Shown here: piece by piece, positions 1 to 9,320 of the stretch
Position numbering within the stretch: the stretch's first letter is position 1
How the letters are laid out: every line of letters starts with the position of its first letter
IMG/VR virus record: IMGVR_UViG_2651869781_000010
Reading direction: 5' to 3' (one strand)
Origin: a virus
Lineage: Duplodnaviria > Heunggongvirae > Uroviricota > Caudoviricetes
Length of the DNA stretch: 9,320 bases
Notes under the pieces: model-generated
The model's database searches: none
What the model saw: only the letters and a program-made list of their open reading frames with translations
What the model was told of the DNA's origin: nothing
Translations under genes and position numbers: made by a program

Positions 1-774
1 TATGTCAAAATTATCAAAATCGAAAGAATTGATTTTCTCATTAAATTCATCAAATTCCGCTTGTTTGATGCTTAATAAATCAGTTAACACCTCTTCTTCA
101 TCACCAACAAAGTTACCTACCTTTTCAATTAACTCTGATAACTTTTGTTTGTTTTTTTCTATTTCGTCACTAAGCTCATAATTACGAATTAAATTAGCAC
201 TATCAAACCCAAGCAGGTGACCTATGTATGGTTTCCAAAAAATGTGTTTTCCAATAAAATCTTTTAATCTAAATACATCAGTATAATCATCTTGCCCACG
301 CAGTGAATAGCCTAAGGCAGTCCGATAATCCCAACGCTTAATTACACTTAAATCAAAAAGTGCATCCAAACACTCTTTCGACCTCTCAAAGGGTAGCTCT
401 GGATAGTCCCATTCACTAACTGCTAAATCAGTAAAGTCTTGATGCTTCTGCTCATGTTTTATAATACTTATTTTTGTAGGTGAGGCAACTGAGCGACGAA
501 TCGTTACATAACCCCCTGAGTTAAGAGCCACTTCTAGATAAAAAACAAAACTCTCAAAAACATTAAAATTTTTAAATAAAAAATGATTTTTATTTTTTTT
601 CTTAAGTAAACAAAAATCTATTAGATCACATAATTTACTTTTCCCTAAATTATGCGTATCTTTGCCTCTATTCTCAGAACGTCTTATTTCACCGATAACT
701 ACATTAAGCCCATCATGAAACTTTATAGGACTAAAAACATCTTTTTTATTAGAGTAAATTTTTGATAGTTTCAT
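1..774 (-). CDS. ABC/SMC-type ATPase, N-terminal 258 codons only (gene continues past window start); candidate ATPase subunit of a Lamassu/ABC-3C-like system
   Basis: Hand translation of the minus strand from ATG at 774..772 gives MKLSKIYSNKKDVFSPIKFHDGLNVVIGEIRRSENRGKDTHNLGKSKLCDLIDFCLL..., which resembles the N-terminus of OLD/ABC-family ATPases (LNVxIGE ... GKS ... LIDF). The frame stays open to position 1. The ATG overlaps the TGA of the upstream 79-aa ORF (ATGA). The P-loop is non-canonical, with about 11 extra residues between GE and GKS. This ORF is absent from the supplied track because it is truncated. Confidence 0.55.
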   Translation of the reverse strand, partial: MKLSKIYSNKKDVFSPIKFHDGLNVVIGEIRRSENRGKDTHNLGKSKLCDLIDFCLLKKKNKNHFLFKNFNVFESFVFYLEVALNSGGYVTIRRSVASPTKISIIKHEQKHQDFTDLAVSEWDYPELPFERSKECLDALFDLSVIKRWDYRTALGYSLRGQDDYTDVFRLKDFIGKHIFWKPYIGHLLGFDSANLIRNYELSDEIEKNKQKLSELIEKVGNFVGDEEEVLTDLLSIKQAEFDEFNEKINSFDFDNFDI

Positions 775-1010
775 TTTTTAACCCACTCAATCAAATCATT
801 TTTAGAATGATATTCGATCAGACCTAATAAATATAACAAACCTAGTGCGGGGTTGAATAAGGAAATAGCTCGCTCATCATATTTCTCAAGTGCATCATAA
901 AGCTCAGCATATTTACCAAATTTAGCTTTGCGTAGCTTTTTCATTAAGAATGCAGCTACCGCCAAGACGGTCAAATCTGGATGTGAATTCTTATTAGGAA
1001 GCAAGCTCAC
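771..1010 (-). CDS. small (79 aa) helical protein, candidate middle component (LmuC/ABC-3C MC-like) of the three-gene system
   Basis: ORF from the track with GTG start at 1010..1008, preceded by AGGAG (complement of 1016-1020) at about 6 nt. It overlaps the upstream gene by 17 nt and the downstream ATPase by 4 nt (ATGA), indicating translational coupling. No recognisable catalytic motif. The functional label rests on size and position only. Confidence 0.55.
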   Translation of the reverse strand: MSLLPNKNSHPDLTVLAVAAFLMKKLRKAKFGKYAELYDALEKYDERAISLFNPALGLLYLLGLIEYHSKNDLIEWVKK

Positions 1011-1941
1011 AGCTATCTCCTATATCACAATTATAATACATATAGTAAACCATTATTCTTGTTAATTTTTTATTTTTGTGCAGATCTGAATCCCTTGCAA
1101 TCAGTAGTTCAATCATCACCTCGAGAATTCGATCAAAATCATGATAATCCTTTTTATAAACACATATTTTAGCTGCAAGCTCATCTGCGCTTTCAATATA
1201 TTTTTTTTGATATGCGCTATTATCAGGATGAGATAAAAAATCCGAAATTTCAGTAATCTCAGCGATTTTTTTCTTAATAAGCTCAGCGTAACTGTTGCTT
1301 AAGTTATTTATTTTATTTTTCTGTAGAAAATCCACTCTAAAAATATGTGATGAAATAGTCTTATCTGTTAATTTACCAAGAGATGTATTTATACCTATAA
1401 TAACTTCTGCCAGTTGTTCTGGATCGATATTAATAAGCACATCGAATGGGTTAAGACCGGCCATTTCAGGCACATGTGGAAATACCTTAAAGTACCTCTC
1501 CATAGTTTCTATCCCAATCAACCCTATGTTGAATTTATCTAACCCGGTTTGGGTACTTATAAAATCCAGAATGTTTTTATTTGCCTCAGCAGGTAGTCGT
1601 CTATTGGCAAACAACAAATAATTATTAATTTTATCTTCATCAATTAATTTTTGTATTTTTGGTAATTCTACATTCAAAACTGAGGTTGTATTACCAAAGA
1701 AATCAGCATCAGAAAATTTTCTGTTATGATTTATAGTATGCTTAGCCTGTATTATGGTTAAACCATCCCATGGCCTGGCTTTACTAGGGTATGCTTCAGC
1801 TACACCATCGAATCTTGAGTCACGTCCCCCATCCCGCCCATCAGCAAAGGATTGAGTTCCTATGCCTAAAAGATCATAGCAAAGGTAAACAACTAGGGTT
1901 TCAAATTGAAATGCCGATAAACTGCAGTAGTCATATTTCAT
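994..1941 (-). CDS. 315-aa protein with N-terminal Mrr-like PD-(D/E)xK nuclease motif plus a C-terminal helical domain of about 200 aa; candidate effector (LmuA-like)
   Basis: ATG at 1941..1939. The N-terminal segment ...SFADGRDGGRDSRFDG...(about 20 aa)...LTIIQAKH carries a DGGxD ... QxK pattern typical of the Mrr catalytic/restriction-endonuclease fold. It is the first gene of three overlapping genes. AT-rich codon usage matches the two downstream genes. Confidence 0.65.
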   Translation of the reverse strand: MKYDYCSLSAFQFETLVVYLCYDLLGIGTQSFADGRDGGRDSRFDGVAEAYPSKARPWDGLTIIQAKHTINHNRKFSDADFFGNTTSVLNVELPKIQKLIDEDKINNYLLFANRRLPAEANKNILDFISTQTGLDKFNIGLIGIETMERYFKVFPHVPEMAGLNPFDVLINIDPEQLAEVIIGINTSLGKLTDKTISSHIFRVDFLQKNKINNLSNSYAELIKKKIAEITEISDFLSHPDNSAYQKKYIESADELAAKICVYKKDYHDFDRILEVMIELLIARDSDLHKNKKLTRIMVYYMYYNCDIGDSCELAS

Positions 1942-1992
1942 GACTGTACCTTATTAAAAGTCAGCAGAATTGGAAAAAACATTAAGTTTGAA

Positions 1993-2022
1993 ATCATATA
2001 ATTGCCACTGAAATAATTTCAA
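1993..2022 (-). promoter_or_regulatory. candidate sigma70 promoter for the cargo operon
   Basis: On the minus strand: TTGAAA (2022..2017), a 16-18 nt spacer, then TATATG/TATGAT (2000..1993), about 55 nt upstream of the ATG at 1941. Found by eye in AT-rich DNA, so a chance match is plausible. Confidence 0.3.
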
Positions 2023-2300
2023 CAATCAACTTAATACTCAAAAATTTCAATGTGTTACTTTACCGCACAATGACGCAATAAACTCTGCAAAAAATCTATA
2101 AACGCATTTTTTTTGACAACTCGCACAGCCCCGCACGCCTGCCCGCTTCGCTTAACAGACTGGTTTTCATGCACCTCATAAATCGTCTCAGAAGCCACCA
2201 CACAAGGGCTTTCTCGTCAAAAATGGTGCATAAGGCTCATGCGTTTTCATGCGCCATAGACATGCACTCATGCGCTCTCAGGCCAGCCAGGGAAAAGGTG

Positions 2301-2328
2301 TTAAAAATCCCGGTACTTGACCGGGATT
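2301..2328 (-). terminator. Rho-independent terminator candidate downstream of the ogr gene
   Basis: Perfect 9-bp inverted repeat AATCCCGGT (2306-2314) / ACCGGGATT (2320-2328) with a 5-nt loop. On the minus strand the stem is followed by TTTAA, giving an AUUUUUAA run. It lies about 20 nt after the ogr stop at 2349. Confidence 0.45.
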
Positions 2329-2348
2329 ACGTGGGCATTTTTTTCTAA

Positions 2349-2621
2349 TCAGACAGGAATCTGCTGACGGCTTGACAGTTTTGACGCGGAGCCATAGCGA
2401 TTGAGCGTTTGCTGTTGTTTTACCGGGGCTTGTGATTTGTCTGGTTCCTGTTCATTGCGCCGGGGTTTCATGATTATCTTATCCACACTCTCCAGTGCCG
2501 TAAATGTGCAGGAACATTCCAGATTCTGGCACTGATACCACGAGCGTTTAACTGACGGAGCTTCATAGGCTGCTGTTCTGGCGTGTGCAACTGTACCGCA
2601 TTCCGGACATTTAAGTGCCAT
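2349..2621 (-). CDS. ogr: Ogr/Delta-family zinc-finger late-gene transcriptional activator (90 aa from the ATG)
   Basis: MALKCPECGTVAHARTAAYEAPSVKRSWYQCQNLECSCTFTALESV... carries the exact C-x2-C-x22-C-x4-C spacing and the AHxRT / YxQCxN / TFxxxESV motifs of P2 Ogr and P4 Delta. The track ORF begins at a GTG at 2630; the ATG at 2621..2619 with AGGAG 8 nt upstream is preferred. Single-domain, not duplicated as in P4 Delta. Confidence 0.85.
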   Translation of the reverse strand: MALKCPECGTVAHARTAAYEAPSVKRSWYQCQNLECSCTFTALESVDKIIMKPRRNEQEPDKSQAPVKQQQTLNRYGSASKLSSRQQIPV

Positions 2622-2626
2622 TAATA

Positions 2627-3178
2627 TCACTCCTGTATATCGTTAATGTCATTCAGGCGTTGCTGAAAACGCAGATGTTGTGCCGGGGTGTAAGAGCCCT
2701 GGCAATCACGAATCATCCCGGGGTCTGGCATCAAACCGGATTCATCCAGGATCTCACGATAATCCCCGGCAATTTCAGGCGGTGTTATTGCCAGCTGGCG
2801 AACCAGAGCACTGCGTAATATACGGGACGCAACGTCAACCCCTCCGCGCCCCTTCAGGAACGGAGCCAGTGCAGATGTCAGGGCTGCCCCATTCGCCTGC
2901 ATAAAATTGCTGAGAGCAGCTTCTGTGCAGGCCTCCATCAATAAATGCTGCGAGTAAATGCATTCGCGAGCAGCACAGTTAATTTGCCATTTCAGCACAT
3001 CCAGACGTTCCCGCAGTAATTCGAGCTGTCGGGCATAATCTGTTGGTTTTTCTGTGGCAGCGAGGAGAGATGCTATCTGTTGTTCAACGGCTTTTCGGGT
3101 CTCACTATGTCCGGCCCACAGAATACGGGCATTCCGAAAACTGGTAAGTGCCTGGTCAGGTGTGCCTCGGGCCGTCAT
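2627..3178 (-). CDS. psu: Psu-like protein (polarity suppression / capsid decoration), 183 aa
   Basis: All-helical 183-aa protein. Segments KWQINCAARECI, FMQANGAALTSALAPFL and YTPAQHLRF resemble P4 Psu as I remember it (KWQVNQAAGRYI, FMQQHGTALAAALAPEL, FTPAQNMIF). Length is close to P4 Psu (190 aa). The ATG overlaps the stop of the upstream gene (ATGA). The comparison is from memory, not from an alignment. Confidence 0.55.
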   Translation of the reverse strand: MTARGTPDQALTSFRNARILWAGHSETRKAVEQQIASLLAATEKPTDYARQLELLRERLDVLKWQINCAARECIYSQHLLMEACTEAALSNFMQANGAALTSALAPFLKGRGGVDVASRILRSALVRQLAITPPEIAGDYREILDESGLMPDPGMIRDCQGSYTPAQHLRFQQRLNDINDIQE

Positions 3179-3918
3179 ACAGCTTTCTCCTTCTCAGCAA
3201 GTTCCTGACGAACCTTTATTTTATGCATAGCTGCCGGAGAGAGTTGATTACTGAAATCCAGACGCGCCGCATAATCCGGGGCAACTCCCGCCAGTTTAAA
3301 CACCGGGTCCTGTTCAGGCATCGCATCGTTAGCCAGAGCCGGTCTGGTGATATGTTTATGAATAAAGTCTTTCAGCACTGTGTCCGGGTCATTAACTGAA
3401 TTCACCACACCCACAACGGCACTGGCTTCCCGGCCCATTGTGGATTTAAGCAGGCTCAGCGTCTGAATAAGCGCTTTTCCATGCGACTGCATAAAATCTT
3501 CCCAGATTTGTTTTGCGCGAATATCCACAAGAATGTTATGCGCGTGGATATACTTTCCGGCTAATTCCGCAGCTTTCTGCGGCAAAAGTGCATTTTCGCT
3601 TTCCTGAGCCGCCAGCAGCTCATCAAAATCCTCAAGCGTTTCTCGTCCCAGCGCAATTTCCGTGCGCAGTTTTTTCATTTCCTTTGAGACCACGCCCTGA
3701 CTTTCACGAAACAGCGTGCGCCACTCCTCATTCAGTGTGTTCGTCGTGGCTTCCATTTCAGCGCGACGCTGGCGGATTGTCGCAATATTATCCGCTGCAG
3801 CTTTCTGCTGACGACGTGCTTCAAGCCATGCGTTTCTGGCTGTGTTCATGGTTTCCAGTGCCCGCTGCGTTACAGCCGGAAAAGTGGAAAGGTTGTTATT
3901 CACTGCGGTGTTGTTCAT
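3175..3918 (-). CDS. 247-aa coiled-coil protein, putative Sid-like capsid size-determination scaffold (assigned by size and position only)
   Basis: ATG at 3918..3916 with AGGAG 6 nt upstream. Helical, charged, Ala/Glu/Arg-rich sequence. It is the first gene of the late operon directly behind the Ogr-type promoter, and P4 Sid is 244 aa. No sequence motif was recognised. Confidence 0.4.
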   Translation of the reverse strand: MNNTAVNNNLSTFPAVTQRALETMNTARNAWLEARRQQKAAADNIATIRQRRAEMEATTNTLNEEWRTLFRESQGVVSKEMKKLRTEIALGRETLEDFDELLAAQESENALLPQKAAELAGKYIHAHNILVDIRAKQIWEDFMQSHGKALIQTLSLLKSTMGREASAVVGVVNSVNDPDTVLKDFIHKHITRPALANDAMPEQDPVFKLAGVAPDYAARLDFSNQLSPAAMHKIKVRQELAEKEKAV

Positions 3919-3952
3919 GACTTCTCCTGTCGGGTTGGTTCGTTACGTCAAT

Positions 3953-4008
3953 TGTGTCGTGGCTGACACAAGCACACTATCGGTGCTCAGTGTGTGGTGG
4001 CTGGCACA
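3953..4008 (-). promoter_or_regulatory. late promoter with two Ogr/Delta-type TGT-N12-ACA dyads (Psid-like)
   Basis: TGTGTCGTGGCTGACACA (3953-3970) and TGTGTGGTGGCTGGCACA (3991-4008) are near-identical, with centres 38 bp apart, and lie 35-90 bp upstream of the ATG at 3918. P2/P4 late promoters use a TGT-N12-ACA activator site centred near -55, and P4 late promoters have a second promoter-proximal site. Confidence 0.6.
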
Positions 4009-4096
4009 ACGGACGCTTGCGGTTATTCAGACGTGGCTATGAAAGCCAGCCAGATAAAAATACCCTCTGTTTCAGTCTGCTTTATGTCCCTGATGC

Positions 4097-4292
4097 GGTG
4101 GAACAGGTGAAACATGTGTTACTGCTTTGTTTTATAAAGCATTTATATACACTGCACCGGTGGAACATCGCGGGTAACAAGGTGGAACAGCGGATTGGCT
4201 GGCGTTACATCTGTTCCACCTCACTATTTCAGAAGGTGGAACAGGTTCAGCCCTGTAAAATACGGTTGTTCCACCTGTTTCACCTGTTACCC
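4097..4292. repeat. iteron cluster, candidate ori/crr-like replication element bound by the primase
   Basis: GGTGGAACA at 4097-4105, 4159-4167, 4181-4189 and 4235-4243. Variant GGTGAAACA at 4106-4114. Inverse copies TGTTCCACC at 4212-4220 and 4267-4275, and TGTTTCACC at 4276-4284. Close to the P4 alpha-binding octamer TGTTCACC. Located in the 400-bp non-coding gap immediately 3' of the primase gene. Confidence 0.7.
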
Positions 4293-4318
4293 TTAATAAA
4301 TAAGACTCACGCAAAGCC

Positions 4319-6991
4319 TTAACCCGGCACCTCGCTGTTGAAGACATAGAGCCTGCGGGGATTCATCTCTGGCGGGCGAATGGTTGTCTGGAGTTTGCCA
4401 TCAGTGGAGGGCAGCAGGTATCCACGATCTACGCACAGACGCGCCACCTTGCGCGGGTCAAATCCCCTGCAGATTTCTTTCCAGCCGGACGGCATGACAT
4501 AGAACGTAGTGACAGCTTCCGTGCCCTGCGCGGTACTGCCTTTCTCCACCCTGCGCCAGCCCACCATATTGCCGGGGCGGTTGCGCTCGTCATACCAGTC
4601 TGCAAAGCGGCTGTACTGATTCGCGGTAAAGAAACTGCGAACCTGCTCCAGTGCGGCGATATCTTCCTGATTGGCGGTGTGCCCGCGATCTTTCAGCCAT
4701 GCGTTCAGGCAGACGCGGGTTGCCCGCAGTGCTTCACCCTCAGGCCAGCCGGTGATACCCAGACGGGTTGCCAGTTCACCTGCCATCGCCACCAGTGCAA
4801 AGCGGTTCACAGCCCGGCCCACCTGATTGCCTGCATCTTTAGGAGTCAGGGCGGCAGCATATTCCTTCATCAGCGATTTTGCCTGTGCCGTTAGTCCGTT
4901 AAGATCAGCGGTCAGTGCTTTCAGCCACTCCCGGAACGGCGAACCGTAGTAGCAGGACGTGGCCCATTCAAGATGCTCTGCCAGAGCCTTGCCGCTGTCG
5001 AAGCCGTGCAGCTCCTCAAAAACGCCAAACTTCCCGGAATCGCTTGGGATCTGGATCATCCTGACTTCCATCCCGGCAAAAGTACGCTCACCGGCCTTTG
5101 CCGCATGTTCGGTCAGAGACAACTCGCCAGTTGAAAAGAACAACAGGCGCCACTGCTTACGGGTACGCAGCTCACCGTCCGTACCGGCACGGCCCTTGCC
5201 CTGACCGTTTGCCAGCATGTAGGCGATATTGCCTGCCTCGCGTCCGTCAACTTCCCGGATCTCATCAAGCATCATGGCGGCATCGTTGCGGCGGCTGGCG
5301 CATCCCTCCAGCGCGTTGCCGGTGGCCCGCCATGTCTGCCAGTAGTCAGGCCCGCCGCAGACGGAGGTTGCCGCTTTCATGGTGGTGGTCTTACCGTCTG
5401 TCGATTCCCCTTTTAGGTGGTAGCCGCCGCCGTCCATACCAACCAGCCGTAACAGTGGTGCAGCAAAGGCCAGGCTGACAGCAAATGCCACGCGGGAGTT
5501 GCCGGTACAGTAGCGGGATACATGCTCCCGCCATTCCTCTGTTGTGCCCGACACGCGGAAATCACGCCCCTGCACGGAAGTGGTCTGGAGAATGACACCC
5601 TCTGCACCTTCACCGCTGACCTCATCCTGCAGGACGTAAACCTGACCATGCCAGCCAGTACGACTGACGCAGGTCACGCGGCGTTCCGGTTTACACAGTG
5701 AGATATATTCCATCAGGCGTGCGCGTGCCTCACCGGTGGTGCTGATATAAGACAGCCCGTTAACCAGCAGTACCCGGCGCAGTTCCTCACCACTGCCGCT
5801 CAGCATTTCCATCGGCATCGCCCAGCGGCGACACTCACCCCACGTATCTTCCCATTCCAGCAGTCGTCCGAAGTTACCGCCATCGGCATCGCAGGTGATT
5901 GCCGTCACGCGCAGCGGGCTGCATATTTTGACGTTCTGGATCTCCGTCTCACCGTTGCGCTGTACCTGCTTTTCATACCAGAGATATTCCTGGGTAAGAC
6001 GGAACCCGTGCGGCAGTTGCGTGCGGCCTTCCCCGCACAGTACCAGACCGTTGCGAAAGGCTTCACGGGCACGGGTAATACCGTGCTCCCGATGAAAGTC
6101 ATTCCAGTCAGCCTTAATCTCTCCTGGTGGCAGGGTCATCCAGCCGCCAACAGCTTTTGCCGCCCGTTCAGCAAAGGCTCTGCCGGGATTCTCACCCCCG
6201 TCCTGAAAATCGTTATCACCGGCGATGATAATTTTTACCTCAGGCCAGCGTGCCCGCAGCGACTGCGCCACATTGGGCAGGTTGCCCGCAGATATGGCAG
6301 CCACTACGCATCCGGCAGTGAGCTGGCTTACCGTCAGCGCCGTAGCGTAACCTTCGGTAATCACCACCTGTACCGGTGGTTCAGACGGTAACGGGCTGAG
6401 CGACACAAACGCGCCTTTCATCGTGCTGCCGGGCAGTATGCTTTTTTCACCCGTCGGGGCGATAAGCTGTGCACCGGTCACGGCTCCGGTGTTGGTCGTG
6501 AGTGGTAACAGCAGGGAACCGGTAGGAAAATCCTTACCGCTGATATGCTGCACGCTTCCGGTCAGAGAGGCCGGGTATCCGGCGAACCCTTTTCCTGTCA
6601 GATAGGCGCTTTCTCCCGTGTGGCTCTCTTTCATCAGCGCCGCCACGGTAAGACCCATGTCGCGTTTAGGGGCTTTTTGTCTGGCAGGCTTAACAGGCAG
6701 TTCCTGCACATCCGGCACATTAAGCACCTGCGCCACCTCCTGCGCAGCCTTTCTGACGCTGTAACCGGTTACGAGCTTAACCAGATCCAGACCGTCACCA
6801 TTGCCACACTGGCTGCAGATCCACGTCCCGCGCCCGTCAAGGTCATCAAGGCGAAAACGATCCTTGCCCCCACATTTCGGGCAGGGACCGTGCCTGCCGT
6901 TTTCAGGTACATCAATACGCAGCATCTGCAGAATAACGGGCCATTTCCCCCGTGCGGCGGCTGAAATCTGCGTAACCGTCTGTATTGTCAT
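4319..6991 (-). CDS. P4 alpha-like primase/helicase (N-terminal zinc ribbon, TOPRIM primase domain, SF3/D5-type P-loop NTPase), 890 aa
   Basis: CPKCGG...CSQCG zinc ribbon near the N-terminus. VVITEGYATALT and IIAGDNDFQDGGENPG are TOPRIM acidic motifs. Walker A GESTDGKTT lies mid-protein. The ATG at 6991 overlaps the upstream stop (ATGA) and has a GAGGGGG Shine-Dalgarno sequence. The iterons lie just downstream. Confidence 0.9.
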   Translation of the reverse strand: MTIQTVTQISAAARGKWPVILQMLRIDVPENGRHGPCPKCGGKDRFRLDDLDGRGTWICSQCGNGDGLDLVKLVTGYSVRKAAQEVAQVLNVPDVQELPVKPARQKAPKRDMGLTVAALMKESHTGESAYLTGKGFAGYPASLTGSVQHISGKDFPTGSLLLPLTTNTGAVTGAQLIAPTGEKSILPGSTMKGAFVSLSPLPSEPPVQVVITEGYATALTVSQLTAGCVVAAISAGNLPNVAQSLRARWPEVKIIIAGDNDFQDGGENPGRAFAERAAKAVGGWMTLPPGEIKADWNDFHREHGITRAREAFRNGLVLCGEGRTQLPHGFRLTQEYLWYEKQVQRNGETEIQNVKICSPLRVTAITCDADGGNFGRLLEWEDTWGECRRWAMPMEMLSGSGEELRRVLLVNGLSYISTTGEARARLMEYISLCKPERRVTCVSRTGWHGQVYVLQDEVSGEGAEGVILQTTSVQGRDFRVSGTTEEWREHVSRYCTGNSRVAFAVSLAFAAPLLRLVGMDGGGYHLKGESTDGKTTTMKAATSVCGGPDYWQTWRATGNALEGCASRRNDAAMMLDEIREVDGREAGNIAYMLANGQGKGRAGTDGELRTRKQWRLLFFSTGELSLTEHAAKAGERTFAGMEVRMIQIPSDSGKFGVFEELHGFDSGKALAEHLEWATSCYYGSPFREWLKALTADLNGLTAQAKSLMKEYAAALTPKDAGNQVGRAVNRFALVAMAGELATRLGITGWPEGEALRATRVCLNAWLKDRGHTANQEDIAALEQVRSFFTANQYSRFADWYDERNRPGNMVGWRRVEKGSTAQGTEAVTTFYVMPSGWKEICRGFDPRKVARLCVDRGYLLPSTDGKLQTTIRPPEMNPRRLYVFNSEVPG

Positions 6992-7371
6992 ACTTCCCCC
7001 TCATACAACGTCACACCGGTACTGCAGAAGTCATCAAAGGCCGCCGGAAGCGTGCGGTACATCTCCGCCATCACTTCACAGCCGCGCGCGGTCAGTACCG
7101 GCGGCGCGGTCAGCAGTGATGGCTCCAGCATGTCAGTCAGCAGTGCCAGCGCGGCAGCGGCGCCCTGCACTTCGCCGTACTCGTTAATCAGTACGCACTC
7201 GATATGCAGCGCAATGGCCATTTCAATACGCTCCACCGTCAGGCTGTGCGGACCATACTGATCACTGCCAGTTTCGTTCAGCATTTTCTGCCGCCATGCT
7301 GAAGCAATAGCCCGCCGGTAAAGCGCGGTGGTCATTTCTACCGGGAAAATGGAAACCTGCGGCTGGTTCAT
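6988..7371 (-). CDS. hypothetical protein (127 aa), primase-operon gene
   Basis: ORF with ATG at 7371..7369, AAGGAGG upstream, and 4-nt ATGA overlaps with both neighbours. GC-rich codon usage matches the primase. No motif recognised. Confidence 0.6.
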   Translation of the reverse strand: MNQPQVSIFPVEMTTALYRRAIASAWRQKMLNETGSDQYGPHSLTVERIEMAIALHIECVLINEYGEVQGAAAALALLTDMLEPSLLTAPPVLTARGCEVMAEMYRTLPAAFDDFCSTGVTLYEGEV

Positions 7372-7652
7372 CTGGCACCTCCTTCAATCAGTGCGCAGCT
7401 GTGTGCAATATCCGTCAAATCTGCCAGCAGGTACTCCATCAGCGCGGCGACACCATGCGCACAGCCAGCGTCCAGTGCTCCGGCCTGAGACGGGTATTCA
7501 GAAAAGAGAAGCTGGAGCATGTCGCAGGCATTTTTTGCGCGGGTCAGCTTTCCGAAACTGTCCTCTGACAACCCATAGGCAAAAGCACCGGTATTGTGTT
7601 TTTCAGGCAAAGTGTGGCCCTGAGCACCGTTGTGCCCGTTTGAAATATTCAT
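7368..7652 (-). CDS. hypothetical protein (94 aa), primase-operon gene (position and size reminiscent of P4 epsilon, unverified)
   Basis: ATG at 7652..7650 with GGAG 9 nt upstream. The stop overlaps the next ATG. No motif recognised. Confidence 0.55.
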   Translation of the reverse strand: MNISNGHNGAQGHTLPEKHNTGAFAYGLSEDSFGKLTRAKNACDMLQLLFSEYPSQAGALDAGCAHGVAALMEYLLADLTDIAHSCALIEGGAR

Positions 7653-7683
7653 CGTGGATTACTCCGTTTTCAGCGGTATTTTG

Positions 7684-8043
7684 TCAGAGAAACTTTGAAT
7701 AGTGACCGTCGTCAGGCTCAGCAGAACGCCATATGCTACGCTCCCGCCAGCGGATAAATAGCACAGACGGATGCAGTGTCAGCGGGCCGGAACCACTACC
7801 GCCTGCAGGAGCTGGTGCAGGCTTAAAGAGCGGTACATCAAACAGGCGCGTATACCGCTGTTCAAACCATGCCAGAGGGCAGGAAGAAAGCTGGTTGTCG
7901 CTGTCATGACGTATCAGCACTTCACAGCTGAATTCAGGATTAACCAGCGCCACAGAGGGCGAGGCTTTAATTAATCGGATAATCGTGACCGTCCAGCCAC
8001 GTTCATGCTGCCAGCGTTCGCCGGGTTGCGGATAATTACGCAT
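7684..8043 (-). CDS. hypothetical protein (119 aa from the ATG), primase-operon gene
   Basis: The track ORF starts at a TTG at 8073. The ATG at 8043..8041 (MRNYPQPGERW...) with GGAGG 5-6 nt upstream is preferred. Contains a Pro/Gly-rich linker (KPAPAPAGGSGSGP). Confidence 0.55.
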   Translation of the reverse strand: MRNYPQPGERWQHERGWTVTIIRLIKASPSVALVNPEFSCEVLIRHDSDNQLSSCPLAWFEQRYTRLFDVPLFKPAPAPAGGSGSGPLTLHPSVLFIRWRERSIWRSAEPDDGHYSKFL

Positions 8044-8212
8044 GTTCACCTCCGCAGGGAATGCGCCCGGCAAAGCTCAGTACATAGTCCGGGGCAAGTC
8101 TGCGCCGCGCTGATCGCTCGTTATCTGCGGTGATCCTTAACATCACCGGACGGGCATTACGTTGACTGCGGTTGATCGCCGCAAATAACCAGGTACACTT
8201 CTCTTTAGCCAT
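8036..8212 (-). CDS. small hypothetical protein (58 aa), first ORF of the primase operon
   Basis: ATG at 8212..8210 with GAGG 9 nt upstream. Translates as MAKEKCTWLFAAINRSQRNARPVMLRITADNERSARRRLAPDYVLSFAGRIPCGGEHA. Its TAA (8038..8036) overlaps the ATG of the next gene by 8 nt. It is the 3' part of the 244-aa track ORF 8036..8770, whose upstream portion looks spurious. Confidence 0.35.
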   Translation of the reverse strand: MAKEKCTWLFAAINRSQRNARPVMLRITADNERSARRRLAPDYVLSFAGRIPCGGEHA

Positions 8213-8287
8213 CTTCGTTGCCTCATATAGCGGTTTGGTCAGAAGCCCGGTTAGTGTTGCTGCACTGTCGGGCTTCGCACTCACAAG

Positions 8288-8380
8288 GTGAATCGCACCT
8301 TCACTTTTAAAGCTACCCTTAAGTGAATCGCACTTCAAGTCTTTTATTATCATTTTTTTTGCGTATACTGAATCGCACCT
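8288..8380. promoter_or_regulatory. divergent control region: three direct repeats (candidate operators) plus the -10 element of the plus-strand regulator gene
   Basis: GTGAATCGCACCT (8288-8300), GTGAATCGCACTT (8323-8335) and CTGAATCGCACCT (8368-8380). The third overlaps a TATACT -10 (8364-8369) located 30 nt upstream of the ATG at 8400, which has AAGGAG at 8386-8391. The region separates the primase operon (minus) from the RHH-like gene (plus). Confidence 0.5.
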
Positions 8381-8399
8381 AACGCAAGGAGATCCAGTA

Positions 8400-8585
8400 A
8401 TGGCAACGGGTTCAACTAACAACAAGTCGCAGCAACTTAATGCTCGTTTCCCACATGATGTAGTTGCAGAATTAGAAAGCAACCTTGAAGATGGGGAAAC
8501 GAAAGCGCAATTTATTGTTACCGCTGTAAAAGGCGAGATTAAACGCCGACAGCGCAGGAAAAATAAGCTAGAGCAAGTAAGCTGA
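8400..8585 (+). CDS. small DNA-binding regulator, probably ribbon-helix-helix type (61 aa)
   Basis: ATG at 8400 with AAGGAG 8 nt upstream. The segment QLNARFPHDVVAELESNLEDGETKAQFIVTAVKGEI has a strand-helix-helix pattern typical of Arc/CopG-like proteins, followed by a basic tail (KRRQRRKNK). A terminator follows. Confidence 0.55.
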   Translation: MATGSTNNKSQQLNARFPHDVVAELESNLEDGETKAQFIVTAVKGEIKRRQRRKNKLEQVS

Positions 8586-8648
8586 ATAGAGAAGCGAATA
8601 GACGTTCTCTCAGATTCCATGCTAATTTCAGTAAGCGACAATATTTTT

Positions 8649-8680
8649 AAGCCCACAAACTCATTTTGTCGGGCTTTTTT
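8649..8680 (+). terminator. Rho-independent terminator after the RHH-like gene
   Basis: Stem AAGCCCACA (8649-8657) / TGTcGGGCTT (8667-8676) with a one-base bulge and a 9-nt loop, followed by a T-run (8675-8680). It sits between the convergent RHH-like and AlpA-like genes. Confidence 0.5.
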
Positions 8681-8681
8681 A

Positions 8682-8912
8682 TTAGTGATTTTCATGCCGT
8701 TCACCACGAGAGGCATATATTTGCTCTTGAATCCAGTGATCGACTTCGCTTTCAACAAATGAAATTGCACGAGTTCCTATTTTCACCGGGCGGGGAAATG
8801 TATTGTTTGAAAGCTGTTTGTAAAGCCATGCCTTGCTACGCTGAACGCGTCTTAACACCTCTTTTGCTGAGATAAGGGTCTGATTCTCTGAAAGGTTGTT
8901 TGCATATTCCAT
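8682..8912 (-). CDS. alpA: AlpA/Vis-family phage transcriptional regulator / excisionase-like protein (76 aa from the ATG)
   Basis: ISAKEVLRRVQRSKAWLYKQLSNNTFPRPVKIGTRAISFVESEVDHWIQEQI matches the AlpA/Vis helix-turn-helix signature (...S.STIYR....G.FP.PIKLG.R...W...E...WI). The track ORF begins at a GTG at 8957. The ATG at 8912..8910 with GGAG 8 nt upstream is preferred. Confidence 0.8.
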   Translation of the reverse strand: MEYANNLSENQTLISAKEVLRRVQRSKAWLYKQLSNNTFPRPVKIGTRAISFVESEVDHWIQEQIYASRGERHENH

Positions 8913-9193
8913 CTTGTTACTCCGTGTTCTGCTTAAGTTCACGGTGACTTTAAACACTGAAAAAAAGTCATTCTAGTGATAATGGAATCTATTAAGACAA
9001 ACACTGATTCTATTGAAATGTGATGATTTCCACTGAAAAAAAAGAAACGATATTCATATGAAAGAACACAAGAAGAAGGAAATGCACAAATATAAAATCA
9101 ATAAAATTCATATAGATAGGATGAAAAATCAAAAAAATCATACGTCAAAAGGTATTATTACGTATTATCGATTCATATTACTCAGGAATTACC

Positions 9194-9248
9194 ACAGTAT
9201 TACACTGTATTACCCCCTATAGCCCCTTAGAGCCTCTTGTAGCCCCTT
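9194..9248. repeat. two sets of tandem decamer-scale direct repeats in the AT-rich region upstream of alpA
   Basis: ACAGTATTAC (9194-9203) directly followed by ACTGTATTAC (9204-9213). Then TAGCCCCTT (9220-9228), a degenerate copy AGAGCCTCTT (9229-9238) and TAGCCCCTT (9240-9248) with roughly 10-bp periodicity. Confidence 0.4.
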
Positions 9249-9320
9249 CTAATGAGAGATATACAGAAAGTAATTAATAAATTCACTCTCCGTATTTTAT
9301 AATGTCTTTACCCAACTTTA

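Follow-up and report, generated by a model that had tools for sequence, protein, structure and literature searches.

A predicted compact three-gene Lamassu operon in the cargo slot of a P4-like satellite

What function an AT-rich three-gene operon serves in the terminal part of a P4-like satellite, and to which family of conflict systems it belongs, are the questions raised by the window analyzed here, the whole 9,320-nt stretch of a tailed-phage-class virus record (IMGVR_UViG_2651869781_000010; Caudoviricetes). The operon occupies positions 1-1941 of the minus strand and specifies proteins of 315 and 79 aa, followed by the N-terminal 258 aa of a third one of 595 aa. Collectively, the data described below make it quite probable that this is a short three-component Lamassu (ABC-3C) with the gene order lmuA-lmuC-lmuB, carried as exchangeable satellite cargo and presumably acting, by homology, through abortive infection.

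The operon and its place in the satellite

The features on which the argument rests are as follows.

1..774, minus strand: LmuB-like SMC/Rad50-type ABC ATPase, first 258 of 595 aa; ATG at 772-774; the gene crosses the window edge
771..1010, minus strand: LmuC-like middle component of 79 aa; starts at GTG, preceded by AGGAG at 9 nt; 17-nt overlap with the effector stop
994..1941, minus strand: LmuA-like effector, 315 aa; nuclease domain and CTD12
1942..2125, no strand assigned: AT-rich cassette leader; variable cargo has its left boundary at ~2126
1993..2022, minus strand: candidate sigma-70 promoter TTGAAA-18-TATGAT; 10/12 consensus matches, ~50 nt upstream of the effector ATG
2303..2328, minus strand: hairpin AAUCCCGGU/ACCGGGAUU plus U run, probable late-operon terminator, just after the Ogr/Delta stop
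2349..3918, minus strand: late operon bordering the cargo slot, composed of the next three genes
2349-2630, minus strand: Ogr/Delta (Pfam Ogr_Delta, 7.4e-16)
2627-3178, minus strand: Psu (Pfam Psu, 2.3e-44)
3175-3918, minus strand: Sid-like/Psu-family gene (Pfam Psu, 1.8e-9)
4319..6991, minus strand: P4 alpha-like primase/helicase, 890 aa (Zn-ribbon, Toprim, DUF927), marking the satellite backbone

ORF calls and the GC profile agreed with a previous sequence-only reading of this DNA, which had described three AT-rich minus-strand genes with 17-nt and 4-nt overlaps. The effector and middle genes share positions 994-1010, and the middle and ATPase genes share an ATGA at 771-774. GC content is 0.29-0.35 (about 0.32) over 1-2000, as against 0.50-0.62 over the satellite backbone (2400-8000). 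Comparison with a 95.8%-identical allele yielded dN/dS values of 0.10 for the effector and 0.05 for both the middle protein and the ATPase; the three genes are therefore not chance ORFs, and all of them are under purifying selection. The same reading had endowed the operon with its own candidate promoter, a claim that stands only as far as the consensus match goes: 13 promoter-like sites were found in the AT-rich cassette DNA, where shuffles predicted 10.0 ± 3.3, so that the site is retained as a candidate only.

The satellite is integrated at tRNA-Leu(CAA) (leuX) in E. coli. On a longer contig (L002), attL maps to 542-563 and attR to 13194-13214, with the divergence between the flanks of two host contigs beginning precisely at position 13214. 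This places the cassette within the satellite, flanked by Ogr/Delta and attR, as the last segment of the element and 240 bp from attR. The hairpin that follows Ogr/Delta is present in both the MFE and centroid folds and became visible only by folding, as a simple terminator scan of positions 1-2700 returned none. A search for the 19-nt P4 cos sequence gave no match within three mismatches.

Backbone matches in 859 E. coli genomes start at window position 2126, while the cassette itself occurs in two of 5426 complete E. coli genomes. In the closest backbone relative, the same slot is taken by the retron St85, and a related satellite carries there another ABC-3C system, tested as 'Lamassu-var' (PMC11754643). 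The slot is thus an exchangeable cargo site whose contents differ among related satellites. Attachment sites, hairpin and differing cargo together uphold the earlier placement of the operon as cargo of a P4-like satellite behind its late-operon terminator.

Beyond this element, an operon of these three genes, with identical overlaps, was found in V. cholerae, B. pseudomallei (beside an RT-trypsin gene), and P. fragi, and its contexts include chromosomal defence islands. The lineage is common in Salmonella, with near-identical proteins on at least 1000 contigs, and extends to Klebsiella, Vibrio, Yersinia, Pseudomonas, and Burkholderia. Neither at the DNA nor at the protein level did phage records match the cassette.

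Domains and folds of the three proteins

The N-terminal part of the effector (approximately residues 1-165, nt 1941-1447) is a Mrr/FokI-like PD-(D/E)xK nuclease domain with the motifs E14, D37-GGR-D41, and Q65-A66-K67 (QAK at nt 1749-1741). All 39 homologues share Q65 and K67 without variation, and E14, D37, and D41 are also conserved among them. The protein thereby combines the restriction-endonuclease fold with the D...(Q/E)xK catalytic motif of Mrr-like proteins (PF04471), and its structure model matches LmuA, Mrr/FokI-type nucleases, and YydB. Both the conservation and the fold bear out the Mrr-like nuclease and QAK motif previously read from the letters, and we infer nuclease activity for this predicted Mrr-type enzyme. 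Residues 167-308 (nt 1443-1018) form a C-terminal CTD12 domain (PF20279; E 4.6e-51, 173.5 bits vs a cutoff of 25), which was matched by all 39 effector homologues.

The 79-aa protein is, by its sequence, an LmuC-like MC component. It matched Pfam MC8 (PF20295; E 1.7e-14, 54.1 bits vs a cutoff of 25) and MC6 (PF20293; E 1.9e-10, 41 bits vs a cutoff of 27.2), and in RefSeq bears the name 'ABC-three component system middle component 8'. Its gene keeps the place between the effector and ATPase genes in four genera. It is about half the size of LmuC in tested Mrr systems (164-168 aa).

The 258-aa ATPase fragment in the window is identical to the corresponding part of the 595-aa protein encoded on the longer contig. 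The full-length ATPase carries Pfam DUF2326 at its C-terminus (8.6e-22) and matched the PADLOC models PDC-M68B (1.1e-46) and LmuB (1.5e-13), the former from end to end (ATPase residues 3-589 vs 2-576 of the 581 profile positions). Single-sequence and profile searches of the PDB with the ATPase gave coiled-coil noise only, with no chain at E ≤ 1 for the family profile, and a comparison of folds was therefore needed. For that, a homologue with 78% identity (P0002) was modelled with AF2 (pLDDT 86); in the model, the N- and C-terminal head halves are parted by helices at 192-440. Foldseek returned B. subtilis YydD as the best match (2e-23, TM 0.60), followed by the LmuB chains 9uxh_F (6e-13), 9hqx_B (2e-12), 9hqu_A, and 9ux7_A (8.9e-11), and then by SMC, Rad50, and SbcC heads. 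The homologue model thus supports an SMC/Rad50/LmuB-type fold with a short coiled coil and no zinc hook. Recovery of the full-length gene from other contigs, its modelled fold and the PADLOC LmuB match accord with the ABC/SMC type that the truncated frame had suggested.

Both nucleotide-binding motifs deviate from those of short LmuB proteins, that is, a Walker A Gx4GK[S/T] and a Walker B hhhhD[Q/S/T/E] (PMC12663957). The Walker A segment, G28...G44-K45-S46 (nt 693-637), reads D39-THNL-G44-K45-S46 where the prototype is expected; with respect to four Lamassu-family LmuB sequences, two of them from systems that gave defence, it contains an 11-residue insert, so that the glycine aligning with the canonical first one is G28, 11 residues farther off, and the GK[S/T] core remains intact. 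This insertion substantiates the unusual P-loop noted earlier. At Walker B, FIYH-D527-G528 places a glycine, invariant in 46 sequences, after the aspartate, and E531 is invariant four residues after D527; other LmuB proteins deviate at Walker B as well, but by other residues. Conserved residues across the family include K45, Q161 (Q-loop), G496, D527, D534, and H581.

Because of the Walker A insert and the Asp-Gly Walker B, the ATP cycle may differ from that of other LmuB proteins. The invariant 11-residue loop (D39, H41, and N42 conserved), the Asp-Gly pair standing where Walker B has its catalytic pair, the invariant glutamate at +4, and the 79-aa middle protein led us to a tentative and, in our judgment, rather doubtful suggestion: the DUF2326/YydD-like branch may be a minimal Lamassu with an ATP cycle unlike that of the solved systems, its trigger threshold set by nucleotide binding or by a relocated catalytic base instead of by canonical hydrolysis. 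The P-loop insert might also contact the effector or DNA.

PADLOC returned no LmuA model for the effector and no LmuC model for the middle protein, and single-sequence and profile searches of the PDB gave nothing for either of them. The NCBIfam scan of the three proteins was empty, so the RefSeq names evidently stem from Pfam-derived models; these already designate the effector and the middle protein as ABC-3C and the ATPase only as DUF2326. JGI names the ATPase homologues 'YydD (DUF2326 family)', and a literature search on YydD recovered nothing relevant.

Relation to named Lamassu and ABC-3C systems

ABC-3C is the earlier name of type II Lamassu (10.1101/2025.06.23.660979). By the definitions in Pfam, CTD12 and MC8/MC6 are families established for ABC-3C conflict systems only. 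The operon displays the full ABC-3C composition, namely an effector with a CTD, a middle gene of an MC family, and, as the third gene, an ABC ATPase with a coiled-coil insert; at 595 aa, the latter also conforms to the SMC-like LmuB of ~600 aa that typifies short Lamassu. The kind of operon is accordingly already catalogued and represents no new category of system. Domain matches (CTD12, MC8/MC6, LmuB, and PDC-M68B) and folds corroborate the effector/small middle protein/SMC-like ATPase layout of Lamassu (DdmABC)/ABC-3C type previously proposed, and the Walker A and B deviations and the distance from solved systems confirm the accompanying suspicion of a divergent rather than textbook member. 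None of the computational outcomes that could have overturned that proposal, such as an ATPase of another fold, a match of the cassette to a well-characterized non-defence function, or a cassette lying outside the satellite, was obtained. On the other hand, hhalign against the validated E. coli SE15 system aligned LmuB over the N-terminal head only (E 8e-4) and LmuA at E 0.08, and the best PADLOC model for the ATPase belongs to the candidate system PDC-M68, not to Lamassu.

With type II Lamassu (V. cholerae DdmABC and S. enterica LmuACB; solved structures 9uxh, 9hqx, and 9hqu), the operon shares the gene order, an ATPase of ~600 aa, an effector made of an N-terminal nuclease and an ABC-3C C-terminal domain, and, with VcLmuB in particular, a deviant Walker B and the lack of a zinc hook. 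The ATPase and the effector both match these systems by fold. However, a Mrr/FokI-like nuclease, CTD12, and MC8 (79 aa) stand here in place of Cap4, CTD7, and MC3, the Walker A bears its 11-residue insert, and the sequences are too distant for a profile to find the solved chains. The type I Lamassu of Bacillus cellulasensis (BcLmuAB, 9ux7) resembles the operon in the CTD of LmuA, reported as CTD12 (10.1101/2025.06.23.660979), and in the fold of BcLmuB (8.9e-11), but it lacks an LmuC gene and uses Cap4 as its nuclease.

Experiments have validated a Lamassu with a Mrr effector from a different lineage (10.1101/2022.05.11.491447). This system, Lamassu-Mrr of E. coli SE15, is likewise a three-gene system with a Mrr-type nuclease, and the FE...D-GRD...Q-KH motifs of the two effectors align. 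In contrast, SE15 LmuA has 379 aa and a different C-terminal domain (315 aa and CTD12 here), its LmuC is a 168-aa wHTH protein, and its LmuB, of 620 aa, has a zinc hook (CxxC) and a P-loop of canonical form (GESDTGKS). Since the alignment is weak and confined to the Mrr motifs and the head of the ATPase, assignment to the SE15 lineage was rejected.

B. subtilis YydD-YydB (DUF2326; integrative model 9a6c) provides the best fold match of the ATPase as well as a match to the effector model, albeit YydD is only 16% identical to the ATPase. PDC-M68, a PADLOC prediction and not a tested system, is covered end to end on the ATPase side, but PDC-M68A matched the effector only weakly and over a 50-residue stretch (E 0.025), which indicates a different effector partner. 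The 'Lamassu-var' cassette of the Domainator paper (PMC11754643; CP038295), which gave smaller plaques with T-even phages (PMC11754643), also lies directly after a satellite Ogr/Delta gene, in an element whose late operon is annotated alike (Psu/septation-initiation-protein/Ogr-Delta). Identity of the two systems was nonetheless rejected, since the components of 'Lamassu-var' differ (MC2, an ABC-3C protein of 205 aa, and a hypothetical protein of 394 aa) and the two cassettes share no DNA similarity. Among the papers searched, we found no report of phage protection or of any other experiment on the CTD12/MC8/DUF2326 subtype.

Proposed mechanism and competing explanations

In Lamassu, all three genes are required, and the phenotype of Lamassu-Mrr is abortive infection (10.1101/2022.05.11.491447); sequestration, release, and tetramerization of the effector have been described (10.1101/2025.03.14.643221, PMC12663957). 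By homology to the solved systems, two copies of the ATPase and the 79-aa middle protein would bind the CTD12 domain and keep the effector as an inactive monomer. Encounter of the ATPase heads with free DNA ends or phage replication intermediates would release the effector, which would then oligomerize via its C-terminal domain and bring the Mrr/FokI-like domains together. The assembled nuclease would cut DNA indiscriminately, so that the infected cell stops or dies, and host and satellite kin would be protected from phages and possibly from plasmids.

Alternatively, the principal targets of this machine could be plasmids or competing mobile elements, as for DdmABC in V. cholerae, and its use to the satellite would lie in competition with other elements, not in phage defence. 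DdmABC/type II Lamassu removes not only phages but also plasmids (10.1101/2022.05.11.491447; 10.1101/2025.03.14.643221). Members of the ATPase family are found on 37 plasmids, of which 22 are conjugative, as well as on an integrative mobilisable element of V. cholerae, but phage records contain none. This alternative, which we regard as unlikely, is nevertheless compatible with phage defence; moreover, the slot holds classical anti-phage systems such as the retron in related satellites, and protection against phages is what P4 hotspot cargo has shown in tests to date (10.64898/2026.02.27.708500; PMC11754643).

Far less probable is an addiction or stabilization module, in which the ATPase and the middle protein would restrain a nuclease toxin that kills the cell upon satellite loss, with no invader sensed. 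The effector of solved Lamassu is indeed a sequestered toxic nuclease (10.1101/2025.03.14.643221) and the cassette sits at the very end of the element, but differential decay of the three products is not obvious because their genes are co-transcribed with overlapping reading frames. Furthermore, an SMC-like ATPase of 595 aa, whose ATP and Q-loop motifs are conserved, far exceeds the needs of an antitoxin, and the operon recurs in the chromosomal defence-island contexts mentioned above. Hardly credible at all is a housekeeping complex for DNA repair or chromosome maintenance, Rad50/SbcC-like and with no role in conflict: the matches of the ATPase model to Rad50, SMC, and SbcC heads, which rank after YydD and LmuB, and the presumed origin of Lamassu from SbcCD (PMC12663957) would fit, but the operon is patchily distributed, lies as AT-rich foreign DNA in the swappable slot of a mobile satellite, has CTD12 and MC8 partners known to Pfam from conflict systems only, and lacks a Mre11/SbcD-like phosphoesterase partner. 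The abortive-infection Lamassu therefore remains our preferred reading.

As such, this would be a further documented P4-like satellite with a complete predicted abortive-infection system in its swappable slot. The analysis identifies a Lamassu lineage composed of a Mrr nuclease-CTD12 effector, MC8, and a DUF2326 ATPase, of which PADLOC matches the ATPase but not LmuA or LmuC. If borne out experimentally, the Lamassu mechanism would reach in this lineage its most compact form with three genes, and such work would reveal any effect of the P-loop insert and of the Asp-Gly pair at Walker B on how the sensor fires.

Layout of the operon

The sequence-only reading described an AT-rich, tightly packed three-gene operon on the minus strand, and this is confirmed by the reading frames, their overlaps and base composition. 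GC content is 0.29-0.35 in the first 2 kb of the window vs 0.50-0.62 elsewhere, and the claimed overlaps of 17 nt and 4 nt (ATGA) are both present. The features are as follows:

994-1941 (-): effector ORF, 315 aa
771-1010 (-): middle protein ORF, 79 aa, GTG start
ATG at 772-774 (-): ATPase ORF, open at the window edge, 258 aa left
2022-1993 (-): promoter-like site TTGAAA-18-TATGAT, upstream of the first gene
2328-2303 (-): 9-bp GC-rich hairpin with a U run, 3' of the Ogr/Delta gene, from folding

Since promoter-like matches in the AT-rich region are no more frequent than in shuffled sequence, TTGAAA-18-TATGAT is a candidate promoter only.

Place in the satellite and distribution

The complete element is present on L002 and L003, two contigs that carry the identical cassette, and is arranged in this order:

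Start: tRNA-Leu(CAA), integrase, AlpA, Icd-like gene, DUF5375, alpha-like primase
After the primase: two Psu-family genes, Ogr/Delta, cassette

The tRNA 3' end at L002 542-563 recurs at 13194-13214 (attR), exactly where the two contigs part (13214), which places the cassette (L002 10001-12955, 240 bp short of attR) inside the satellite. The att repeats thus enclose the operon on L002, bearing out its proposed carriage within a P4-like satellite. The attR core is one G short of the tRNA 3' end (CTTCGGCACCA vs CTTCGCACCA), and the L003 junction (13194-13245) contains four tandem CCTTCGCA copies following the tRNA-Leu core, where L002 (13194-13214) has one. The sequence flanking the element matches E. 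coli ahr at 100% identity, and the exact cassette proteins are found under E. coli at NCBI.

The satellite backbone (window 2126 onward) occurs in 859 of the 5426 complete E. coli genomes and the cassette in only two of them, at 95.8% identity. In the closest backbone relative (E. coli 2017.15.01CC, L016 4675-6595; 97.7% identity), a retron St85 RT and effector fill the cassette's slot. A related satellite of E. coli O55:H7 TB182A (CP038295; L010 3200-6475) holds an MC2-type ABC-three component (ABC-3C) cassette directly 3' of Ogr/Delta, so that two unrelated ABC-3C lineages share one cargo slot; that MC2-type cassette is the 'Lamassu-var' tested in the Domainator paper (PMC11754643). The location is the slot that P4-like satellites are known to use for exchangeable cargo (PMC11754643; 10.64898/2026.02.27.708500).

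Beyond this slot, homologous three-gene operons with equal gene sizes and overlaps were found in a V. cholerae integrative mobilisable element, P. fragi and B. pseudomallei. The latter operon (L013 7973-9997) adjoins an RVT_1 + Trypsin_2 (RT-trypsin) gene and several HTH regulators, surroundings that resemble a defence island. Proteins nearly identical to those of the cassette are abundant in Salmonella enterica, and Klebsiella has them too; the ATPase family has members on 37 plasmids and on none of the phage records. Compared with the 95.8%-identical allele of E. coli APEC E19025, the three genes have dN/dS values of 0.10, 0.05 and 0.05.

Elsewhere in the satellite, two Psu-family genes lie in tandem (window 2627-3918, minus strand); the upstream product (247 aa; weak Psu match, 1.8e-9) is annotated 'septation initiation protein' and probably has a Sid-like role. 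A 61-aa YlcI/YnfO-family gene (8400-8585, plus strand) opposes every other satellite gene and is spanned by a 244-aa ORF (8036-8770, minus strand) unannotated in related RefSeq records. Two long stretches are non-coding: 3919-4318 (~400 bp, primase to late operon) and 8958-9320 (AT-rich, GC about 0.32, upstream of alpA). In APEC E19025, leuX carries several stacked islands: past the satellite attR, L001 1-10525 includes an integrase Arm-domain fragment, a type I RM remnant, a ParB/Srx-domain gene, a second integrase pseudogene and a BREX-1 system.

Domain and fold evidence

Effector residues 167-308 match Pfam CTD12, 'C-terminal domain 12 of the ABC-three component systems' (E 4.6e-51), a domain present in type I BcLmuA (10.1101/2025.06.23.660979). 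The N-terminal 165 residues contain E14, D37-GGR-D41 and Q65-A-K67; D37, D41, Q65 and K67 are invariant across 39 homologues and E14 is kept in at least 90%. Pfam Mrr_cat matches 31 of these 39 homologues and has no match with the window effector sequence alone. In Foldseek, LmuA is the top whole-chain hit for the effector (9nxx_D, probability 0.98), with B. subtilis YydB next. For the 79-aa protein the Pfam hits are MC8 (1.7e-14) and MC6 (1.9e-10), both families of ABC-3C middle components.

The 258-aa ATPase fragment is identical to the N-terminus of a 595-aa protein on contigs carrying the identical effector. This full-length ATPase has DUF2326 at its C-terminus (8.6e-22) and matches two PADLOC models, PDC-M68B over its whole length (1.1e-46) and LmuB (1.5e-13); a PDB search with the family profile found no chain. 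We modelled a 78%-identical homologue (pLDDT 86.2), which displays two head halves with a helical arm (192-440) between them. Foldseek ranked B. subtilis YydD first (2e-23), then four solved Lamassu LmuB chains (9uxh_F, 9hqx_B, 9hqu_A and 9ux7_A; 6e-13 to 9e-11), among which some SMC and Rad50 chains are interspersed, with further SMC, Rad50, SbcC and JetC below. These matches confirm, on the homologue model, the predicted ABC/SMC fold.

Compared with four LmuB sequences (Millman supplement), the Walker A stretch, VIGE-IRRSENRGKDT-HNLGKS, contains an insert of 11 residues; D39, H41 and N42 do not vary in any of 46 sequences, which range down to 39% identity. The Walker B sequence is FIYHD-G; an invariant Glu lies at +4 and the D-loop Asp at +7, whereas hhhhD[Q/S/T/E] is reported for short LmuB (PMC12663957). 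LmuB proteins typically have a deviant Walker B motif and still hydrolyse ATP (10.1101/2025.06.23.660979).

Relation to Lamassu

Together, CTD12, MC8/MC6, the LmuB-like fold and the position in the satellite support the initial interpretation as Lamassu/ABC-3C cargo; ABC-3C is the earlier name of type II Lamassu (10.1101/2025.06.23.660979). Judged by sequence comparison, the cassette is far from validated Lamassu systems. With hhalign, SE15 LmuB aligns to the ATPase through the N-terminal head alone (E 8e-4) and SE15 LmuA to the effector through the Mrr motifs alone (E 0.08). SE15 LmuC is a 168-aa wHTH protein, in contrast to the 79-aa middle protein, and the CxxC hook of SE15 LmuB is absent from the cassette ATPase. 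Because the PADLOC LmuA and LmuC models match neither effector nor middle protein, and the model best fitting the ATPase is a candidate system, automated tools may not call the cassette a complete Lamassu.

In the Lamassu complexes of known structure, a single LmuA has its oligomerisation domain sequestered by LmuC and two LmuB protomers, until DNA ends or origins of phage replication bring about its release; once free, LmuA assembles into a tetramer whose nuclease site is active, leading to cell death (10.1101/2025.03.14.643221; PMC12663957; 10.1101/2025.06.23.660979). The Mrr-type Lamassu of E. coli SE15 acts by abortive infection and requires all three genes (10.1101/2022.05.11.491447). By analogy, we infer that the CTD12/MC8/DUF2326 cassette works likewise: two ATPase protomers and the middle protein would sequester the effector, DNA ends or phage replication origins would release it, and the freed effector would oligomerise into an active nuclease that kills the cell. 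FokI dimerises to cleave, which makes activation by oligomerisation plausible for an Mrr/FokI-like domain.

This kind of system is already known and named, RefSeq using 'ABC-three component system protein', 'ABC-three component system middle component 8' and 'DUF2326 domain-containing protein', and placement in a P4-like hotspot is a known pattern.

Follow-up and report, generated by a model that had tools for sequence, protein, structure and literature searches.

The DNA examined here (9,320 nucleotides, IMG/VR virus record IMGVR_UViG_2651869781_000010; the whole stretch is called the window below) begins with about 2 kb of AT-rich sequence, which abuts a long GC-rich block. An earlier note, made from the sequence alone, took this break as the signature of cargo recently acquired from a low-GC donor. 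The locus thus raises the question of what the AT-rich DNA is, how it came to be there, and whether its composition says anything about its source. Taken as a whole, it is probably explained by the exchange of cassettes in a slot of a P4-like satellite, the present cassette being an operon of Lamassu type.

The break itself is real and sharp. GC content is 32.3% in 1-2119 and about 55% in 2119-8299, close to the roughly 30% GC that the earlier note estimated by eye for 1 to about 2100. In a sliding window the values are 26-38% up to 2100 and 44-63% from 2200 to ~8300, so that a discontinuity is present, and GC at the third codon position (GC3) agrees, the three genes of the cargo having 23-33%, as against 46-67% for delta, psu, sid, alpha, and DUF5375. 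The single maximum-likelihood change point falls at 2119 (32.3% GC to the left, 55.2% to the right up to 8000), with a log-likelihood ratio of 138 over the window as a whole (166 over 1-8000). This is far above a null made of 200 shuffles of 50-bp blocks, where the ratio had a mean of 8 and a maximum of 30. Homology breaks at the same place: matches to about 850 E. coli records start at 2126-2128 (40/40 among the matches listed), conservation in an alignment of seven satellites begins at ~2119-2126, and in further satellite comparisons the backbone homology sets in at 2122-2126. The GC change point is therefore within 7 bp of the homology break on the cos side.

The far ends of both blocks could also be located. 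The GC-rich block does not run to 8600, as had been proposed, but ends at about 8299, where there is a second change point (log-likelihood ratio 60, with 36.8% GC to its right); homology to two related satellites stops at 8264 (L003) and 8287 (L004). Beyond 8264-8299 lies a second exchangeable module of lower GC, with YlcI/YnfO-like and AlpA-like genes, its int being outside the window. At the left, the AT-rich block extends past the end of the window: in contig L007, which is 99.99% identical, it continues for ~1.0 kb more to the stop codon of an ATPase gene, and attR follows ~240 bp past that stop. The features of the GC-rich part and its edges are as follows.

2119-2141: conservation boundary and putative cos cohesive-end sequence (change point, homology onset, and columns of the seven-satellite alignment)
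2142-2300: conserved block flanking the putative cos, nearly invariant in seven satellites
2301-2328, minus strand: terminator-like region after delta, with the hairpin at 2306-2328 (9-bp stem AAUCCCGGU/ACCGGGAUU, then a U-run)
2349-2630, minus strand: delta, Ogr/Delta zinc-finger late activator (Pfam Ogr_Delta, 7e-16)
2627-3178, minus strand: psu, polarity suppression protein (Pfam Psu, 2e-44)
3175-3918, minus strand: sid-like gene, a Psu paralogue (Pfam Psu, 1.8e-9, C-terminal half)
4319-6991, minus strand: alpha primase-helicase (Pfam Zn_Ribbon_Prim, Toprim_3, DUF927)
8264-8299: second boundary, end of the GC-rich core (change point and ends of homology)

The window comes from a P4-like phage satellite that is integrated at tRNA-Leu (leuX) in E. 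coli. The Pfam matches (Ogr_Delta, Psu, Psu-like, and the Toprim/DUF927 primase) bear out the satellite backbone that had been suggested, and the sid-like gene occupies the position of P4 sid. The window thus holds alpha, the sid-like gene, psu, and delta of the P4 core, and the integrase is found, together with AlpA, in the 99.99%-identical contigs L007 and L008, beside tRNA-Leu(CAA). The order in L007 is tRNA-Leu, int, further genes, alpha, sid, psu, delta, cargo, attR; the other end of the element is at L007:13194, where 21 nt of the tRNA 3′ end recur and beyond which the two contigs diverge. Rfam at gathering thresholds gave no matches in the window, and the region from delta to cos had no blastn match in the phage collection, where P4 itself was not found.

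The break had been thought to coincide with the end of the late-operon terminator. The hairpin after delta in fact sits ~180 bp away, and the break is the outer edge of the cos-flanking block. A simple terminator scan did not flag this hairpin, and folding was used as a check instead, giving −13.4 kcal/mol with a z score of −2.4; its stem is kept in the seven satellites, where changes are mostly in the loop. The reverse complement of 2121-2139 is GGCGTGCGGGGCTGTGCGA, which we take to resemble the 19-nt cohesive end of P2 and P4. That 19-mer has no match within 3 mismatches either in the window or in the P2-like element L097, and cos is therefore placed at 2119-2141, as a putative assignment, by conservation, by the literature, and by partial resemblance. 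The P4 hotspot is described as directly adjacent to cos (Rousset 2022, PMC9122126). The flanking block carries two GTTTTCATGC direct repeats 80 bp apart (2163-2172 and 2243-2252, repeat family D2), and block and repeats may have a role in recognition by terminase.

On the other side of the boundary, positions 1 to ~2120 are the accessory cargo slot of the satellite, namely the known P4 defence hotspot, between the putative cos and the att end. This cos-adjacent hotspot is already well described, and the present finding re-discovers it from composition. In P4-like satellites it lies between psu and int and holds more than 300 gene arrangements (PMC9122126). The likeness to the published hotspot (Rousset 2022, PMC9122126, and a 2026 follow-up, PMC13586616) is close: the backbone genes and the position are the same, with a boundary here at the putative cos, the flanks are conserved around a changing content, either orientation of the cassette occurs, and swapping between near-identical cores is fast. 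There is no essential difference, although here att separates the slot from int, so that the slot is at the far (attR) end of the prophage; in L006, by contrast, where the order is int, cargo, delta, it lies beside int.

When the same locus was compared in related satellites, different cargo was found between conserved flanks. The flank on the cos side is conserved in about 850 records, and on the att side ~90 bp are common to L002, L006, and L100, which are leuX-type relatives. Cargo content was inspected in 11 of the about 850 loci, and these 11 satellites hold 9 different cargos between the same flanks: ABC-3C MC8, retron St85 (twice), a SEC-C/YecA-like protein, IetAS, ABC-3C MC2, Hachiman, DRT3, three hypothetical proteins, and IS66 with a hypothetical protein. 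Whatever the system, the sampled cargos have 30-36% GC, IS66 excepted. The most direct case is L003, in which the backbone is 99.53% identical over 2126-8264 (dS of 0.006 in alpha) and the slot contains a different gene. A backbone 99.5% identical with other cargo means that the cassette swap is recent, which agrees with the rapid swapping reported among elements with identical cores (PMC13586616). One reading of the AT-rich block, that it is P4's own gop/beta/cII region, was rejected: the three proteins encoded there are of ABC-3C families, and backbones that are 99.5% identical lack the block.

The cargo is an overlapping operon of three genes on the minus strand, encoding an effector, a middle component, and an ABC ATPase.

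2022-2118: AT-rich junction sequence, 29% GC (from alignments and segment GC)
1942-2021, minus strand: upstream region travelling with the cassette, with a ribosome-binding site and a sigma-70-like promoter
994-1941, minus strand: first cargo gene, LmuA-like effector of 315 aa (N-terminal PD-(D/E)xK Mrr-like nuclease and C-terminal CTD12)
771-1010, minus strand: second cargo gene, LmuC-like middle component MC8 of 79 aa (Pfam)
1-774, minus strand: third cargo gene, LmuB-like ABC ATPase of the DUF2326/YydD family (the N-terminal 258 codons, the gene being cut by the window edge)

The start of the middle component overlaps the end of the effector by 17 nt, and its stop overlaps the ATPase start (ATGA, 771-774). 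Upstream of the effector there is a putative promoter (TTGAAA, 18 nt, TATGAT, from 2022 down to 1993), found in a scan as a consensus match only; across contexts there is little change in the TGAAA of its −35 element or in the AAGGTACAGT-ATG motif. The effector matches Pfam CTD12 (4.6e-51), and the middle component matches MC8 (1.7e-14) and MC6 (1.9e-10), both above the curated cut-offs; RefSeq labels the L001 copy of the latter ‘ABC-three component system middle component 8’. The full ATPase has 595 aa, as seen in the full-length copies L007:11168-12955 and L001:6987-8774, which match Pfam DUF2326 (8e-22); its gene has 31% GC and 23% GC3. Across 25 homologues its invariant residues are G44-K45 (Walker A), Q161, H526-D527-G528, E531, D534, and H581. 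The catalytic residues of the cassette are conserved, and its dN/dS of 0.04-0.10 indicates purifying selection. The order effector (~315 aa), middle component (~82 aa), ATPase (~597 aa) is found in 32/32 loci across phyla. NCBIfam has no models for the three cargo proteins, a blastn search of plasmids gave no match and so no plasmid-borne copy, and the available parts of the Rousset 2022 supplements contain neither DUF2326 nor the RefSeq accessions of the L001 proteins.

The view of this operon as a mobile module stood up well, given the other cargo on a 99.53%-identical backbone and the presence of diverged copies of the operon in other elements, namely two further P4-like elements, one of them degraded, and a P2-like prophage, where the copy lies in the cos-proximal hotspot. 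In the last of these (L097; old/tin locus, gpA-gpQ) the same cassette occurs in diverged form, with 81% amino acid identity in the effector (75% at the nucleotide level) and 33% GC inside a phage of 50-57% GC. Nucleotide homology to this copy begins 80 bp before the effector ATG and otherwise takes in the three genes and nothing else. There the operon has its 3′ end towards the portal gene, whereas in the satellite its promoter end faces cos; in the P2-like element cos would lie beside the portal gene, as in P2. The satellite and P2-like copies are too diverged to show recent exchange between helper and satellite. The junction at 2022-2118 recurs only where satellites of this kind carry this cassette (L001, L007-L010).

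These limits of homology also bear on the mode of arrival. Insertion sequences do occur in other satellites (IS66 in the slot of L101, IS1 near int in L002), which would suit a cassette that came as, or within, a transposon, insertion sequence, or integron-type element targeting the site. However, neither a transposase nor an integron integrase is encoded in the cassette or next to it, and L007:9550-13300 has no inverted repeats or flanking direct repeats. Homology between contexts stops 80 bp before the operon at one end and a few bases from the ATPase stop at the other, with no terminal repeats, and transposable elements are almost absent from these hotspots (PMC13586616). Since terminal repeats were looked for around the cassette and not found, this idea was rejected, and we regard it as extremely improbable.

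The origin of the low GC is a separate matter. In a recent direct import from a low-GC organism, the AT-richness would be an imprint of the donor that has not yet ameliorated. The contrast of 32% GC with a backbone at 55%, the low GC3 of the cargo genes, and the rarity of the cassette in E. coli (2/5426 complete genomes) are what such an import would give. The closest relatives at species level are in Vibrio, Alteromonadaceae, Colwellia, Rahnella, and Motiliproteus, with the nearest clade in the first three. Gene GC is correlated with host GC across the family (r = 0.68), and in Alteromonadaceae and Colwellia the gene GC (33-37%) equals that of the host (37-38%), so that a deep origin in low-GC gammaproteobacteria is plausible. 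With amino acid identities of 52-56%, however, these relatives are not recent donors, and no low-GC donor was identified among the relatives found. Moreover, the copies in three other enterobacterial elements (L095, L097, and L098) are saturated at synonymous sites relative to the window (pS 0.73-0.82), yet all have GC3 of 25-33%; the low GC has persisted in these hosts, and is therefore a long-standing state in mobile elements of Enterobacterales. The other slot cargos are equally AT-rich, so that low GC marks the slot and not a particular donor. Finally, the cargo and backbone of L001 diverge from the window about equally (dS 0.19-0.20 for the cargo and 0.27 for alpha), which fits transmission within satellites. 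A recent low-GC import is accordingly unlikely. Of the reading first proposed, the mobile module stands, and the swap is recent, because a 99.5%-identical backbone carries other cargo, but the low-GC donor is unsupported, and low GC fails as a signature of recency. The reading we prefer is that hotspot cargo forms a pool in which low GC is a standing property, and the immediate source of the cassette was most likely another P4-like satellite. No discussion of the low GC of hotspot cargo was found in the text of PMC9122126 or PMC13586616.

A standing property may of course be an actively maintained one, either through H-NS quieting a toxic abortive-infection operon or through an AT-biased mutational or selective regime. 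The stability of GC3, at 25-33% despite synonymous saturation and under strong purifying selection, is consistent with this, as is the narrow GC range of every slot cargo; family members also average 7 GC points below their local flanks (33 genomes). In Bacillus subtilis the DUF2326-family operon yydBCD is likewise AT-rich, and is bound and repressed by the xenogeneic silencer Rok (PMC8894471). On the other hand, gene GC equals or exceeds flank GC in some hosts, and continuous flux within an AT-rich gene pool gives the same pattern without selection. We hold active maintenance to be possible, although somewhat short of probable. It complements cassette exchange in the satellite slot and does not replace it, and silencing of the cargo by H-NS is plausible.

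What the cassette does is suggested by its architecture, which in sequence is that of ABC-3C or short type II Lamassu systems, making it a candidate anti-phage system. ABC-3C has been equated with type II Lamassu (bioRxiv 10.1101/2025.06.23.660979, 10.1101/2025.03.14.643221, 10.1101/2025.04.02.646746). The order of effector, middle component, and ATPase is that of Vibrio cholerae DdmABC (LmuACB) and Salmonella enterica LmuACB; the effector likewise has an N-terminal PD-(D/E)xK nuclease and a CTD of the CTD6-12 group, the middle component is of the MC2-8 group, and the ATPase has ~600 aa with a deviant Walker B. The details differ, in that the cassette combines an Mrr-type nuclease with CTD12 and MC8, and the V. 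cholerae and Salmonella systems have Cap4, CTD7, and MC3. Its ATPase belongs to the DUF2326/YydD family, without sequence-detectable similarity to solved LmuB chains: neither its sequence nor a 25-sequence profile found any solved LmuB or Rad50 chain, and in PDB searches these two queries and a 28-sequence effector profile produced only chance coiled-coil matches. Walker A (invariant G44-K45-[ST]) lacks the first glycine of Gx4GK[ST], and Walker B is hhYHDG as against the hhhhD[Q/S/T/E] reported for short Lamassu. The 595 residues contain no CxxC zinc hook, which is compatible with short Lamassu because the hook is optional there, short LmuB having zero or more CxxC copies (10.1101/2025.04.02.646746).

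PADLOC 2.0 files the ATPase as the candidate PDC-M68, rather than as LmuB. It matches PDC-M68B over its whole length (1.8e-46, profile positions 2-576 of 581) and LmuB over its N-terminal part (1.4e-8); no LmuA model in PADLOC matched the effector. PDCs are ‘guilt-by-embedding’ candidates (10.1101/2024.01.29.577857). A Foldseek search with the effector model returned YydB as the best match, and LmuA, with E-values of only 0.02-0.03. The ATPase shares its Pfam family, DUF2326, with B. subtilis YydB-YydC-YydD (PDB 9a6c, an integrative model of YydD-YydB), and source annotations call its homologues ‘YydD (DUF2326 family)’. The effector nevertheless differs in size from YydB (315 aa as against a chain of 481 aa), and yydBCD is a chromosomal locus of a Gram-positive host, unlike the satellite cassette.

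A function other than phage defence is conceivable, such as plasmid restriction, interference with the helper phage, or an addiction module. DdmABC of V. cholerae was first found as a plasmid-elimination system, the P4 reference has in the same slot gop/beta, described as likely toxin-antitoxin-like (PMC9122126), and the subtype has the status of a PADLOC candidate only. [quoted passage not shown] We therefore consider a role outside phage defence quite improbable. A P4-borne ‘Lamassu variant’, which may or may not be the present cassette, gave no protection against the panel tested (PMC13586616).

The preferred explanation, cassette exchange in the satellite slot, may then be set out as follows. 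Whole cassettes would be replaced by recombination among related elements, between flanks consisting of cos and the delta terminator on one side and, in leuX-type relatives, the ~90 bp beside attR on the other. Replacement between such flanks would give the sharp joint between a backbone of 55% GC and an insert of 30-36%. The cargo would be a self-contained operon that brings a promoter-like region with it and has its three genes coupled in translation. Solved Lamassu systems keep the effector sequestered until DNA ends are sensed; it is then released and assembles into tetramers (10.1101/2025.06.23.660979, 10.1101/2025.03.14.643221, 10.1101/2025.04.02.646746); the A1B2C1 sequestering complex, the release, and abortive infection are known for the Vc, SalEnt, and Bc systems only. 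By analogy, an ATPase dimer and the middle component may hold a single effector inactive via its CTD. The effector might then be released when the complex meets aberrant DNA ends, or replication intermediates, that come from a phage or plasmid entering the cell, and it would oligomerise through its CTD so that the nuclease domains cut DNA, leading to aborted infection. The host of the satellite, and indirectly its helper, would in this way be protected against competing phages.

That composition alone recovers the known P4 hotspot is a useful sanity check and adds little that is new. Three findings go modestly further than the textbook picture: low GC, at 30-36% in the sampled cargos, is a marker of the slot irrespective of cargo family; the GC3 of the cassette, near 26% through synonymous saturation, argues against using AT-richness as evidence of recency; and a diverged copy is present in the hotspot of a P2-like helper. 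The cassette is an uncharacterised Lamassu/ABC-3C subtype and a reasonable candidate for phage challenge. [quoted passage not shown] If this were true, the low GC, stable over saturated synonymous divergence, would be kept by selection (silencing of the H-NS type) and would not be a donor imprint; and if the clade senses DNA ends, elements that produce cos ends would have to avoid triggering their own cargo at each packaging cycle.

The window contains a sharp change in composition. In a sliding-window profile, GC is 26-38% up to ~2100 and 44-63% from 2200 to ~8300. In a likelihood change-point scan, 2119 is the best position for a single break (32.3% GC before it, 55.2% after it), with a log-likelihood ratio of 138-166 compared to a maximum of 30 in 200 shuffles of 50-bp blocks. 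Third-position GC (GC3) also differs between the two sides: the three left-hand genes have 23-33%, those of the backbone 46-67%. From these three measures, the break is real, sharp and far beyond chance, and the earlier note's proposal of a break at ~2100 is confirmed. Its limits need adjusting: the AT-rich block does not begin at position 1 but extends leftward out of the window; the change-point scan puts the end of the GC-rich block at ~8299 and not at 8600; and the break lies ~180 bp beyond the terminator with whose end it was said to coincide. The features are as follows.

1-774, minus strand: DUF2326/YydD-family ABC ATPase, third cargo gene (truncated; full length 595 aa)
771-1010, minus strand: ABC-3C middle component MC8, second cargo gene (79 aa)
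994-1941, minus strand: effector, first cargo gene (315 aa), with C-terminal CTD12
2349-2630, minus strand: Ogr/Delta zinc-finger gene (delta), P4 core gene (Pfam)
2627-3178, minus strand: psu, P4 core gene (Pfam)
3175-3918, minus strand: sid-like gene, a Psu paralogue, P4 core gene (Pfam)
4319-6991, minus strand: alpha, Toprim/DUF927 primase, P4 core gene (Pfam)
8400-8585, plus strand: YlcI/YnfO-like gene, in the lower-GC module right of the core
8682-8957, minus strand: AlpA-like gene, in the same module; the integrase is beyond the window

In contigs L007-L009, which are 99.99% identical to the window, the element has tRNA-Leu(CAA) and the integrase at its start and, at its other end, 21 nt that repeat the 3' end of the tRNA, beyond which two of the contigs diverge. 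The L008 flank encodes members of the Pfam families KdgM, NANM and SASA, then two small Phage_integrase-family genes, which we take to correspond to nanC, nanM, nanS, fimB and fimE on the E. coli map. The P4 core genes, the tRNA-Leu ends and the L008 flanks together identify the window as a P4-like satellite at leuX.

The backbone is present in 859 of 5426 complete E. coli genomes and the left block in only 2 (megablast), and all E. coli matches listed start at 2126-2128. In an alignment of seven satellites, the sequence is near-invariant from ~2119-2126 through the delta stop, while leftward the sequences are unrelated. Inside this conserved block, delta is followed by a hairpin terminator (2306-2328, -13.4 kcal/mol). 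The 19-mer at its outer edge (reverse complement of 2121-2139) partly resembles the P2/P4 cohesive end, but was not within three mismatches of it. We infer a putative cos at this edge, ~2121-2139, because the P4 hotspot directly adjoins cos (Rousset et al. 2022, PMC9122126). Between cos and the delta terminator, GTTTTCATGC occurs twice, 80 bp apart (2163-2172 and 2243-2252); both copies are kept in 7/7 aligned satellites and are possibly terminase recognition elements.

A second compositional break lies at 8299, where GC falls from 55% to 36.8%; beyond 8948 it is 29%. Homology breaks off for a second time here as well: the matches to satellites L003 and L004 end at 8264 and 8287, and that to L002 runs on to 9320. 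The GC-rich core (2126-8264) thus has exchangeable lower-GC modules on either side. A mechanically listed 244-aa ORF (8036-8770, minus strand) is very likely spurious; what related records annotate of it is just the final 58 codons (8036-8212), under the name of an Icd-like cell-division inhibitor. A search of the whole window against Rfam gave no family at gathering score, and no P4 CI/C4-type immunity RNA was detected between the Icd-like and AlpA-like genes. Different satellites have, between AlpA and int, a gene that varies in size and sequence.

L007:2021-2659: 212 aa, 30% GC, beyond the window end
L003:13766-14647: 293 aa
L004:13840-14663: 180+106 aa
L095:4291-5115: 274 aa
L098:797-1627: 276 aa

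None of these five proteins matches Pfam or PADLOC. P4-like satellites may thus have, at this position, another variable accessory locus besides the cargo slot.

The left-hand slot holds different cargo in related satellites.

L001: cassette as in the window
L002 and L100: retron St85
L003: SEC-C/YecA-like protein
L004: IetAS, confirmed with PADLOC
L005 (O157:H7): a different ABC-3C system, with MC2
L006: Hachiman
L099: DRT3
L101: IS66 and a hypothetical protein
L102: three hypothetical proteins

The att-side flank is also kept in leuX-type relatives, L002, L006 and L100 having ~90 bp beside attR in common. L003 is 99.53% identical to the window over 2126-8264, with a dS of 0.006 in alpha, and carries different cargo, which makes the swap recent relative to backbone divergence, as reported generally for these hotspots (PMC13586616). 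The comparison of this locus among related satellites, proposed in the earlier note, has thus come out positive, with varied cargo between conserved flanks, and the note's reading of the operon as a mobile module was right. L001 (APEC O78:H51) represents the cassette's only carriers among complete E. coli genomes. Its psu/sid region (L001:10621-11382) cannot be aligned with window 2622-3197, a single 762-nt psu-like gene replacing both; its cargo is 94-96% identical to the window, and its remaining backbone only 91%.

The three cargo genes are translationally coupled, all on the minus strand, and their order is conserved in 32/32 homologous loci from many phyla, with a cassette dN/dS of 0.04-0.10. 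The C-terminal part of the effector matches Pfam CTD12 (4.6e-51), and in the N-terminal domain E14, D37, D41 and Q65-A-K67 are invariant (28 homologues). Of 350,542 chains compared with the effector by Foldseek, YydB of B. subtilis and an LmuA from Lamassu rank highest, with weak E-values of 0.02-0.03. Invariant residues of the ATPase are GK45, Q161, HD527G and H581; in PADLOC it fits PDC-M68B best, along its full length, and LmuB models match more weakly, in the N-terminal part. Sequence and profile searches with the ATPase found no solved LmuB, and its Walker motifs differ from those reported for short Lamassu. In the literature, ABC-3C is treated as type II Lamassu (LmuA-LmuC-LmuB), in which an LmuB dimer and LmuC sequester a monomeric effector that is released and tetramerises when DNA ends are sensed (10.1101/2025.06.23.660979, 10.1101/2025.03.14.643221, 10.1101/2025.04.02.646746). 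By architecture alone, the same mechanism is most likely for the cassette: the ATPase dimer and middle component would hold the effector as a monomer, and DNA-end sensing would lead to its release and tetramerisation.

A P2-like prophage carries a diverged copy of this three-gene cassette (L097:7925-10962; effector 81% identical in amino acids and 75% in nucleotides) in its cos-proximal hotspot, with Phage_GPA on one side and the portal gene on the other. The copy has 33% GC in a phage of 50-57%. Nucleotide homology runs from 80 bp before the first ATG, a stretch in which TTGAAA-18-TATGAT resembles a promoter and the ribosome-binding site is conserved, to 7 bp beyond the last stop. The cassette is flanked neither by terminal repeats, looked for in L007:9550-13300, nor by a transposase. 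The ATPase stop of L007 is followed by 165 bp common only to copies of the same cassette, and then by 90 bp of att-proximal satellite sequence. A single close case of defence genes shared between P2 and P4 has been reported (PMC13586616). The present pair is too diverged to be taken as a recent exchange, but shows that the cassette uses both the P4 and the P2 slot. The assembly that contains L097 (GCA_901482455.1, contig CABEEN010000019.1) is labelled Campylobacter jejuni. Erwinia phage ENT90 and peduoviruses of Yersinia and Escherichia match the locus at 72-75% identity, and probably either the label is wrong or the assembly is contaminated.

Some contexts are decayed. In L095 and L096 (L095:7093-8000), alpha is cut to 149 aa, sid, psu and delta are deleted and the cassette follows almost directly; in L098:9168-10955 the ATPase is split (79 + 425 aa). 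Pseudogenes are rare in these hotspots (PMC13586616).

The earlier note took the low GC as the mark of recent import from a low-GC donor. As stated this is unsupported. The slot cargos sampled all have 30-36% GC (IS66 apart) compared to 49-56% in their backbones. The cassettes of two P4-like elements, L095 (degraded) and L098, and of the P2-like L097, whose relatives are Erwinia and Yersinia phages, are saturated at synonymous sites relative to the window (pS 0.73-0.82), yet their GC3 is 25-33%, in backbones of 46-57% GC, so the low-GC state has long been stable in the enterobacterial hosts of these elements. A reasonable complement to this reading is that AT-richness may be maintained, for example through putative H-NS silencing; the B. 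subtilis relative yydBCD is silenced by Rok (PMC8894471). In the wider family, gene GC tracks host GC (r = 0.68), at a mean of 7 points under the local flank, and the nearest clade (52-56% amino acid identity) has 32-40% GC, a value that agrees with the host's in Alteromonadaceae and Colwellia alone. This makes a deep origin among low-GC Gammaproteobacteria plausible, and low GC as a donor signature holds only in part. No recent donor was identified, the nearest clade being at only 52-56%, and the immediate source of the cassette is most likely another satellite. The structure as a whole is the published P4 defence hotspot; the cassette that fills it is, from its sequence, a catalogued candidate of ABC-3C/Lamassu type.

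Follow-up and report, generated by a model that had tools for sequence, protein, structure and literature searches.

We have found that nucleotides 580-774 of the 9,320-nt viral stretch analysed here (the window) probably encode the beginning of the ATPase head of a DUF2326-type sensor, equivalent to LmuB, within an anti-phage operon of the ABC-3C (type II Lamassu-like) kind that a P4-like satellite carries as cargo in its hotspot. In this reading, which we hold at a probability of roughly 0.8, a 10-residue loop preceding Walker A would act as a flap of the nucleotide pocket and the system would operate by a Lamassu-like mechanism. ABC-3C systems were reportedly defined and classified by Krishnan et al. 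in 2020, and Pfam covers their components in the MC1-8 and CTD families.

The ATPase gene begins with the ATG at 774-772 on the minus strand and stays open to the left edge of the window, which cuts it so that 258 codons are present; nucleotides 580-774 correspond exactly to residues 1-65 (MKLSKIYSNKKDVFSPIKFHDGLNVVIGEIRRSENRGKDTHNLGKSKLCDLIDFCLLKKKNKNHF). A full-length homologue of the protein has 595 aa. WP_039023354.1 is one full-length form of the ATPase, and the 3' end that the window lacks can be read from NZ_CP126931.1 (4385789-4388901). The E. coli homologue is 96% identical in nucleotide sequence and has the same residue at 252 of 258 positions over the shared part. The half of the ATPase head that holds the signature motif, Walker B and the D-loop lies outside the window and was read from this 252/258-identical homologue. 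The relatives used for comparison included a 97%-identical Salmonella protein, the 78%-identical P0116 and 118 full-length homologues of 39-78% identity. Clustered at 50% identity, the DUF2326 clade comprises 569 clusters at a cutoff of E ≤ 1e-30 and 2265 at E ≤ 1e-3. Coordinates of the features discussed below are collected in Table 1.

Table 1. Positions of the ATPase features, operon genes and satellite genes in the 9,320-nt window.
Feature	Position (nt)	Strand	Description or basis
ATPase gene, first 258 codons	1-774	minus	YydD/DUF2326-type SMC-like ABC ATPase, LmuB equivalent
Likely Q-loop, R159-G-Q161	292-300	minus	R159 and Q161 invariant; assigned from position in the ABC fold
Deviant Walker A, D39-T-H41-N42-L43-G44-K45-S46	637-660	minus	Conservation, alignment, model helix; lysine K45 at 640-642
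Insertion E29-K38 (EIRRSENRGK), between core strand and Walker A	661-690	minus	hhalign and MAFFT gaps, conserved length
Core beta-strand L23-E29 (LNVVIGE), leading into P-loop region	688-708	minus	DSSP strand on model, conservation
MC8 middle component, 79 aa, LmuC equivalent	771-1010	minus	Pfam MC8 E 1.7e-14, MC6 E 1.9e-10
Effector, 315 aa, LmuA equivalent	994-1941	minus	C-terminal half CTD12, Pfam E 4.6e-51
Sigma-70-like promoter candidate, TTGAAA-18-TATGAT	1993-2022	minus	Consensus scan 10/12; ~50 nt upstream of effector start
P4-like satellite backbone	2126-9320		Pfam matches; listed genes all minus
Ogr/Delta	2349-2630	minus	Pfam
Psu	2627-3178	minus	Pfam
Psu-like	3175-3918	minus	Pfam
Primase (Zn-ribbon, TOPRIM, DUF927)	4319-6991	minus	Pfam
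DUF5375	6988-7371	minus	Pfam
AlpA	8682-8957	minus	Pfam

The operon is read in the order Mrr-like nuclease with CTD12, MC8 and ATPase. It contains the components by which ABC-3C systems are recognized, namely an SMC-like ATPase with a coiled-coil insert, an adjoining small middle component and an effector whose N-terminal domain is of a variable type and whose ABC-3C C-terminal domain is conserved. The 79-aa ORF exceeds the Pfam gathering score for MC8, its TGA stop overlaps the ATG of the ATPase (ATGA), and its E. coli copy is annotated at NCBI as "ABC-three component system middle component 8". The effector gene in turn overlaps the MC8 gene by 17 nt. In the N-terminal ~165 aa of the effector, a Mrr-like PD-(D/E)xK motif (DGGRD ... 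IIQAKH), with K67 as the lysine of QAK, was read from the sequence and suggests that this domain is a Mrr-like nuclease; the Mrr_cat match (E 0.14) was below threshold, and PADLOC returned weak matches to REase-containing models. A search of PDB sequences with the effector gave no match, and its single-sequence AF2 model (pLDDT 34) was unusable. The promoter candidate upstream of the effector is weak evidence because the region contains 2 such sites against 1.1 expected by chance.

Judged from sequence, the three-gene operon occupies the defence hotspot of a P4-like satellite as cargo. Of 5426 complete E. coli genomes, 859 have a match to the backbone and only 2 to the cargo (positions 1-2125). 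The GC content of the backbone is about 0.5-0.6 and drops to about 0.30-0.35 in the cargo. The 78%-identical P0116 belongs to the same operon, also in a P4-like hotspot. The P4 defence hotspot has been described as lying between psu-delta-sid and int; the integrase side of the present element falls outside the window.

The fold of the ATPase was examined on an AF2 model of P0116 (pLDDT 88). Residues 1-190 and 460-595 of the model make up the head and residues 192-440 are helical. An antiparallel coiled coil of ~270 residues lies between the head halves; no CxxC zinc hook was seen in the coiled-coil apex region. Foldseek matched it best to 9a6c_A, a model of YydD from B. subtilis (E 1.7e-20), followed by type II LmuB (E 1e-11 to 1e-13), and the ranking of folds ran from LmuB to Rad50/SbcC and then SMC, with PtuA and OLD far behind. 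Together with the long coiled coil, this ranking contradicts the OLD pattern that the original prediction had seen in the N-terminus. Pfam DUF2326 (PF10088) matches residues 458-593 of the E. coli homologue (E 8.3e-22), a domain located beyond the window, and JGI names the homologues "YydD (DUF2326 family)". The 258-aa N-terminal fragment had no match in Pfam or NCBIfam. PADLOC matched LmuB models to this fragment (best E 1.4e-8), and with the full-length protein it listed only PDC-M68B at E ≤ 0.01 and no LmuB models. PDB sequences were searched with the full-length homologue and with two profiles, one of 38 full-length sequences and one of 29 head-only sequences; these searches gave coiled-coil noise or nothing, and no ABC ATPase. 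For this reason the residue-level comparison with LmuB was run through near-canonical relatives, whose sole PDB match was Salmonella LmuB (E 0.17). Given these profile, Pfam and PADLOC results, Lamassu membership rests on fold, operon architecture and this weak bridging match. By fold and family match, the ATPase is an SMC/Rad50-fold member of a catalogued family (Pfam DUF2326, COG YydD, ABC-3C).

Within residues 1-65, the count of 14 residues (IRRSENRGKDTHNL) between G28-E29 and G44-K45-S46 that was made originally is confirmed, as is the view of an ABC-type N-terminal head whose P-loop is longer than the standard, here by 10 residues relative to LmuB, SbcC and the near-canonical relatives. 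The insertion itself is real, and its length, first put at about 11, is 10 (E29-K38) by profile alignment. A 10-column gap separates the family from the near-canonical relatives in the hhalign profile-profile comparison (probability 99.6%, E 3.9e-24), and the same gap appears against Salmonella LmuB 9hqu_A, E. coli SbcC and a Lamassu variant in a MAFFT multiple alignment. In the model, a strand spans residues 22-29 (DSSP), residues 30-44 are loop and a helix starts at residue 45, the insertion being a loop with a short helical turn (pLDDT ~72, moderate) that is predicted to be surface-exposed. Its consensus, EIRLPENxxK, is charged. N24 and G44 stand 20 positions apart in 217 of 227 homologues, and 109 of the 132 representatives of 50%-identity clusters have this same spacing. 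Residues 28-46 align with zero gaps in the 118 full-length homologues over their whole range of 39-78% identity; N24 is invariant and V25 >90% conserved in this set. The insertion is missing in a Campylobacterota sister group, where a single Ser stands in its place, in solved LmuB and in SbcC, and relatives form a natural length series of no loop, 3 extra residues and 10 extra residues. These alignments show that the 10-residue loop is a derived feature, conserved in length far beyond chance, that marks the main DUF2326 clade. We found no prior description of it in the literature searched, the paper defining ABC-3C systems lying outside that search. The original prediction had also allowed that the insertion might prove to be a conserved, known feature of a characterised family; it is conserved in a catalogued one, and the literature searched contained no experimental characterisation (biochemistry, phage assays) of the DUF2326 clade.

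The same comparisons show D39-T-H-N-L-G-K45-S46 to be the true Walker A, with K45 as the P-loop lysine. D39, H41, N42, L43, G44 and K45 are invariant in the 118 full-length homologues and position 46 is always S or T, which gives the family motif DxHNLGK[ST]; H41, G44 and K45 also reach 100% in the 109 cluster representatives with standard spacing. The segment aligns with SNNGVGKS of relatives that match Pfam AAA_23/SMC_N, and with GASRTGKS of LmuB, in which K40 is the Walker A lysine. The DUF2326 motif (DxHNxGK[ST]) lacks two of the three glycines of Walker A. Asp and Asn stand in their place; besides glycine, these are the residues that can accommodate left-handed backbone angles.

Walker B reads FIYH-D527-G528, H526-D527-G528 being invariant in the 118 full-length homologues, so that no acidic residue follows the Walker B Asp; an H-loop His is not evident (QYILT-LID) across the family alignment. 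Q161, D527, D534 and the signature-like G496 are invariant in the same set down to 39% identity. Among the members that have the insertion, 277 of 288 show HD[G/D] at Walker B (HDD in one subclade), and among those that lack it, 58 of 61 show FDS; the presence of the insertion tracks a shift from hhhFD-S to hhhHD-G. Because Walker B differs between members with and without the insertion, the loop looks like part of a remodelled nucleotide pocket. In the hhalign comparison it joins directly onto Walker A position 1, and P-loop topology would place it as a flap on the rim of that pocket, where we expect it to tune ATP binding and ATP-dependent head engagement rather than partner docking. The link between insertion and Walker B could stem from one ancestral event and not from functional coupling. 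With regard to the non-hydrolysing sensor or scaffold suggested originally, the absence of an acid after the Walker B Asp and of an H-loop His, and the behaviour of LmuB as a slow hydrolase with an ATP-binding switch, lend it partial support; that evidence sits in the C-terminal half outside the window, not in the P-loop insertion from which the suggestion had been drawn.

Compared with known systems, the YydD/DUF2326 (PF10088) ABC-3C ATPases have the same architecture; a Campylobacterota subgroup lacks the P-loop insertion, DxHNLGK[ST] and HDG, which are traits of the main clade. Both long and short LmuB are described as having a prototypical Gx4GK[ST] Walker A and a deviant Walker B, hhhhD[Q/S/T/E] in the short form and hhhhDD in the long. 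Type II (short) LmuB/DdmC of V. cholerae (9uxl/9uxh) and Salmonella enterica (9hqu/9hqx) has GASRTGKS with K40 and no insertion, whereas the present ATPase has Dx4GK[ST] with 10 preceding residues; its Walker B D-Q/S/T/E contrasts with H-D-G here, which is deviant in another way, and its Pfam family, DUF3732, with DUF2326, and LmuB chains have no detectable match to the family profiles. Type I Lamassu (Bacillus LmuA-LmuB, 9ux7) differs in having no middle component, a Cap4 (DUF4297) effector instead of a Mrr-like one and a canonical Walker A (K37). In Rad50/SbcC and SMC heads, a canonical GxxGxGK[ST] comes right after the strand (SbcC: AITGPTGAGKTT), and these proteins also have a D-E Walker B, an H-loop His, coiled coils of far greater length, and Mre11/SbcD or a kleisin as partner. 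OLD, Gabija GajA, Septu PtuA and PARIS AriA share with the present protein the use of an ABC head as phage-defence sensor, and in them, too, an N-terminal strand precedes GKS and a helix. The active "Lamassu-var" system of a P4-type hotspot (PMC11754643) was also considered and is a different ABC-3C type, with MC2, a split ATPase and a canonical GGSDSGKT, offering no evidence for the DUF2326 family.

Characterised LmuB proteins are very slow hydrolases in which ATP binding and head engagement act as a switch. Although its Walker B is deviant, LmuB turns over about 1 ATP per minute, and K40 mutants lose both ATPase activity and defence. Lamassu systems are described as giving abortive protection against phages or plasmids that depends on the Walker A lysine. 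In solved Lamassu complexes LmuC sits on one LmuB head and helps bind DNA, and head engagement has been proposed to free LmuA, which then tetramerises. An ATP-gated, slowly hydrolysing switch such as that shown for LmuB is consistent with the remodelled pocket proposed here. As in Lamassu, the ATPase dimer would keep the effector inactive and would sense aberrant DNA or the ends of DNA; the heads, engaging under the action of ATP that is hydrolysed little or not at all, would then release the effector, and the freed effector would oligomerise and degrade DNA, leading to aborted infection.

Other explanations were weighed against the pocket flap. It is possible, with perhaps one chance in a few, that the loop mainly docks MC8, the CTD12 effector or DNA and is no modulator of the nucleotide pocket, as the position of LmuC in the solved complexes and the charged, probably exposed character of the loop would allow. 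Its direct attachment to Walker A and the fact that Walker B is what changes along with it argue against docking, and one relative without the insertion still adjoins an MC6/7/8-family gene, which means that the loop is no requirement for this partner family. Further-reaching, and unlikely in our judgement, is a rewired ABC catalytic centre in the main DUF2326 clade, in which the loop together with D39/H41 and H526 would replace the Walker B glutamate and the H-loop histidine; the P-loop side may then supply gamma-phosphate sensing or catalysis, or else the loop may be a lid that is gated by nucleotide and links the sensing of DNA to head engagement. It is distinctly improbable that the protein is a fully degenerate pseudo-ATPase that binds no nucleotide and serves as a coiled-coil scaffold for effector and middle component. 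The lost glycines, the 10-residue insertion, the HDG Walker B without an acidic catalytic residue, the missing H-loop His and the failure of canonical ABC and P-loop HMMs to recognize the N-terminus all point that way; yet the nucleotide- and Mg-binding residues (G44, K45, Q161, D527, D534, G496) are the most conserved in the protein, and pseudo-enzymes usually lose exactly those. The Asp and Asn at the glycine positions would also allow the backbone angles needed, and LmuB, for all its deviant Walker B, retains ATP binding and slow hydrolysis and is dead as a K40 mutant.

The two GK dipeptides, at residues 37-38 and 44-45, had been taken as two candidate Walker A sites, from which K38 of RGKD could be a second phosphate-binding site or an in-cis "finger". 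Position 38 is K or R in about 76-85% of family members and directly precedes the invariant D39. In many members, however, it is N, V, E, L, S or T; G37, which with K38 falls within the insertion, is not conserved (GK in only 8 of 227 homologues), and the tetrapeptide reads RDKD in the 97%-identical Salmonella protein and RSRD in the 78%-identical one. GK is also common in this Lys-rich protein (3 in the fragment against 1.36 expected from composition). Only L43-G44-K45-S46 is conserved and the upstream RGKD is shown by these comparisons to be a chance match; a basic residue at 38 may aid phosphate binding, yet would be no Walker A, and we regard a dual P-loop as very improbable. Less credible again is a place in the OLD/Gabija GajA/Septu PtuA class, with the loop as a variant of the P-loop of those proteins: PADLOC gave no match to GajA, PtuA or OLD models, the ~270-residue coiled coil and the far higher LmuB, Rad50 and SMC fold scores stand against it, and the neighbours are ABC-3C MC8 and CTD12 genes rather than a TOPRIM or HNH partner. 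A sequencing or assembly artefact (a frameshift or small duplication), suggested only by the unusual look of the segment, can for practical purposes be dismissed, since two complete E. coli genomes encode exactly the same residues 1-69, a segment of the same length is found in hundreds of independent genomes and metagenomes, and the frame is continuous.

The oddity at the start of the ATPase is thus neither an error nor a double P-loop, and the locus is identified as an ABC-3C/Lamassu-like defence operon in a P4-like satellite hotspot. For annotation, the lesson is that standard P-loop and ABC HMMs overlook the N-terminus of DUF2326 ATPases. The series of loop lengths (0, 3 and 10 extra residues) provides ready constructs for studying how the effector's release is gated by the binding of ATP rather than by its hydrolysis, a question left open in the Lamassu structure papers. 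Should the rewired catalytic centre prove true, it would be an active-site arrangement not described for SMC, Rad50 or LmuB proteins. More broadly, a sizeable LmuB-like clade has a nucleotide pocket that is systematically unlike that of the solved Lamassu ATPases in its loop, its DxHNLGK[ST] and its HDG.

The ATPase gene is the third and last in a tightly packed minus-strand operon, and its start overlaps the stop of the upstream ORF (ATGA). All three operon genes belong to catalogued ABC-3C families, with which the NCBI annotation of the E. coli copy agrees. Residues 1-65 of the ATPase, encoded by nt 580-774, read MKLSKIYSNKKDVFSPIKFHDGLNVVIGEIRRSENRGKDTHNLGKSKLCDLIDFCLLKKKNKNHF and include GK dipeptides at residues 37-38 and 44-45. 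As originally predicted, 14 residues separate G28-E29 from G44-K45-S46.

Coordinates of the operon, the ATPase insertion and the adjoining satellite features
Feature	Coordinates	Strand	Description
ATPase ORF	774-1	minus	ATG at 774-772; open past left window edge; first 258 codons present
ATPase insertion, E29-K38	661-690	minus	ten extra residues in profile-profile alignment
Middle component, operon gene 2	1010-771	minus	79 aa; Pfam MC8, E 1.7e-14
Putative effector, operon gene 1	1941-994	minus	315 aa; Pfam CTD12, E 4.6e-51
P4-like satellite backbone	2126-9320		Ogr/Delta, Psu, Psu-like, Zn-ribbon/TOPRIM/DUF927 primase, DUF5375, AlpA
Psu	2627-3178	minus	183 aa; E 2e-44
Psu-like gene	3175-3918	minus	247 aa; weaker Psu match, E 1.8e-9
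GTG-initiated ORF	8036-8770	minus	244 aa; low-complexity, Ser/Cys-rich
Short ORF	8400-8585	plus	61 aa

The border between cargo (1-2125) and satellite backbone is sharp, with a GC content of about 0.30-0.35 in the former versus 0.5-0.6 in the latter. Of 5426 complete E. coli genomes, 859 have a match to the backbone and only two, both APEC O78:H51, to the cargo. A P4 defence hotspot next to psu-delta-sid is known from the literature, and the left part of the window is this hotspot. The same operon, with a 78%-identical homologue, is found at a site of the same kind, and a 99%-identical ATPase occurs in a Salmonella cluster of 536 sequences (P0115). The two Psu-family genes are adjacent; the 247-aa product occupies the position of P4's sid and is elsewhere annotated as a 'septation initiation protein'. 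The 244-aa ORF, which overlaps the 61-aa ORF and the AlpA region, is unlikely to be a genuine gene, and the backbone Pfam scan did not cover it.

The same hotspot type, psu-delta/int, is occupied at L002 (NZ_CP038295.1 4117199-4120474) by a 'Lamassu-var' system that is experimentally active (PMC11754643). That system differs from the window operon in being of the ABC-3C MC2 type rather than MC8, and in having its ATPase split over two genes, a 394-aa N-terminal half with a canonical GGSDSGKT and a 188-aa C-terminal half with the Walker B FVVLDSP. On another contig (L003, Logan ERR7528916), a relative of the ATPase (P0234) and an MC6/7/8-like gene lie inside a prophage, among GemA, Mu F-like, HK97 gp10-like, terminase, portal and P2-type capsid genes. 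This arrangement indicates a phage-borne ABC-3C system, in which the upstream candidate effector is very short (176 aa).

A frameshift or assembly error, allowed for in the original prediction, is excluded, since residues 1-69 match the E. coli protein and the segment has the same length in homologues. The same three genes occur in two complete E. coli APEC genomes at 96% nucleotide identity, and the 595-aa E. coli ORF (L001:4987-6774(-)) agrees with the window protein in 252 of 258 residues, all differences lying beyond residue 69. Database searches yielded hundreds of homologues. Residues 28-46 contain no gap in 118 full-length homologues (39-78% identity), in which D39, H41, N42, L43, G44 and K45 never vary and residue 46 is S or T throughout. 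The distance from N24, in the strand, to G44 is 20 in 217/227 homologues and in 109/132 representatives of 50%-identity clusters (range 11-24). The upstream position (37-38) has GK in only 8 of 227 homologues, which rules out RGKD as a second Walker A; it reads RDKD in a 97%-identical Salmonella protein and RSRD in a 78%-identical one. Chance alone would give 1.36 GK dipeptides in the Lys-rich ATPase fragment, against three observed. Thus, both predicted GK dipeptides are present, but there is a single true Walker A: because the upstream GK is poorly conserved and G44-K45 is invariant, K45 is the P-loop lysine and K38 a position that is frequently basic (about 76-85% of members have K or R there).

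Profile-profile alignment was used to place the insertion. The main family aligned to relatives of 357-362 aa whose SNNGVGKS is nearly canonical and in which Pfam recognises AAA_23/SMC_N, with a probability of 99.6% (E 3.9e-24) and a clean 10-column gap. NVIIG was paired with NFILS, and DTHNLGKS with SNNGVGKS, so the family Walker A reads D-x-H-N-L-G-K-[ST]. The predicted insertion before GKS is therefore real, although it comprises ten residues rather than about 11. Aligning the family jointly with LmuB, E. coli SbcC and a canonical Lamassu variant gave the same gap. Relative to GxxGxGK[ST], Asp and Asn take the place of the first and second glycines, and His stands where SMC-type P-loops typically have Asn. 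The only PDB match of the near-canonical profile was the solved Salmonella Lamassu LmuB (Walker A GASRTGKS, lysine K40), and it was weak (E 0.17). A Campylobacterota-centred DUF2326 subgroup has no extra residues (INFILS-xDHSVGKS). The loop is derived and conserved; no description of it was found in the literature covered, which was other than the paper defining ABC-3C.

DUF2326 relatives (P0234-P0307, P0279-P0288) form a graded natural series in P-loop length, from SNNGVGKS (357-362 aa) and DHSVGKS with Walker B FDS (~560 aa, mostly Campylobacterota), both without insertion, through ATGxKPHSVGKT with three extra residues and Walker B HDG (582 aa), to the main clade with ten and Walker B HDG or HDD. 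Outside the window, the 610-aa DUF2326 protein P0348 shows an apparent tandem P-loop duplication, ...GEKQHNLGKTKLGELLVASDLKGEKQHNLGKTKLGELLDF, in which HNLGKT appears twice at a spacing of 22 residues. The duplication may be genuine or may reflect misassembly.

The C-terminus of the full-length homologue matches DUF2326, and sources name its relatives "YydD (DUF2326 family)". Its best PADLOC model was the candidate system PDC-M68B (E 1.8e-46). PADLOC LmuB models recognised the N-terminal 258 aa (E 1.4e-8 to 5e-3), but none was reported at E<=0.01 for the 595-aa protein, a discrepancy possibly due to HMMER bias/composition handling of the coiled coil. The AlphaFold2 model of a 78%-identical homologue (P0116; mean pLDDT 88) has an ABC head built from the N- and C-terminal parts with a long helical hairpin between them, a strand at 22-29, a helix from residue 45 and, at 30-44, a loop with a short helical turn (pLDDT about 72). 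In Foldseek, the top hit was the B. subtilis YydD model (E 1.7e-20), with type II Lamassu LmuB chains next. Fold comparison scored V. cholerae LmuB (9uxl_A) at 24.7, Salmonella LmuB (9hqu_A) at 22.4, Rad50 at about 22, SbcC at 20.9, SMC at 19-20, PtuA at 14.6 and OLD at 10.4. This ranking makes the ATPase Lamassu-LmuB-like with an SMC/Rad50 fold, and the OLD pattern once read in its N-terminus did not hold. Because it lacks the prototypical Gx4GK[ST] Walker A of solved LmuB and its deviant Walker B differs from LmuB's, we filed it as an ABC-3C/DUF2326 member, a distant relative that would work like LmuB.

The rest of the pocket was read from the homologue, as its C-terminal half lies beyond the window edge. 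R159-x-Q161 (likely the Q-loop) is invariant, as are H526, D527 and G528 of the Walker B F-I-Y-H526-D527-G528, E531 and the D-loop residue D534. In the signature-like T491-S-E-S-D-G496-H-S-Y, T491, G496 and Y499 are invariant and the rest 58-80% conserved. No H-loop histidine was evident after Q555-Y-I-L-T559 in the family alignment. As the Walker B reads H-D-G, the acidic residue after its Asp is absent, partly consistent with the possibly non-hydrolysing sensor or scaffold originally proposed; strict conservation of K45, S/T46, Q161, D527, D534 and G496 nevertheless argues against a nucleotide-free scaffold. Among 349 sequences with both motifs readable, Walker B is FDS in 58/61 members without the insertion and HDG or HDD in 277/288 with at least three extra residues. 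This tracking is suggestive rather than statistical proof, because it could stem from one ancestral event.

In published Lamassu work, LmuB dimers bind DNA ends and keep LmuA inactive, and mutation of the Walker A lysine leads to loss of both ATPase activity and defence. The deviant Walker B makes LmuB hydrolysis very slow (about 1 per minute with DNA); according to the proposed mechanism, LmuA is released when ATP drives head engagement and then oligomerises into an active nuclease. We propose that the window operon follows this logic, with the Mrr-like/CTD12 protein as its effector. A docking surface for a partner or DNA is the less likely of two roles considered for the E29-K38 loop; P0234, without the insertion, is still adjoined by an MC6/7/8-family gene, which speaks against a need for the loop in docking that partner. 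Our main reading, with a probability of about 0.4, is that the loop may act as a flap on Walker A position 1 in a remodelled pocket, where it would tune nucleotide binding or head engagement. The loop itself is real and family-wide, and is of moderate specialist interest.

Follow-up and report, generated by a model that had tools for sequence, protein, structure and literature searches.

A 79-residue lmuC-type middle component gene, almost certainly of a short-form type II Lamassu (ABC-3C) system, in a P4-like satellite prophage

The window, by which we mean the whole stretch of 9,320 nucleotides that was analysed (IMG/VR record IMGVR_UViG_2651869781_000010), carries three adjoining genes on the minus strand at its beginning. 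In the direction of reading, an effector gene is followed by a small middle gene, which is the subject of this analysis, and by an ABC ATPase gene that runs off the window. The features of the locus are as follows.

1..774, minus strand: lmuB-type ABC ATPase gene, 5' part (258 of 595 codons; runs off the window)
771..774, minus strand: ATGA stop/start overlap of the middle gene and the ATPase gene
771..1010, minus strand: lmuC-type middle component gene (Pfam MC8/MC6), 79 aa, GTG start; predicted winged-helix protein
994..1010, minus strand: overlap of the effector 3' end and the middle gene start, 17 nt
994..1941, minus strand: lmuA-type effector, 315 aa, with an N-terminal Mrr-like restriction-endonuclease domain and a C-terminal CTD12 helical domain
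1017..1021, minus strand: Shine-Dalgarno sequence AGGAG, 6 nt upstream of the GTG, within the effector coding sequence
1993..2022, minus strand: sigma-70-like promoter candidate of the three-gene operon, TTGAAA-18-TATGAT, from a consensus scan; weak, the total of such sites not being above the shuffled expectation

The GTG of the middle gene (1010..1008) is the first start codon after a stop in its frame. Its TGA (773..771) overlaps the ATG (774..772) of the downstream ATPase gene, which creates the ATGA junction. On the upstream side, the effector gene ends with a TAA at 996..994, giving the 17-nt overlap, and the AGGAG (1021..1017) falls within the last codons of the 315-aa effector ORF. An earlier note on this DNA had pointed out both the GTG start with an AGGAG inside the 3' end of the effector gene and the ATGA junction with the ATPase. 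The coordinates confirm both, and they place the genes on the minus strand, which the note had left unstated.

The arrangement recurs in relatives of the locus. In the marine homologues, GGTGA stands at the place equivalent to the AGGAG, inside the codons for the conserved C-D-I-G of the effector. Nine loci were compared; in eight of them the effector and the middle gene overlap by 11–20 nt, and in eight the middle gene terminates with ATGA. At two distant metagenomic loci (L015 and L017), the middle gene overlaps its neighbours by 4–7 nt upstream and by 4 nt downstream. Since the overlaps are conserved across loci, translational coupling of the middle gene with its neighbours is plausible. 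The earlier note had gone further and read the nested coupling as a means of enforcing fixed stoichiometry among the subunits of one complex. The conserved overlaps support co-expression and make the idea of a single complex a reasonable one. The notion of a set ratio goes too far: the solved relatives have an A1:B2:C1 composition, which is not equimolar, and coupling alone therefore cannot set the subunit ratio.

Judged by its conservation, the 79-aa ORF is a real gene. A database search returned 32 homologues with 48–97% identity, nearly all of 79 aa; the exceptions were three ORF calls that start 3 codons earlier, one protein of 76 aa and one of 95 aa. At identities as low as 36%, homologues still have the same length, the N-terminal motif, the place between a CTD12 effector and an ATPase of about 595 aa, and mostly both overlaps. 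In the motif, P5-N-K7-N8-x-x-P11-D12-L13-T14, all positions are invariant except N6 (31/33). The only internal ATG of the middle gene is codon 23, downstream of this invariant motif; thus, translation starts at the GTG or at a codon close to it. The start-aligned codon is ATG in most homologues, and it is GTG also in Motiliproteus. The exact 79-aa sequence was found in 160 blocks of the assembly collection, in which the gene callers use the same start. Relative to the 95%-identical copy of E. coli APEC E19025, five codons of the ORF have changed synonymously and one non-synonymously. After mononucleotide shuffling, the AT-rich region 1..1941 had a mean of 0.23 ORFs of at least 79 aa, versus 3 observed.

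A chance open frame in an overlap region, never translated, might be suspected from the shortness of the ORF and from its non-ATG start. We give this explanation next to no weight, because the length and motifs are kept across gamma- and alphaproteobacteria at 36–97% identity, the change relative to the APEC copy is mostly synonymous, a curated Pfam family is matched, the Shine-Dalgarno sequence stands at optimal spacing and the fold is predicted with confidence. The Pfam family, the synteny and the conservation bear out what the earlier note had proposed, namely that the ORF is a true gene for a small subunit in a defence operon of three genes, lying between effector and ATPase.

The middle protein matched the Pfam family MC8 (PF20295) with E=1.7e-14 and 54.1 bits against a gathering cut-off of 25, and the family MC6 (PF20293) with E=1.9e-10 and 41.0 bits against a cut-off of 27.2. 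All 33 aligned members matched both families above the gathering cut-offs. The MC8 model spans residues 33–77 and the MC6 model residues 4–72, so both overlap on one protein. The APEC copy, which differs by one residue, is named "ABC-three component system middle component 8" in RefSeq (WP_000055088.1), where the proteins on either side of it appear as "ABC-three component system protein" and "DUF2326 domain-containing protein". An exhaustive profile search found 252 representative clusters in 1.84 billion, nearly all with proteins of 77–86 aa, and there was no fusion of the middle protein to a partner among the 150 clusters listed of these 252. The NCBIfam hmmscan gave no matches for any of the three proteins, though RefSeq uses the MC8 name, and PADLOC 2.0 had no model matching the middle protein. 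MC8 and MC6 are reportedly middle component families of ABC-3C systems, coming from the ABC-ATPase classification that the Lamassu papers cite. The middle protein has the HMM match of these families and their place between a CTDn effector and an ABC ATPase; it is a member, with no difference of substance.

The effector matched Pfam CTD12 with E=4.6e-51 over residues 167–308. Pfam Mrr_cat was matched by 25 of the 31 effector homologues (best E 7.2e-6), the window's own protein falling below the threshold. Invariant residues of the N-terminal half are E14, D37, D41 and Q65-A66-K67, and those of catalytic type are D37, D41 and Q65-x-K67. The AlphaFold2 (AF2) model of the effector has a mixed alpha/beta N-domain and a helical C-domain. 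When this model was compared with the PDB by Foldseek, all matches were weak and fell short of significance (the YydD-YydB integrative model, HerA-DUF4297, Cap4, Avs4 and some restriction enzymes). Therefore, the nuclease assignment rests on the Mrr_cat matches of the homologues and on the invariant residues, and the effector is best described as a predicted Mrr-type nuclease.

The partial ATPase in the window was matched by the PADLOC models PDC-M68B and LmuB. The full-length protein of 595 aa, taken from a 99%-identical locus (L009), matched Pfam DUF2326, PDC-M68B (7.5e-47) and LmuB (1.7e-13). Its invariant residues include G44-K45 of the Walker A motif and Y-H-D-G-G, a deviant Walker B of the kind reported for LmuB proteins (bioRxiv 10.1101/2025.06.23.660979). 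The middle third of the ATPase gave coiled-coil matches in the PDB only at a non-significant E of at least 0.02. PDB sequence searches with single sequences and with profiles returned nothing meaningful for any of the three subunits.

ABC-3C systems are type II Lamassu systems, composed of the LmuA effector, the LmuC middle component and the LmuB ATPase (PMC12663957; bioRxiv 10.1101/2025.06.23.660979). The locus has this composition. The ATPase has about 600 aa with Walker A and a deviant Walker B, the window holding its first 258 codons only, and the effector joins an N-terminal effector domain to a helical CTD of the CTD6-12 group. The combination of an ATPase of about 600 aa, a CTD of the 6-12 group and a middle component of the 2-8 group assigns the system to the diverged 'short' sub-family. 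We regard it as almost certain that the ORF encodes the lmuC-type middle component (MC8) of a short-form type II Lamassu (ABC-3C) anti-phage system. The gene, the family and the system type are already present in Pfam, RefSeq and the Lamassu literature, and are to that extent known.

The remainder of the window is a P4-like satellite, with Ogr/Delta, Psu, a second Psu-family (Sid-like) protein, an alpha-type primase (Zn-ribbon/Toprim/DUF927 domains), DUF5375 and AlpA. In the related APEC locus, an integrase and a tRNA-Leu come next. The G+C content of the three Lamassu genes is 31–36%, compared with 53% for the satellite backbone. A variable defence hotspot is known in P4-like satellites (PMC9122126; PMC11754643), and the cassette occupies that hotspot as AT-rich cargo of the satellite prophage. 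It was present in 2 of 5426 complete E. coli genomes. The order effector, middle component and ATPase was found in seven genome loci (Colwellia, Rahnella, two Vibrio species, Motiliproteus, an Alteromonadaceae MAG and the alphaproteobacterium Maritimibacter), as well as in four exact-match loci, one P2-like prophage and two distant metagenomic loci. By locus number, the order is kept in L002-L013, in L015, where the upstream gene is cut by the contig end, and in L017. Homology with the P2-like prophage copy starts at about window position 2021, at the site of the promoter candidate. No terminator was detected by scanning between the three genes, which is weakly consistent with a single operon. 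No Rfam family reached its gathering threshold in the window. An apparent divergence of 33% in the intergenic region 1942-2348, obtained from an ungapped comparison, was an artefact of a 1-nt indel, and the aligned regions are about 95% identical.

The AF2 model of the middle protein was built on the 33-sequence alignment and had a pLDDT of 86.5. Its topology (H11-29, S31-33, H34-44, H46-61, S65-68, S73-76) is the H1-S1-H2-H3-S2-wing-S3 order of a winged helix-turn-helix, and the model had strong structural matches. We thus predict with confidence, from the model, that the middle protein is a soluble winged helix. The best structural matches were protein-binding winged helices, namely cullin WHB and RPA32, and there was no LmuC chain among the top matches. 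The model agrees with the report that LmuC models across short Lamassu match HTH regulators (PMC12663957), and with the label 'wHTH' that Millman et al. give to LmuC in their tested Mrr-type systems. The invariant surface candidates are the N-terminal PNKNxxPDLT segment and the wing, Y67-H-x-K70-N-D72. The N-terminal segment has a low pLDDT when the protein is modelled alone, and it is possibly ordered on binding.

The earlier note had called the protein hydrophobic and helical, and had offered an adaptor or even a membrane-associated protein as its possible role. The helices are there, three of them in the model, but they are accompanied by a three-stranded sheet, and the GRAVY is only -0.05 (pI 9.2). 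A membrane-associated or membrane-inserted small protein would be in keeping with two hydrophobic stretches (residues 13-23 and 54-65) and with a best 19-residue Kyte-Doolittle window of 1.61, borderline in relation to the classical threshold of 1.6. However, the family median is 1.39, with 7 of the 33 members reaching 1.6, and the best window holds the conserved N/E53 and P54, together with E57 in most homologues. Stretches uninterrupted by charged or strongly polar residues reach 12 aa in this protein and no more than 14 aa in any family member; by hydropathy, the protein lacks the segment of about 18-20 hydrophobic residues, free of charged and strongly polar ones, that marks an integral membrane protein. 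Moreover, the N-terminus bears no likeness to a signal peptide and includes the polar motif PNKNSHPD, and both hydrophobic stretches are helices 1 and 3 of the winged-helix domain in a confident globular model. A membrane location is highly improbable on these grounds, and we do not retain it. The coiled-coil prediction that had been proposed as a check found none in the middle protein.

The term adaptor fared better, being the best current description of the relatives, in which the MC3-type LmuC is central and contacts the LmuA CTD and the LmuB coiled coils. In the cryo-EM structures of MC3-type systems, LmuC lies at the core of an LmuA1B2C1 complex and touches the LmuA CTD, the kinked LmuB coiled coils and dsDNA (PMC12663957; bioRxiv 10.1101/2025.03.14.643221; bioRxiv 10.1101/2025.06.23.660979). 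Mutants of the interface and of the DNA contacts lose defence (PMC12663957; bioRxiv 10.1101/2025.03.14.643221). Once released, the MC3-type LmuA oligomerises into an active nuclease (PMC12663957 and the two 2025 preprints). The deletion of lmuC abolished defence in tested Lamassu-family systems (bioRxiv 10.1101/2022.05.11.491447). For MC2-type systems it has been demonstrated that anti-phage or anti-plasmid activity depends on the full set of three genes, and the interface mutants of MC3-type systems point the same way. By analogy with these relatives, the MC8 protein most likely bridges the C-terminal domain of the effector to the coiled coils of the ATPase.

If the mechanism is carried over to the present cassette, the middle protein would be co-translated with its partners and would join them in an LmuA1:LmuB2:LmuC1 complex. 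In this complex, LmuC would connect the helical CTD of LmuA with the folded coiled coils in the LmuB dimer, and the connection would help to keep the nuclease monomeric and inactive. LmuC may add contacts to the DNA backbone, for which the basic stretch 24-30 and the invariant wing residue K70 are candidates. LmuB would sense phage DNA ends or replication intermediates and hydrolyse ATP, upon which LmuA would be released and oligomerise. The oligomerised LmuA would then cut DNA indiscriminately, and the infection would be aborted.

We consider this transfer from the MC3- and MC2-type relatives moderately probable. It is kept at that level because no similarity of MC8 to MC2 or to a PDB chain could be detected, because the solved LmuC is about twice as large and because CTD12 serves type I Lamassu without LmuC. 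Given that type I uses CTD12 in this way, MC8 could contribute something other than what MC3 does. The literature search found no experiment or structure for an MC8/CTD12 system, and no mention of MC8 or PDC-M68. With the identity of the gene and the transferred mechanism taken together, the LmuC-type bridge is the best overall explanation, and we assign it a probability of about 0.8.

Several other roles were weighed against the bridge. The conserved basic positions of the middle protein (24, 25, 27, 28 and 30) form a stretch that, from the sequence, could contact DNA. The protein might accordingly be mainly a DNA-recognition or specificity subunit that binds phage DNA, and not chiefly a bridge that sequesters the effector. 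The winged-helix fold, the pI of 9.2 and the invariant wing K70-N71-D72 fit such a role together with the basic stretch, as does the MC3-type LmuC, which contacts dsDNA and whose contact mutants lose defence (PMC12663957; bioRxiv 10.1101/2025.03.14.643221). However, helix 3, which is usually the DNA-reading helix, is largely hydrophobic and carries Glu at 53 and 57 in most homologues. DNA binding is for this reason uncertain, and the pattern of helix 3 argues, by inference from sequence, for a protein-binding winged helix, the class to which the best structural matches also belong. We regard a primary role in DNA recognition as possible though doubtful; the two roles are also compatible, since the LmuC of solved relatives does both. 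A considerably weaker candidate, in our view quite unlikely, is a small winged-helix transcription factor by which the defence operon would regulate itself, in place of a stoichiometric subunit. The gene is embedded between two structural genes with conserved coupling overlaps, and is neither upstream of them nor divergent; the MC families are themselves defined by the middle position. There is no dimerisation element outside the 79-aa domain, helix 3 is not basic, and LmuC co-purifies with LmuB in relatives.

The pairing of MC8 with CTD12 also permits a more speculative reading, in which the system would stand between type II and type I Lamassu both in evolution and in mechanism, and the winged helix would be a dispensable or regulatory add-on. 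Such an add-on could, for example, act as a brake that sets the threshold of activation, or redirect the sensor towards particular DNA structures. The reading draws on the type I systems, in which CTD12 can bind LmuB without LmuC, so that the 79-aa winged helix might not be a structural keystone. We think it improbable, less so than autoregulation. If it were true, this smallest known LmuC would offer a handle on how LmuC was lost.

The bridge can be set beside the Lamassu systems that have been characterised. The type II LmuC (DdmB) of Vibrio cholerae and Salmonella enterica, which belongs to MC3, has the same operon position as the middle gene and the same kinds of partner, an effector with a helical CTD and a short LmuB of about 600 aa. 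The HTH-like fold reported for LmuC models generally is like that of the MC8 model, and LmuC is an essential core subunit in the V. cholerae and S. enterica systems. The differences lie in length and in the effector. The solved MC3 LmuC is roughly twice as long as the MC8 protein (mutated residues are numbered up to 149), with no detectable sequence similarity between the two; the MC3 effector is a Cap4 nuclease with CTD7, whereas here it is Mrr with CTD12.

Two E. coli systems can be compared as well. The Lamassu-Mrr of E. coli O150:H5 SE15 (Millman et al. 2022) is a three-gene E. coli system with an Mrr nuclease effector, as here, and it is among the tested Lamassu-family systems in which lmuC deletion abolished defence (bioRxiv 10.1101/2022.05.11.491447). 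The 'Lamassu-var' of E. coli TB182A, described in the Domainator paper, also has three genes and resides in the same kind of sid-psu-delta satellite. Both have an MC2 middle component (152-168 aa) with CTD6, in contrast to the MC8 with CTD12 of the present cassette, and a profile comparison of MC8 with the SE15 LmuC (MC2) detected no similarity.

The type I Lamassu of Bacillus (LmuA-LmuB) shares other features with the cassette. Its effector CTD is reported as CTD12, the type found here (bioRxiv 10.1101/2025.06.23.660979), and its LmuB is of the short form, as here. It has no middle component and a Cap4 nuclease, whereas the present cassette has a minimal middle component of 79 aa and an Mrr nuclease. 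PADLOC scores the ATPase best as the candidate PDC-M68B and misses the middle component, so pipelines may call the cassette a 'candidate' or an incomplete Lamassu. The cassette combines the smallest LmuC with the CTD type of type I, which makes it suited to the study of the minimal contribution of LmuC.

The G+C content across the window changed in a sharp step: the Lamassu genes (window 1-1941) had 31-36%, compared with 53% for the satellite backbone (2349-9320). This step is consistent with the Lamassu genes being cargo that was acquired recently, from a source that was AT-rich or a marine gammaproteobacterium. The nearest homologues outside enterobacteria were found in Vibrio, Colwellia, and Photobacterium.

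A homologous three-gene cassette was found at 5070-8024 of another locus, L013. This locus is a P2-like prophage, and the cassette occupies its variable hotspot, with the gpA replication gene on one side and the portal gene on the other. We compared this cassette with that of the window (1-2021). The DNA identity was 76%, and the protein identities were 81% for the effector, 80% for the middle component (MC), and 78% for the ATPase. The DNA homology started at approximately window position 2021, which is exactly the -35 element of the promoter-like site, and thus the promoter seems to travel as part of the mobile unit. According to a 2026 study, closely related defence genes are almost never common to P2 and P4 (PMC13586616). 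Given divergence of this degree, the cassettes reflect old sharing or two independent acquisitions, not recent exchange.

The L013 record (GCA_901482455.1, contig CABEEN010000019.1, proteins P0003 and P0035) is labelled Campylobacter jejuni. The G+C content of C. jejuni is roughly 30%, and the P2-like prophage flanking the L013 cassette, at 51-56%, is far from that value. The assembly GCA_901482455.1 is probably mislabelled or contaminated.

The following features lie on the satellite side of the cassette.

2349-3918, minus strand: satellite late genes, in the order Sid-like (247 aa, weak Psu-family match), Psu (183 aa), and Delta (93 aa)
2306-2328, minus strand: inverted repeat AATCCCGGT-ACTTG-ACCGGGATT with a T-run after it, immediately downstream of delta/ogr

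The late-gene layout of the window was also that of the E. coli TB182A satellite, which carries 'Lamassu-var', an experimentally tested system of another subtype (MC2/CTD6), indicating that different Lamassu subtypes occupy the hotspot of one backbone type. In the copies of the inverted repeat from E. coli APEC E19025 and from L009 (a locus 99% identical to the window), the loop varied and the stems were conserved. The repeat was absent from the list of the automatic terminator scan. It resembles an intrinsic terminator for the satellite late operon, and it would part this operon from the Lamassu operon.

The ATPase family (window 1-774) was examined in alignment A4, which comprises L009 6237-8024 and its homologues. 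An invariant Y-H-D-G-G replaced the canonical Walker B D-E. The N-terminal P-loop read H-N-L-G-K-S, in which the first glycine of GxxxxGK[ST] is missing. Both features were family-wide.

Rfam returned zero family matches across the whole window. Two overlapping ORFs were noted.

8036-8770, minus strand: 244-aa ORF, low-complexity, Ser/Cys-rich
8400-8585, plus strand: 61-aa ORF, matching in position an APEC-locus gene annotated as YlcI/YnfO family

The 244-aa ORF is probably spurious.

For the effector (window 994-1941; model m4d3f54d18de0), the best PDB match was weak: Bacillus subtilis YydD-YydB (9a6c_B, E=9e-3), itself an integrative model. This match raises the possibility of a Lamassu-like module encoded by the yyd genes.

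Follow-up and report, generated by a model that had tools for sequence, protein, structure and literature searches.

The window analysed here, a stretch of 9,320 nucleotides from a Caudoviricetes virus record (IMG/VR IMGVR_UViG_2651869781_000010), raises the question what a 315-aa protein with a nuclease-like motif near its N-terminus and a long helical remainder is, and with which partners it would work. A preliminary description, made from the sequence, had taken DGGRD…QAKH as the signature of a PD-(D/E)xK nuclease of the Q-x-K variant, in a nuclease of about 100 aa followed by about 200 aa of uncharacterised helical domain. The answer reached below is that the protein is probably an effector of the LmuA type, encoded by a short type II Lamassu (ABC-3C) system for defence against phages on a P4-like satellite, for which a mechanism of sequestration, release and tetramerisation is proposed by homology. 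The data directly support what is said of domain identity, fold, conservation of the catalytic residues and of the three-gene operon, and location on a satellite.

The effector gene is followed on the same strand by two further genes (Table 1), with the 315-aa ORF overlapping the start of the 79-aa ORF by 17 nt, and the ATPase ORF beginning at position 774 via an ATGA overlap with the 79-aa ORF and leaving the window at base 1. The promoter-like site upstream of the effector gene agrees with the consensus at 10 of 12 positions, which is a pattern match only. The exact 315-aa protein of the window is already present in NCBI as "ABC-three component system protein", and the RefSeq names of the corresponding trio in E. 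coli APEC E19025 are "ABC-three component system protein", "ABC-three component system middle component 8" and "DUF2326 domain-containing protein", respectively, while an NCBIfam scan of all three cassette proteins assigned no family. This kind of defence system is already well described and the name of the family is already in public databases: ABC-3C corresponds to type II Lamassu, with the gene order LmuA-LmuC-LmuB (bioRxiv 10.1101/2025.06.23.660979; 10.1101/2025.03.14.643221), and the published classification distinguishes the LmuA C-terminal domains CTD1-12 and the LmuC classes MC1-8 (bioRxiv 10.1101/2025.03.14.643221).

Table 1. Positions of the cassette genes, their predicted domains and motifs, and the surrounding features in the 9,320-nt window.
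Feature	Position	Strand	Basis or remark
LmuA-like effector gene, 315 aa	994..1941	-	Predicted Mrr-type head, short linker and ABC-3C CTD12; ATG at 1941, stop at 994
Predicted nuclease head, residues 1-160	1462..1941	-	PD-(D/E)xK fold, Mrr branch
DGGRD, residues 37-41, putative metal-binding acidic motif at start of strand 2	1819..1833	-	
QAKH, residues 65-68, Q-x-K variant of (D/E)xK at end of strand 3	1738..1749	-	
CTD12, residues 167-308, helical docking/oligomerisation domain of ABC-3C/Lamassu effectors	1018..1443	-	PF20279
LmuC-like middle component MC8, 79 aa	771..1010	-	Pfam
LmuB-like SMC/ABC ATPase, N-terminal 258 aa, gene cut by window edge	1..774	-	PADLOC
Promoter-like site 5' of effector gene, TTGAAA-18 nt-TATGAT	1993..2022	-	Consensus scan
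Low-GC cargo block past delta/psu	1..2100	.	Composition

A homologue search over 5.8 billion proteins returned 46 homologues of the 315-aa protein, all of which contain PF20279 (46/46), and conservation was assessed in an alignment of 40 homologues (36-83% identity) and in a separate N-terminal alignment of 32 sequences. Across the 40 homologues D37, D41, Q65, K67, H68 and T69 are invariant and G38, G39, R40 and A66 are conserved in at least 90%, and it is therefore clear that DGGRD/QAKH, with 23 residues between the two parts, is not a chance match. Similarly, F13-E14 in helix 1 is conserved in at least 90% of the 40 homologues, and is invariant in the 32-sequence N-terminal alignment. A Pfam scan of the whole 315-aa protein at default settings left the first 160 residues without a match. 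Compared in isolation with Mrr_cat (PF04471), the head from the window scored 12.8 bits (E 0.13), which is below the Pfam cut-off of 21, and 32 of the 40 family members matched Mrr_cat at E<=1, with a best E of 7.2e-6; as judged from these scores, the head is a predicted divergent relative of Mrr_cat rather than a formal member of the Pfam family.

PDB sequence searches, for which the queries were the protein, its full-length and head profiles and the complete ATPase, gave nothing meaningful, and the fold assignment was therefore taken from structure prediction. The AlphaFold2 model of residues 1-162 made with the family alignment (pLDDT 91.7, pTM 0.87) consists of a helix (10-24), two strands (40-47 and 59-67), a helix (88-103) and a strand (107-112), followed by a helix-strand-helix arrangement, and contains the core alpha-beta-beta-beta-alpha-beta restriction-endonuclease fold, in which D41 opens the second core strand and Q65-x-K67 closes the third, both in canonical positions. 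On this model the N-terminal domain is a predicted PD-(D/E)xK nuclease head of the Mrr branch, marked by E14, D37, D41 and Q65-x-K67. The original reading of DGGRD…QAKH is borne out by the invariance of D37, D41, Q65 and K67 and by their predicted placement, and the restriction-endonuclease-like fold that had been proposed for checking around these residues is seen in the model; the domain is larger than the 100 aa first assumed, extending over about 160 aa.

The head also structurally resembles the dimerisation-dependent cleavage domain of FokI. A PD-(D/E)xK head has a single active site and, as in FokI, cutting of both strands requires a partner head. When the head alone was compared with solved LmuA using Foldseek an E of 0.09 was obtained, and with the whole protein the top match was 9nxx_D (E 6.3e-4, probability 0.99), although the TM-score was only 0.27 as the orientation of the domains differs; 9nxx_D is the V. 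cholerae LmuA tetramer (PMC12663957). The third-best full-length Foldseek match was 9a6c_B, an integrative model of B. subtilis YydD-YydB (E 8.5e-3, probability 0.98), and the yydB-yydD genes may, on this modelled structure, represent another ABC-3C/Lamassu-like system; a literature search on 9a6c_B/YydD-YydB gave nothing useful.

We also searched with a profile of the head only, which at E<=1e-3 recovered 2,082 cluster representatives; the majority are about 315 aa long. Nine of the longer proteins (431-1,199 aa) were inspected, and in eight of these the head is fused to the N-terminus of an NB-ARC STAND NTPase, mostly with TPR or WD40 repeats (P0182, P0184, P0185, P0188, P0190, P0194, P0211 and P0221, matching the head profile at E 1e-37 to 1e-42), whereas in the ninth (573 aa) the head alone was seen. 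The PADLOC single-gene candidate PDC-S73 shares the Mrr-like head as well. The distribution of profile matches argues that the Mrr-like head is a portable, exchangeable effector, common to the ABC-3C chassis and to oligomerising STAND sensors, and its exchangeability follows from the occurrence of the CTD12/MC8/ATPase chassis with other heads or with none. The STAND proteins of the Avs4 type, other Mrr-like STAND NTPases and PDC-S73 are single-chain sensors with the STAND ATPase in cis, whereas the protein described here has an SMC-like ATPase and an adaptor in trans.

With regard to the remainder of the protein, residues 167-308 match PF20279, the CTD12 of ABC-three-component systems, with an E of 4.6e-51 (173.5 bits against a cut-off of 25), and this domain was found in all 40 aligned homologues, in which R202, K208, N209, N212, Y248, M301, Y302, C305, D306 and G308 are invariant. 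The C-terminal part had been described as helical and rich in Lys, Ile and Asp, which agrees with the AlphaFold2 model, where the domain is helical, and with the composition of residues 161-315 (I 12.3%, L 10.3%, K 9.7%, D 9.0%), but the statement that it lacks a recognisable motif does not stand given the PF20279 match. Nor can it be called uncharacterised, being a curated Pfam family in a protein that NCBI already names, and its length is about 150 aa instead of 200. The suggestion that it serves as an LmuA-like docking domain gains from these data, since it now holds by homology (PF20279 is CTD12, and ABC-3C is type II Lamassu) and not just by analogy.

The genes downstream of the effector gene belong to the same chassis. 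The 79-aa neighbour matches the Pfam family MC8 (E 1.7e-14) better than MC6 (E 1.9e-10), and in each of the five further genomic contexts that were looked at the CTD12 gene is followed by a gene for an MC8 protein of 72-82 aa. The order effector, MC8 and ATPase of about 595 aa is kept for homologues with 39-55% identity in unrelated neighbourhoods, containing either an integrase and a reverse transcriptase, core metabolic genes, or a resolvase. A search with the C-terminal domain profile by itself recovered short CTD12 proteins of 165-270 aa, of which two were inspected. One (246 aa) has a 95-residue N-terminus without a Pfam match, and a second one (180 aa) is "headless", consisting essentially of CTD12, and is located in a prophage beside cI/cro-like HTH genes; in each case MC8 and an ATPase of about 596 aa come next (loci L008:5001-7583 and L007:5001-7756 hold the headless and short-head versions). 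An effector-less Lamassu clade is mentioned in PMC12663957, and these chassis with a short head or none may represent it.

The N-terminal 258 aa of the ATPase present in the window match the PADLOC models PDC-M68B (E 1.9e-17) and LmuB (E 1.4e-8). A full-length version of 595 aa, 98% identical over the overlap, is encoded in E. coli APEC E19025 (L001:10987-12774, minus strand), and matches PDC-M68B from end to end (E 1.8e-46), with a C-terminal DUF2326 domain (E 8.3e-22) and a layout of heads parted by a long helical middle. When this full-length ATPase was compared with PADLOC, only the candidate family PDC-M68B was matched and no LmuB model was listed, and it gave no sequence match to the solved LmuB chains in the PDB. 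The P-loop of the DUF2326-type ATPases reads D[TS]HNLGK[ST] and is accompanied by a non-canonical Walker B-like motif hhhhDGxxE (D-G-x-x-E), and the sequence lacks a CxxC zinc hook. Just before the P-loop there is an insertion of about 11 residues (VIGE-IRRSENRGKDTH-NLGKS in the ATPase protein), which has kept its length in six DUF2326-type ATPases encoded in unrelated genomes, and which the LmuB proteins of both Lamassu-Mrr systems described by Millman et al. lack. Because of the insertion and the non-canonical Walker B motif, the cycle of this ATPase may differ.

We then compared the cassette with the Lamassu systems that have been described. It resembles the type II systems of V. cholerae (DdmABC) and S. 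enterica (LmuACB) in having an effector, a small middle component and an SMC-like ABC ATPase of about 600 aa, and in the make-up of the effector, with an N-terminal nuclease of the PD-(D/E)xK superfamily and a helical ABC-3C C-terminal domain. It differs from them in the predicted type of head (Mrr, against Cap4 in theirs), in the C-terminal domain (CTD12 against CTD7), in the middle component (the 79-aa MC8 against MC3), and in the ATPase, which here is of the DUF2326 type with the pre-P-loop insertion and without the CxxC zinc hook. The LmuA proteins with solved structures all bear Cap4 heads. Searches of the PDB with the family profiles found no solved LmuA or LmuB chain by sequence. According to one preprint the solved type I LmuA of B. 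cellulasensis carries CTD12; the search with the C-terminal domain profile for proteins combining Cap4 and CTD12 gave only short or headless CTD12 proteins, with no Cap4 Pfam domain listed.

Mrr heads are among those of the Lamassu effectors listed by Millman et al. (bioRxiv 10.1101/2022.05.11.491447), in whose experiments the Lamassu-Mrr system of E. coli O150:H5 SE15 protected by abortive infection and required effector, LmuC and ATPase. Its LmuA-Mrr shares with the present effector the register of the motif, FE…D-GRD…Q-x-K-H (QCKHY in SE15), as well as the presence of LmuC and LmuB and the E. coli host, but at 379 aa it is longer, with an N-terminal extension of 45 residues, and carries CTD6, and the LmuC partner is of class MC2 and not MC8, a winged-helix protein of 168 aa. 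A profile comparison between the present family and SE15 LmuA gave an E of 0.079 over 59 columns, confined to the motif region, and a DNA search of 5,426 E. coli genomes found no similarity between the two systems. An assignment of the cassette to the validated SE15 Lamassu-Mrr subtype was rejected on these grounds, as SE15 combines CTD6 with MC2 and the profile E is only 0.079.

Among the PADLOC candidates the closest is PDC-M68, of which PDC-M68B fits the ATPase from end to end and PDC-M68A weakly fits the C-terminal domain (E 0.018-0.025), whereas none of the PADLOC LmuA models match the effector at E<=1. The counterpart of PDC-M68 is the CTD12/MC8/DUF2326 chassis that bears a short head or none, and the PDC-M68A models (200-253 positions) leave the full Mrr head of the present effector uncovered. 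No experiments on the CTD12/MC8/DUF2326 branch were found in the literature searched.

The location of the cassette was examined using Pfam matches in the rest of the window, which include Ogr/Delta (2349..2630), Psu (2627..3178), a Sid-like gene (3175..3918), an alpha primase-helicase (4319..6991), DUF5375 and AlpA. The cassette lies in a block just downstream of delta with a GC fraction of 0.33, against 0.55 for the satellite core, and E. coli APEC E19025 has a P4-like element with an integrase at tRNA-Leu and the same layout, again with the cassette after delta. P4-like satellites have a hotspot of anti-phage cargo between psu and int (Rousset et al., PMC9122126), and the cassette is cargo in a variable locus of a P4-like satellite which fits this psu-int hotspot, the far boundary of the hotspot lying beyond the window. 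In complete E. coli genomes the cassette is rare, with near-identical copies found by DNA search in 2 of 5,426, and a close variant is present on at least 1,000 contigs, with the named cluster members being mostly from Salmonella.

Some other features of the satellite and its surroundings were recorded. Two genes of the Psu family stand in tandem on the minus strand, a full Psu match at 2627..3178 (E 2.3e-44) and a partial, weaker one at 3175..3918 (E 1.8e-9), and the product of the latter is, from its sequence match, probably the Sid-like capsid-size gene product of the satellite. An ORF of 244 codons (8036..8770, minus strand) in a region of falling GC between a DUF4222-like gene and AlpA overlaps a 61-codon ORF on the opposite strand (8400..8585); it is probably spurious, as in the corresponding region of E. 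coli RefSeq has only small genes (Icd-like, YlcI/YnfO, HTH regulator). Past the cassette in E. coli APEC E19025 (L001:1-10525) the sequence contains a pseudogene for an integrase Arm domain, the methylase and S subunit of a type I R-M system, a ParB/Srx protein and the terminal part of BREX-1 (pglZ, brxL), and with these R-M and BREX-1 genes the satellite adjoins a larger defence island in that strain.

How the three proteins would work together can be proposed from the solved Lamassu homologues, from which we infer complex formation, trigger, oligomerisation, DNA substrate and abortive outcome. In the cryo-EM structures from V. cholerae, S. enterica and B. cellulasensis a single LmuA monomer is sequestered with its head making almost no contacts, and in the solved systems DNA ends and ATP turnover free LmuA, its CTD tetramer pairs two heads, and DNA is cut non-specifically (PMC12663957; bioRxiv 10.1101/2025.06.23.660979; 10.1101/2025.03.14.643221). 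By homology with these complexes, in the uninfected cell one copy of the present effector would be kept as an inactive monomer, its C-terminal domain clamped by the 79-aa MC8 protein and the coiled coils of an SMC-like ATPase dimer. Upon infection the ATPase and middle component would sense products of phage replication, such as DNA ends, and release the effector, whereupon the freed C-terminal domains would oligomerise (into a tetramer where structures are known) and bring two nuclease heads together into a working site for double-strand cleavage, and cutting of DNA without sequence specificity would abort the infection. Three findings on the present system fit this logic of release and oligomerisation: the head is FokI-like, is reused by oligomerising STAND proteins, and is swapped on a constant chassis. 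The preliminary description had expected the partners to supply the compact nuclease with target recognition, and here the solved Lamassu systems point the other way, as the partners sense DNA ends and keep the effector inactive, and the freed tetramer cuts non-specifically (PMC12663957; bioRxiv 10.1101/2025.03.14.643221).

Other readings depart from this scheme. The CTD12/MC8/DUF2326 branch could be a functionally distinct Lamassu lineage, with a trigger other than DNA ends or with activation that does not involve ATP-driven release and tetramerisation, a reading based on the filing of the ATPase by PADLOC solely under PDC-M68, the failure of the LmuA models to recover the effector, the pre-P-loop insertion, the Walker B motif and the headless chassis; we consider it rather unlikely. 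Somewhat less probable still is that the nuclease acts while bound to the ATPase complex, like Mre11 on Rad50/SbcC or JetD on Wadjet, so that the sensed DNA itself would be cut in a form of targeted restriction. This would be close to the target recognition by partners envisaged originally, and would be in keeping with the SbcCD ancestry proposed for Lamassu (PMC12663957), and as its CTD and MC types set this branch apart and its P-loop region is unusual, extrapolation from the CTD7 systems is not guaranteed. However, in the type I complex as in the two solved complexes of type II the head hardly touches its partners and becomes active only after release, the STAND NTPases using the same head activate their effectors by oligomerisation, and a lone PD-(D/E)xK head with its one active site needs a partner head for both strands, as FokI does, all of which favours release followed by oligomerisation.

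Two further possibilities concern what the system is aimed at. That the cassette serves chiefly in plasmid elimination, or in competition of the satellite with its helper or with other satellites, and not in defence against unrelated phages, appears very unlikely to us, even though DdmABC, the Lamassu of V. cholerae, eliminates plasmids as well (bioRxiv 10.1101/2022.05.11.491447; 10.1101/2025.03.14.643221) and inter-viral competition has been proposed for cargo at the psu-int locus (PMC9122126), where the satellite location of the cassette would place it. In one study a Lamassu variant borne on P4 did not protect against 28 phages (PMC13586616), but this variant is said to have no known effector and probably differs from the present one, and the operon also occurs outside satellites, beside core metabolic genes and resolvases. 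This possibility bears on the selective context and not on the mechanism, and is compatible with the sequestration and release of an LmuA-type effector proposed here. The least probable of all is that the head cleaves RNA (tRNA or rRNA) or merely binds nucleic acid, with the system arresting translation or acting as a sensor.

If the protein is indeed the LmuA of such a short type II system, what appeared to be an orphan compact nuclease with an unfamiliar tail would be a standard two-module Lamassu effector, consisting of an exchangeable killing head and a docking/oligomerisation domain. The practical value of this is modest. It adds the combination of an Mrr head with CTD12, MC8 and a DUF2326-type ATPase, which is frequent in Salmonella and is carried by P4-like satellites. 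It also reveals a gap in PADLOC v2.0.0, whose Lamassu models fail to cover the CTD12/MC8/DUF2326 branch, and makes the cassette a reasonable candidate in which to ask if the mechanism of sequestration, release and tetramerisation described for the Cap4/CTD7 systems holds across Lamassu.

Follow-up and report, generated by a model that had tools for sequence, protein, structure and literature searches.

Two almost identical copies of the motif TGT-N12-ACA lie in tandem just upstream of a gene resembling sid of P4 in a 9320-nt stretch of viral DNA (IMG/VR record IMGVR_UViG_2651869781_000010; we refer to this whole stretch as the window). The question raised by the locus is whether the pair marks a late promoter of the P2/P4 type and, if so, how the two sites are placed with respect to the start of transcription and which genes they control. 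Late promoters of P2 have the consensus TGT-N12-ACA, and Ogr carries the motif CX2CX22CX4C (PMC3931495); the inverted repeats bound by Ogr are found at about −55 and the alpha subunit is needed (PMC3152322). The delta, psu and sid genes of P4 are trans-activated by P2 Ogr (PMC7552001), and a single promoter is common to psu, delta and sid (PMC13586616). An earlier note on this DNA had read the two dyads as an Ogr/Delta-responsive promoter, and we find this reading to be supported by homology, by exact conservation of the geometry and by purifying selection. Very probably we have here the late promoter that a P4-like satellite prophage uses for sid, situated on the minus strand, activated by Ogr/Delta and driving sid, psu and the gene of its own activator.

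The dyad pair

The sequence elements at and around the pair, all on the minus strand, are as follows.

3991–4008, minus strand: distal dyad (site I), TGTGCCAGCCACCACACA on the transcribed strand; centre 3999.5, predicted to lie at about −55.5
3971–3990, minus strand: inter-dyad spacer of 20 nt
3953–3970, minus strand: proximal dyad (site II), TGTGTCAGCCACGACACA on the transcribed strand; centre 3961.5, predicted to lie at about −17.5
3951–3956, minus strand: candidate −10 hexamer CACAAT, the assignment as −10 being by inference
3944, minus strand: predicted transcription start, an A, to within ±2 nt; the 55.5-bp offset is taken from P2 pO/pP
3924–3927, minus strand: Shine–Dalgarno sequence GGAG, 5 nt before the sid ATG; read from the sequence and kept in the family

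On the strand presented, the 18-mers read TGTGTCGTGGCTGACACA (3953–3970) and TGTGTGGTGGCTGGCACA (3991–4008). Both are exact TGT-N12-ACA sequences and they are identical at 16 of 18 positions, the mismatches falling at position 6 (C/G, 3958 vs 3996) and position 14 (A/G, 3966 vs 4004). The tandem, nearly identical dyads claimed in the earlier note are thus exact in coordinates and sequence, with two interior differences only, and the centre-to-centre distance of 38 bp that it gave is borne out by the centres at 3961.5 and 3999.5. The operon runs on the minus strand from an ATG at 3918, so that upstream means higher coordinates, and the pair does lie upstream of the sid-like gene as had been said; the distance from the proximal dyad to the ATG is 35 nt.

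A lone TGT-N12-ACA carries little information. Four matches occur in the window where 2.3 would be expected, a number reached by 45 of 200 shuffled sequences and thus not significant. The pairing, on the other hand, is significant: two dyads separated by a gap of 14–26 nt are expected 0.008 times per window and were seen in 20 of 3000 Markov simulations, while a pair sharing at least 10 of the 12 interior bases has an expectation of ~3 × 10⁻⁷. Position weight matrix (PWM) scores are 21.5 bits for the proximal and 21.1 bits for the distal dyad against 9.9 bits for the best match elsewhere in the window, although these high scores are partly circular since the matrix was built from the same promoter sites. 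Judged by exact motif and PWM together, the two dyads are the only strong sites of the window. The 9.9-bit match, at 2592–2609, falls within the CxxC codons of the ogr gene and we judged it to be there by chance. A second Ogr site resembling P4 PLL was not found by PWM elsewhere in the window, including the region upstream of the alpA-like gene; the matrix gives P4's own PLL dyad only 5.7 bits, so that weak sites could escape it.

The dyad unit recurs a third time, in degenerate form (ATTCAGACGTGGCT...), at 4025–4044, 36 bp upstream of the distal dyad. It matches the proximal dyad at 11 of 18 positions, is without both the TGT and the ACA half-site and coincides with a weak hairpin.

The late operon and its activator gene

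Downstream of the pair are three genes followed by a hairpin.

3175–3918, minus strand: sid-like gene, 247 aa, first of the operon; Pfam Psu domain (E = 1.8e-9)
2627–3178, minus strand: psu, 183 aa; Pfam Psu (E = 2e-44), 30% identical to P4 Psu
2349–2630, minus strand: ogr/delta, encoding a single domain; Pfam Ogr_Delta (PF04606, E = 7e-16)
2303–2327, minus strand: terminator-like hairpin behind ogr, ATCCCGGT-caagt-ACCGGGAT and then TTTTT; read from the sequence

Over an alignment of 226 aa, the product of the first gene and P4 Sid share 24% identity (E = 1e-12). The Ogr-type zinc finger gene that had been placed at the end of the operon is indeed the last gene, and its length of 90 aa holds for a start at the ATG at 2621, the reading frame being 93 aa long from the GTG at 2630 that overlaps the psu stop codon. 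Its product contains CX2C-X22-CX4C and is 47% identical to P2 Ogr over the 51 aa of the zinc-finger core and 45% identical to the first domain of P4 delta. Overlaps of 4 nt join sid to psu and psu to ogr, which suggests that the three late genes form one operon. The hairpin at 2303–2327 is likely to be the operon end; in the alignment its stem shows compensatory changes between families, and it is absent from the output of a simple terminator scan.

Promoter core and predicted start

The −35-like hexamer TAGTGT (3974–3979) is poor (2 of 6 matches) and lies 17 nt upstream of the −10 candidate, and no consensus sigma-70 promoter was detected within 3919–4060. This is what would be expected if the promoter is activator-dependent. 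The 3' half-site of the proximal dyad overlaps the −10 candidate.

In the annotated P2 record the site shared by pO and pP (TGTGTCAGTGATAAGCCA) is centred 55.5 bp from both mapped starts, and that of pF ~57–59 bp from its start. From the pO/pP distance we place the start of the sid-like transcript near 3944; the distal dyad would then be centred at about −55.5 and the proximal one at about −17.5. A3944 is the seventh base after CACAAT (3956 to 3951) and is 26 nt ahead of the ATG. The same arithmetic applied to P4 gives A9557, likewise the seventh base after CACAAT. Both the −10 and the start assignments rest on analogy. The P4 sid promoter is reported to be bound by delta at two sites, near −55 and near −18; the agreement of our predicted register with these footprints is a lead, not a test.

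Two other registers were considered and rejected. With the proximal dyad at −55, transcription would begin within sid, ahead of residues that can be aligned with those of P4 Sid. The distal dyad might also be shared with a divergent plus-strand promoter, after the manner of P2 pO/pP, but such a promoter would find neither a −10-like hexamer at a suitable distance nor a gene that it could drive. The proximal dyad appears from its sequence to be a site in its own right, because its left TGT, at about −26 to −24, has an invariance (below) that neither a −10 nor a −35 element explains.

Comparison with P4 and P2

The dyads upstream of P4 sid are TGTGTCAGGGCTGGCACA (9493–9510) and TGTCCGGTGTACGTCACA (9531–9548), with the sid ATG at 9583. 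Their centres, 9501.5 and 9539.5, are 38 bp apart and the proximal dyad is 35 nt from the ATG, exactly the spacing and the distance found in the window, and the two regions align in register, including the CACAATT directly after the proximal dyad. The resemblance to the two-site arrangement of P4 that the earlier note had pointed to is therefore seen in the P4 genome itself. In both elements the promoter drives sid, psu and delta, and the activator gene lies inside the operon. Since the proteins are only 24–45% identical and yet the geometry is the same, the layout of the promoter has stayed constant while the elements diverged over a long time.

There are also differences. The P4 dyads score 21.0 and 12.0 bits while those of the window score 21.5 and 21.1, both strong and near-identical, with the partial circularity of the matrix to be borne in mind here too. 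The gene order is sid-psu-delta in the window and sid-delta-psu in P4; Delta is a single domain of 90 aa in the window and a tandem duplication of 166 aa in P4. Finally, the P4 sid promoter is divergent from the early operon, whereas that of the window lies downstream of, and is co-directional with, the primase gene and the iterons. A DNA-level search of the phage collection with 3700–4320 gave nothing, and tblastn with Psu in the same collection gave P4 only, so that the homology to P4 is visible only at the protein level and in the promoter geometry. The comparison gives good support to the view that the window's promoter is the counterpart of the P4 sid promoter in a variant, rearranged satellite lineage, and as such an ordinary, fresh example of a known element.

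The likeness extends to the late promoters of P2. As two exact copies of TGT-N12-ACA, the dyads equal the published consensus (PMC3931495), in keeping with the claimed match to the P2/P4 activator site. The P2 promoters PP, PO, PV and PF share with the window this motif, a −35 that looks poor and an Ogr-family activator with CX2C-X22-CX4C. In P2 the site is centred ~55 bp upstream of the start, as is the distal dyad with respect to the predicted start. The P2 late promoters, however, have a single site, imperfect in P2 itself (e.g. TGTGTCAGTGATAAGCCA), against two exact sites in the window; they are without a second dyad at −18 and they drive the structural genes of the helper.

Conservation of the two-dyad geometry among relatives

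A strict scan of viral contigs for the two-dyad DNA pattern returned only the P4 family, the window family and ~20 unrelated chance matches. Such a scan is too biased to measure diversity and was therefore replaced by protein-anchored retrieval. Loci encoding relatives of Sid were collected from one genome per species, from public assemblies by way of four diverged homologues, and from viral contigs searched with a 19-sequence Sid alignment; a search of genome contigs with a two-sequence Sid alignment had given 7 close relatives only.

An exact TGT-N12-ACA pair was found upstream of sid in 70/70 loci, in which Sid is 41–100% identical. The loci span Escherichia/Shigella, Enterobacter, Citrobacter, Pantoea, Kosakonia and Serratia and comprise 50 distinct promoter sequences in at least 6 sequence families. 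The gap between the dyads is 20 nt in 63 of them and 21 nt in the other 7. In every family CACAAT continues from the proximal dyad and the ATG follows ~33–36 nt later; the sequence after the proximal dyad is GCACAATTGAC in all non-P4 families and CACAATTTTC in P4. The TGT half-site of the proximal dyad is invariant (70/70). What the families have in common within the dyads is no more than the outer TGT and ACA, the interiors being variable.

An Ogr/Delta gene accompanies the dyads in 67/72 loci. The activator is the single-domain form in 67/72 loci, the tandem 166-aa form being confined to P4, and the two-site design is thus not a consequence of P4's duplicated activator.

The canonical satellites of Pantoea, Kosakonia, Serratia and others resemble the window in the two-dyad geometry, in CACAATTGAC, in the order sid-psu-delta and in a single-domain delta of 90–97 aa. 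They differ from it in the interiors of the dyads, and their own two dyads are unlike each other. Their sid promoter is divergent from an operon running from alpA to alpha, the primase being of the D5_N/Pox_D5 type, in contrast to the co-directional arrangement of the window. It is preceded on the sid strand by a strong hairpin and T-run abutting the distal dyad, which has the appearance of an intrinsic terminator that would shield the sid promoter; in the window there is no more than a weak variant of this hairpin, lacking the T-run, at ~4030–4052. An example of the strong hairpin is GACCTTTTCCTGGCTGGCCAGAAGAAGGTC followed by TTTTT, and hairpins of this kind are found at loci such as L186 (2873–2907), L152, L213 and L169.

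Further dyad pairs were encountered in some of these elements. One element (L019, 4811–4866) has a second pair with the geometry of the sid promoter, that is, a 20-nt gap and an ATG 35 nt on. The reading frame behind it resembles, from a reading of its sequence, a tail gene of the P2 gpE type, and this element is without psu between sid and ogr. Pairs with a 40-nt gap occur in the cargo region of three loci (L008 and L021, 6347–6422; L022, 7620–7695).

Selection within the window's family

Compared in pairs, 24 distinct sequences of the window's own family diverge on average by 0.009 in the distal and by 0.022 in the proximal dyad. The corresponding values in the same set are 0.084 for the spacer, 0.086 for the 50 nt upstream and 0.089 for the third positions of sid codons. 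The dyads thus diverge 4–10 times more slowly than codon third positions or spacer, and the spacer itself evolves at an approximately neutral rate. This pattern indicates that the entire 18-mers, beyond the half-sites, are under purifying selection.

Context of the element

The remaining features of the window are the following.

8682–8912, minus strand: AlpA-like helix-turn-helix (HTH) gene
8400–8585, plus strand: small protein of the YlcI/YnfO family, the sole convincing plus-strand gene, facing the AlpA-like gene
4319–6991, minus strand: primase-helicase, 890 aa, with Zn-ribbon, TOPRIM and DUF927
4097–4285: iteron field between the primase stop and the dyads, with at least 8 copies of GGTGGAACA(G) in both orientations
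771–1941, minus strand: ABC-3C (ABC three-component) defence genes with CTD12 and MC8/MC6 domains, in a cargo hotspot downstream of the late operon

Read along the minus strand from 8912 to 771, the order is AlpA-like gene, small ORFs, DUF5375 protein, primase-helicase, iterons, dyads, sid-like gene, psu, ogr/delta, hairpin and ABC-3C. Of the core gene set of a P4-like satellite the window has an alpA-like gene, a primase, sid, psu and delta; a chromosomal copy in E. coli, 99.8% identical, adds the integrase, at its upstream end, and has an adjacent tRNA-Arg and all its genes co-oriented. By its gene content we identify the element as a P4-like satellite. The region is contained in 643 complete E. 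coli records. Another E. coli strain carries in the same cargo slot a gene for a YecA family protein, together with an IS66-family element that interrupts ogr.

The primase-helicase has the composition of a chimera: its residues 1–316 (Zn ribbon and TOPRIM) share 38% identity with P4 alpha, and the remainder is a DUF927 helicase. P4 alpha has instead a D5_N/DUF5906/Pox_D5 module, which is kept in the canonical relatives. The iterons resemble the type-1 ori repeats of P4 (GGTGAACA) with one extra G, and the field is probably a replication origin or crr for the TOPRIM-DUF927 primase. A scan of the window at Rfam gathering thresholds matched no family, P4-type immunity RNA included, and no homologue of epsilon/Phage_ASH was found in the window; immunity and derepression by the helper may consequently work differently from P4.

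A motif, CTTTTCC(C)TGGCTNGCC, has three settings. Most of the related loci have it immediately 5' of the sid promoter, ahead of the distal dyad; it follows the ogr terminator closely, in the window at 2279–2298 on the minus strand; and it is present at PLE of P4. The P4 (L001) copies are at 9460–9473 and 8724–8737. The copy behind ogr is part of a block of ~190 bp (2160–2350) that is conserved between families with 44–100% Sid identity, contains the repeated word GCATGA(A)AAC and sits where P4 has cos. Even with up to 3 mismatches allowed, the window does not contain the cos sequence of P2, and the block may be the packaging site of this lineage for a different helper.

Alternative explanations for the dyads

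The most serious alternative is that the promoter is a relic, in that transcripts reading through from the primase operon account for most expression of sid-psu-delta and the dyads have lost their importance in this rearranged lineage. Such read-through is made plausible by the co-directional genes, with no intrinsic terminator predicted from the primase stop at 4319 to sid, and some expression may indeed stem from it rather than from the sid promoter. Against a relic, the dyads are the most conserved non-coding bases of the family, 4–10 times below the neutral proxies, and both score like the best P4 site, as far as a partly circular matrix can say; we consider it unlikely. The position downstream of the primase gene and on the same strand could also mean that the dyads act as hairpins in RNA or DNA, such as a terminator or a processing site that ends the primase operon, and a 6-bp stem is possible in the proximal dyad. 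However, neither dyad is followed by a U-run and no terminator is predicted there, the region folds no better than shuffled sequences (z = 0.34), and the interiors vary between families without compensatory pairing, leaving stems of 3–4 bp. The pair is moreover present in the canonical relatives, where no transcription enters it from the primase gene. All this makes a hairpin role most improbable.

That the dyads bind some other protein, whether a host regulator such as CRP, a replication initiator or an AlpA/Vis-like protein, is also very unlikely. The half-sites TGTG...CACA do resemble those of CRP, the consensus of which, TGTGA-N6-TCACA, is equivalent to TGTG-N8-CACA, but the dyads read TGTG-N10-CACA and their half-site spacing is off by 2 bp. 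The iteron field at 4097–4285 adjoins the dyads and an AlpA-like gene is present at 8682–8912; the iterons are nevertheless a different word (GGTGGAACA), while spacing and half-sites fit P4 and P2 late promoters with annotated activator sites and the co-occurrence with an Ogr/Delta gene (67/72 loci) points to that activator. As to chance or a recent local duplication without function, the 16/18 identity and the degenerate third copy 36 bp further upstream might be taken to favour it, but the expectation of ~3 × 10⁻⁷ speaks against chance and the presence of the pair in 70/70 relatives, P4 among them, rules out a recent lineage-specific accident. This explanation can safely be set aside.

Proposed working of the promoter

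As an Ogr/Delta-activated late promoter, the element would work as follows. It would be a weak sigma-70 promoter with CACAAT as its candidate −10 and no usable −35, and would need a zinc-finger activator of the Ogr/Delta family, supplied as Ogr by a P2-like helper that infects or is induced, or else by the satellite itself as its 90-aa Delta. The activator would bind the TGT-N12-ACA dyads. From the distal dyad, near −55 and so at the classical activating position, Ogr would contact RNA polymerase's alpha subunit and recruit the polymerase. The proximal dyad, predicted near −18 and overlapping the −10 region, would be the second site that is typical of satellite sid promoters. The operon would then make more Delta in a positive feedback, and firing would be self-reinforcing because the activator gene is the last of the operon.

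With no intrinsic terminator predicted from primase to sid on the same strand, induction in this lineage may not depend strictly on a helper, and we speculate that read-through from the primase operon could prime Delta without one. An alternative logic would be that read-through from the derepressed early operon primes Delta and the −55 site then locks in activation, while the strong −18 site would either limit expression, by covering the −10, or stand in for the missing −35 contact. The wider proposal, in which the two sites, 38–39 bp apart with the second in the −10, form a universal, strictly conserved device of P4-like satellites independent of the duplication of Delta and serve here as a partly helper-independent late switch, we put forward only tentatively, and would not at present expect it to hold in full.

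The assignment annotates the helper-responsive switch of a satellite lineage that is very common in E. coli and the Enterobacterales, a switch that governs capsid hijacking through sid and psu and adjoins the satellite's defence cargo. The invariant two-dyad geometry, kept where Sid identity is as low as 41%, taken together with single-domain activators, provides a compact and testable signature for satellite late promoters. No new kind of mechanism is revealed, but an old question, that of what the −18 site does, is sharpened.

Follow-up and report, generated by a model that had tools for sequence, protein, structure and literature searches.

We analysed a 9,320-nucleotide stretch of viral DNA (IMG/VR record IMGVR_UViG_2651869781_000010), hereafter the window, which derives from a P4-like satellite prophage of Escherichia coli. 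All relevant genes lie on the minus strand and follow one another, in the order of transcription, as an AlpA-like gene, small genes, a primase-helicase gene, a noncoding repeat array, a sid homologue, psu, delta/Ogr and two ABC-3C genes. The genes and main features are given below.

8957-8682, minus strand: AlpA-like gene
7371-6988, minus strand: DUF5375 gene, among the small genes before the primase gene
4319..6991, minus strand: primase-helicase gene (890 aa), candidate initiator, assigned from Pfam, PHROGs and PDB sequence matches
4322..4591, minus strand: predicted winged helix of the primase-helicase (aa 801-890), candidate iteron reader
4097..4293, no strand assigned: iteron array and candidate origin, 9-bp GGTG-N-AACA in both orientations, with position and architecture kept in relatives
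3953..4008, minus strand: late promoter of the sid type, containing a pair of TGT-N12-ACA dyads at 3953-3970 and 3991-4008, in register with the P4 Psid region
3175..3918, minus strand: sid homologue, the first gene past the array (24% identical to P4 Sid, E=1e-12; PHROG 6165)
3178-2627, minus strand: psu
2630-2349, minus strand: delta/Ogr zinc-finger gene
771-1941, minus strand: two ABC-3C (ABC-three-component) defence genes in the variable region after delta

The sid homologue also showed a weak match to the Psu Pfam family, and its RefSeq names vary among "septation initiation protein", "phage polarity suppression protein" and "phage capsid morphogenesis protein". The ABC-3C pair encodes a 315-aa protein with a CTD12 domain and a 79-aa MC8/MC6 middle component, and the variable region after delta is a known place of defence cargo in P4-like satellites. 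The complete element was located in the E. coli genome CP025856, where it extends from the integrase at a tRNA-Arg gene through delta; the integrase and att ends of this element lie approximately 5-6 kb from the array. In that genome (positions 4743-7722 of the extracted locus), delta is split by the IS66-family insertion ISCro1 and the element is otherwise identical; delta is intact in the window. The TGT-N12-ACA dyad is the binding motif of delta/Ogr activators in the P2/P4 system. If the distal dyad is centred near -55, the proximal one would be placed near -18, as are the two delta sites of P4 late promoters. The edge of the array is located approximately 90 bp upstream of this late promoter, which is separate from the array and marks the boundary of the candidate origin. 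Neither known RNA families or tRNAs nor the P2/P4 cos 19-mer was found within the window.

A search for GGTGRAACA returned eight exact matches, all within 4097-4284 (188 bp) and none elsewhere in the window or in the complete element, against a mean of 0.17 and a maximum of 2 in dinucleotide-preserving shuffles of the window. Five of these copies are on the plus strand (starting at 4097, 4106, 4159, 4181 and 4235) and three on the minus strand (4212-4220, 4267-4275 and 4276-4284). Alignment with relatives added three degenerate iterons, namely CGGGTAACA at 4171-4179 (plus), CGTTACATC at 4203-4211 (minus) and TGTTACCCT at 4285-4293 (minus), and 4117-4125 is a possible fourth. The total of about 12 (eight exact and three or four degenerate) equals that in relatives. 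A preliminary description of this DNA, made from the sequence alone, had reported eight or more 9-bp iterons in both orientations at 4097-4292, and the degenerate copies bear out this wording. The array is arranged as follows.

4097..4114, plus strand: distal abutting pair GGTGGAACA GGTGAAACA at 9-bp spacing, between the AT-rich segment and sid
4115..4158, no strand assigned: AT-rich segment of 44 bp, candidate first strand-opening site, from GC content, duplex stability and relatives
4159..4167, plus strand: exact iteron GGTGGAACA
4171..4189, plus strand: iteron pair of degenerate CGGGTAACA (4171-4179) and exact GGTGGAACA (4181-4189), from alignment with relatives
4203..4220, minus strand: iteron pair of exact GGTGGAACA (4212-4220) and degenerate GATGTAACG (4203-4211)
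4235..4243, plus strand: lone exact iteron GGTGGAACA
4267..4293, minus strand: proximal triple AGGGTAACA GGTGAAACA GGTGGAACA at 9-bp spacing

The repeat search recovered the distal pair at 4097-4114 as the inverted counterpart of 4267-4284, and a triple at the proximal position is present in nearly all relatives. At the degenerate site 4203-4211, where the minus strand reads GATGTAACG, relatives read GGTGGAACG. The three degenerate iterons (4171-4179, 4203-4211 and 4285-4293) read GGGTAACA or GTAACG, which is the GTAACA-type word of sister lineages. They look like relics of an earlier specificity, or may be sites tolerated since position 5 is free.

The array begins approximately 26 bp past the stop codon of the minus-strand primase gene, with the nearest exact iteron 34 bp and the nearest degenerate one 25 bp away. 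RefSeq annotates no gene in the gap 3919-4318 between the primase and sid homologues, and close relatives are distinguished by a 1-bp indel within it; the gap is therefore noncoding. The earlier placement of the array in a noncoding gap directly downstream of the primase gene was thus correct. No second iteron cluster was found in the window, even when two mismatches were allowed (background matches only), or in the complete element of CP025856 scanned from the integrase to delta. The repeat search revealed no long direct repeats at the array, including the 120-bp crr type, and DnaA boxes occurred at chance level without a cluster. Neither sigma-70 promoters nor intrinsic terminators were detected in 3850-4400. 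P4 has an annotated terminator after alpha, whereas none of the intrinsic type was detected here from the primase operon to sid. Transcription may read through into the late operon or be blocked by an origin-bound protein.

The AT-rich segment contains the weakest 30-bp duplex of the gap, which ranks in the top 3.3% across the whole window, and GC content falls to 22.5% in 4110-4149. Relatives have an AT-rich spacer at the equivalent place in the array. The segment is off-centre, with two to three iterons on one side and about nine on the other. The iterons directly flanking it share one direction, and the outer sets at 4097-4114 (plus) and 4267-4293 (minus) are unequal and inverted relative to each other.

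We then examined the protein encoded next to the array. The primase-helicase consists of a Zn ribbon (aa 32-68), a Toprim domain (aa 209-304), a DUF927 domain (aa 330-612; Pfam E=2e-90) and a C-terminal domain (aa 641-890). In a BLASTP comparison, it was 38% identical to P4 alpha over residues 5-316, corresponding to the Zn ribbon and Toprim, and nothing significant was found beyond. After its primase part P4 alpha carries D5_N, DUF5906 and Pox_D5, whereas the window protein carries DUF927 instead, and hhalign gave a probability of 0.09% for a relationship between the primase-helicase and the alpha C-terminus. The only PDB sequence matches were 8TCH, the replication initiator-helicase of SaPIbov1, and 5DGK, the SCCmec helicase Cch. 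The C-terminal domain resembles both by fold as well, in models of moderate confidence (pLDDT 74-76). The protein is a fusion of a P4-alpha-like primase (1-316) with a DUF927 helicase that bears a SaPI-Rep-like C-terminal winged helix.

To place the array in a wider context, we surveyed one genome per species across Enterobacterales and obtained 55 loci encoding primase relatives of 57-100% identity. Among the 51 loci with enough downstream DNA, about 45 carry an array 3′ of the primase gene, beginning about 30-50 bp past the stop codon and reaching to about 250 bp. The arrays share an architecture (e.g., +++ - ++ -- + AT ---). In one locus, L016, the sites after the stop codon are 31+, 40+ and 49+, then 81-, 104+ and 113+, 131- and 141-, and 164+, followed by the AT-rich stretch and 196-, 205- and 214-. 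About ten different iteron words occur in this common layout: GGTGGAACA, GGTGTAACA, GGGGTAACA, TGGGTAACA, CTGGTAACA, GTGGTAACA, GAGGTAACA, GTGGTTACA, GTGGATACA and TGTAGTACA. Three more loci (L039, L047 and L056) have the array approximately 1.15 kb downstream, past an inserted integrase gene, with the word GTGGGAACA. In this subclade (57-62% primase identity; ~5650-7040 of the loci), a tyrosine recombinase gene separates the primase stop codon from the array, which contains 10-13 copies of GTGGGAACA and retains the architecture. A far more distant homologue, 32% identical and encoded by a 12-kb circular E. coli record, is followed 26 bp past its stop codon by three copies of GTTGGTTCA, an AT-rich stretch and three copies of TGAACCAAC. 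In most related loci neither sid nor psu nor delta was detected downstream, and yet the array is there, so that it accompanies the primase and not the late operon. DUF5375 is likewise absent or undetectable in many array-bearing loci. The comparison of iterons across related satellites that the preliminary description had called for thus yielded arrays in about 45 of 51 loci and about ten words. Its suggestion that the iteron sequence bears on replicon specificity agrees with relatives keeping the architecture while differing in the word.

Conservation was assessed in 11 close relatives whose iterons use the word of the window; they come from E. coli, Shigella, Citrobacter, Enterobacter, Pantoea and Pseudocitrobacter. 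Outside position 5, 62 of 64 iteron bases were invariant, compared with 65 of 98 spacer bases (Fisher p=1e-6), and position 5 was variable (G, A or T) in five of the eight iterons. Since iteron bases were conserved above spacers and position 5 was variable, we adopted GGTG-N-AACA as the working consensus. These results show that the array is under purifying selection with its fifth base free. The two iteron variants distinguished previously differ only at this free base.

Close pairs of loci with different words allowed us to examine which part of the protein changes with the iterons. The primases of a Proteus pair (L025/L028) are distinguished by 22 of their 900 residues, five of which lie in the winged helix (807, 846, 867, 883 and 887 in window numbering), and all eleven homologous sites switch from GGTGTAACA to TGGGTAACA, i.e. 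(T/A)GGGTAACA; beyond the array the loci are near-identical. A Xenorhabdus pair (L023/L024; 33 differences, with the wing residues 866-870 among them) switches from GGTGTAACA to (G/C)TGGTAACA, and a Pectobacterium/Brenneria trio (L030/L019/L020) from GTGGTAACA to GTGGTTACA or GTGGATACA. In these contrasts the primases are 94-98% identical and all iterons switch together. Distances over residues 801-890 were 0.057-0.159, compared with at most 0.019 in the helicase and the helical part of the C-terminal domain, and with 0-0.044 for the winged helix (801-890) of close pairs that share an iteron. The N-terminal 250 residues also differ in the switch pairs, but equally so in same-iteron pairs. The residues changed in more than one contrast (807, 846, 866-870 and 887) map to the beginning of the second helix and to the wing in the structure model. 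A Mantel-type test over all pairs, with helicase divergence controlled, gave no significant result for the winged helix (partial r 0.08, p ~0.15), and the covariation therefore rests on three independent close lineages. The pattern is suggestive rather than conclusive: the winged helix may read the iterons, or the 3′ end of the gene and the array may have been exchanged as one cassette. Either way, it suggests that array and winged helix are functionally coupled.

The closest counterparts of this arrangement are found in the pathogenicity islands of Staphylococcus aureus. SaPI Reps combine the function of a self-loading helicase with that of an initiator, the latter via a C-terminal winged helix, and this C-terminal domain recognises penta- or hexanucleotide iterons (PMC9371898). 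In their origins, 6-12 iterons surround an AT-rich region directly behind rep, with at least two iterons per side in opposite directions, and in SaPI5 a primase is fused to Rep (PMC9371898). The window shares with SaPIbov1, SaPI1 and SaPI5 a DUF927-type helicase with a C-terminal winged helix (fold match 8TCH), an array immediately 3′ of the initiator gene (here ~26 bp past the stop codon, and alike in ~45 related loci), 6-12 short iterons in two inverted sets around an AT-rich region and, with SaPI5, the fusion of primase and helicase. The differences are that the C-terminal domains are only 10-15% identical, that the iterons here are 9 bp long instead of 5-6 and form abutting pairs or triples at 9-bp spacing, and that the AT-rich segment is off-centre with adjoining iterons in the same direction. 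In addition, the fused primase is here of the P4 alpha Zn-ribbon/Toprim type, and the element that carries it belongs to the P4-like satellites of P2-type phages in Enterobacterales. The iteron length of 9 bp is a difference of detail and not of principle.

Gram-negative PICIs likewise have two iteron sets around an AT-rich region directly 3′ of the replication gene (PMC6092414). In EcCICFT073, the pri-rep-ori segment is a working replicon whose origin is needed for plasmid maintenance (Fillol-Salom 2018, PMC6092414). This element shares with ours the host genus and AlpA- and Icd-like neighbours, which are common to both elements. Its Pri-Rep (10242-12284 of our extracted locus, E. coli CFT073) carries D5_N/DUF5906/Pox_D5, the helicase type of P4 alpha, without Toprim, and its iteron is GGTAGACA; BLASTP of this protein against the window protein found no significant similarity. 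Because the helicase types are exchanged, the P4-like element here and EcCICFT073 appear as reciprocal mosaics of P4 and SaPI modules. Iteron plasmids with initiators of the RepA/pi type (pSC101, R6K, P1 and F) also place repeated initiator sites, read by winged helices, beside an AT-rich unwinding segment. They have direct iterons of 17-22 bp, non-helicase initiators, DnaA boxes and loading of host DnaB/DnaC. We rejected an origin of this RepA type for the array, which has 9-bp iterons in both orientations, a helicase domain in the candidate initiator and no DnaA-box cluster.

From the match in location, number of copies, use of both orientations, AT-rich segment and type of protein, we assign 4097-4293 to the SaPI/PICI kind; by this analogy it is very likely the replication origin of the P4-like satellite, used by the adjoining primase-helicase. 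It is the expected kind of element, here in a family where it is unannotated. By analogy with the SaPI system, winged helices of the primase-helicase would, after induction, bind the GGTG-N-AACA iterons to the left and right of the AT-rich segment. Hexamers would assemble at the array without a separate loader and open the AT-rich segment at 4115-4158. The helicase would then unwind the DNA, and the N-terminal primase of the same polypeptide would lay the first primers.

Because the element belongs to the P4 family, we compared the array with the origin of P4 itself. The two satellites share sid, psu, delta, a homologous late promoter and a homologous primase N-terminus. The P4 type 1 repeat is the octamer TGTTCACC (P4 record X51522), and the motif here, the 9-mer TGTTNCACC, is indeed one base longer, as had been pointed out before. 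The P4 word GGTGAACA equals the word here minus its free central base, so the GGTG and AACA half-sites are the same; TGTTCACC itself occurs in the window as one exact copy at 8043, at chance level and without a cluster. In both satellites abutting copies are 9 bp apart, and each origin starts off with three copies in direct orientation and then one in inverted orientation. In P4, crr occupies 4291-4590 just after alpha, and the ori iterons occupy 9310-9413, approximately 80 bp upstream of the sid promoter dyad. P4 thus has ori and crr ~4.7 kb apart, with crr formed by two 120-bp repeats, whereas a single array is present here. The alpha and sid operons diverge in P4 and are co-directional here, so that one array occupies the positions of both crr and ori, downstream of the primase gene and upstream of sid. 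The helicase and origin-binding domains of alpha belong to another family, and as the binding domain is not shared, the resemblance to TGTTCACC is left unexplained by it.

These likenesses could be read as pointing to a crr of the P4 type, or to half of a two-part ori/crr system, in which an alpha-like C-terminal domain would recognise a sequence shifted by one base. The array indeed directly follows the primase gene like crr and precedes the homologous sid promoter by ~90 bp like ori, its motif differs from the P4 octamer by one central base only, the abutting spacing is 9 bp in both and the primase N-terminus is 38% identical to that of alpha. Yet the whole element contains one cluster only and no 120-bp direct repeats, and past the primase the protein is of the DUF927 type as opposed to D5_N, DUF5906 and Pox_D5 in alpha (hhalign 0.09%), which makes such an assignment highly improbable. 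Of the earlier proposal of an ori- or crr-type cis element, the cis-acting replication element very probably stands, but its assignment to the P4 alpha type does not, given the protein type and the single cluster. The accompanying idea of an alpha system with a slightly different recognition sequence was not upheld, as only residues 1-316 are alpha-like and the C-terminal domain resembles SaPI Rep and Cch. A different relationship to P4 would be common ancestry of its ori and this array, with the half-sites, the opening pattern and the distance to the sid promoter (~80-90 bp) kept while the helicase/origin-binding module of the initiator was exchanged (D5/Pox_D5 versus DUF927/SaPI-Rep). We consider this descent unlikely, and the likeness of the two words may instead be coincidence. 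If it were true, two winged helices without detectable relationship would read nearly the same word, one of them with a free central base, and cross-talk or competition between P4 alpha and such satellites at each other's origins would be possible.

There are two further readings of the array. The array might serve mainly in transcriptional control, as operators or a roadblock between the primase and sid-psu-delta operons that is bound by the primase or another protein of the element, and not as a start of replication. Its place between two co-directional operons with no intrinsic terminator detected, just upstream of the late promoter dyads, would suit such a role, and initiators of iteron replicons often autoregulate. 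However, the array stays with the primase in most loci that have no sid, psu or delta, and with the primase family in distant homologues, and an AT-rich segment between inverted iteron sets is the layout of an origin and not of an operator. We therefore regard a mainly regulatory array as very unlikely, and a secondary regulatory role beside origin function as possible. The iterons might otherwise be bound by a different factor that the element encodes, for example AlpA, the DUF5375 protein or, in an arm-type manner, the integrase, with a link to the primase in position only. The three loci with an integrase gene between primase and array, and the non-significant global covariation test, are in line with this. 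However, the integrase and att ends lie ~5-6 kb away in this element, DUF5375 is absent or undetectable in many array-bearing loci, near-identical primases whose iterons have switched also differ in their winged helix, and the homologous SaPI domain is a known iteron reader (PMC9371898). Binding by such a protein has, in our estimate, only a marginal probability.

An origin read by the primase-helicase would, together with its reading domain, establish what makes up the minimal replicon in a large group of P4-like satellites that replicate without the alpha, ori and crr of P4. It would also present satellite replication modules as mosaics, with a P4 primase joined to a SaPI-type Rep here and a P4-type helicase in EcCICFT073. 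Natural swaps of specificity, such as that of the Proteus pair with its 22 changed residues and five in the winged helix, offer a way to learn how this winged helix reads DNA. Knowledge of the origin would also bear on the question of which satellites are able to amplify in the same cell. More modestly than the common descent considered above, concerted switching of iterons and winged helix may keep the replicons of co-resident satellites private. Current understanding is not overturned by these results; the origin will not surprise a specialist, and its value lies in a natural system for the study of origin specificity. Our search of the literature found no paper on iterons or origins of DUF927-type P4-like satellites, within a searchable coverage that is incomplete and does not prove absence.

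The element is common, with the array detected in 326 of 5426 complete E. coli genomes, and RefSeq annotates nothing at the array. Seven E. coli genomes hold the same array twice, and three genomes hold two elements with different iterons. Since pairs with different iterons are expected by chance and the same array occurs in duplicate in seven genomes, we discarded co-resident elements as uninformative on incompatibility. Phage records gave no match to the replicon. No small natural plasmid with this very replicon was found, and the high-identity plasmid matches all came from one 655-kb record. This E. coli replicon, labelled as a plasmid (AP026530.1 / NZ_CP128951.1), carries the same primase and array at 463695-466645 with 99.2% identity. 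A 7-kb Salmonella "plasmid" bearing a CTGGTAACA-type array was rejected as an autonomous replicon, as it is a linear contig of a fragmented assembly. The 12-kb circular record with the 32%-identical homologue (NZ_CP148430.1; 12,152 bp, labelled as a complete E. coli "plasmid") resembles an episomal PICI-like satellite and encodes an integrase, PerC, an Icd-like protein and an antirepressor. Its sole replication gene encodes a TOPRIM-DUF927 protein and is followed by 9-bp iterons, and this record may be natural evidence that the module sustains, or at least amplifies, a circle.

What the first reader, a model, noticed from the sequence alone, without database searches (positions are those of the whole stretch)
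6988..8212. Four small translationally coupled ORFs of unknown function ahead of the primase: candidate helper-manipulation genes
The 58-, 119-, 94- and 127-aa ORFs are linked to each other and to the primase by 4- to 8-nt overlaps or a 31-nt gap, and each has a good Shine-Dalgarno sequence. None has a motif I recognise. In P4 the corresponding positions hold kil, epsilon (anti-repressor of the helper P2 C repressor) and orf151. These are therefore the most likely place for proteins that derepress or redirect a helper phage or affect the host, and they may have diverged to target a different helper.
Basis: inference. Interest (0 to 1): 0.45.

Follow-up and report, generated by a model that had tools for sequence, protein, structure and literature searches.

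The report
P4-type satellite early operon genes
The four small genes are real and conserved, and they are diverged copies of the phage-satellite P4 genes kil, orf151, epsilon and cnr, so this is an ordinary satellite early operon and not a new system.

Summary
Four minus-strand ORFs (58, 119, 94 and 127 aa) run into a primase-helicase gene with 8-nt, 4-nt and 4-nt overlaps and one 31-nt gap, and each has a Shine-Dalgarno match. All four are under purifying selection (dN/dS 0.03-0.5). They are syntenic in 11 species-representative Enterobacterales genomes and occur in 333 of 5426 complete E. coli genomes.

- ORF58 is an Icd-like protein (NF033153), 54% identical to P4 Kil.
- ORF127 is DUF5375, 40% identical to P4 ORF106 (Cnr). 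Cnr regulates replication copy number and does not manipulate the helper.
- ORF119 is a shortened homologue of P4 ORF151. The evidence is profile comparison plus a bridging 151-aa orthologue in the same slot.
- ORF94 is a remote relative of P4 epsilon, the anti-repressor of the helper repressor. Support is moderate. It is also among the fastest-evolving genes in the block.

Compared with P4, the epsilon-like and orf151-like genes are in swapped order. The lineage lacks P4's CI/C4 immunity RNA and instead has swappable operator cassettes with a small divergent ORF. Its replicase carries a DUF927 helicase half.

Verdict: new member of a known kind, modest interest.

The parts
8036..8212 (-). ORF58: Icd-like protein, homologue of P4 Kil. 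First gene of the early operon.
   Evidence: NF033153 phage_ICD_like, E 5.5e-24, 84 bits against a cut-off of 25. It is 54% identical (E 7e-15) to the last 65 residues of P4's old 'cI' ORF, which is Kil. dN/dS 0.03-0.18.
7684..8043 (-). ORF119: shortened homologue of P4 ORF151. It has an N-terminal Tudor/SH3-like beta domain (about residues 1-66) and a disordered tail with a conserved C-terminal motif.
7368..7652 (-). ORF94: remote relative of P4 epsilon (helper derepression protein, PF25738). Predicted disordered N-terminus followed by a two-helix hairpin.
   Evidence: hhalign A6 against the epsilon family A5: probability 71%, P 3.6e-5, score 31.4 over 79 columns; 200 column shuffles gave mean 11.4, sd 2.4 and maximum 24.1, and the reversed alignment scored 10.9. 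In reciprocal HMM searches every member of each family scored positive. PF25738 was the only Pfam family hit by more than one member (4 of 28, best E 0.0076). P0204 against P4 epsilon: E 0.001. AF2 pLDDT 72.7. dN/dS up to 0.5.
6988..7371 (-). ORF127: DUF5375 protein, homologue of P4 ORF106 (Cnr), translationally coupled to the primase gene.
   Evidence: PF17345, E 3e-13, 50 bits against a cut-off of 30. 40% identical to P4 ORF106, E 9e-17. P4 ORF106 is itself DUF5375. phrog_5991 is shared by both.
4319..6991 (-). Primase-helicase, the last gene of the coupled chain. It combines a P4 alpha-like N-terminal primase with a DUF927 helicase half of the SaPI Rep / SCCmec Cch type.
   Evidence: Zn_Ribbon_Prim, Toprim_3 and DUF927. 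38% identical to P4 alpha over residues 5-316 only. Residues 415-643 match PDB 8tch and 5dgk. No similarity to the C-terminal 260 aa of alpha.
8213..8776 (-). In-frame open extension upstream of ORF58 (188 codons without a stop), comparable to P4 eta, which contains kil.
   Evidence: 0 stops, against 16 and 15 in the other two frames. P is about 5e-5 to 1.5e-4 under shuffles that keep the opposite-strand protein. The same or an abutting long ORF is present in 10 of 13 loci. No Pfam domain.
8242..8276 (-). Conserved hairpin in the 5' leader of the operon.
   Evidence: RNAalifold on 11 loci: 11 pairs, of which 8 show compensatory changes on both sides.
8289..8380 (.). Three copies of TGAATCGCAC(C/T)T. 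Two sit in palindromes (AAGTGcgattCACTT). They overlap a candidate promoter on the minus strand: -35 TTGAAG at 8338-8333 and -10 TAGCTT at 8315-8310.
   Evidence: The promoter was read by eye and was not picked up by the consensus scan. Related loci carry other operator pairs on TTGACA-type promoters at the same place.
8400..8585 (+). Divergent 61-aa ORF with an AAGGAG Shine-Dalgarno sequence. It is a candidate small repressor, possibly ribbon-helix-helix.
   Evidence: Orthologues at 59-97% identity in L007, L008 and L011. Other cassettes carry other 57-64 aa divergent ORFs. Domain evidence is weak only: the HicB-family hit (E 3.5e-4) is for one variant, and the window protein has no significant hit.
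8682..8912 (-). AlpA-family regulator upstream of the cassette. The likely start is the ATG at 8912; the ORF listing gives a GTG at 8957.
   Evidence: PF05930, E 2e-11. Sequence.
4097..4284 (.). Eight GGTG(G/A)AACA iterons just downstream of the primase gene. This is a likely replicase-binding region, in the position of P4's crr.
   Evidence: 8 matches against 0.17 expected. P4's crr type I repeats read GGTGAACA / TGTTCACC.

Best explanation
This is the early ('left') operon of a P4-like phage satellite. Its four small genes are diverged orthologues of P4 kil, orf151, epsilon and cnr, and they are translated as a coupled chain that ends in the primase-helicase.

Proposed working:
- A promoter overlapped by palindromic operator repeats is kept off, probably by the small protein encoded divergently next to it (inferred).
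- When the operon is on, ORF58 (Kil/Icd-like) is made first. By homology it is a host-toxic, cell-division-inhibiting peptide.
- ORF58 also forms the end of a longer in-frame ORF that starts next to alpA. As with P4 eta, translation of that longer ORF may carry upstream transcription through the control region (inferred).
- ORF119 is the ORF151 counterpart. It has a small Tudor/SH3-like domain and its function is unknown.
- ORF94 is the epsilon-type protein. It most likely binds and inactivates the immunity repressor of the resident P2-like helper (inferred from remote homology).
- ORF127 (Cnr-like) limits satellite replication by acting on the replicase made just after it (inferred from homology and coupling).

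Gene identities are shown here with differing strength. All functions are inferred.
For: Gene reality: conserved synteny in 11 species-level genomes plus metagenomic relatives, and dN/dS 0.03-0.5.

Satellite context: AlpA, a Sid-like protein, Psu and Delta are in the window. In E. coli 504838 the element also has an integrase next to tRNA-Arg.

Kil/Icd-like. An Icd-like protein was the likely death effector in a prophage module that includes a primase, and P4 kil is described as lethal (bioRxiv 10.1101/2023.04.06.535777).

ORF151 homology.

Epsilon relationship. The two proteins are nearly the same size (94 vs 95 aa) and sit in the same operon. Epsilon activates P2 prophage (PMC12239096; PMC8628076).

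Cnr. The cnr family occurs in 90% of P4-like elements, and cnr controls plasmid copy number (PMC8628076). P4-like iterons lie downstream of the replicase gene.

Coupling.

Control region.
Against: - ORF94 itself does not reach any threshold against PF25738. There is no hit at E up to 10, and direct BLASTP against P4 epsilon finds nothing.
- The epsilon link rests on profile comparison at 71% probability and on a few divergent family members. The fold is a plain helical hairpin, and the fold search was uninformative.
- The gene order differs from P4.
- The replicase lacks P4 alpha's C-terminal Pox_D5 origin-binding domain. From memory of Terzano 1994 and Ziegelin 1997, that domain is where Cnr acts, so the Cnr mechanism may not carry over unchanged.
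- One related element (L011) has no Cnr gene at all.
- No helper phage or helper repressor was identified, and no function was tested.
Confidence: 0.6

Rival explanations
1. ORF94 is not an epsilon-type anti-repressor. It is an unrelated small helical protein, for example a replication or regulatory accessory, and its resemblance to epsilon comes from two short helical proteins with similar composition. This satellite would then not derepress its helper and would wait for helper induction or infection.
For: There is no direct Pfam or BLAST match for the window protein. No PHROG cross-hit. The fold search was uninformative. hhalign probability is only 27% with the close-family profile and 71% with the wider one. 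ORF94 occupies a different slot from epsilon in P4.
Against: The score is 8 sd above the column-shuffle null, and the reversed control scored 10.9 against 31.4. In reciprocal HMM searches all 28 and all 22 members score positive. The aligned motifs are the invariant columns of both families and occur in the same order: LSxE/DxF/YxKLxRA, then D-L, then G-L, then P....YLxxD(L/I). PF25738 is the only Pfam family hit by several members.
Confidence: 0.28
2. The block works mainly as a host-killing, abortive-infection module. ORF58 (Icd-like) is the effector and the other small proteins, with the primase, act as sensors or regulators that release it when another phage infects.
For: Silas et al. reported that an Icd-like protein in a six-gene prophage module including a primase was the likely effector of programmed cell death. 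They also reported that a cloned P4 prophage caused death, possibly through kil. ORF58 is the most conserved of the four small genes.
Against: None of the four proteins, nor the primase, matches PADLOC models. Each gene has a P4 counterpart with a known or assigned role in the satellite life cycle. The window's defence cargo lies elsewhere, in the low-GC region at 1-2300. The two roles are not mutually exclusive.
Confidence: 0.1
3. One or more of the ORFs are not functional genes but spacer sequence that happens to be open.
For: ORF119 and ORF94 have no curated family. The second half of ORF119 is predicted to be disordered.
Against: dN/dS is 0.1-0.5 for every ORF across comparisons with dS up to 1-2. 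Start codons, overlaps and lengths are conserved in 11 genomes and in relatives at 36-40% identity.
Confidence: 0.02

Closest known systems
Satellite phage P4 left (early) operon: kil/eta, epsilon, orf151, cnr, alpha (NC_001609)
   Same: All four small genes have a P4 counterpart. There is a coupled chain ending in a primase whose N-terminal 320 aa are 38% identical to alpha. A kil-type ORF is nested in a longer in-frame ORF. GGTGAACA-like iterons follow the replicase gene. AlpA/Vis lies upstream and sid, psu and delta lie downstream.
   Different: The epsilon-like and orf151-like genes are in swapped order. Epsilon is only remotely related. ORF151 is shortened by 32 aa. There is no CI/C4 RNA, isrK-like or a1b1 element, and there are operator repeats with a divergent small ORF in their place. 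There is no Ash domain (PF10554). The helicase half is DUF927, not D5_N/DUF5906/Pox_D5. Delta has a single domain (93 aa vs 166 aa).
Phage P1 immI operon: c4 RNA, icd, ant
   Same: A small Icd-type peptide is the first translated gene of an operon that goes on to encode an anti-repressor. ORF58 matches the Icd-like model.
   Different: There is no C4 antisense RNA here. The downstream anti-repressor candidate is epsilon-like, not P1 Ant. The comparison with P1 rests on my own knowledge of P1, not on a test.
P4-like 'Type C#01' elements of Moura de Sousa and Rocha (PMC8628076, PMC10085698)
   Same: psu, delta, sid and alpA are present, while the markers those authors used for 'epsilon' (PF10554) and alpha (PF03288) are absent. 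[quoted passage not shown]
   Different: Those surveys describe the class as having lost epsilon and alpha. Here a remote epsilon relative and an alpha-like primase fused to another helicase are present, so the functions appear to have been replaced or to have diverged, not to have been lost.
SaPI / PICI primase-replicase modules
   Same: The helicase half is a DUF927 helicase related to SaPI Rep (8tch) and SCCmec Cch (5dgk), and the regulator is AlpA-type.
   Different: The hijacking genes are of the P4 type (sid, psu, delta). They are not the terS or capsid-morphogenesis genes of PICIs.

Membership tests
Icd-like / P4 Kil (NF033153) | Score above the curated cut-off of the family model | tested here: met
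   84 bits against a cut-off of 25, E 5.5e-24, covering 47 of 48 model positions.
Icd-like / P4 Kil (NF033153) | Sequence similarity to P4 Kil itself (the 65-aa C-terminal part of eta) | tested here: met
   54% identity over 46 aa, E 7e-15. The Kil boundaries were read from the P4 frame. The 65-aa size is recalled from Forti et al. 1999.
Icd-like / P4 Kil (NF033153) | First translated gene downstream of the immunity/control region, nested in a longer in-frame ORF | tested here: met
   The position is shown. The frame is open for 188 further codons (P about 1e-4).
Icd-like / P4 Kil (NF033153) | Kills the cell or blocks division when overexpressed | not testable with these tools
   Needs expression in E. 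coli.
DUF5375 / P4 Cnr (PF17345) | Score above Pfam's gathering threshold and similarity to P4 ORF106 | tested here: met
   50 bits against 30. 40% identity, E 9e-17.
DUF5375 / P4 Cnr (PF17345) | Lies immediately upstream of the replicase gene | tested here: met
   4-nt ATGA overlap with the primase start. The same holds in 10 of 11 related genomes.
DUF5375 / P4 Cnr (PF17345) | The partner domain is present: the C-terminal origin-binding (Pox_D5) domain of alpha | tested here: not met
   No PF03288 hit in the window primase, whereas P4 alpha has one. hhalign of the C-terminal 260 aa scored 11.8 against a null of 14.0 +/- 2.9. That Cnr acts on this domain is from memory.
DUF5375 / P4 Cnr (PF17345) | Lowers replication or copy number | not testable with these tools
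   Needs copy-number measurement of a deletion mutant.
P4 epsilon / Derepression protein (PF25738) | Score above Pfam's gathering threshold | tested here: not met
   The window protein has no hit at E up to 10. Four of 28 family members hit weakly, best E 0.0076.
P4 epsilon / Derepression protein (PF25738) | Profile-level homology to the epsilon family | tested here: inconclusive
   hhalign probability 71%, P 3.6e-5, z about 8 against shuffles. Reciprocal HMM scores are all positive. This is supportive but below the usual 90-95% probability standard.
P4 epsilon / Derepression protein (PF25738) | About 95 aa, encoded in the early operon between kil and the replicase | tested here: met
   94 aa, third gene of the chain. 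The slot differs from P4, coming after the orf151 homologue and not before it.
P4 epsilon / Derepression protein (PF25738) | Binds the helper's immunity repressor and derepresses the prophage | not testable with these tools
   Needs an induction assay and an interaction test.
P4 ORF151 family (phrog_10748) | Detectable homology to P4 ORF151 | tested here: met
   hhalign 85.7%, P 5.5e-6, full length. The orthologue in the same slot of L014 is 40% identical to ORF151 (E 3e-41) and matches ORF119 at E 4e-6. Direct PHROG assignment differs: phrog_30862 vs phrog_10748.
P4-like satellite (core set of PMC8628076) | psu, delta, sid and alpA present and co-localised | tested here: met
   PF07455 twice, PF04606 and PF05930. 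The integrase lies outside the window but is present in L001.
P4-like satellite (core set of PMC8628076) | The 'epsilon' marker PF10554 and the alpha marker PF03288 are present | tested here: not met
   Neither is found, which places the element in their Type C#01. In P4, PF10554 hits the old cI/eta ORF and not epsilon.
P4/P1 RNA immunity (C4 RNA RF01695, c4-a1b1, isrK) | C4-type RNA upstream of the kil/icd gene | tested here: not met
   P4 scores 74.9 bits. There is nothing in the window at E up to 10 and nothing in 12 related loci.

The most novel reading that the evidence does not exclude
ORF94 is an epsilon-class anti-repressor whose specificity has shifted to a helper repressor other than P2 C. 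It belongs to a P4-like lineage that has also replaced the CI-RNA immunity with interchangeable protein-operator cassettes and has replaced alpha's helicase and origin-binding half with a SaPI-type helicase. If so, the ORF94/epsilon pair would be a natural system for mapping how satellites choose their helpers. Separately, ORF119/ORF151 could be an RNA-polymerase-binding Tudor-like factor.
Probability: 0.25. Interest if true: 0.55.

Novelty: new member of a known kind. Interest (0 to 1): 0.3.

Why it matters
Genome surveys class this abundant group of P4-like elements as lacking epsilon and alpha. About 6% of complete E. coli genomes carry this block. The evidence here suggests the functions are still present in diverged or substituted form. 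That changes how such elements should be annotated and whether they should be regarded as autonomous hijackers.

The work assigns two 'hypothetical proteins' to P4 gene families. It also points to ORF94 as the gene to test for helper specificity.

The value is mainly in annotation and in generating hypotheses. No new kind of mechanism is implied.

Tried and rejected
- **Family searches.** PHROGs gave no cross-hits between the ORF94 and epsilon families or between the ORF119 and ORF151 families. PADLOC gave no hit for any of the four proteins or the primase. PDB sequence search found nothing for ORF94 or ORF127.
- **Whole-library profile search with the ORF94 family.** Only 23 hits in 1.84 billion representatives, and none from the epsilon family.
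- **Other comparisons.** ORF119 against the epsilon family found nothing. The weak Rfam symR match at 8207-8279 (+) is far below threshold (24 vs 61 bits) and is the reverse complement of the leader hairpin, so I rejected it as a family assignment.
- **Promoter and terminator scan.** It returned no more sites than in shuffles and missed the promoter I read by eye.
- **Tool limits.** The search for related loci with the wide alignment A6 failed because no stretch was conserved enough. A search of the phage collection with the block's DNA found nothing. The classic P4 papers (Forti 1999, Liu 1997) are not held, so what I take from them is from memory.
- **Not attempted.** Co-occurrence of ORF94 alleles with helper repressor types, because the tools list at most 60 records per search.

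Full report
**Observation.** The four ORFs lie on the minus strand at 8036-8212 (58 aa), 7684-8043 (119 aa), 7368-7652 (94 aa) and 6988-7371 (127 aa). An 890-aa primase-helicase gene follows at 4319-6991. The junctions are an 8-nt overlap (ATGCGTAA), a 31-nt gap and two 4-nt ATGA overlaps. Every start has a Shine-Dalgarno match 2-9 nt upstream: GAGG, GGAGGTGA, GGAG, AAGGAGGTG and GAGG. The description is therefore accurate.

**Are they real genes?** A megablast of the block finds it in 333 of 5426 complete E. coli genomes at 93-99% identity. There RefSeq already annotates 'Icd-like protein', two 'hypothetical proteins' and 'DUF5375 family protein' ahead of a 'TOPRIM and DUF927 domain-containing protein'. 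In E. coli 504838 the element sits next to tRNA-Arg and has an integrase, an HTH regulator, a Sid-like gene, psu and a disrupted delta.

A scan of species-representative genomes with the ORF94 family returned 11 loci from Shigella, Pantoea, Enterobacter, Citrobacter and Pseudocitrobacter. All have the same order, and one (L011) lacks the 127-aa gene. Nei-Gojobori estimates against the window give these dN/dS values:
- 0.03-0.18 for ORF58
- 0.14-0.34 for ORF119
- 0.11-0.50 for ORF94
- 0.11-0.24 for ORF127 in the diverged comparisons
- 0.04-0.05 for the primase

All four are therefore protein-coding and constrained. They evolve much faster than the replicase. In the Pantoea loci the primase is 90% identical while ORF94 is about 63% and ORF119 is 54-62%.

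**Context.** The window is a P4-like satellite. It carries an AlpA regulator, a Sid-like protein and a Psu (both in the Psu family) and an Ogr/Delta zinc-finger protein. A low-GC cargo region holds an ABC-3C CTD12 protein. I fetched P4 itself (NC_001609) for gene-by-gene comparison.

**ORF58.** It scores 84 bits (cut-off 25) against NCBIfam NF033153, 'host cell division inhibitor Icd-like'. It is 54% identical to the C-terminal part of P4's old 'cI' ORF. In the P4 frame the last Met-initiated segment is 65 aa. That matches the 65-aa Kil that I recall from Forti et al. 1999 (J Bacteriol 181:5225, not held here). A bioRxiv study calls P4 kil lethal and identifies an Icd-like protein as the likely death effector of a prophage module that includes a primase (10.1101/2023.04.06.535777).

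**ORF127.** It passes Pfam's threshold for DUF5375 and is 40% identical (E 9e-17) to P4 ORF106, which is itself DUF5375. ORF106 is cnr, the copy-number regulator. The cnr family is present in 90% of P4-like elements between 'epsilon' and alpha (PMC8628076). So the gene nearest the primase is a replication regulator and not a helper-manipulation gene.

One caveat applies. The replicase shares only the N-terminal primase with alpha (38% over about 320 aa). Its helicase half is DUF927, related to SaPI Rep (8tch) and SCCmec Cch (5dgk). Its C-terminal 260 aa show no similarity to alpha's. As I recall, Cnr acts on alpha's C-terminal origin-binding domain. On the other hand, eight GGTG(G/A)AACA iterons (0.17 expected) lie just downstream of the primase gene. 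They resemble P4's type I repeat GGTGAACA in crr.

**ORF119.** Direct BLASTP to P4 ORF151 is weak (E 6e-4, N-terminus). The family alignment (A4) aligns to ORF151 over its full length with hhalign probability 85.7% and P 5.5e-6. The score is 38.3, against 12.0 +/- 2.5 (maximum 21) for 200 shuffles. The N-terminal M..(Y/F)PQPGE motif and the C-terminal W-RE...EPD...Y..(F/Y)L end are both shared.

A divergent member of the same lineage settles the matter. In L014 the order is 59 aa, 151 aa, 94 aa, DUF5375 and a DUF927 primase. Its second gene is 40% identical to P4 ORF151 (E 3e-41) and matches ORF119 at E 4e-6.

**ORF94.** It has no Pfam or NCBIfam hit and no BLASTP match to P4 epsilon. The family is tiny and confined to Enterobacterales. 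It has 69 clusters at 90% identity and only 23 representatives among 1.84 billion. P4 epsilon is Pfam PF25738, 'Derepression'.

Several lines link the two families:
- Profile-profile comparison of the ORF94 family with an epsilon family alignment (A5) gave P 7e-4 with the close-family profile.
- With the wider profile A6 it gave probability 71%, P 3.6e-5 and score 31.4 over 79 columns. Column shuffles of A5 gave 11.4 +/- 2.4 (maximum 24.1) and the reversed alignment gave 10.9.
- The aligned positions are the invariant columns of both families, in the same order: LSxE/DxF/YxKLxRA, then D-L, then G-L, then P....YLxxD(L/I).
- In reciprocal HMM searches all 28 ORF94-family members and all 22 epsilon-family members scored positive.
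- PF25738 is the only Pfam family hit by more than one ORF94-family member (4 of 28, best E 0.0076).
- The divergent member P0204 matches P4 epsilon by BLASTP at E 0.001.

The AF2 model is a disordered N-terminus plus a two-helix hairpin (pLDDT 72.7), and fold search adds nothing. I rate homology to epsilon at about 0.65-0.7 and anti-repressor function somewhat lower. Epsilon activates P2 prophage (PMC12239096). From memory of Liu et al. 1998, it does so by binding the P2 C repressor.

**Differences from P4.** The order here is kil, orf151-like, epsilon-like, cnr. In P4 it is kil, epsilon, orf151, cnr. P4 carries a C4-type CI RNA (74.9 bits), an isrK-like element and a1b1 targets upstream of kil. 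The window has none of these at E up to 10, and neither do 12 related loci.

Homology among related loci begins only 80-100 nt upstream of the ORF58 start. Further upstream there are at least four alternative cassettes. Each has a promoter, TTGACA-type in most, two palindromic operator copies and a divergent 57-64 aa ORF. In the window these are three TGAATCGCAC(C/T)T repeats and the 61-aa ORF at 8400-8585. The ribbon-helix-helix assignment is only weakly supported.

A leader hairpin at 8242-8276 (minus strand) is conserved, with compensatory changes in 8 of 11 pairs. The ORF58 frame stays open for 188 codons upstream, across the cassette and into the end of alpA. It has 0 stops, against 16 and 15 in the other frames, and P is about 1e-4. 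Similar long ORFs that are fused to the Icd-like gene or end just before it occur in 10 of 13 loci. None has a recognisable domain. This recalls P4's nested eta/kil genes, in which translation of eta prevents Rho-dependent termination (from memory). It is untested here.

**Relation to the literature.** Surveys of P4-like satellites used PF10554 (Ash) as the 'epsilon' marker and PF03288 as the alpha marker (PMC8628076; PMC10085698). In P4, PF10554 hits the old cI/eta ORF and not epsilon. [quoted passage not shown] I found no paper that describes the ORF94 or ORF119 families or their link to epsilon and ORF151.

**Verdict.** The block is the early operon of a diverged P4-like satellite with recognisable orthologues of kil, orf151, epsilon (remote) and cnr. 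It is a new member of a known kind and interest is modest. The useful lead is ORF94, a fast-evolving candidate for helper specificity.

Noticed in passing
window 8289-8585 (operators 8289-8380; ORF 8400-8585 on the + strand): A divergent 61-aa ORF with a strong Shine-Dalgarno sequence faces the operon across three TGAATCGCAC(C/T)T repeats. Related satellites carry at least four different cassettes at this spot, each with its own operator palindromes and its own 57-64 aa divergent ORF, joined to the conserved operon 80-100 nt before the Icd-like start. It looks like modular swapping of a protein-based immunity switch.
   Followed up: partly
window 7950-9000 and loci L001, L003-L013: P4's C4-type CI RNA, isrK-like element and a1b1 targets are all absent from this lineage, although P4 itself scores well above threshold.
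   Followed up: yes
window 8242-8276 (-): A conserved hairpin in the 5' leader of the operon, with compensatory changes in 8 of 11 pairs across 11 loci, followed by a conserved CTGACCAA. Its function is unknown. The weak Rfam symR match on the opposite strand is this hairpin.
   Followed up: partly
window 8213-8776 (-): The ORF58 frame is open for 188 further codons upstream, antisense to the 61-aa ORF and overlapping the 3' end of alpA (P about 1e-4). This resembles P4's eta, which contains kil. Ten of 13 loci have a fused or abutting long ORF. No domain was found.
   Followed up: partly
window 4097-4284: Eight GGTG(G/A)AACA iterons in both orientations lie just downstream of the primase gene (0.17 expected). 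They are one base longer than P4's GGTGAACA type I repeat. This is a likely origin or crr-equivalent.
   Followed up: partly
window 4319-6991 (-): The replicase is a chimera relative to P4 alpha. It has the same zinc-ribbon and Toprim primase (38% identity), but its helicase half is DUF927, related to SaPI Rep (8tch) and SCCmec Cch (5dgk), and it has no Pox_D5 origin-binding domain.
   Followed up: yes
P4 locus L002 8168-8584 compared with 7888-8175: Pfam PF10554 (Phage_ASH), used in satellite surveys as the 'epsilon' marker, hits P4's old cI/eta ORF. The real epsilon is PF25738. Elements scored as 'lacking epsilon' may only lack the Ash domain.
   Followed up: partly
window 2349-3918 (-): The late-gene order is sid-like (247 aa, Psu family), psu (183 aa), delta (93 aa, single Ogr/Delta domain). 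P4 has sid, delta (166 aa), psu.
   Followed up: no
window 1-2300: A low-GC region (29-34%) carries a 315-aa protein with an ABC-3C CTD12 domain (E 4.6e-51) and a weak PADLOC PDC-S73 hit, overlapping a 79-aa ORF. This is probably the satellite's defence hotspot cargo.
   Followed up: no
window 9193-9248: AT-rich region upstream of alpA with 10-bp-spaced repeats: CCCCTTAGAGCC-type in three copies and CAC(A/T)GTATTA in two. They could be protein-binding sites, such as integrase arm sites or an upstream promoter region.
   Followed up: no
L011 6273-6297: One related Citrobacter element lacks the Cnr-like gene entirely, so the ORF94 homologue abuts the primase. Its primase match is also split into two segments (residues 1-503 and 503-890), which suggests a frameshift.
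   Followed up: no

Follow-up and report, generated by a model that had tools for sequence, protein, structure and literature searches.

A conserved three-site array beside a YlcI/YnfO-family gene as a probable repressor-operator module in Enterobacterales satellites

Canonical P4 silences its replication operon by RNA (CI), and at the P4 CI and P1 c4/icd loci, where a leftward replication operon is kept off, the first leftward gene encodes a small toxic Kil/Icd-like protein. A protein-based form of control is known from lambda OR, in which three adjacent operators are common to back-to-back divergent promoters, one of them driving the gene of an HTH repressor, and from heteroimmune lambdoid imm regions, in which exchange of the operators along with the DNA-reading part of the repressor results in immunity types. 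Ribbon-helix-helix (RHH) repressors of the P22 immI, CopG and omega type belong to phages or plasmids, and Arc/CopG-type systems use either a 21-bp tetramer operator or contiguous heptads. Among the satellites themselves, the regulator gene of Gram-positive PICIs (SaPIs), encoding the large HTH protein Stl/Rpr, is divergent from the excision/replication operon. A repressor of the Stl/Rpr type is expected to maintain the island in a silent state pending the arrival of a helper; Gram-negative PICIs are reported to be induced via the activator AlpA, and the existence of a repressor in them has been called unclear (PMC6092414).

The window analysed here, a 9,320-nt stretch of Caudoviricetes DNA (IMG/VR record IMGVR_UViG_2651869781_000010), was read as a P4-like satellite from its gene content in profile searches. 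Encoded on the minus strand are an Ogr/Delta zinc finger (2349-2630), Psu (2627-3178), a Sid-like Psu paralogue (3175-3918), a Zn-ribbon/TOPRIM/DUF927 primase-helicase recognised by Pfam matches (4319-6991), a DUF5375 protein (6988-7371) and an Icd-like (cell-division-inhibitor-like) protein (8036-8212; NCBIfam NF033153, 84 bits). The Icd-like gene heads a leftward operon of which the primase-helicase gene is the final gene, and the order from Icd-like gene to primase is also seen by synteny in the related loci L001-L004 and L083. On the plus strand lies the gene of a 61-aa RHH protein of the YlcI/YnfO family, the proposed repressor (8400-8585, with the Shine-Dalgarno sequence AAGGAG at 8386-8391), followed by a minus-strand AlpA-family gene (8682-8912; Pfam PF05930, E 2e-11) that is convergent with the repressor gene and has the same orientation as the Icd/primase operon. 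The repeats of interest sit in the 187-bp gap (8213-8399) between the Icd-like gene and the 61-aa gene.

An exact shared 10-mer, TGAATCGCAC, starts at 8289, 8324 and 8369, at start-to-start distances of 35 and 45 bp, and the three copies, their intervals and their coordinates in the divergent gap are exactly as the initial annotation had given them. The corresponding sites are O1 (8288-8300, GTGAATCGCACCT; core 8289-8298, with the 13-mer GGTGAATCGCACC at 8287-8299), O2 (8323-8335, GTGAATCGCACTT; core 8324-8333) and O3 (8368-8380, CTGAATCGCACCT; core 8369-8378). The GTG-N5-CAC core that had been attributed to every copy holds for the first two, whereas in the third, whose opening bases are shared with the end of the -10 hexamer TATACT (8364-8369), the core is accordingly CTG-N5-CAC. 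Any 10-mer present three times arose in 5 of 20,000 dinucleotide-preserving shuffles of the 187-bp intergenic region, and the triple 10-mer is far above chance expectation; a window-wide shuffle test that allowed up to three mismatches was too permissive to be informative (88 of 200 shuffles). Allowing up to three mismatches, neither strand of the 9.3-kb window has a further copy of the repeat. Spacings of 35 and 45 bp are out of helical phase, and cooperative looping is therefore not implied.

The repeats are almost certainly DNA-binding sites of the adjacent RHH protein, as judged from the comparative evidence given below, and there is a good probability that they are its operators, through which it would silence the replication operon and autoregulate its own gene. 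One dimer would bind each site of ~13 bp, GGTG-N5-CACC, via its N-terminal beta-ribbon (residues ~11-17), with specificity residing in the central bases. Occupancy of O1 and O2 would block the leftward promoter, P_left, switching off the operon from the Icd-like gene to the primase and leaving the integrated satellite quiescent, and O3, lying on the -10 and the start of the rightward promoter, P_right, would provide negative autoregulation. The array may thereby act as the induction switch of the satellite.

Seen in this way, the locus shares with P4 CI RNA and P1 c4/icd both its genomic position and its presumed task of keeping the leftward replication operon off, as well as the Icd-like nature of the first leftward gene, but the window lacks an RNA of the C4/isrK type, control here being apparently by protein and operators, and it has in addition a separate candidate cis-antisense RNA over the icd start. 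The likeness to lambda lies in the three operators common to two divergent promoters set back to back, with the repressor gene under one of them, and in the apparent exchangeability of the operators with the DNA-reading part of the protein; unlike lambda, the predicted repressor is RHH rather than HTH, the sites are 35-45 bp apart rather than adjacent, and neither a Cro-like partner nor a RecA-cleavage domain is evident. As with Stl/Rpr, the regulator gene is divergent from the satellite operon, but the 61-aa RHH protein is unrelated to that large HTH protein. Relative to the P22 Arc/Mnt (immI), CopG, omega and AmrZ proteins, the sequence similarity of the 61-aa protein is sub-threshold, the host is a satellite rather than a phage or plasmid, and three 13-bp GGTG-N5-CACC sites at 35/45 bp take the place of a 21-bp tetramer operator or contiguous heptads.

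In 196 E. coli genomes the region is present in near-identical form, and many other E. coli genomes match only up to 8252-8273, ending just left of site 1 (O1). In a more sensitive search, relatives with 70-80% identity were found whose match starts at 8286-8287, which is exactly site 1, and homology with other E. coli elements breaks at 8252-8286. The comparison covered four E. coli loci, 28 loci from one genome per species, loci of selected proteins and the PICI EcCICFT073, and the genera among the first 33 loci included, besides E. coli, Citrobacter, Dickeya, Pectobacterium, Morganella, Proteus, Xenorhabdus, Photorhabdus, Serratia, Cedecea and Enterobacter. The order in all loci is an Icd-like gene (minus strand), a gap of ~190 bp, a YlcI-like gene (plus strand) and usually AlpA (minus strand), and the primase families and other genes vary between loci, with TOPRIM/DUF927, DNA-primase family and RepA helicase versions observed.

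Three sites in a fixed layout were found in 82 related modules of Enterobacterales satellites. Among the first 33 loci, sites 2 and 3 are separated by 45 bp in 32, and the distance from the -10 to the ATG is 30 nt in 32 (29 nt in L022), with site 1 lying 22-26 or 35-36 bp left of site 2 in direct or inverted orientation. In an alignment of ten same-type loci from at least six genera, three blocks are invariant: site 2 together with the TCAA next to it, the -10, and site 3. Copies of site 1 in direct orientation are conserved as well, and the DNA between the blocks varies. Site 2 is invariant within each specificity type. A fourth, inverted copy of the site is present in the P_right spacer, between sites 2 and 3, in L022, L033 and L036 (e.g. 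GTGCGGTTCAC in L033 and GTGGTATTCG in L036), and these loci encode long-form proteins of 98-103 aa.

P_right was assigned to the -10 hexamer TATACT (8364-8369, plus strand) with a weak -35, CTTTTA (8341-8346), and a predicted start at ~8376. P_left (8310-8338, minus strand) was assigned to the -35 TTGAAG (reverse complement of 8333-8338) and the -10 TAGCTT (reverse complement of 8310-8315), separated by a 17-nt spacer, with a predicted start at ~8303. A consensus promoter/terminator scan of the window listed neither of them, each having 7 of 12 sigma-70 positions, and the assignments are therefore drawn from conservation. At the fixed position of the P_right hexamer, 77 of the 82 modules have TATACT (66), TATAAT (8) or CATAAT (3). 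The P_left pattern TTGA(A/C/G)(G/A)-17/18 nt-TAnnnT lies beside site 2 in about 25 of 27 loci, the best versions being TTGACA-18-TATCAT and TTGACG-18-TATAGT, and the conserved TCAA block right of site 2 is the reverse complement of the start of the P_left -35.

With respect to these promoters, the centre of O1 is at ~+10 of the predicted leftward transcript, O2 lies within the 17-nt spacer of the predicted P_left, at ~-25 of P_left and ~-48 of P_right, and O3 (~-3 of P_right) overlaps the final two -10 bases and the predicted start of the repressor gene's promoter. The overlap of the third copy with the -10 of the RHH-like gene, first proposed from the window sequence, is thereby borne out by the comparative analysis, and the proposal of an operator array between divergent units, repressing the replication operon and autoregulating, likewise gains comparative support. 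The positions of O1, O2 and O3 would fit repression of the Icd/primase operon together with autoregulation, and it is from them, and from predicted rather than mapped starts, that we infer repression rather than activation; the mode of induction is likewise inferred.

Were the YlcI-like protein to bind the repeats mainly as an activator or dual regulator, which appears unlikely, the weakness of the P_right -35 in most loci (it is good in a few, e.g. TTTACA and TTCACA) and the placement of O2 at ~-48, a classical activator position, would find a ready explanation, and even under the repression model O2 could also stimulate the repressor gene from there. However, O2 falls within a normal 17-18-nt P_left spacer, O1 at ~+10 and O3 on the -10/+1 of P_right, all of them occluding positions, and the over-long spacers that MerR-type spacer activators use are absent here.

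The assignment of the RHH protein as the ligand is based on the correspondence, across the 82 modules, between residues 11-15 of the protein and the site core, with 13 strand types each having its own core. QQLNA goes with TGAATCGCAC in 58 modules, QMTTV with TGAAATACAC, QLTTV or QLFTV with TGAAACACAC, RQKTA with TGACTCCCAC, QS[LVI]T with TGTCTTACAC, KKMQA with TGTGCTCCAC, LQVSV with TGAACACCAC and QQIGA with TGAACCGCAC, and QALKA goes with TGTGGCCCAC in two unrelated elements, the E. coli P4-like element L003 and the PICI EcCICFT073. Variation is concentrated in the central five bases and in residues 12-15, with little change in the outer GTG/CAC and in R16. RHH proteins read DNA via these strand residues, and swapping them switches Arc/Mnt specificity. 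The rule from residue to site is not perfect, since the long-C-terminus QQLNA proteins of L036/L037 have partly degenerate sites, TGAATCGCAA and TGAATACCAC.

Out of sample, the cores predicted from the protein were found for P0084 (L034/35) and EcCICFT073, and geometry alone recovered two new site types, in L084 and L085. When contigs were instead selected by an exact TGAATCGCAC pair (copies 20-40 nt apart), 40 of the 41 found in IMG/VR carry a gene encoding KSQQLNARFP 31 nt after the last site, the 41st being cut at the contig end. Comparatively, the strand residues thus co-vary with the repeated sites and site 1 occurs in both orientations, as in RHH-type specificity. The co-variation could partly reflect linkage of adjacent DNA and gene; linkage alone is argued against by the constancy of the sites across diverged spacers and by the recurrence of types in unrelated elements.

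A natural swap separates the candidate partners. The window and L003 are 90-100% identical over 6906-8265 and 8530-~9200 and only 42-70% identical in 8266-8530, the interval that contains the three sites, both predicted promoters and the first ~43 repressor codons. AlpA and Icd are nearly identical between the two elements, yet the sites and the strand residues differ. Since AlpA, Icd and the neighbouring primase-operon genes are left nearly unchanged by the swap, none of them is the specificity partner of the sites, and the comparison points to the N-terminal part of the YlcI-like protein as that partner. The interval 8266-8530 would then represent an exchangeable immunity cassette, in which the DNA-reading part of the protein moves as a unit with the operators and promoters, potentially giving rise to many heteroimmunity types.

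Vis acts at P4 P_LL, and the AlpA/Vis protein (8682-8912), as a ligand of the repeats, would control excision and early genes. This is very unlikely, despite AlpA being a known E. coli PICI activator (PMC6092414) that is encoded beside the module in nearly all loci. The AlpA proteins of the window and L003 are near-identical (155 versus 161 bits to self) and their sites are TGAATCGCAC versus TGTGGCCCAC; the QALKA/TGTGGCCCAC type is paired with unrelated AlpA proteins in L003 and EcCICFT073; and the AlpA proteins of L024/L025 and L027 score identically against that of the window, yet the site types of these loci are different. The window/L003 swap, in which AlpA is unchanged and the sites differ, excludes AlpA as the ligand. 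Among the ligands initially put forward (the RHH-like protein, AlpA/Vis or a helper-phage protein), the YlcI/YnfO-family protein is therefore retained, on the co-variation of residues 11-15 and the cassette swap, and AlpA is not.

That a helper-phage protein (P2 Cox or Ogr-like) is the primary ligand, with the sites serving as helper sensors, is highly improbable. P2 Cox activates P4 P_LL, and satellites must sense helpers, but the site sequence follows the satellite's own adjacent gene rather than the host genus, exact site pairs in IMG/VR are confined to positions ahead of the cognate gene, and the module had neither a DNA nor a tblastn match in the GenBank phage collection. A search for the same motif in helper phages had been suggested in the initial annotation; no helper-phage copy of the motif pair was found in these collections. 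Dyads of the Ogr/Delta type, TGT-N12-ACA, are located elsewhere, at 3953-4008: TGTGTCGTGGCTGACACA (3953-3970) and TGTGTGGTGGCTGGCACA (3991-4008) lie 38 bp apart just upstream of the sid-like gene, in what is presumably the pattern expected of Ogr/Delta-activated late promoters.

There is next to no likelihood that the repeats are replication iterons forming an origin for the primase-helicase. They are direct repeats near the replication operon, and P4 alpha binds short iterons in ori and crr, but a better origin candidate is present at 4097-4285, the module is common to elements with different primase families, and the part of the primase operon compared between the window and L003 (from the last ~30 primase codons onward) is 90-100% identical where the sites differ. 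The iteron reading was rejected, as variation in the sites does not follow that of the adjoining primase-operon sequence, primase 3' end included. The 4097-4285 array, between the sid-like gene and the end of the primase gene, consists of at least eight copies of GGTGGAACAG/TGTTCCACC in both orientations; it resembles the P4 type I iteron TGTTCACC and, by this analogy, is likely a replication origin.

An action of the repeats as RNA in the manner of P4 seqA/seqC, with the copies in divergent transcripts pairing, is scarcely credible: the 5' ends of the leftward and rightward mRNAs would contain O1 and O3, respectively, direct DNA repeats that are divergently transcribed do give complementary RNAs, and P4 immunity is RNA-based, but site 1 is inverted in many same-type loci (L017 and L018 versus the window), destroying complementarity, site 2 lies between the -10 elements of the two promoters and would stay untranscribed, and C4/isrK/CI-like matches were absent from the window, with no Rfam family at gathering score in the whole window and no C4 or isrK match in a relaxed scan of 7950-8720.

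The protein favoured as the ligand, the 61-aa product of the rightward gene, belongs to the YlcI/YnfO family (NCBIfam NF041551, 65.8 bits against a cutoff of 30, residues 9-50) and also matches PHROG phrog_949 (E 1e-23), which carries no function. An exhaustive profile search of 1.8 billion proteins yielded 85 family representatives at 50% identity, which makes this a small family. AF2 prediction with 34 close homologues gave a mediocre model with no informative structural matches, and with a more diverse alignment of 45 sequences gave a model with a pLDDT of 90.4. In this confident model, an extended N-terminal segment is followed by helices at 19-27 and 35-60, an arrangement that resembles the CopG, omega and Arc RHH repressors, and an RHH fold is thus supported by modelling. 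Membership of an RHH family at the sequence level is sub-threshold, with hhalign probabilities of 28-37%. The alignment of K9-G32 onto Arc S5-N29 (E 3.5e-4, probability 37%) places Q12/N14/R16 on the base-contacting Q9/N11/R13 of Arc. A PDB profile search returned 3no7 ("putative plasmid related protein", E 0.12) and Arc (E 0.5; four variants listed), in the range of E 0.1-0.9. The 61-aa protein had no Pfam match at E<=0.01 and no phmmer match in the PDB, and among 26 family members sub-threshold Pfam matches were obtained to CB_ParB_C (8/26) and PSK_trans_fac (3/26).

Immediately left of the array, a candidate cis-antisense RNA of ~75 nt (~8206-8280, plus strand) would cover the ribosome-binding site and start codon of the Icd-like gene. 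It is preceded by the promoter-like TTGATC (8172-8177)-16 nt-TACACT (8194-8199) on the plus strand, and the first icd codons include a conserved -10-like TAnnnT. The loop of the first of its two hairpins holds an anti-Shine-Dalgarno CCUC, and the second, at 8242-8276, is terminator-like and ends just before O1. In the two-hairpin consensus, 95.6% of cells are paired and 11 of 23 pairs have compensatory changes, and none of 500 shuffles was as good. The plus strand is indicated by ~49 G-U cells that would be A-C mismatches on the minus strand and by a fold z-score of -3.2 versus -2.2 on the minus strand. A weak symR-like Rfam match, at 24 bits, was below threshold in the relaxed scan. The two-hairpin RNA looks like a cis-antisense lock on the Icd-like gene, and it ends where the swappable cassette begins.

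The module is not confined to P4-like elements. EcCICFT073, the model Gram-negative PICI, carries it at L083:12474-12852 (region 12474-13053), with a YlcI-like gene of the QALKA type, two sites of sequence GGTGTGGCCCAC and one of CTGTCCCCCAC, and a divergent Icd-like gene that heads the primase operon; both small genes have late-added locus tags only. Further E. coli satellites share the Icd protein and have another small divergent gene in this slot. Two such genes are Arc-like alternative repressor genes (L039:2014-2318 and L040:2014-2324; phrog_228, E 9e-6 and 3e-3) with palindromic sites of their own, ATGGTAATTACCAT in two copies and TGTGTAATG-N3-CATTACACA. The slot therefore appears to be a general position for immunity cassettes, since unrelated repressor genes with their own sites occupy it. 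As hhalign of the YlcI-like family against the L039/L040 proteins was not significant (E 0.11 and 0.29), occupation of the same slot is what is asserted here, and homology is not claimed.

The same NCBIfam family includes K-12 YlcI (DLP12) and YnfO (Qin), also known as DUF3950, and K-12 YlcI has the same R-x-[FP]P...helix signature. K-12 ylcI is situated beside nohD and cos in a lambdoid prophage, without an Icd-like neighbour, and has no triple repeat upstream, so that this operator layout characterises the satellite subfamily rather than YlcI/YnfO genes in general. In the literature searched, no paper was found with a function for YlcI/YnfO or an account of these operators, and a 2026 survey lists YlcI/YnfO in cf-PICIs only as a "prophage-associated protein" (PMC13612085). 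A repressor-operator immunity module is ordinary in kind; what is new is a previously unassigned family in this probable role in these satellites.

A more general model can be advanced only tentatively, at somewhat below even odds. YlcI/YnfO RHH proteins may be the master repressors of Gram-negative satellites, including P4-like elements without CI RNA, PICIs such as EcCICFT073 and cf-PICIs, encoded in swappable cassettes with at least a dozen heteroimmunity types and accompanied by a cis-antisense RNA that locks the Icd-like gene. Upon helper infection, repression might be overridden by AlpA-driven, possibly antiterminating, convergent read-through. Such read-through from alpA is a plausible override, put forward here as speculation; Pseudomonas AlpA is described as an antiterminator (PMC7969949).

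For the YlcI/YnfO (DUF3950) family, the analysis proposes a specific role open to experiment, having mapped the operators and predicted the residues that set specificity, and the same module is present in the experimentally tractable EcCICFT073. If confirmed, the model would define heteroimmunity groups among very common Enterobacterales satellites, explain the mosaic break-points beside the Icd-like gene and supply a set of small orthogonal repressor/operator pairs. If the repression were wrong, a clean natural co-variation of a protein-DNA recognition code in an RHH family would still stand.

Several minor features were noted elsewhere in the window. On the 3' side of the repressor gene, a plus-strand hairpin, AAGCCCAC...GTCGGGCTT followed by TTTTTTATT (8650-8681), appears by eye to be a one-way plus-strand terminator and is absent from the terminator scan output. 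P4-like satellites keep defence hotspots beyond delta and psu, and in the window this position (771-1941) is occupied by two function-unassigned minus-strand genes, for proteins of 315 aa and 79 aa; the 315-aa protein has only weak N-terminal PADLOC matches (PDC-S73, E 9e-8; Aga TIR-type, E 3e-4). In the AT-rich region beyond alpA, a C-rich 16-mer, CCCCCTATAGCCCCTT, is present in three copies with 10-bp spacing at 9213-9248.
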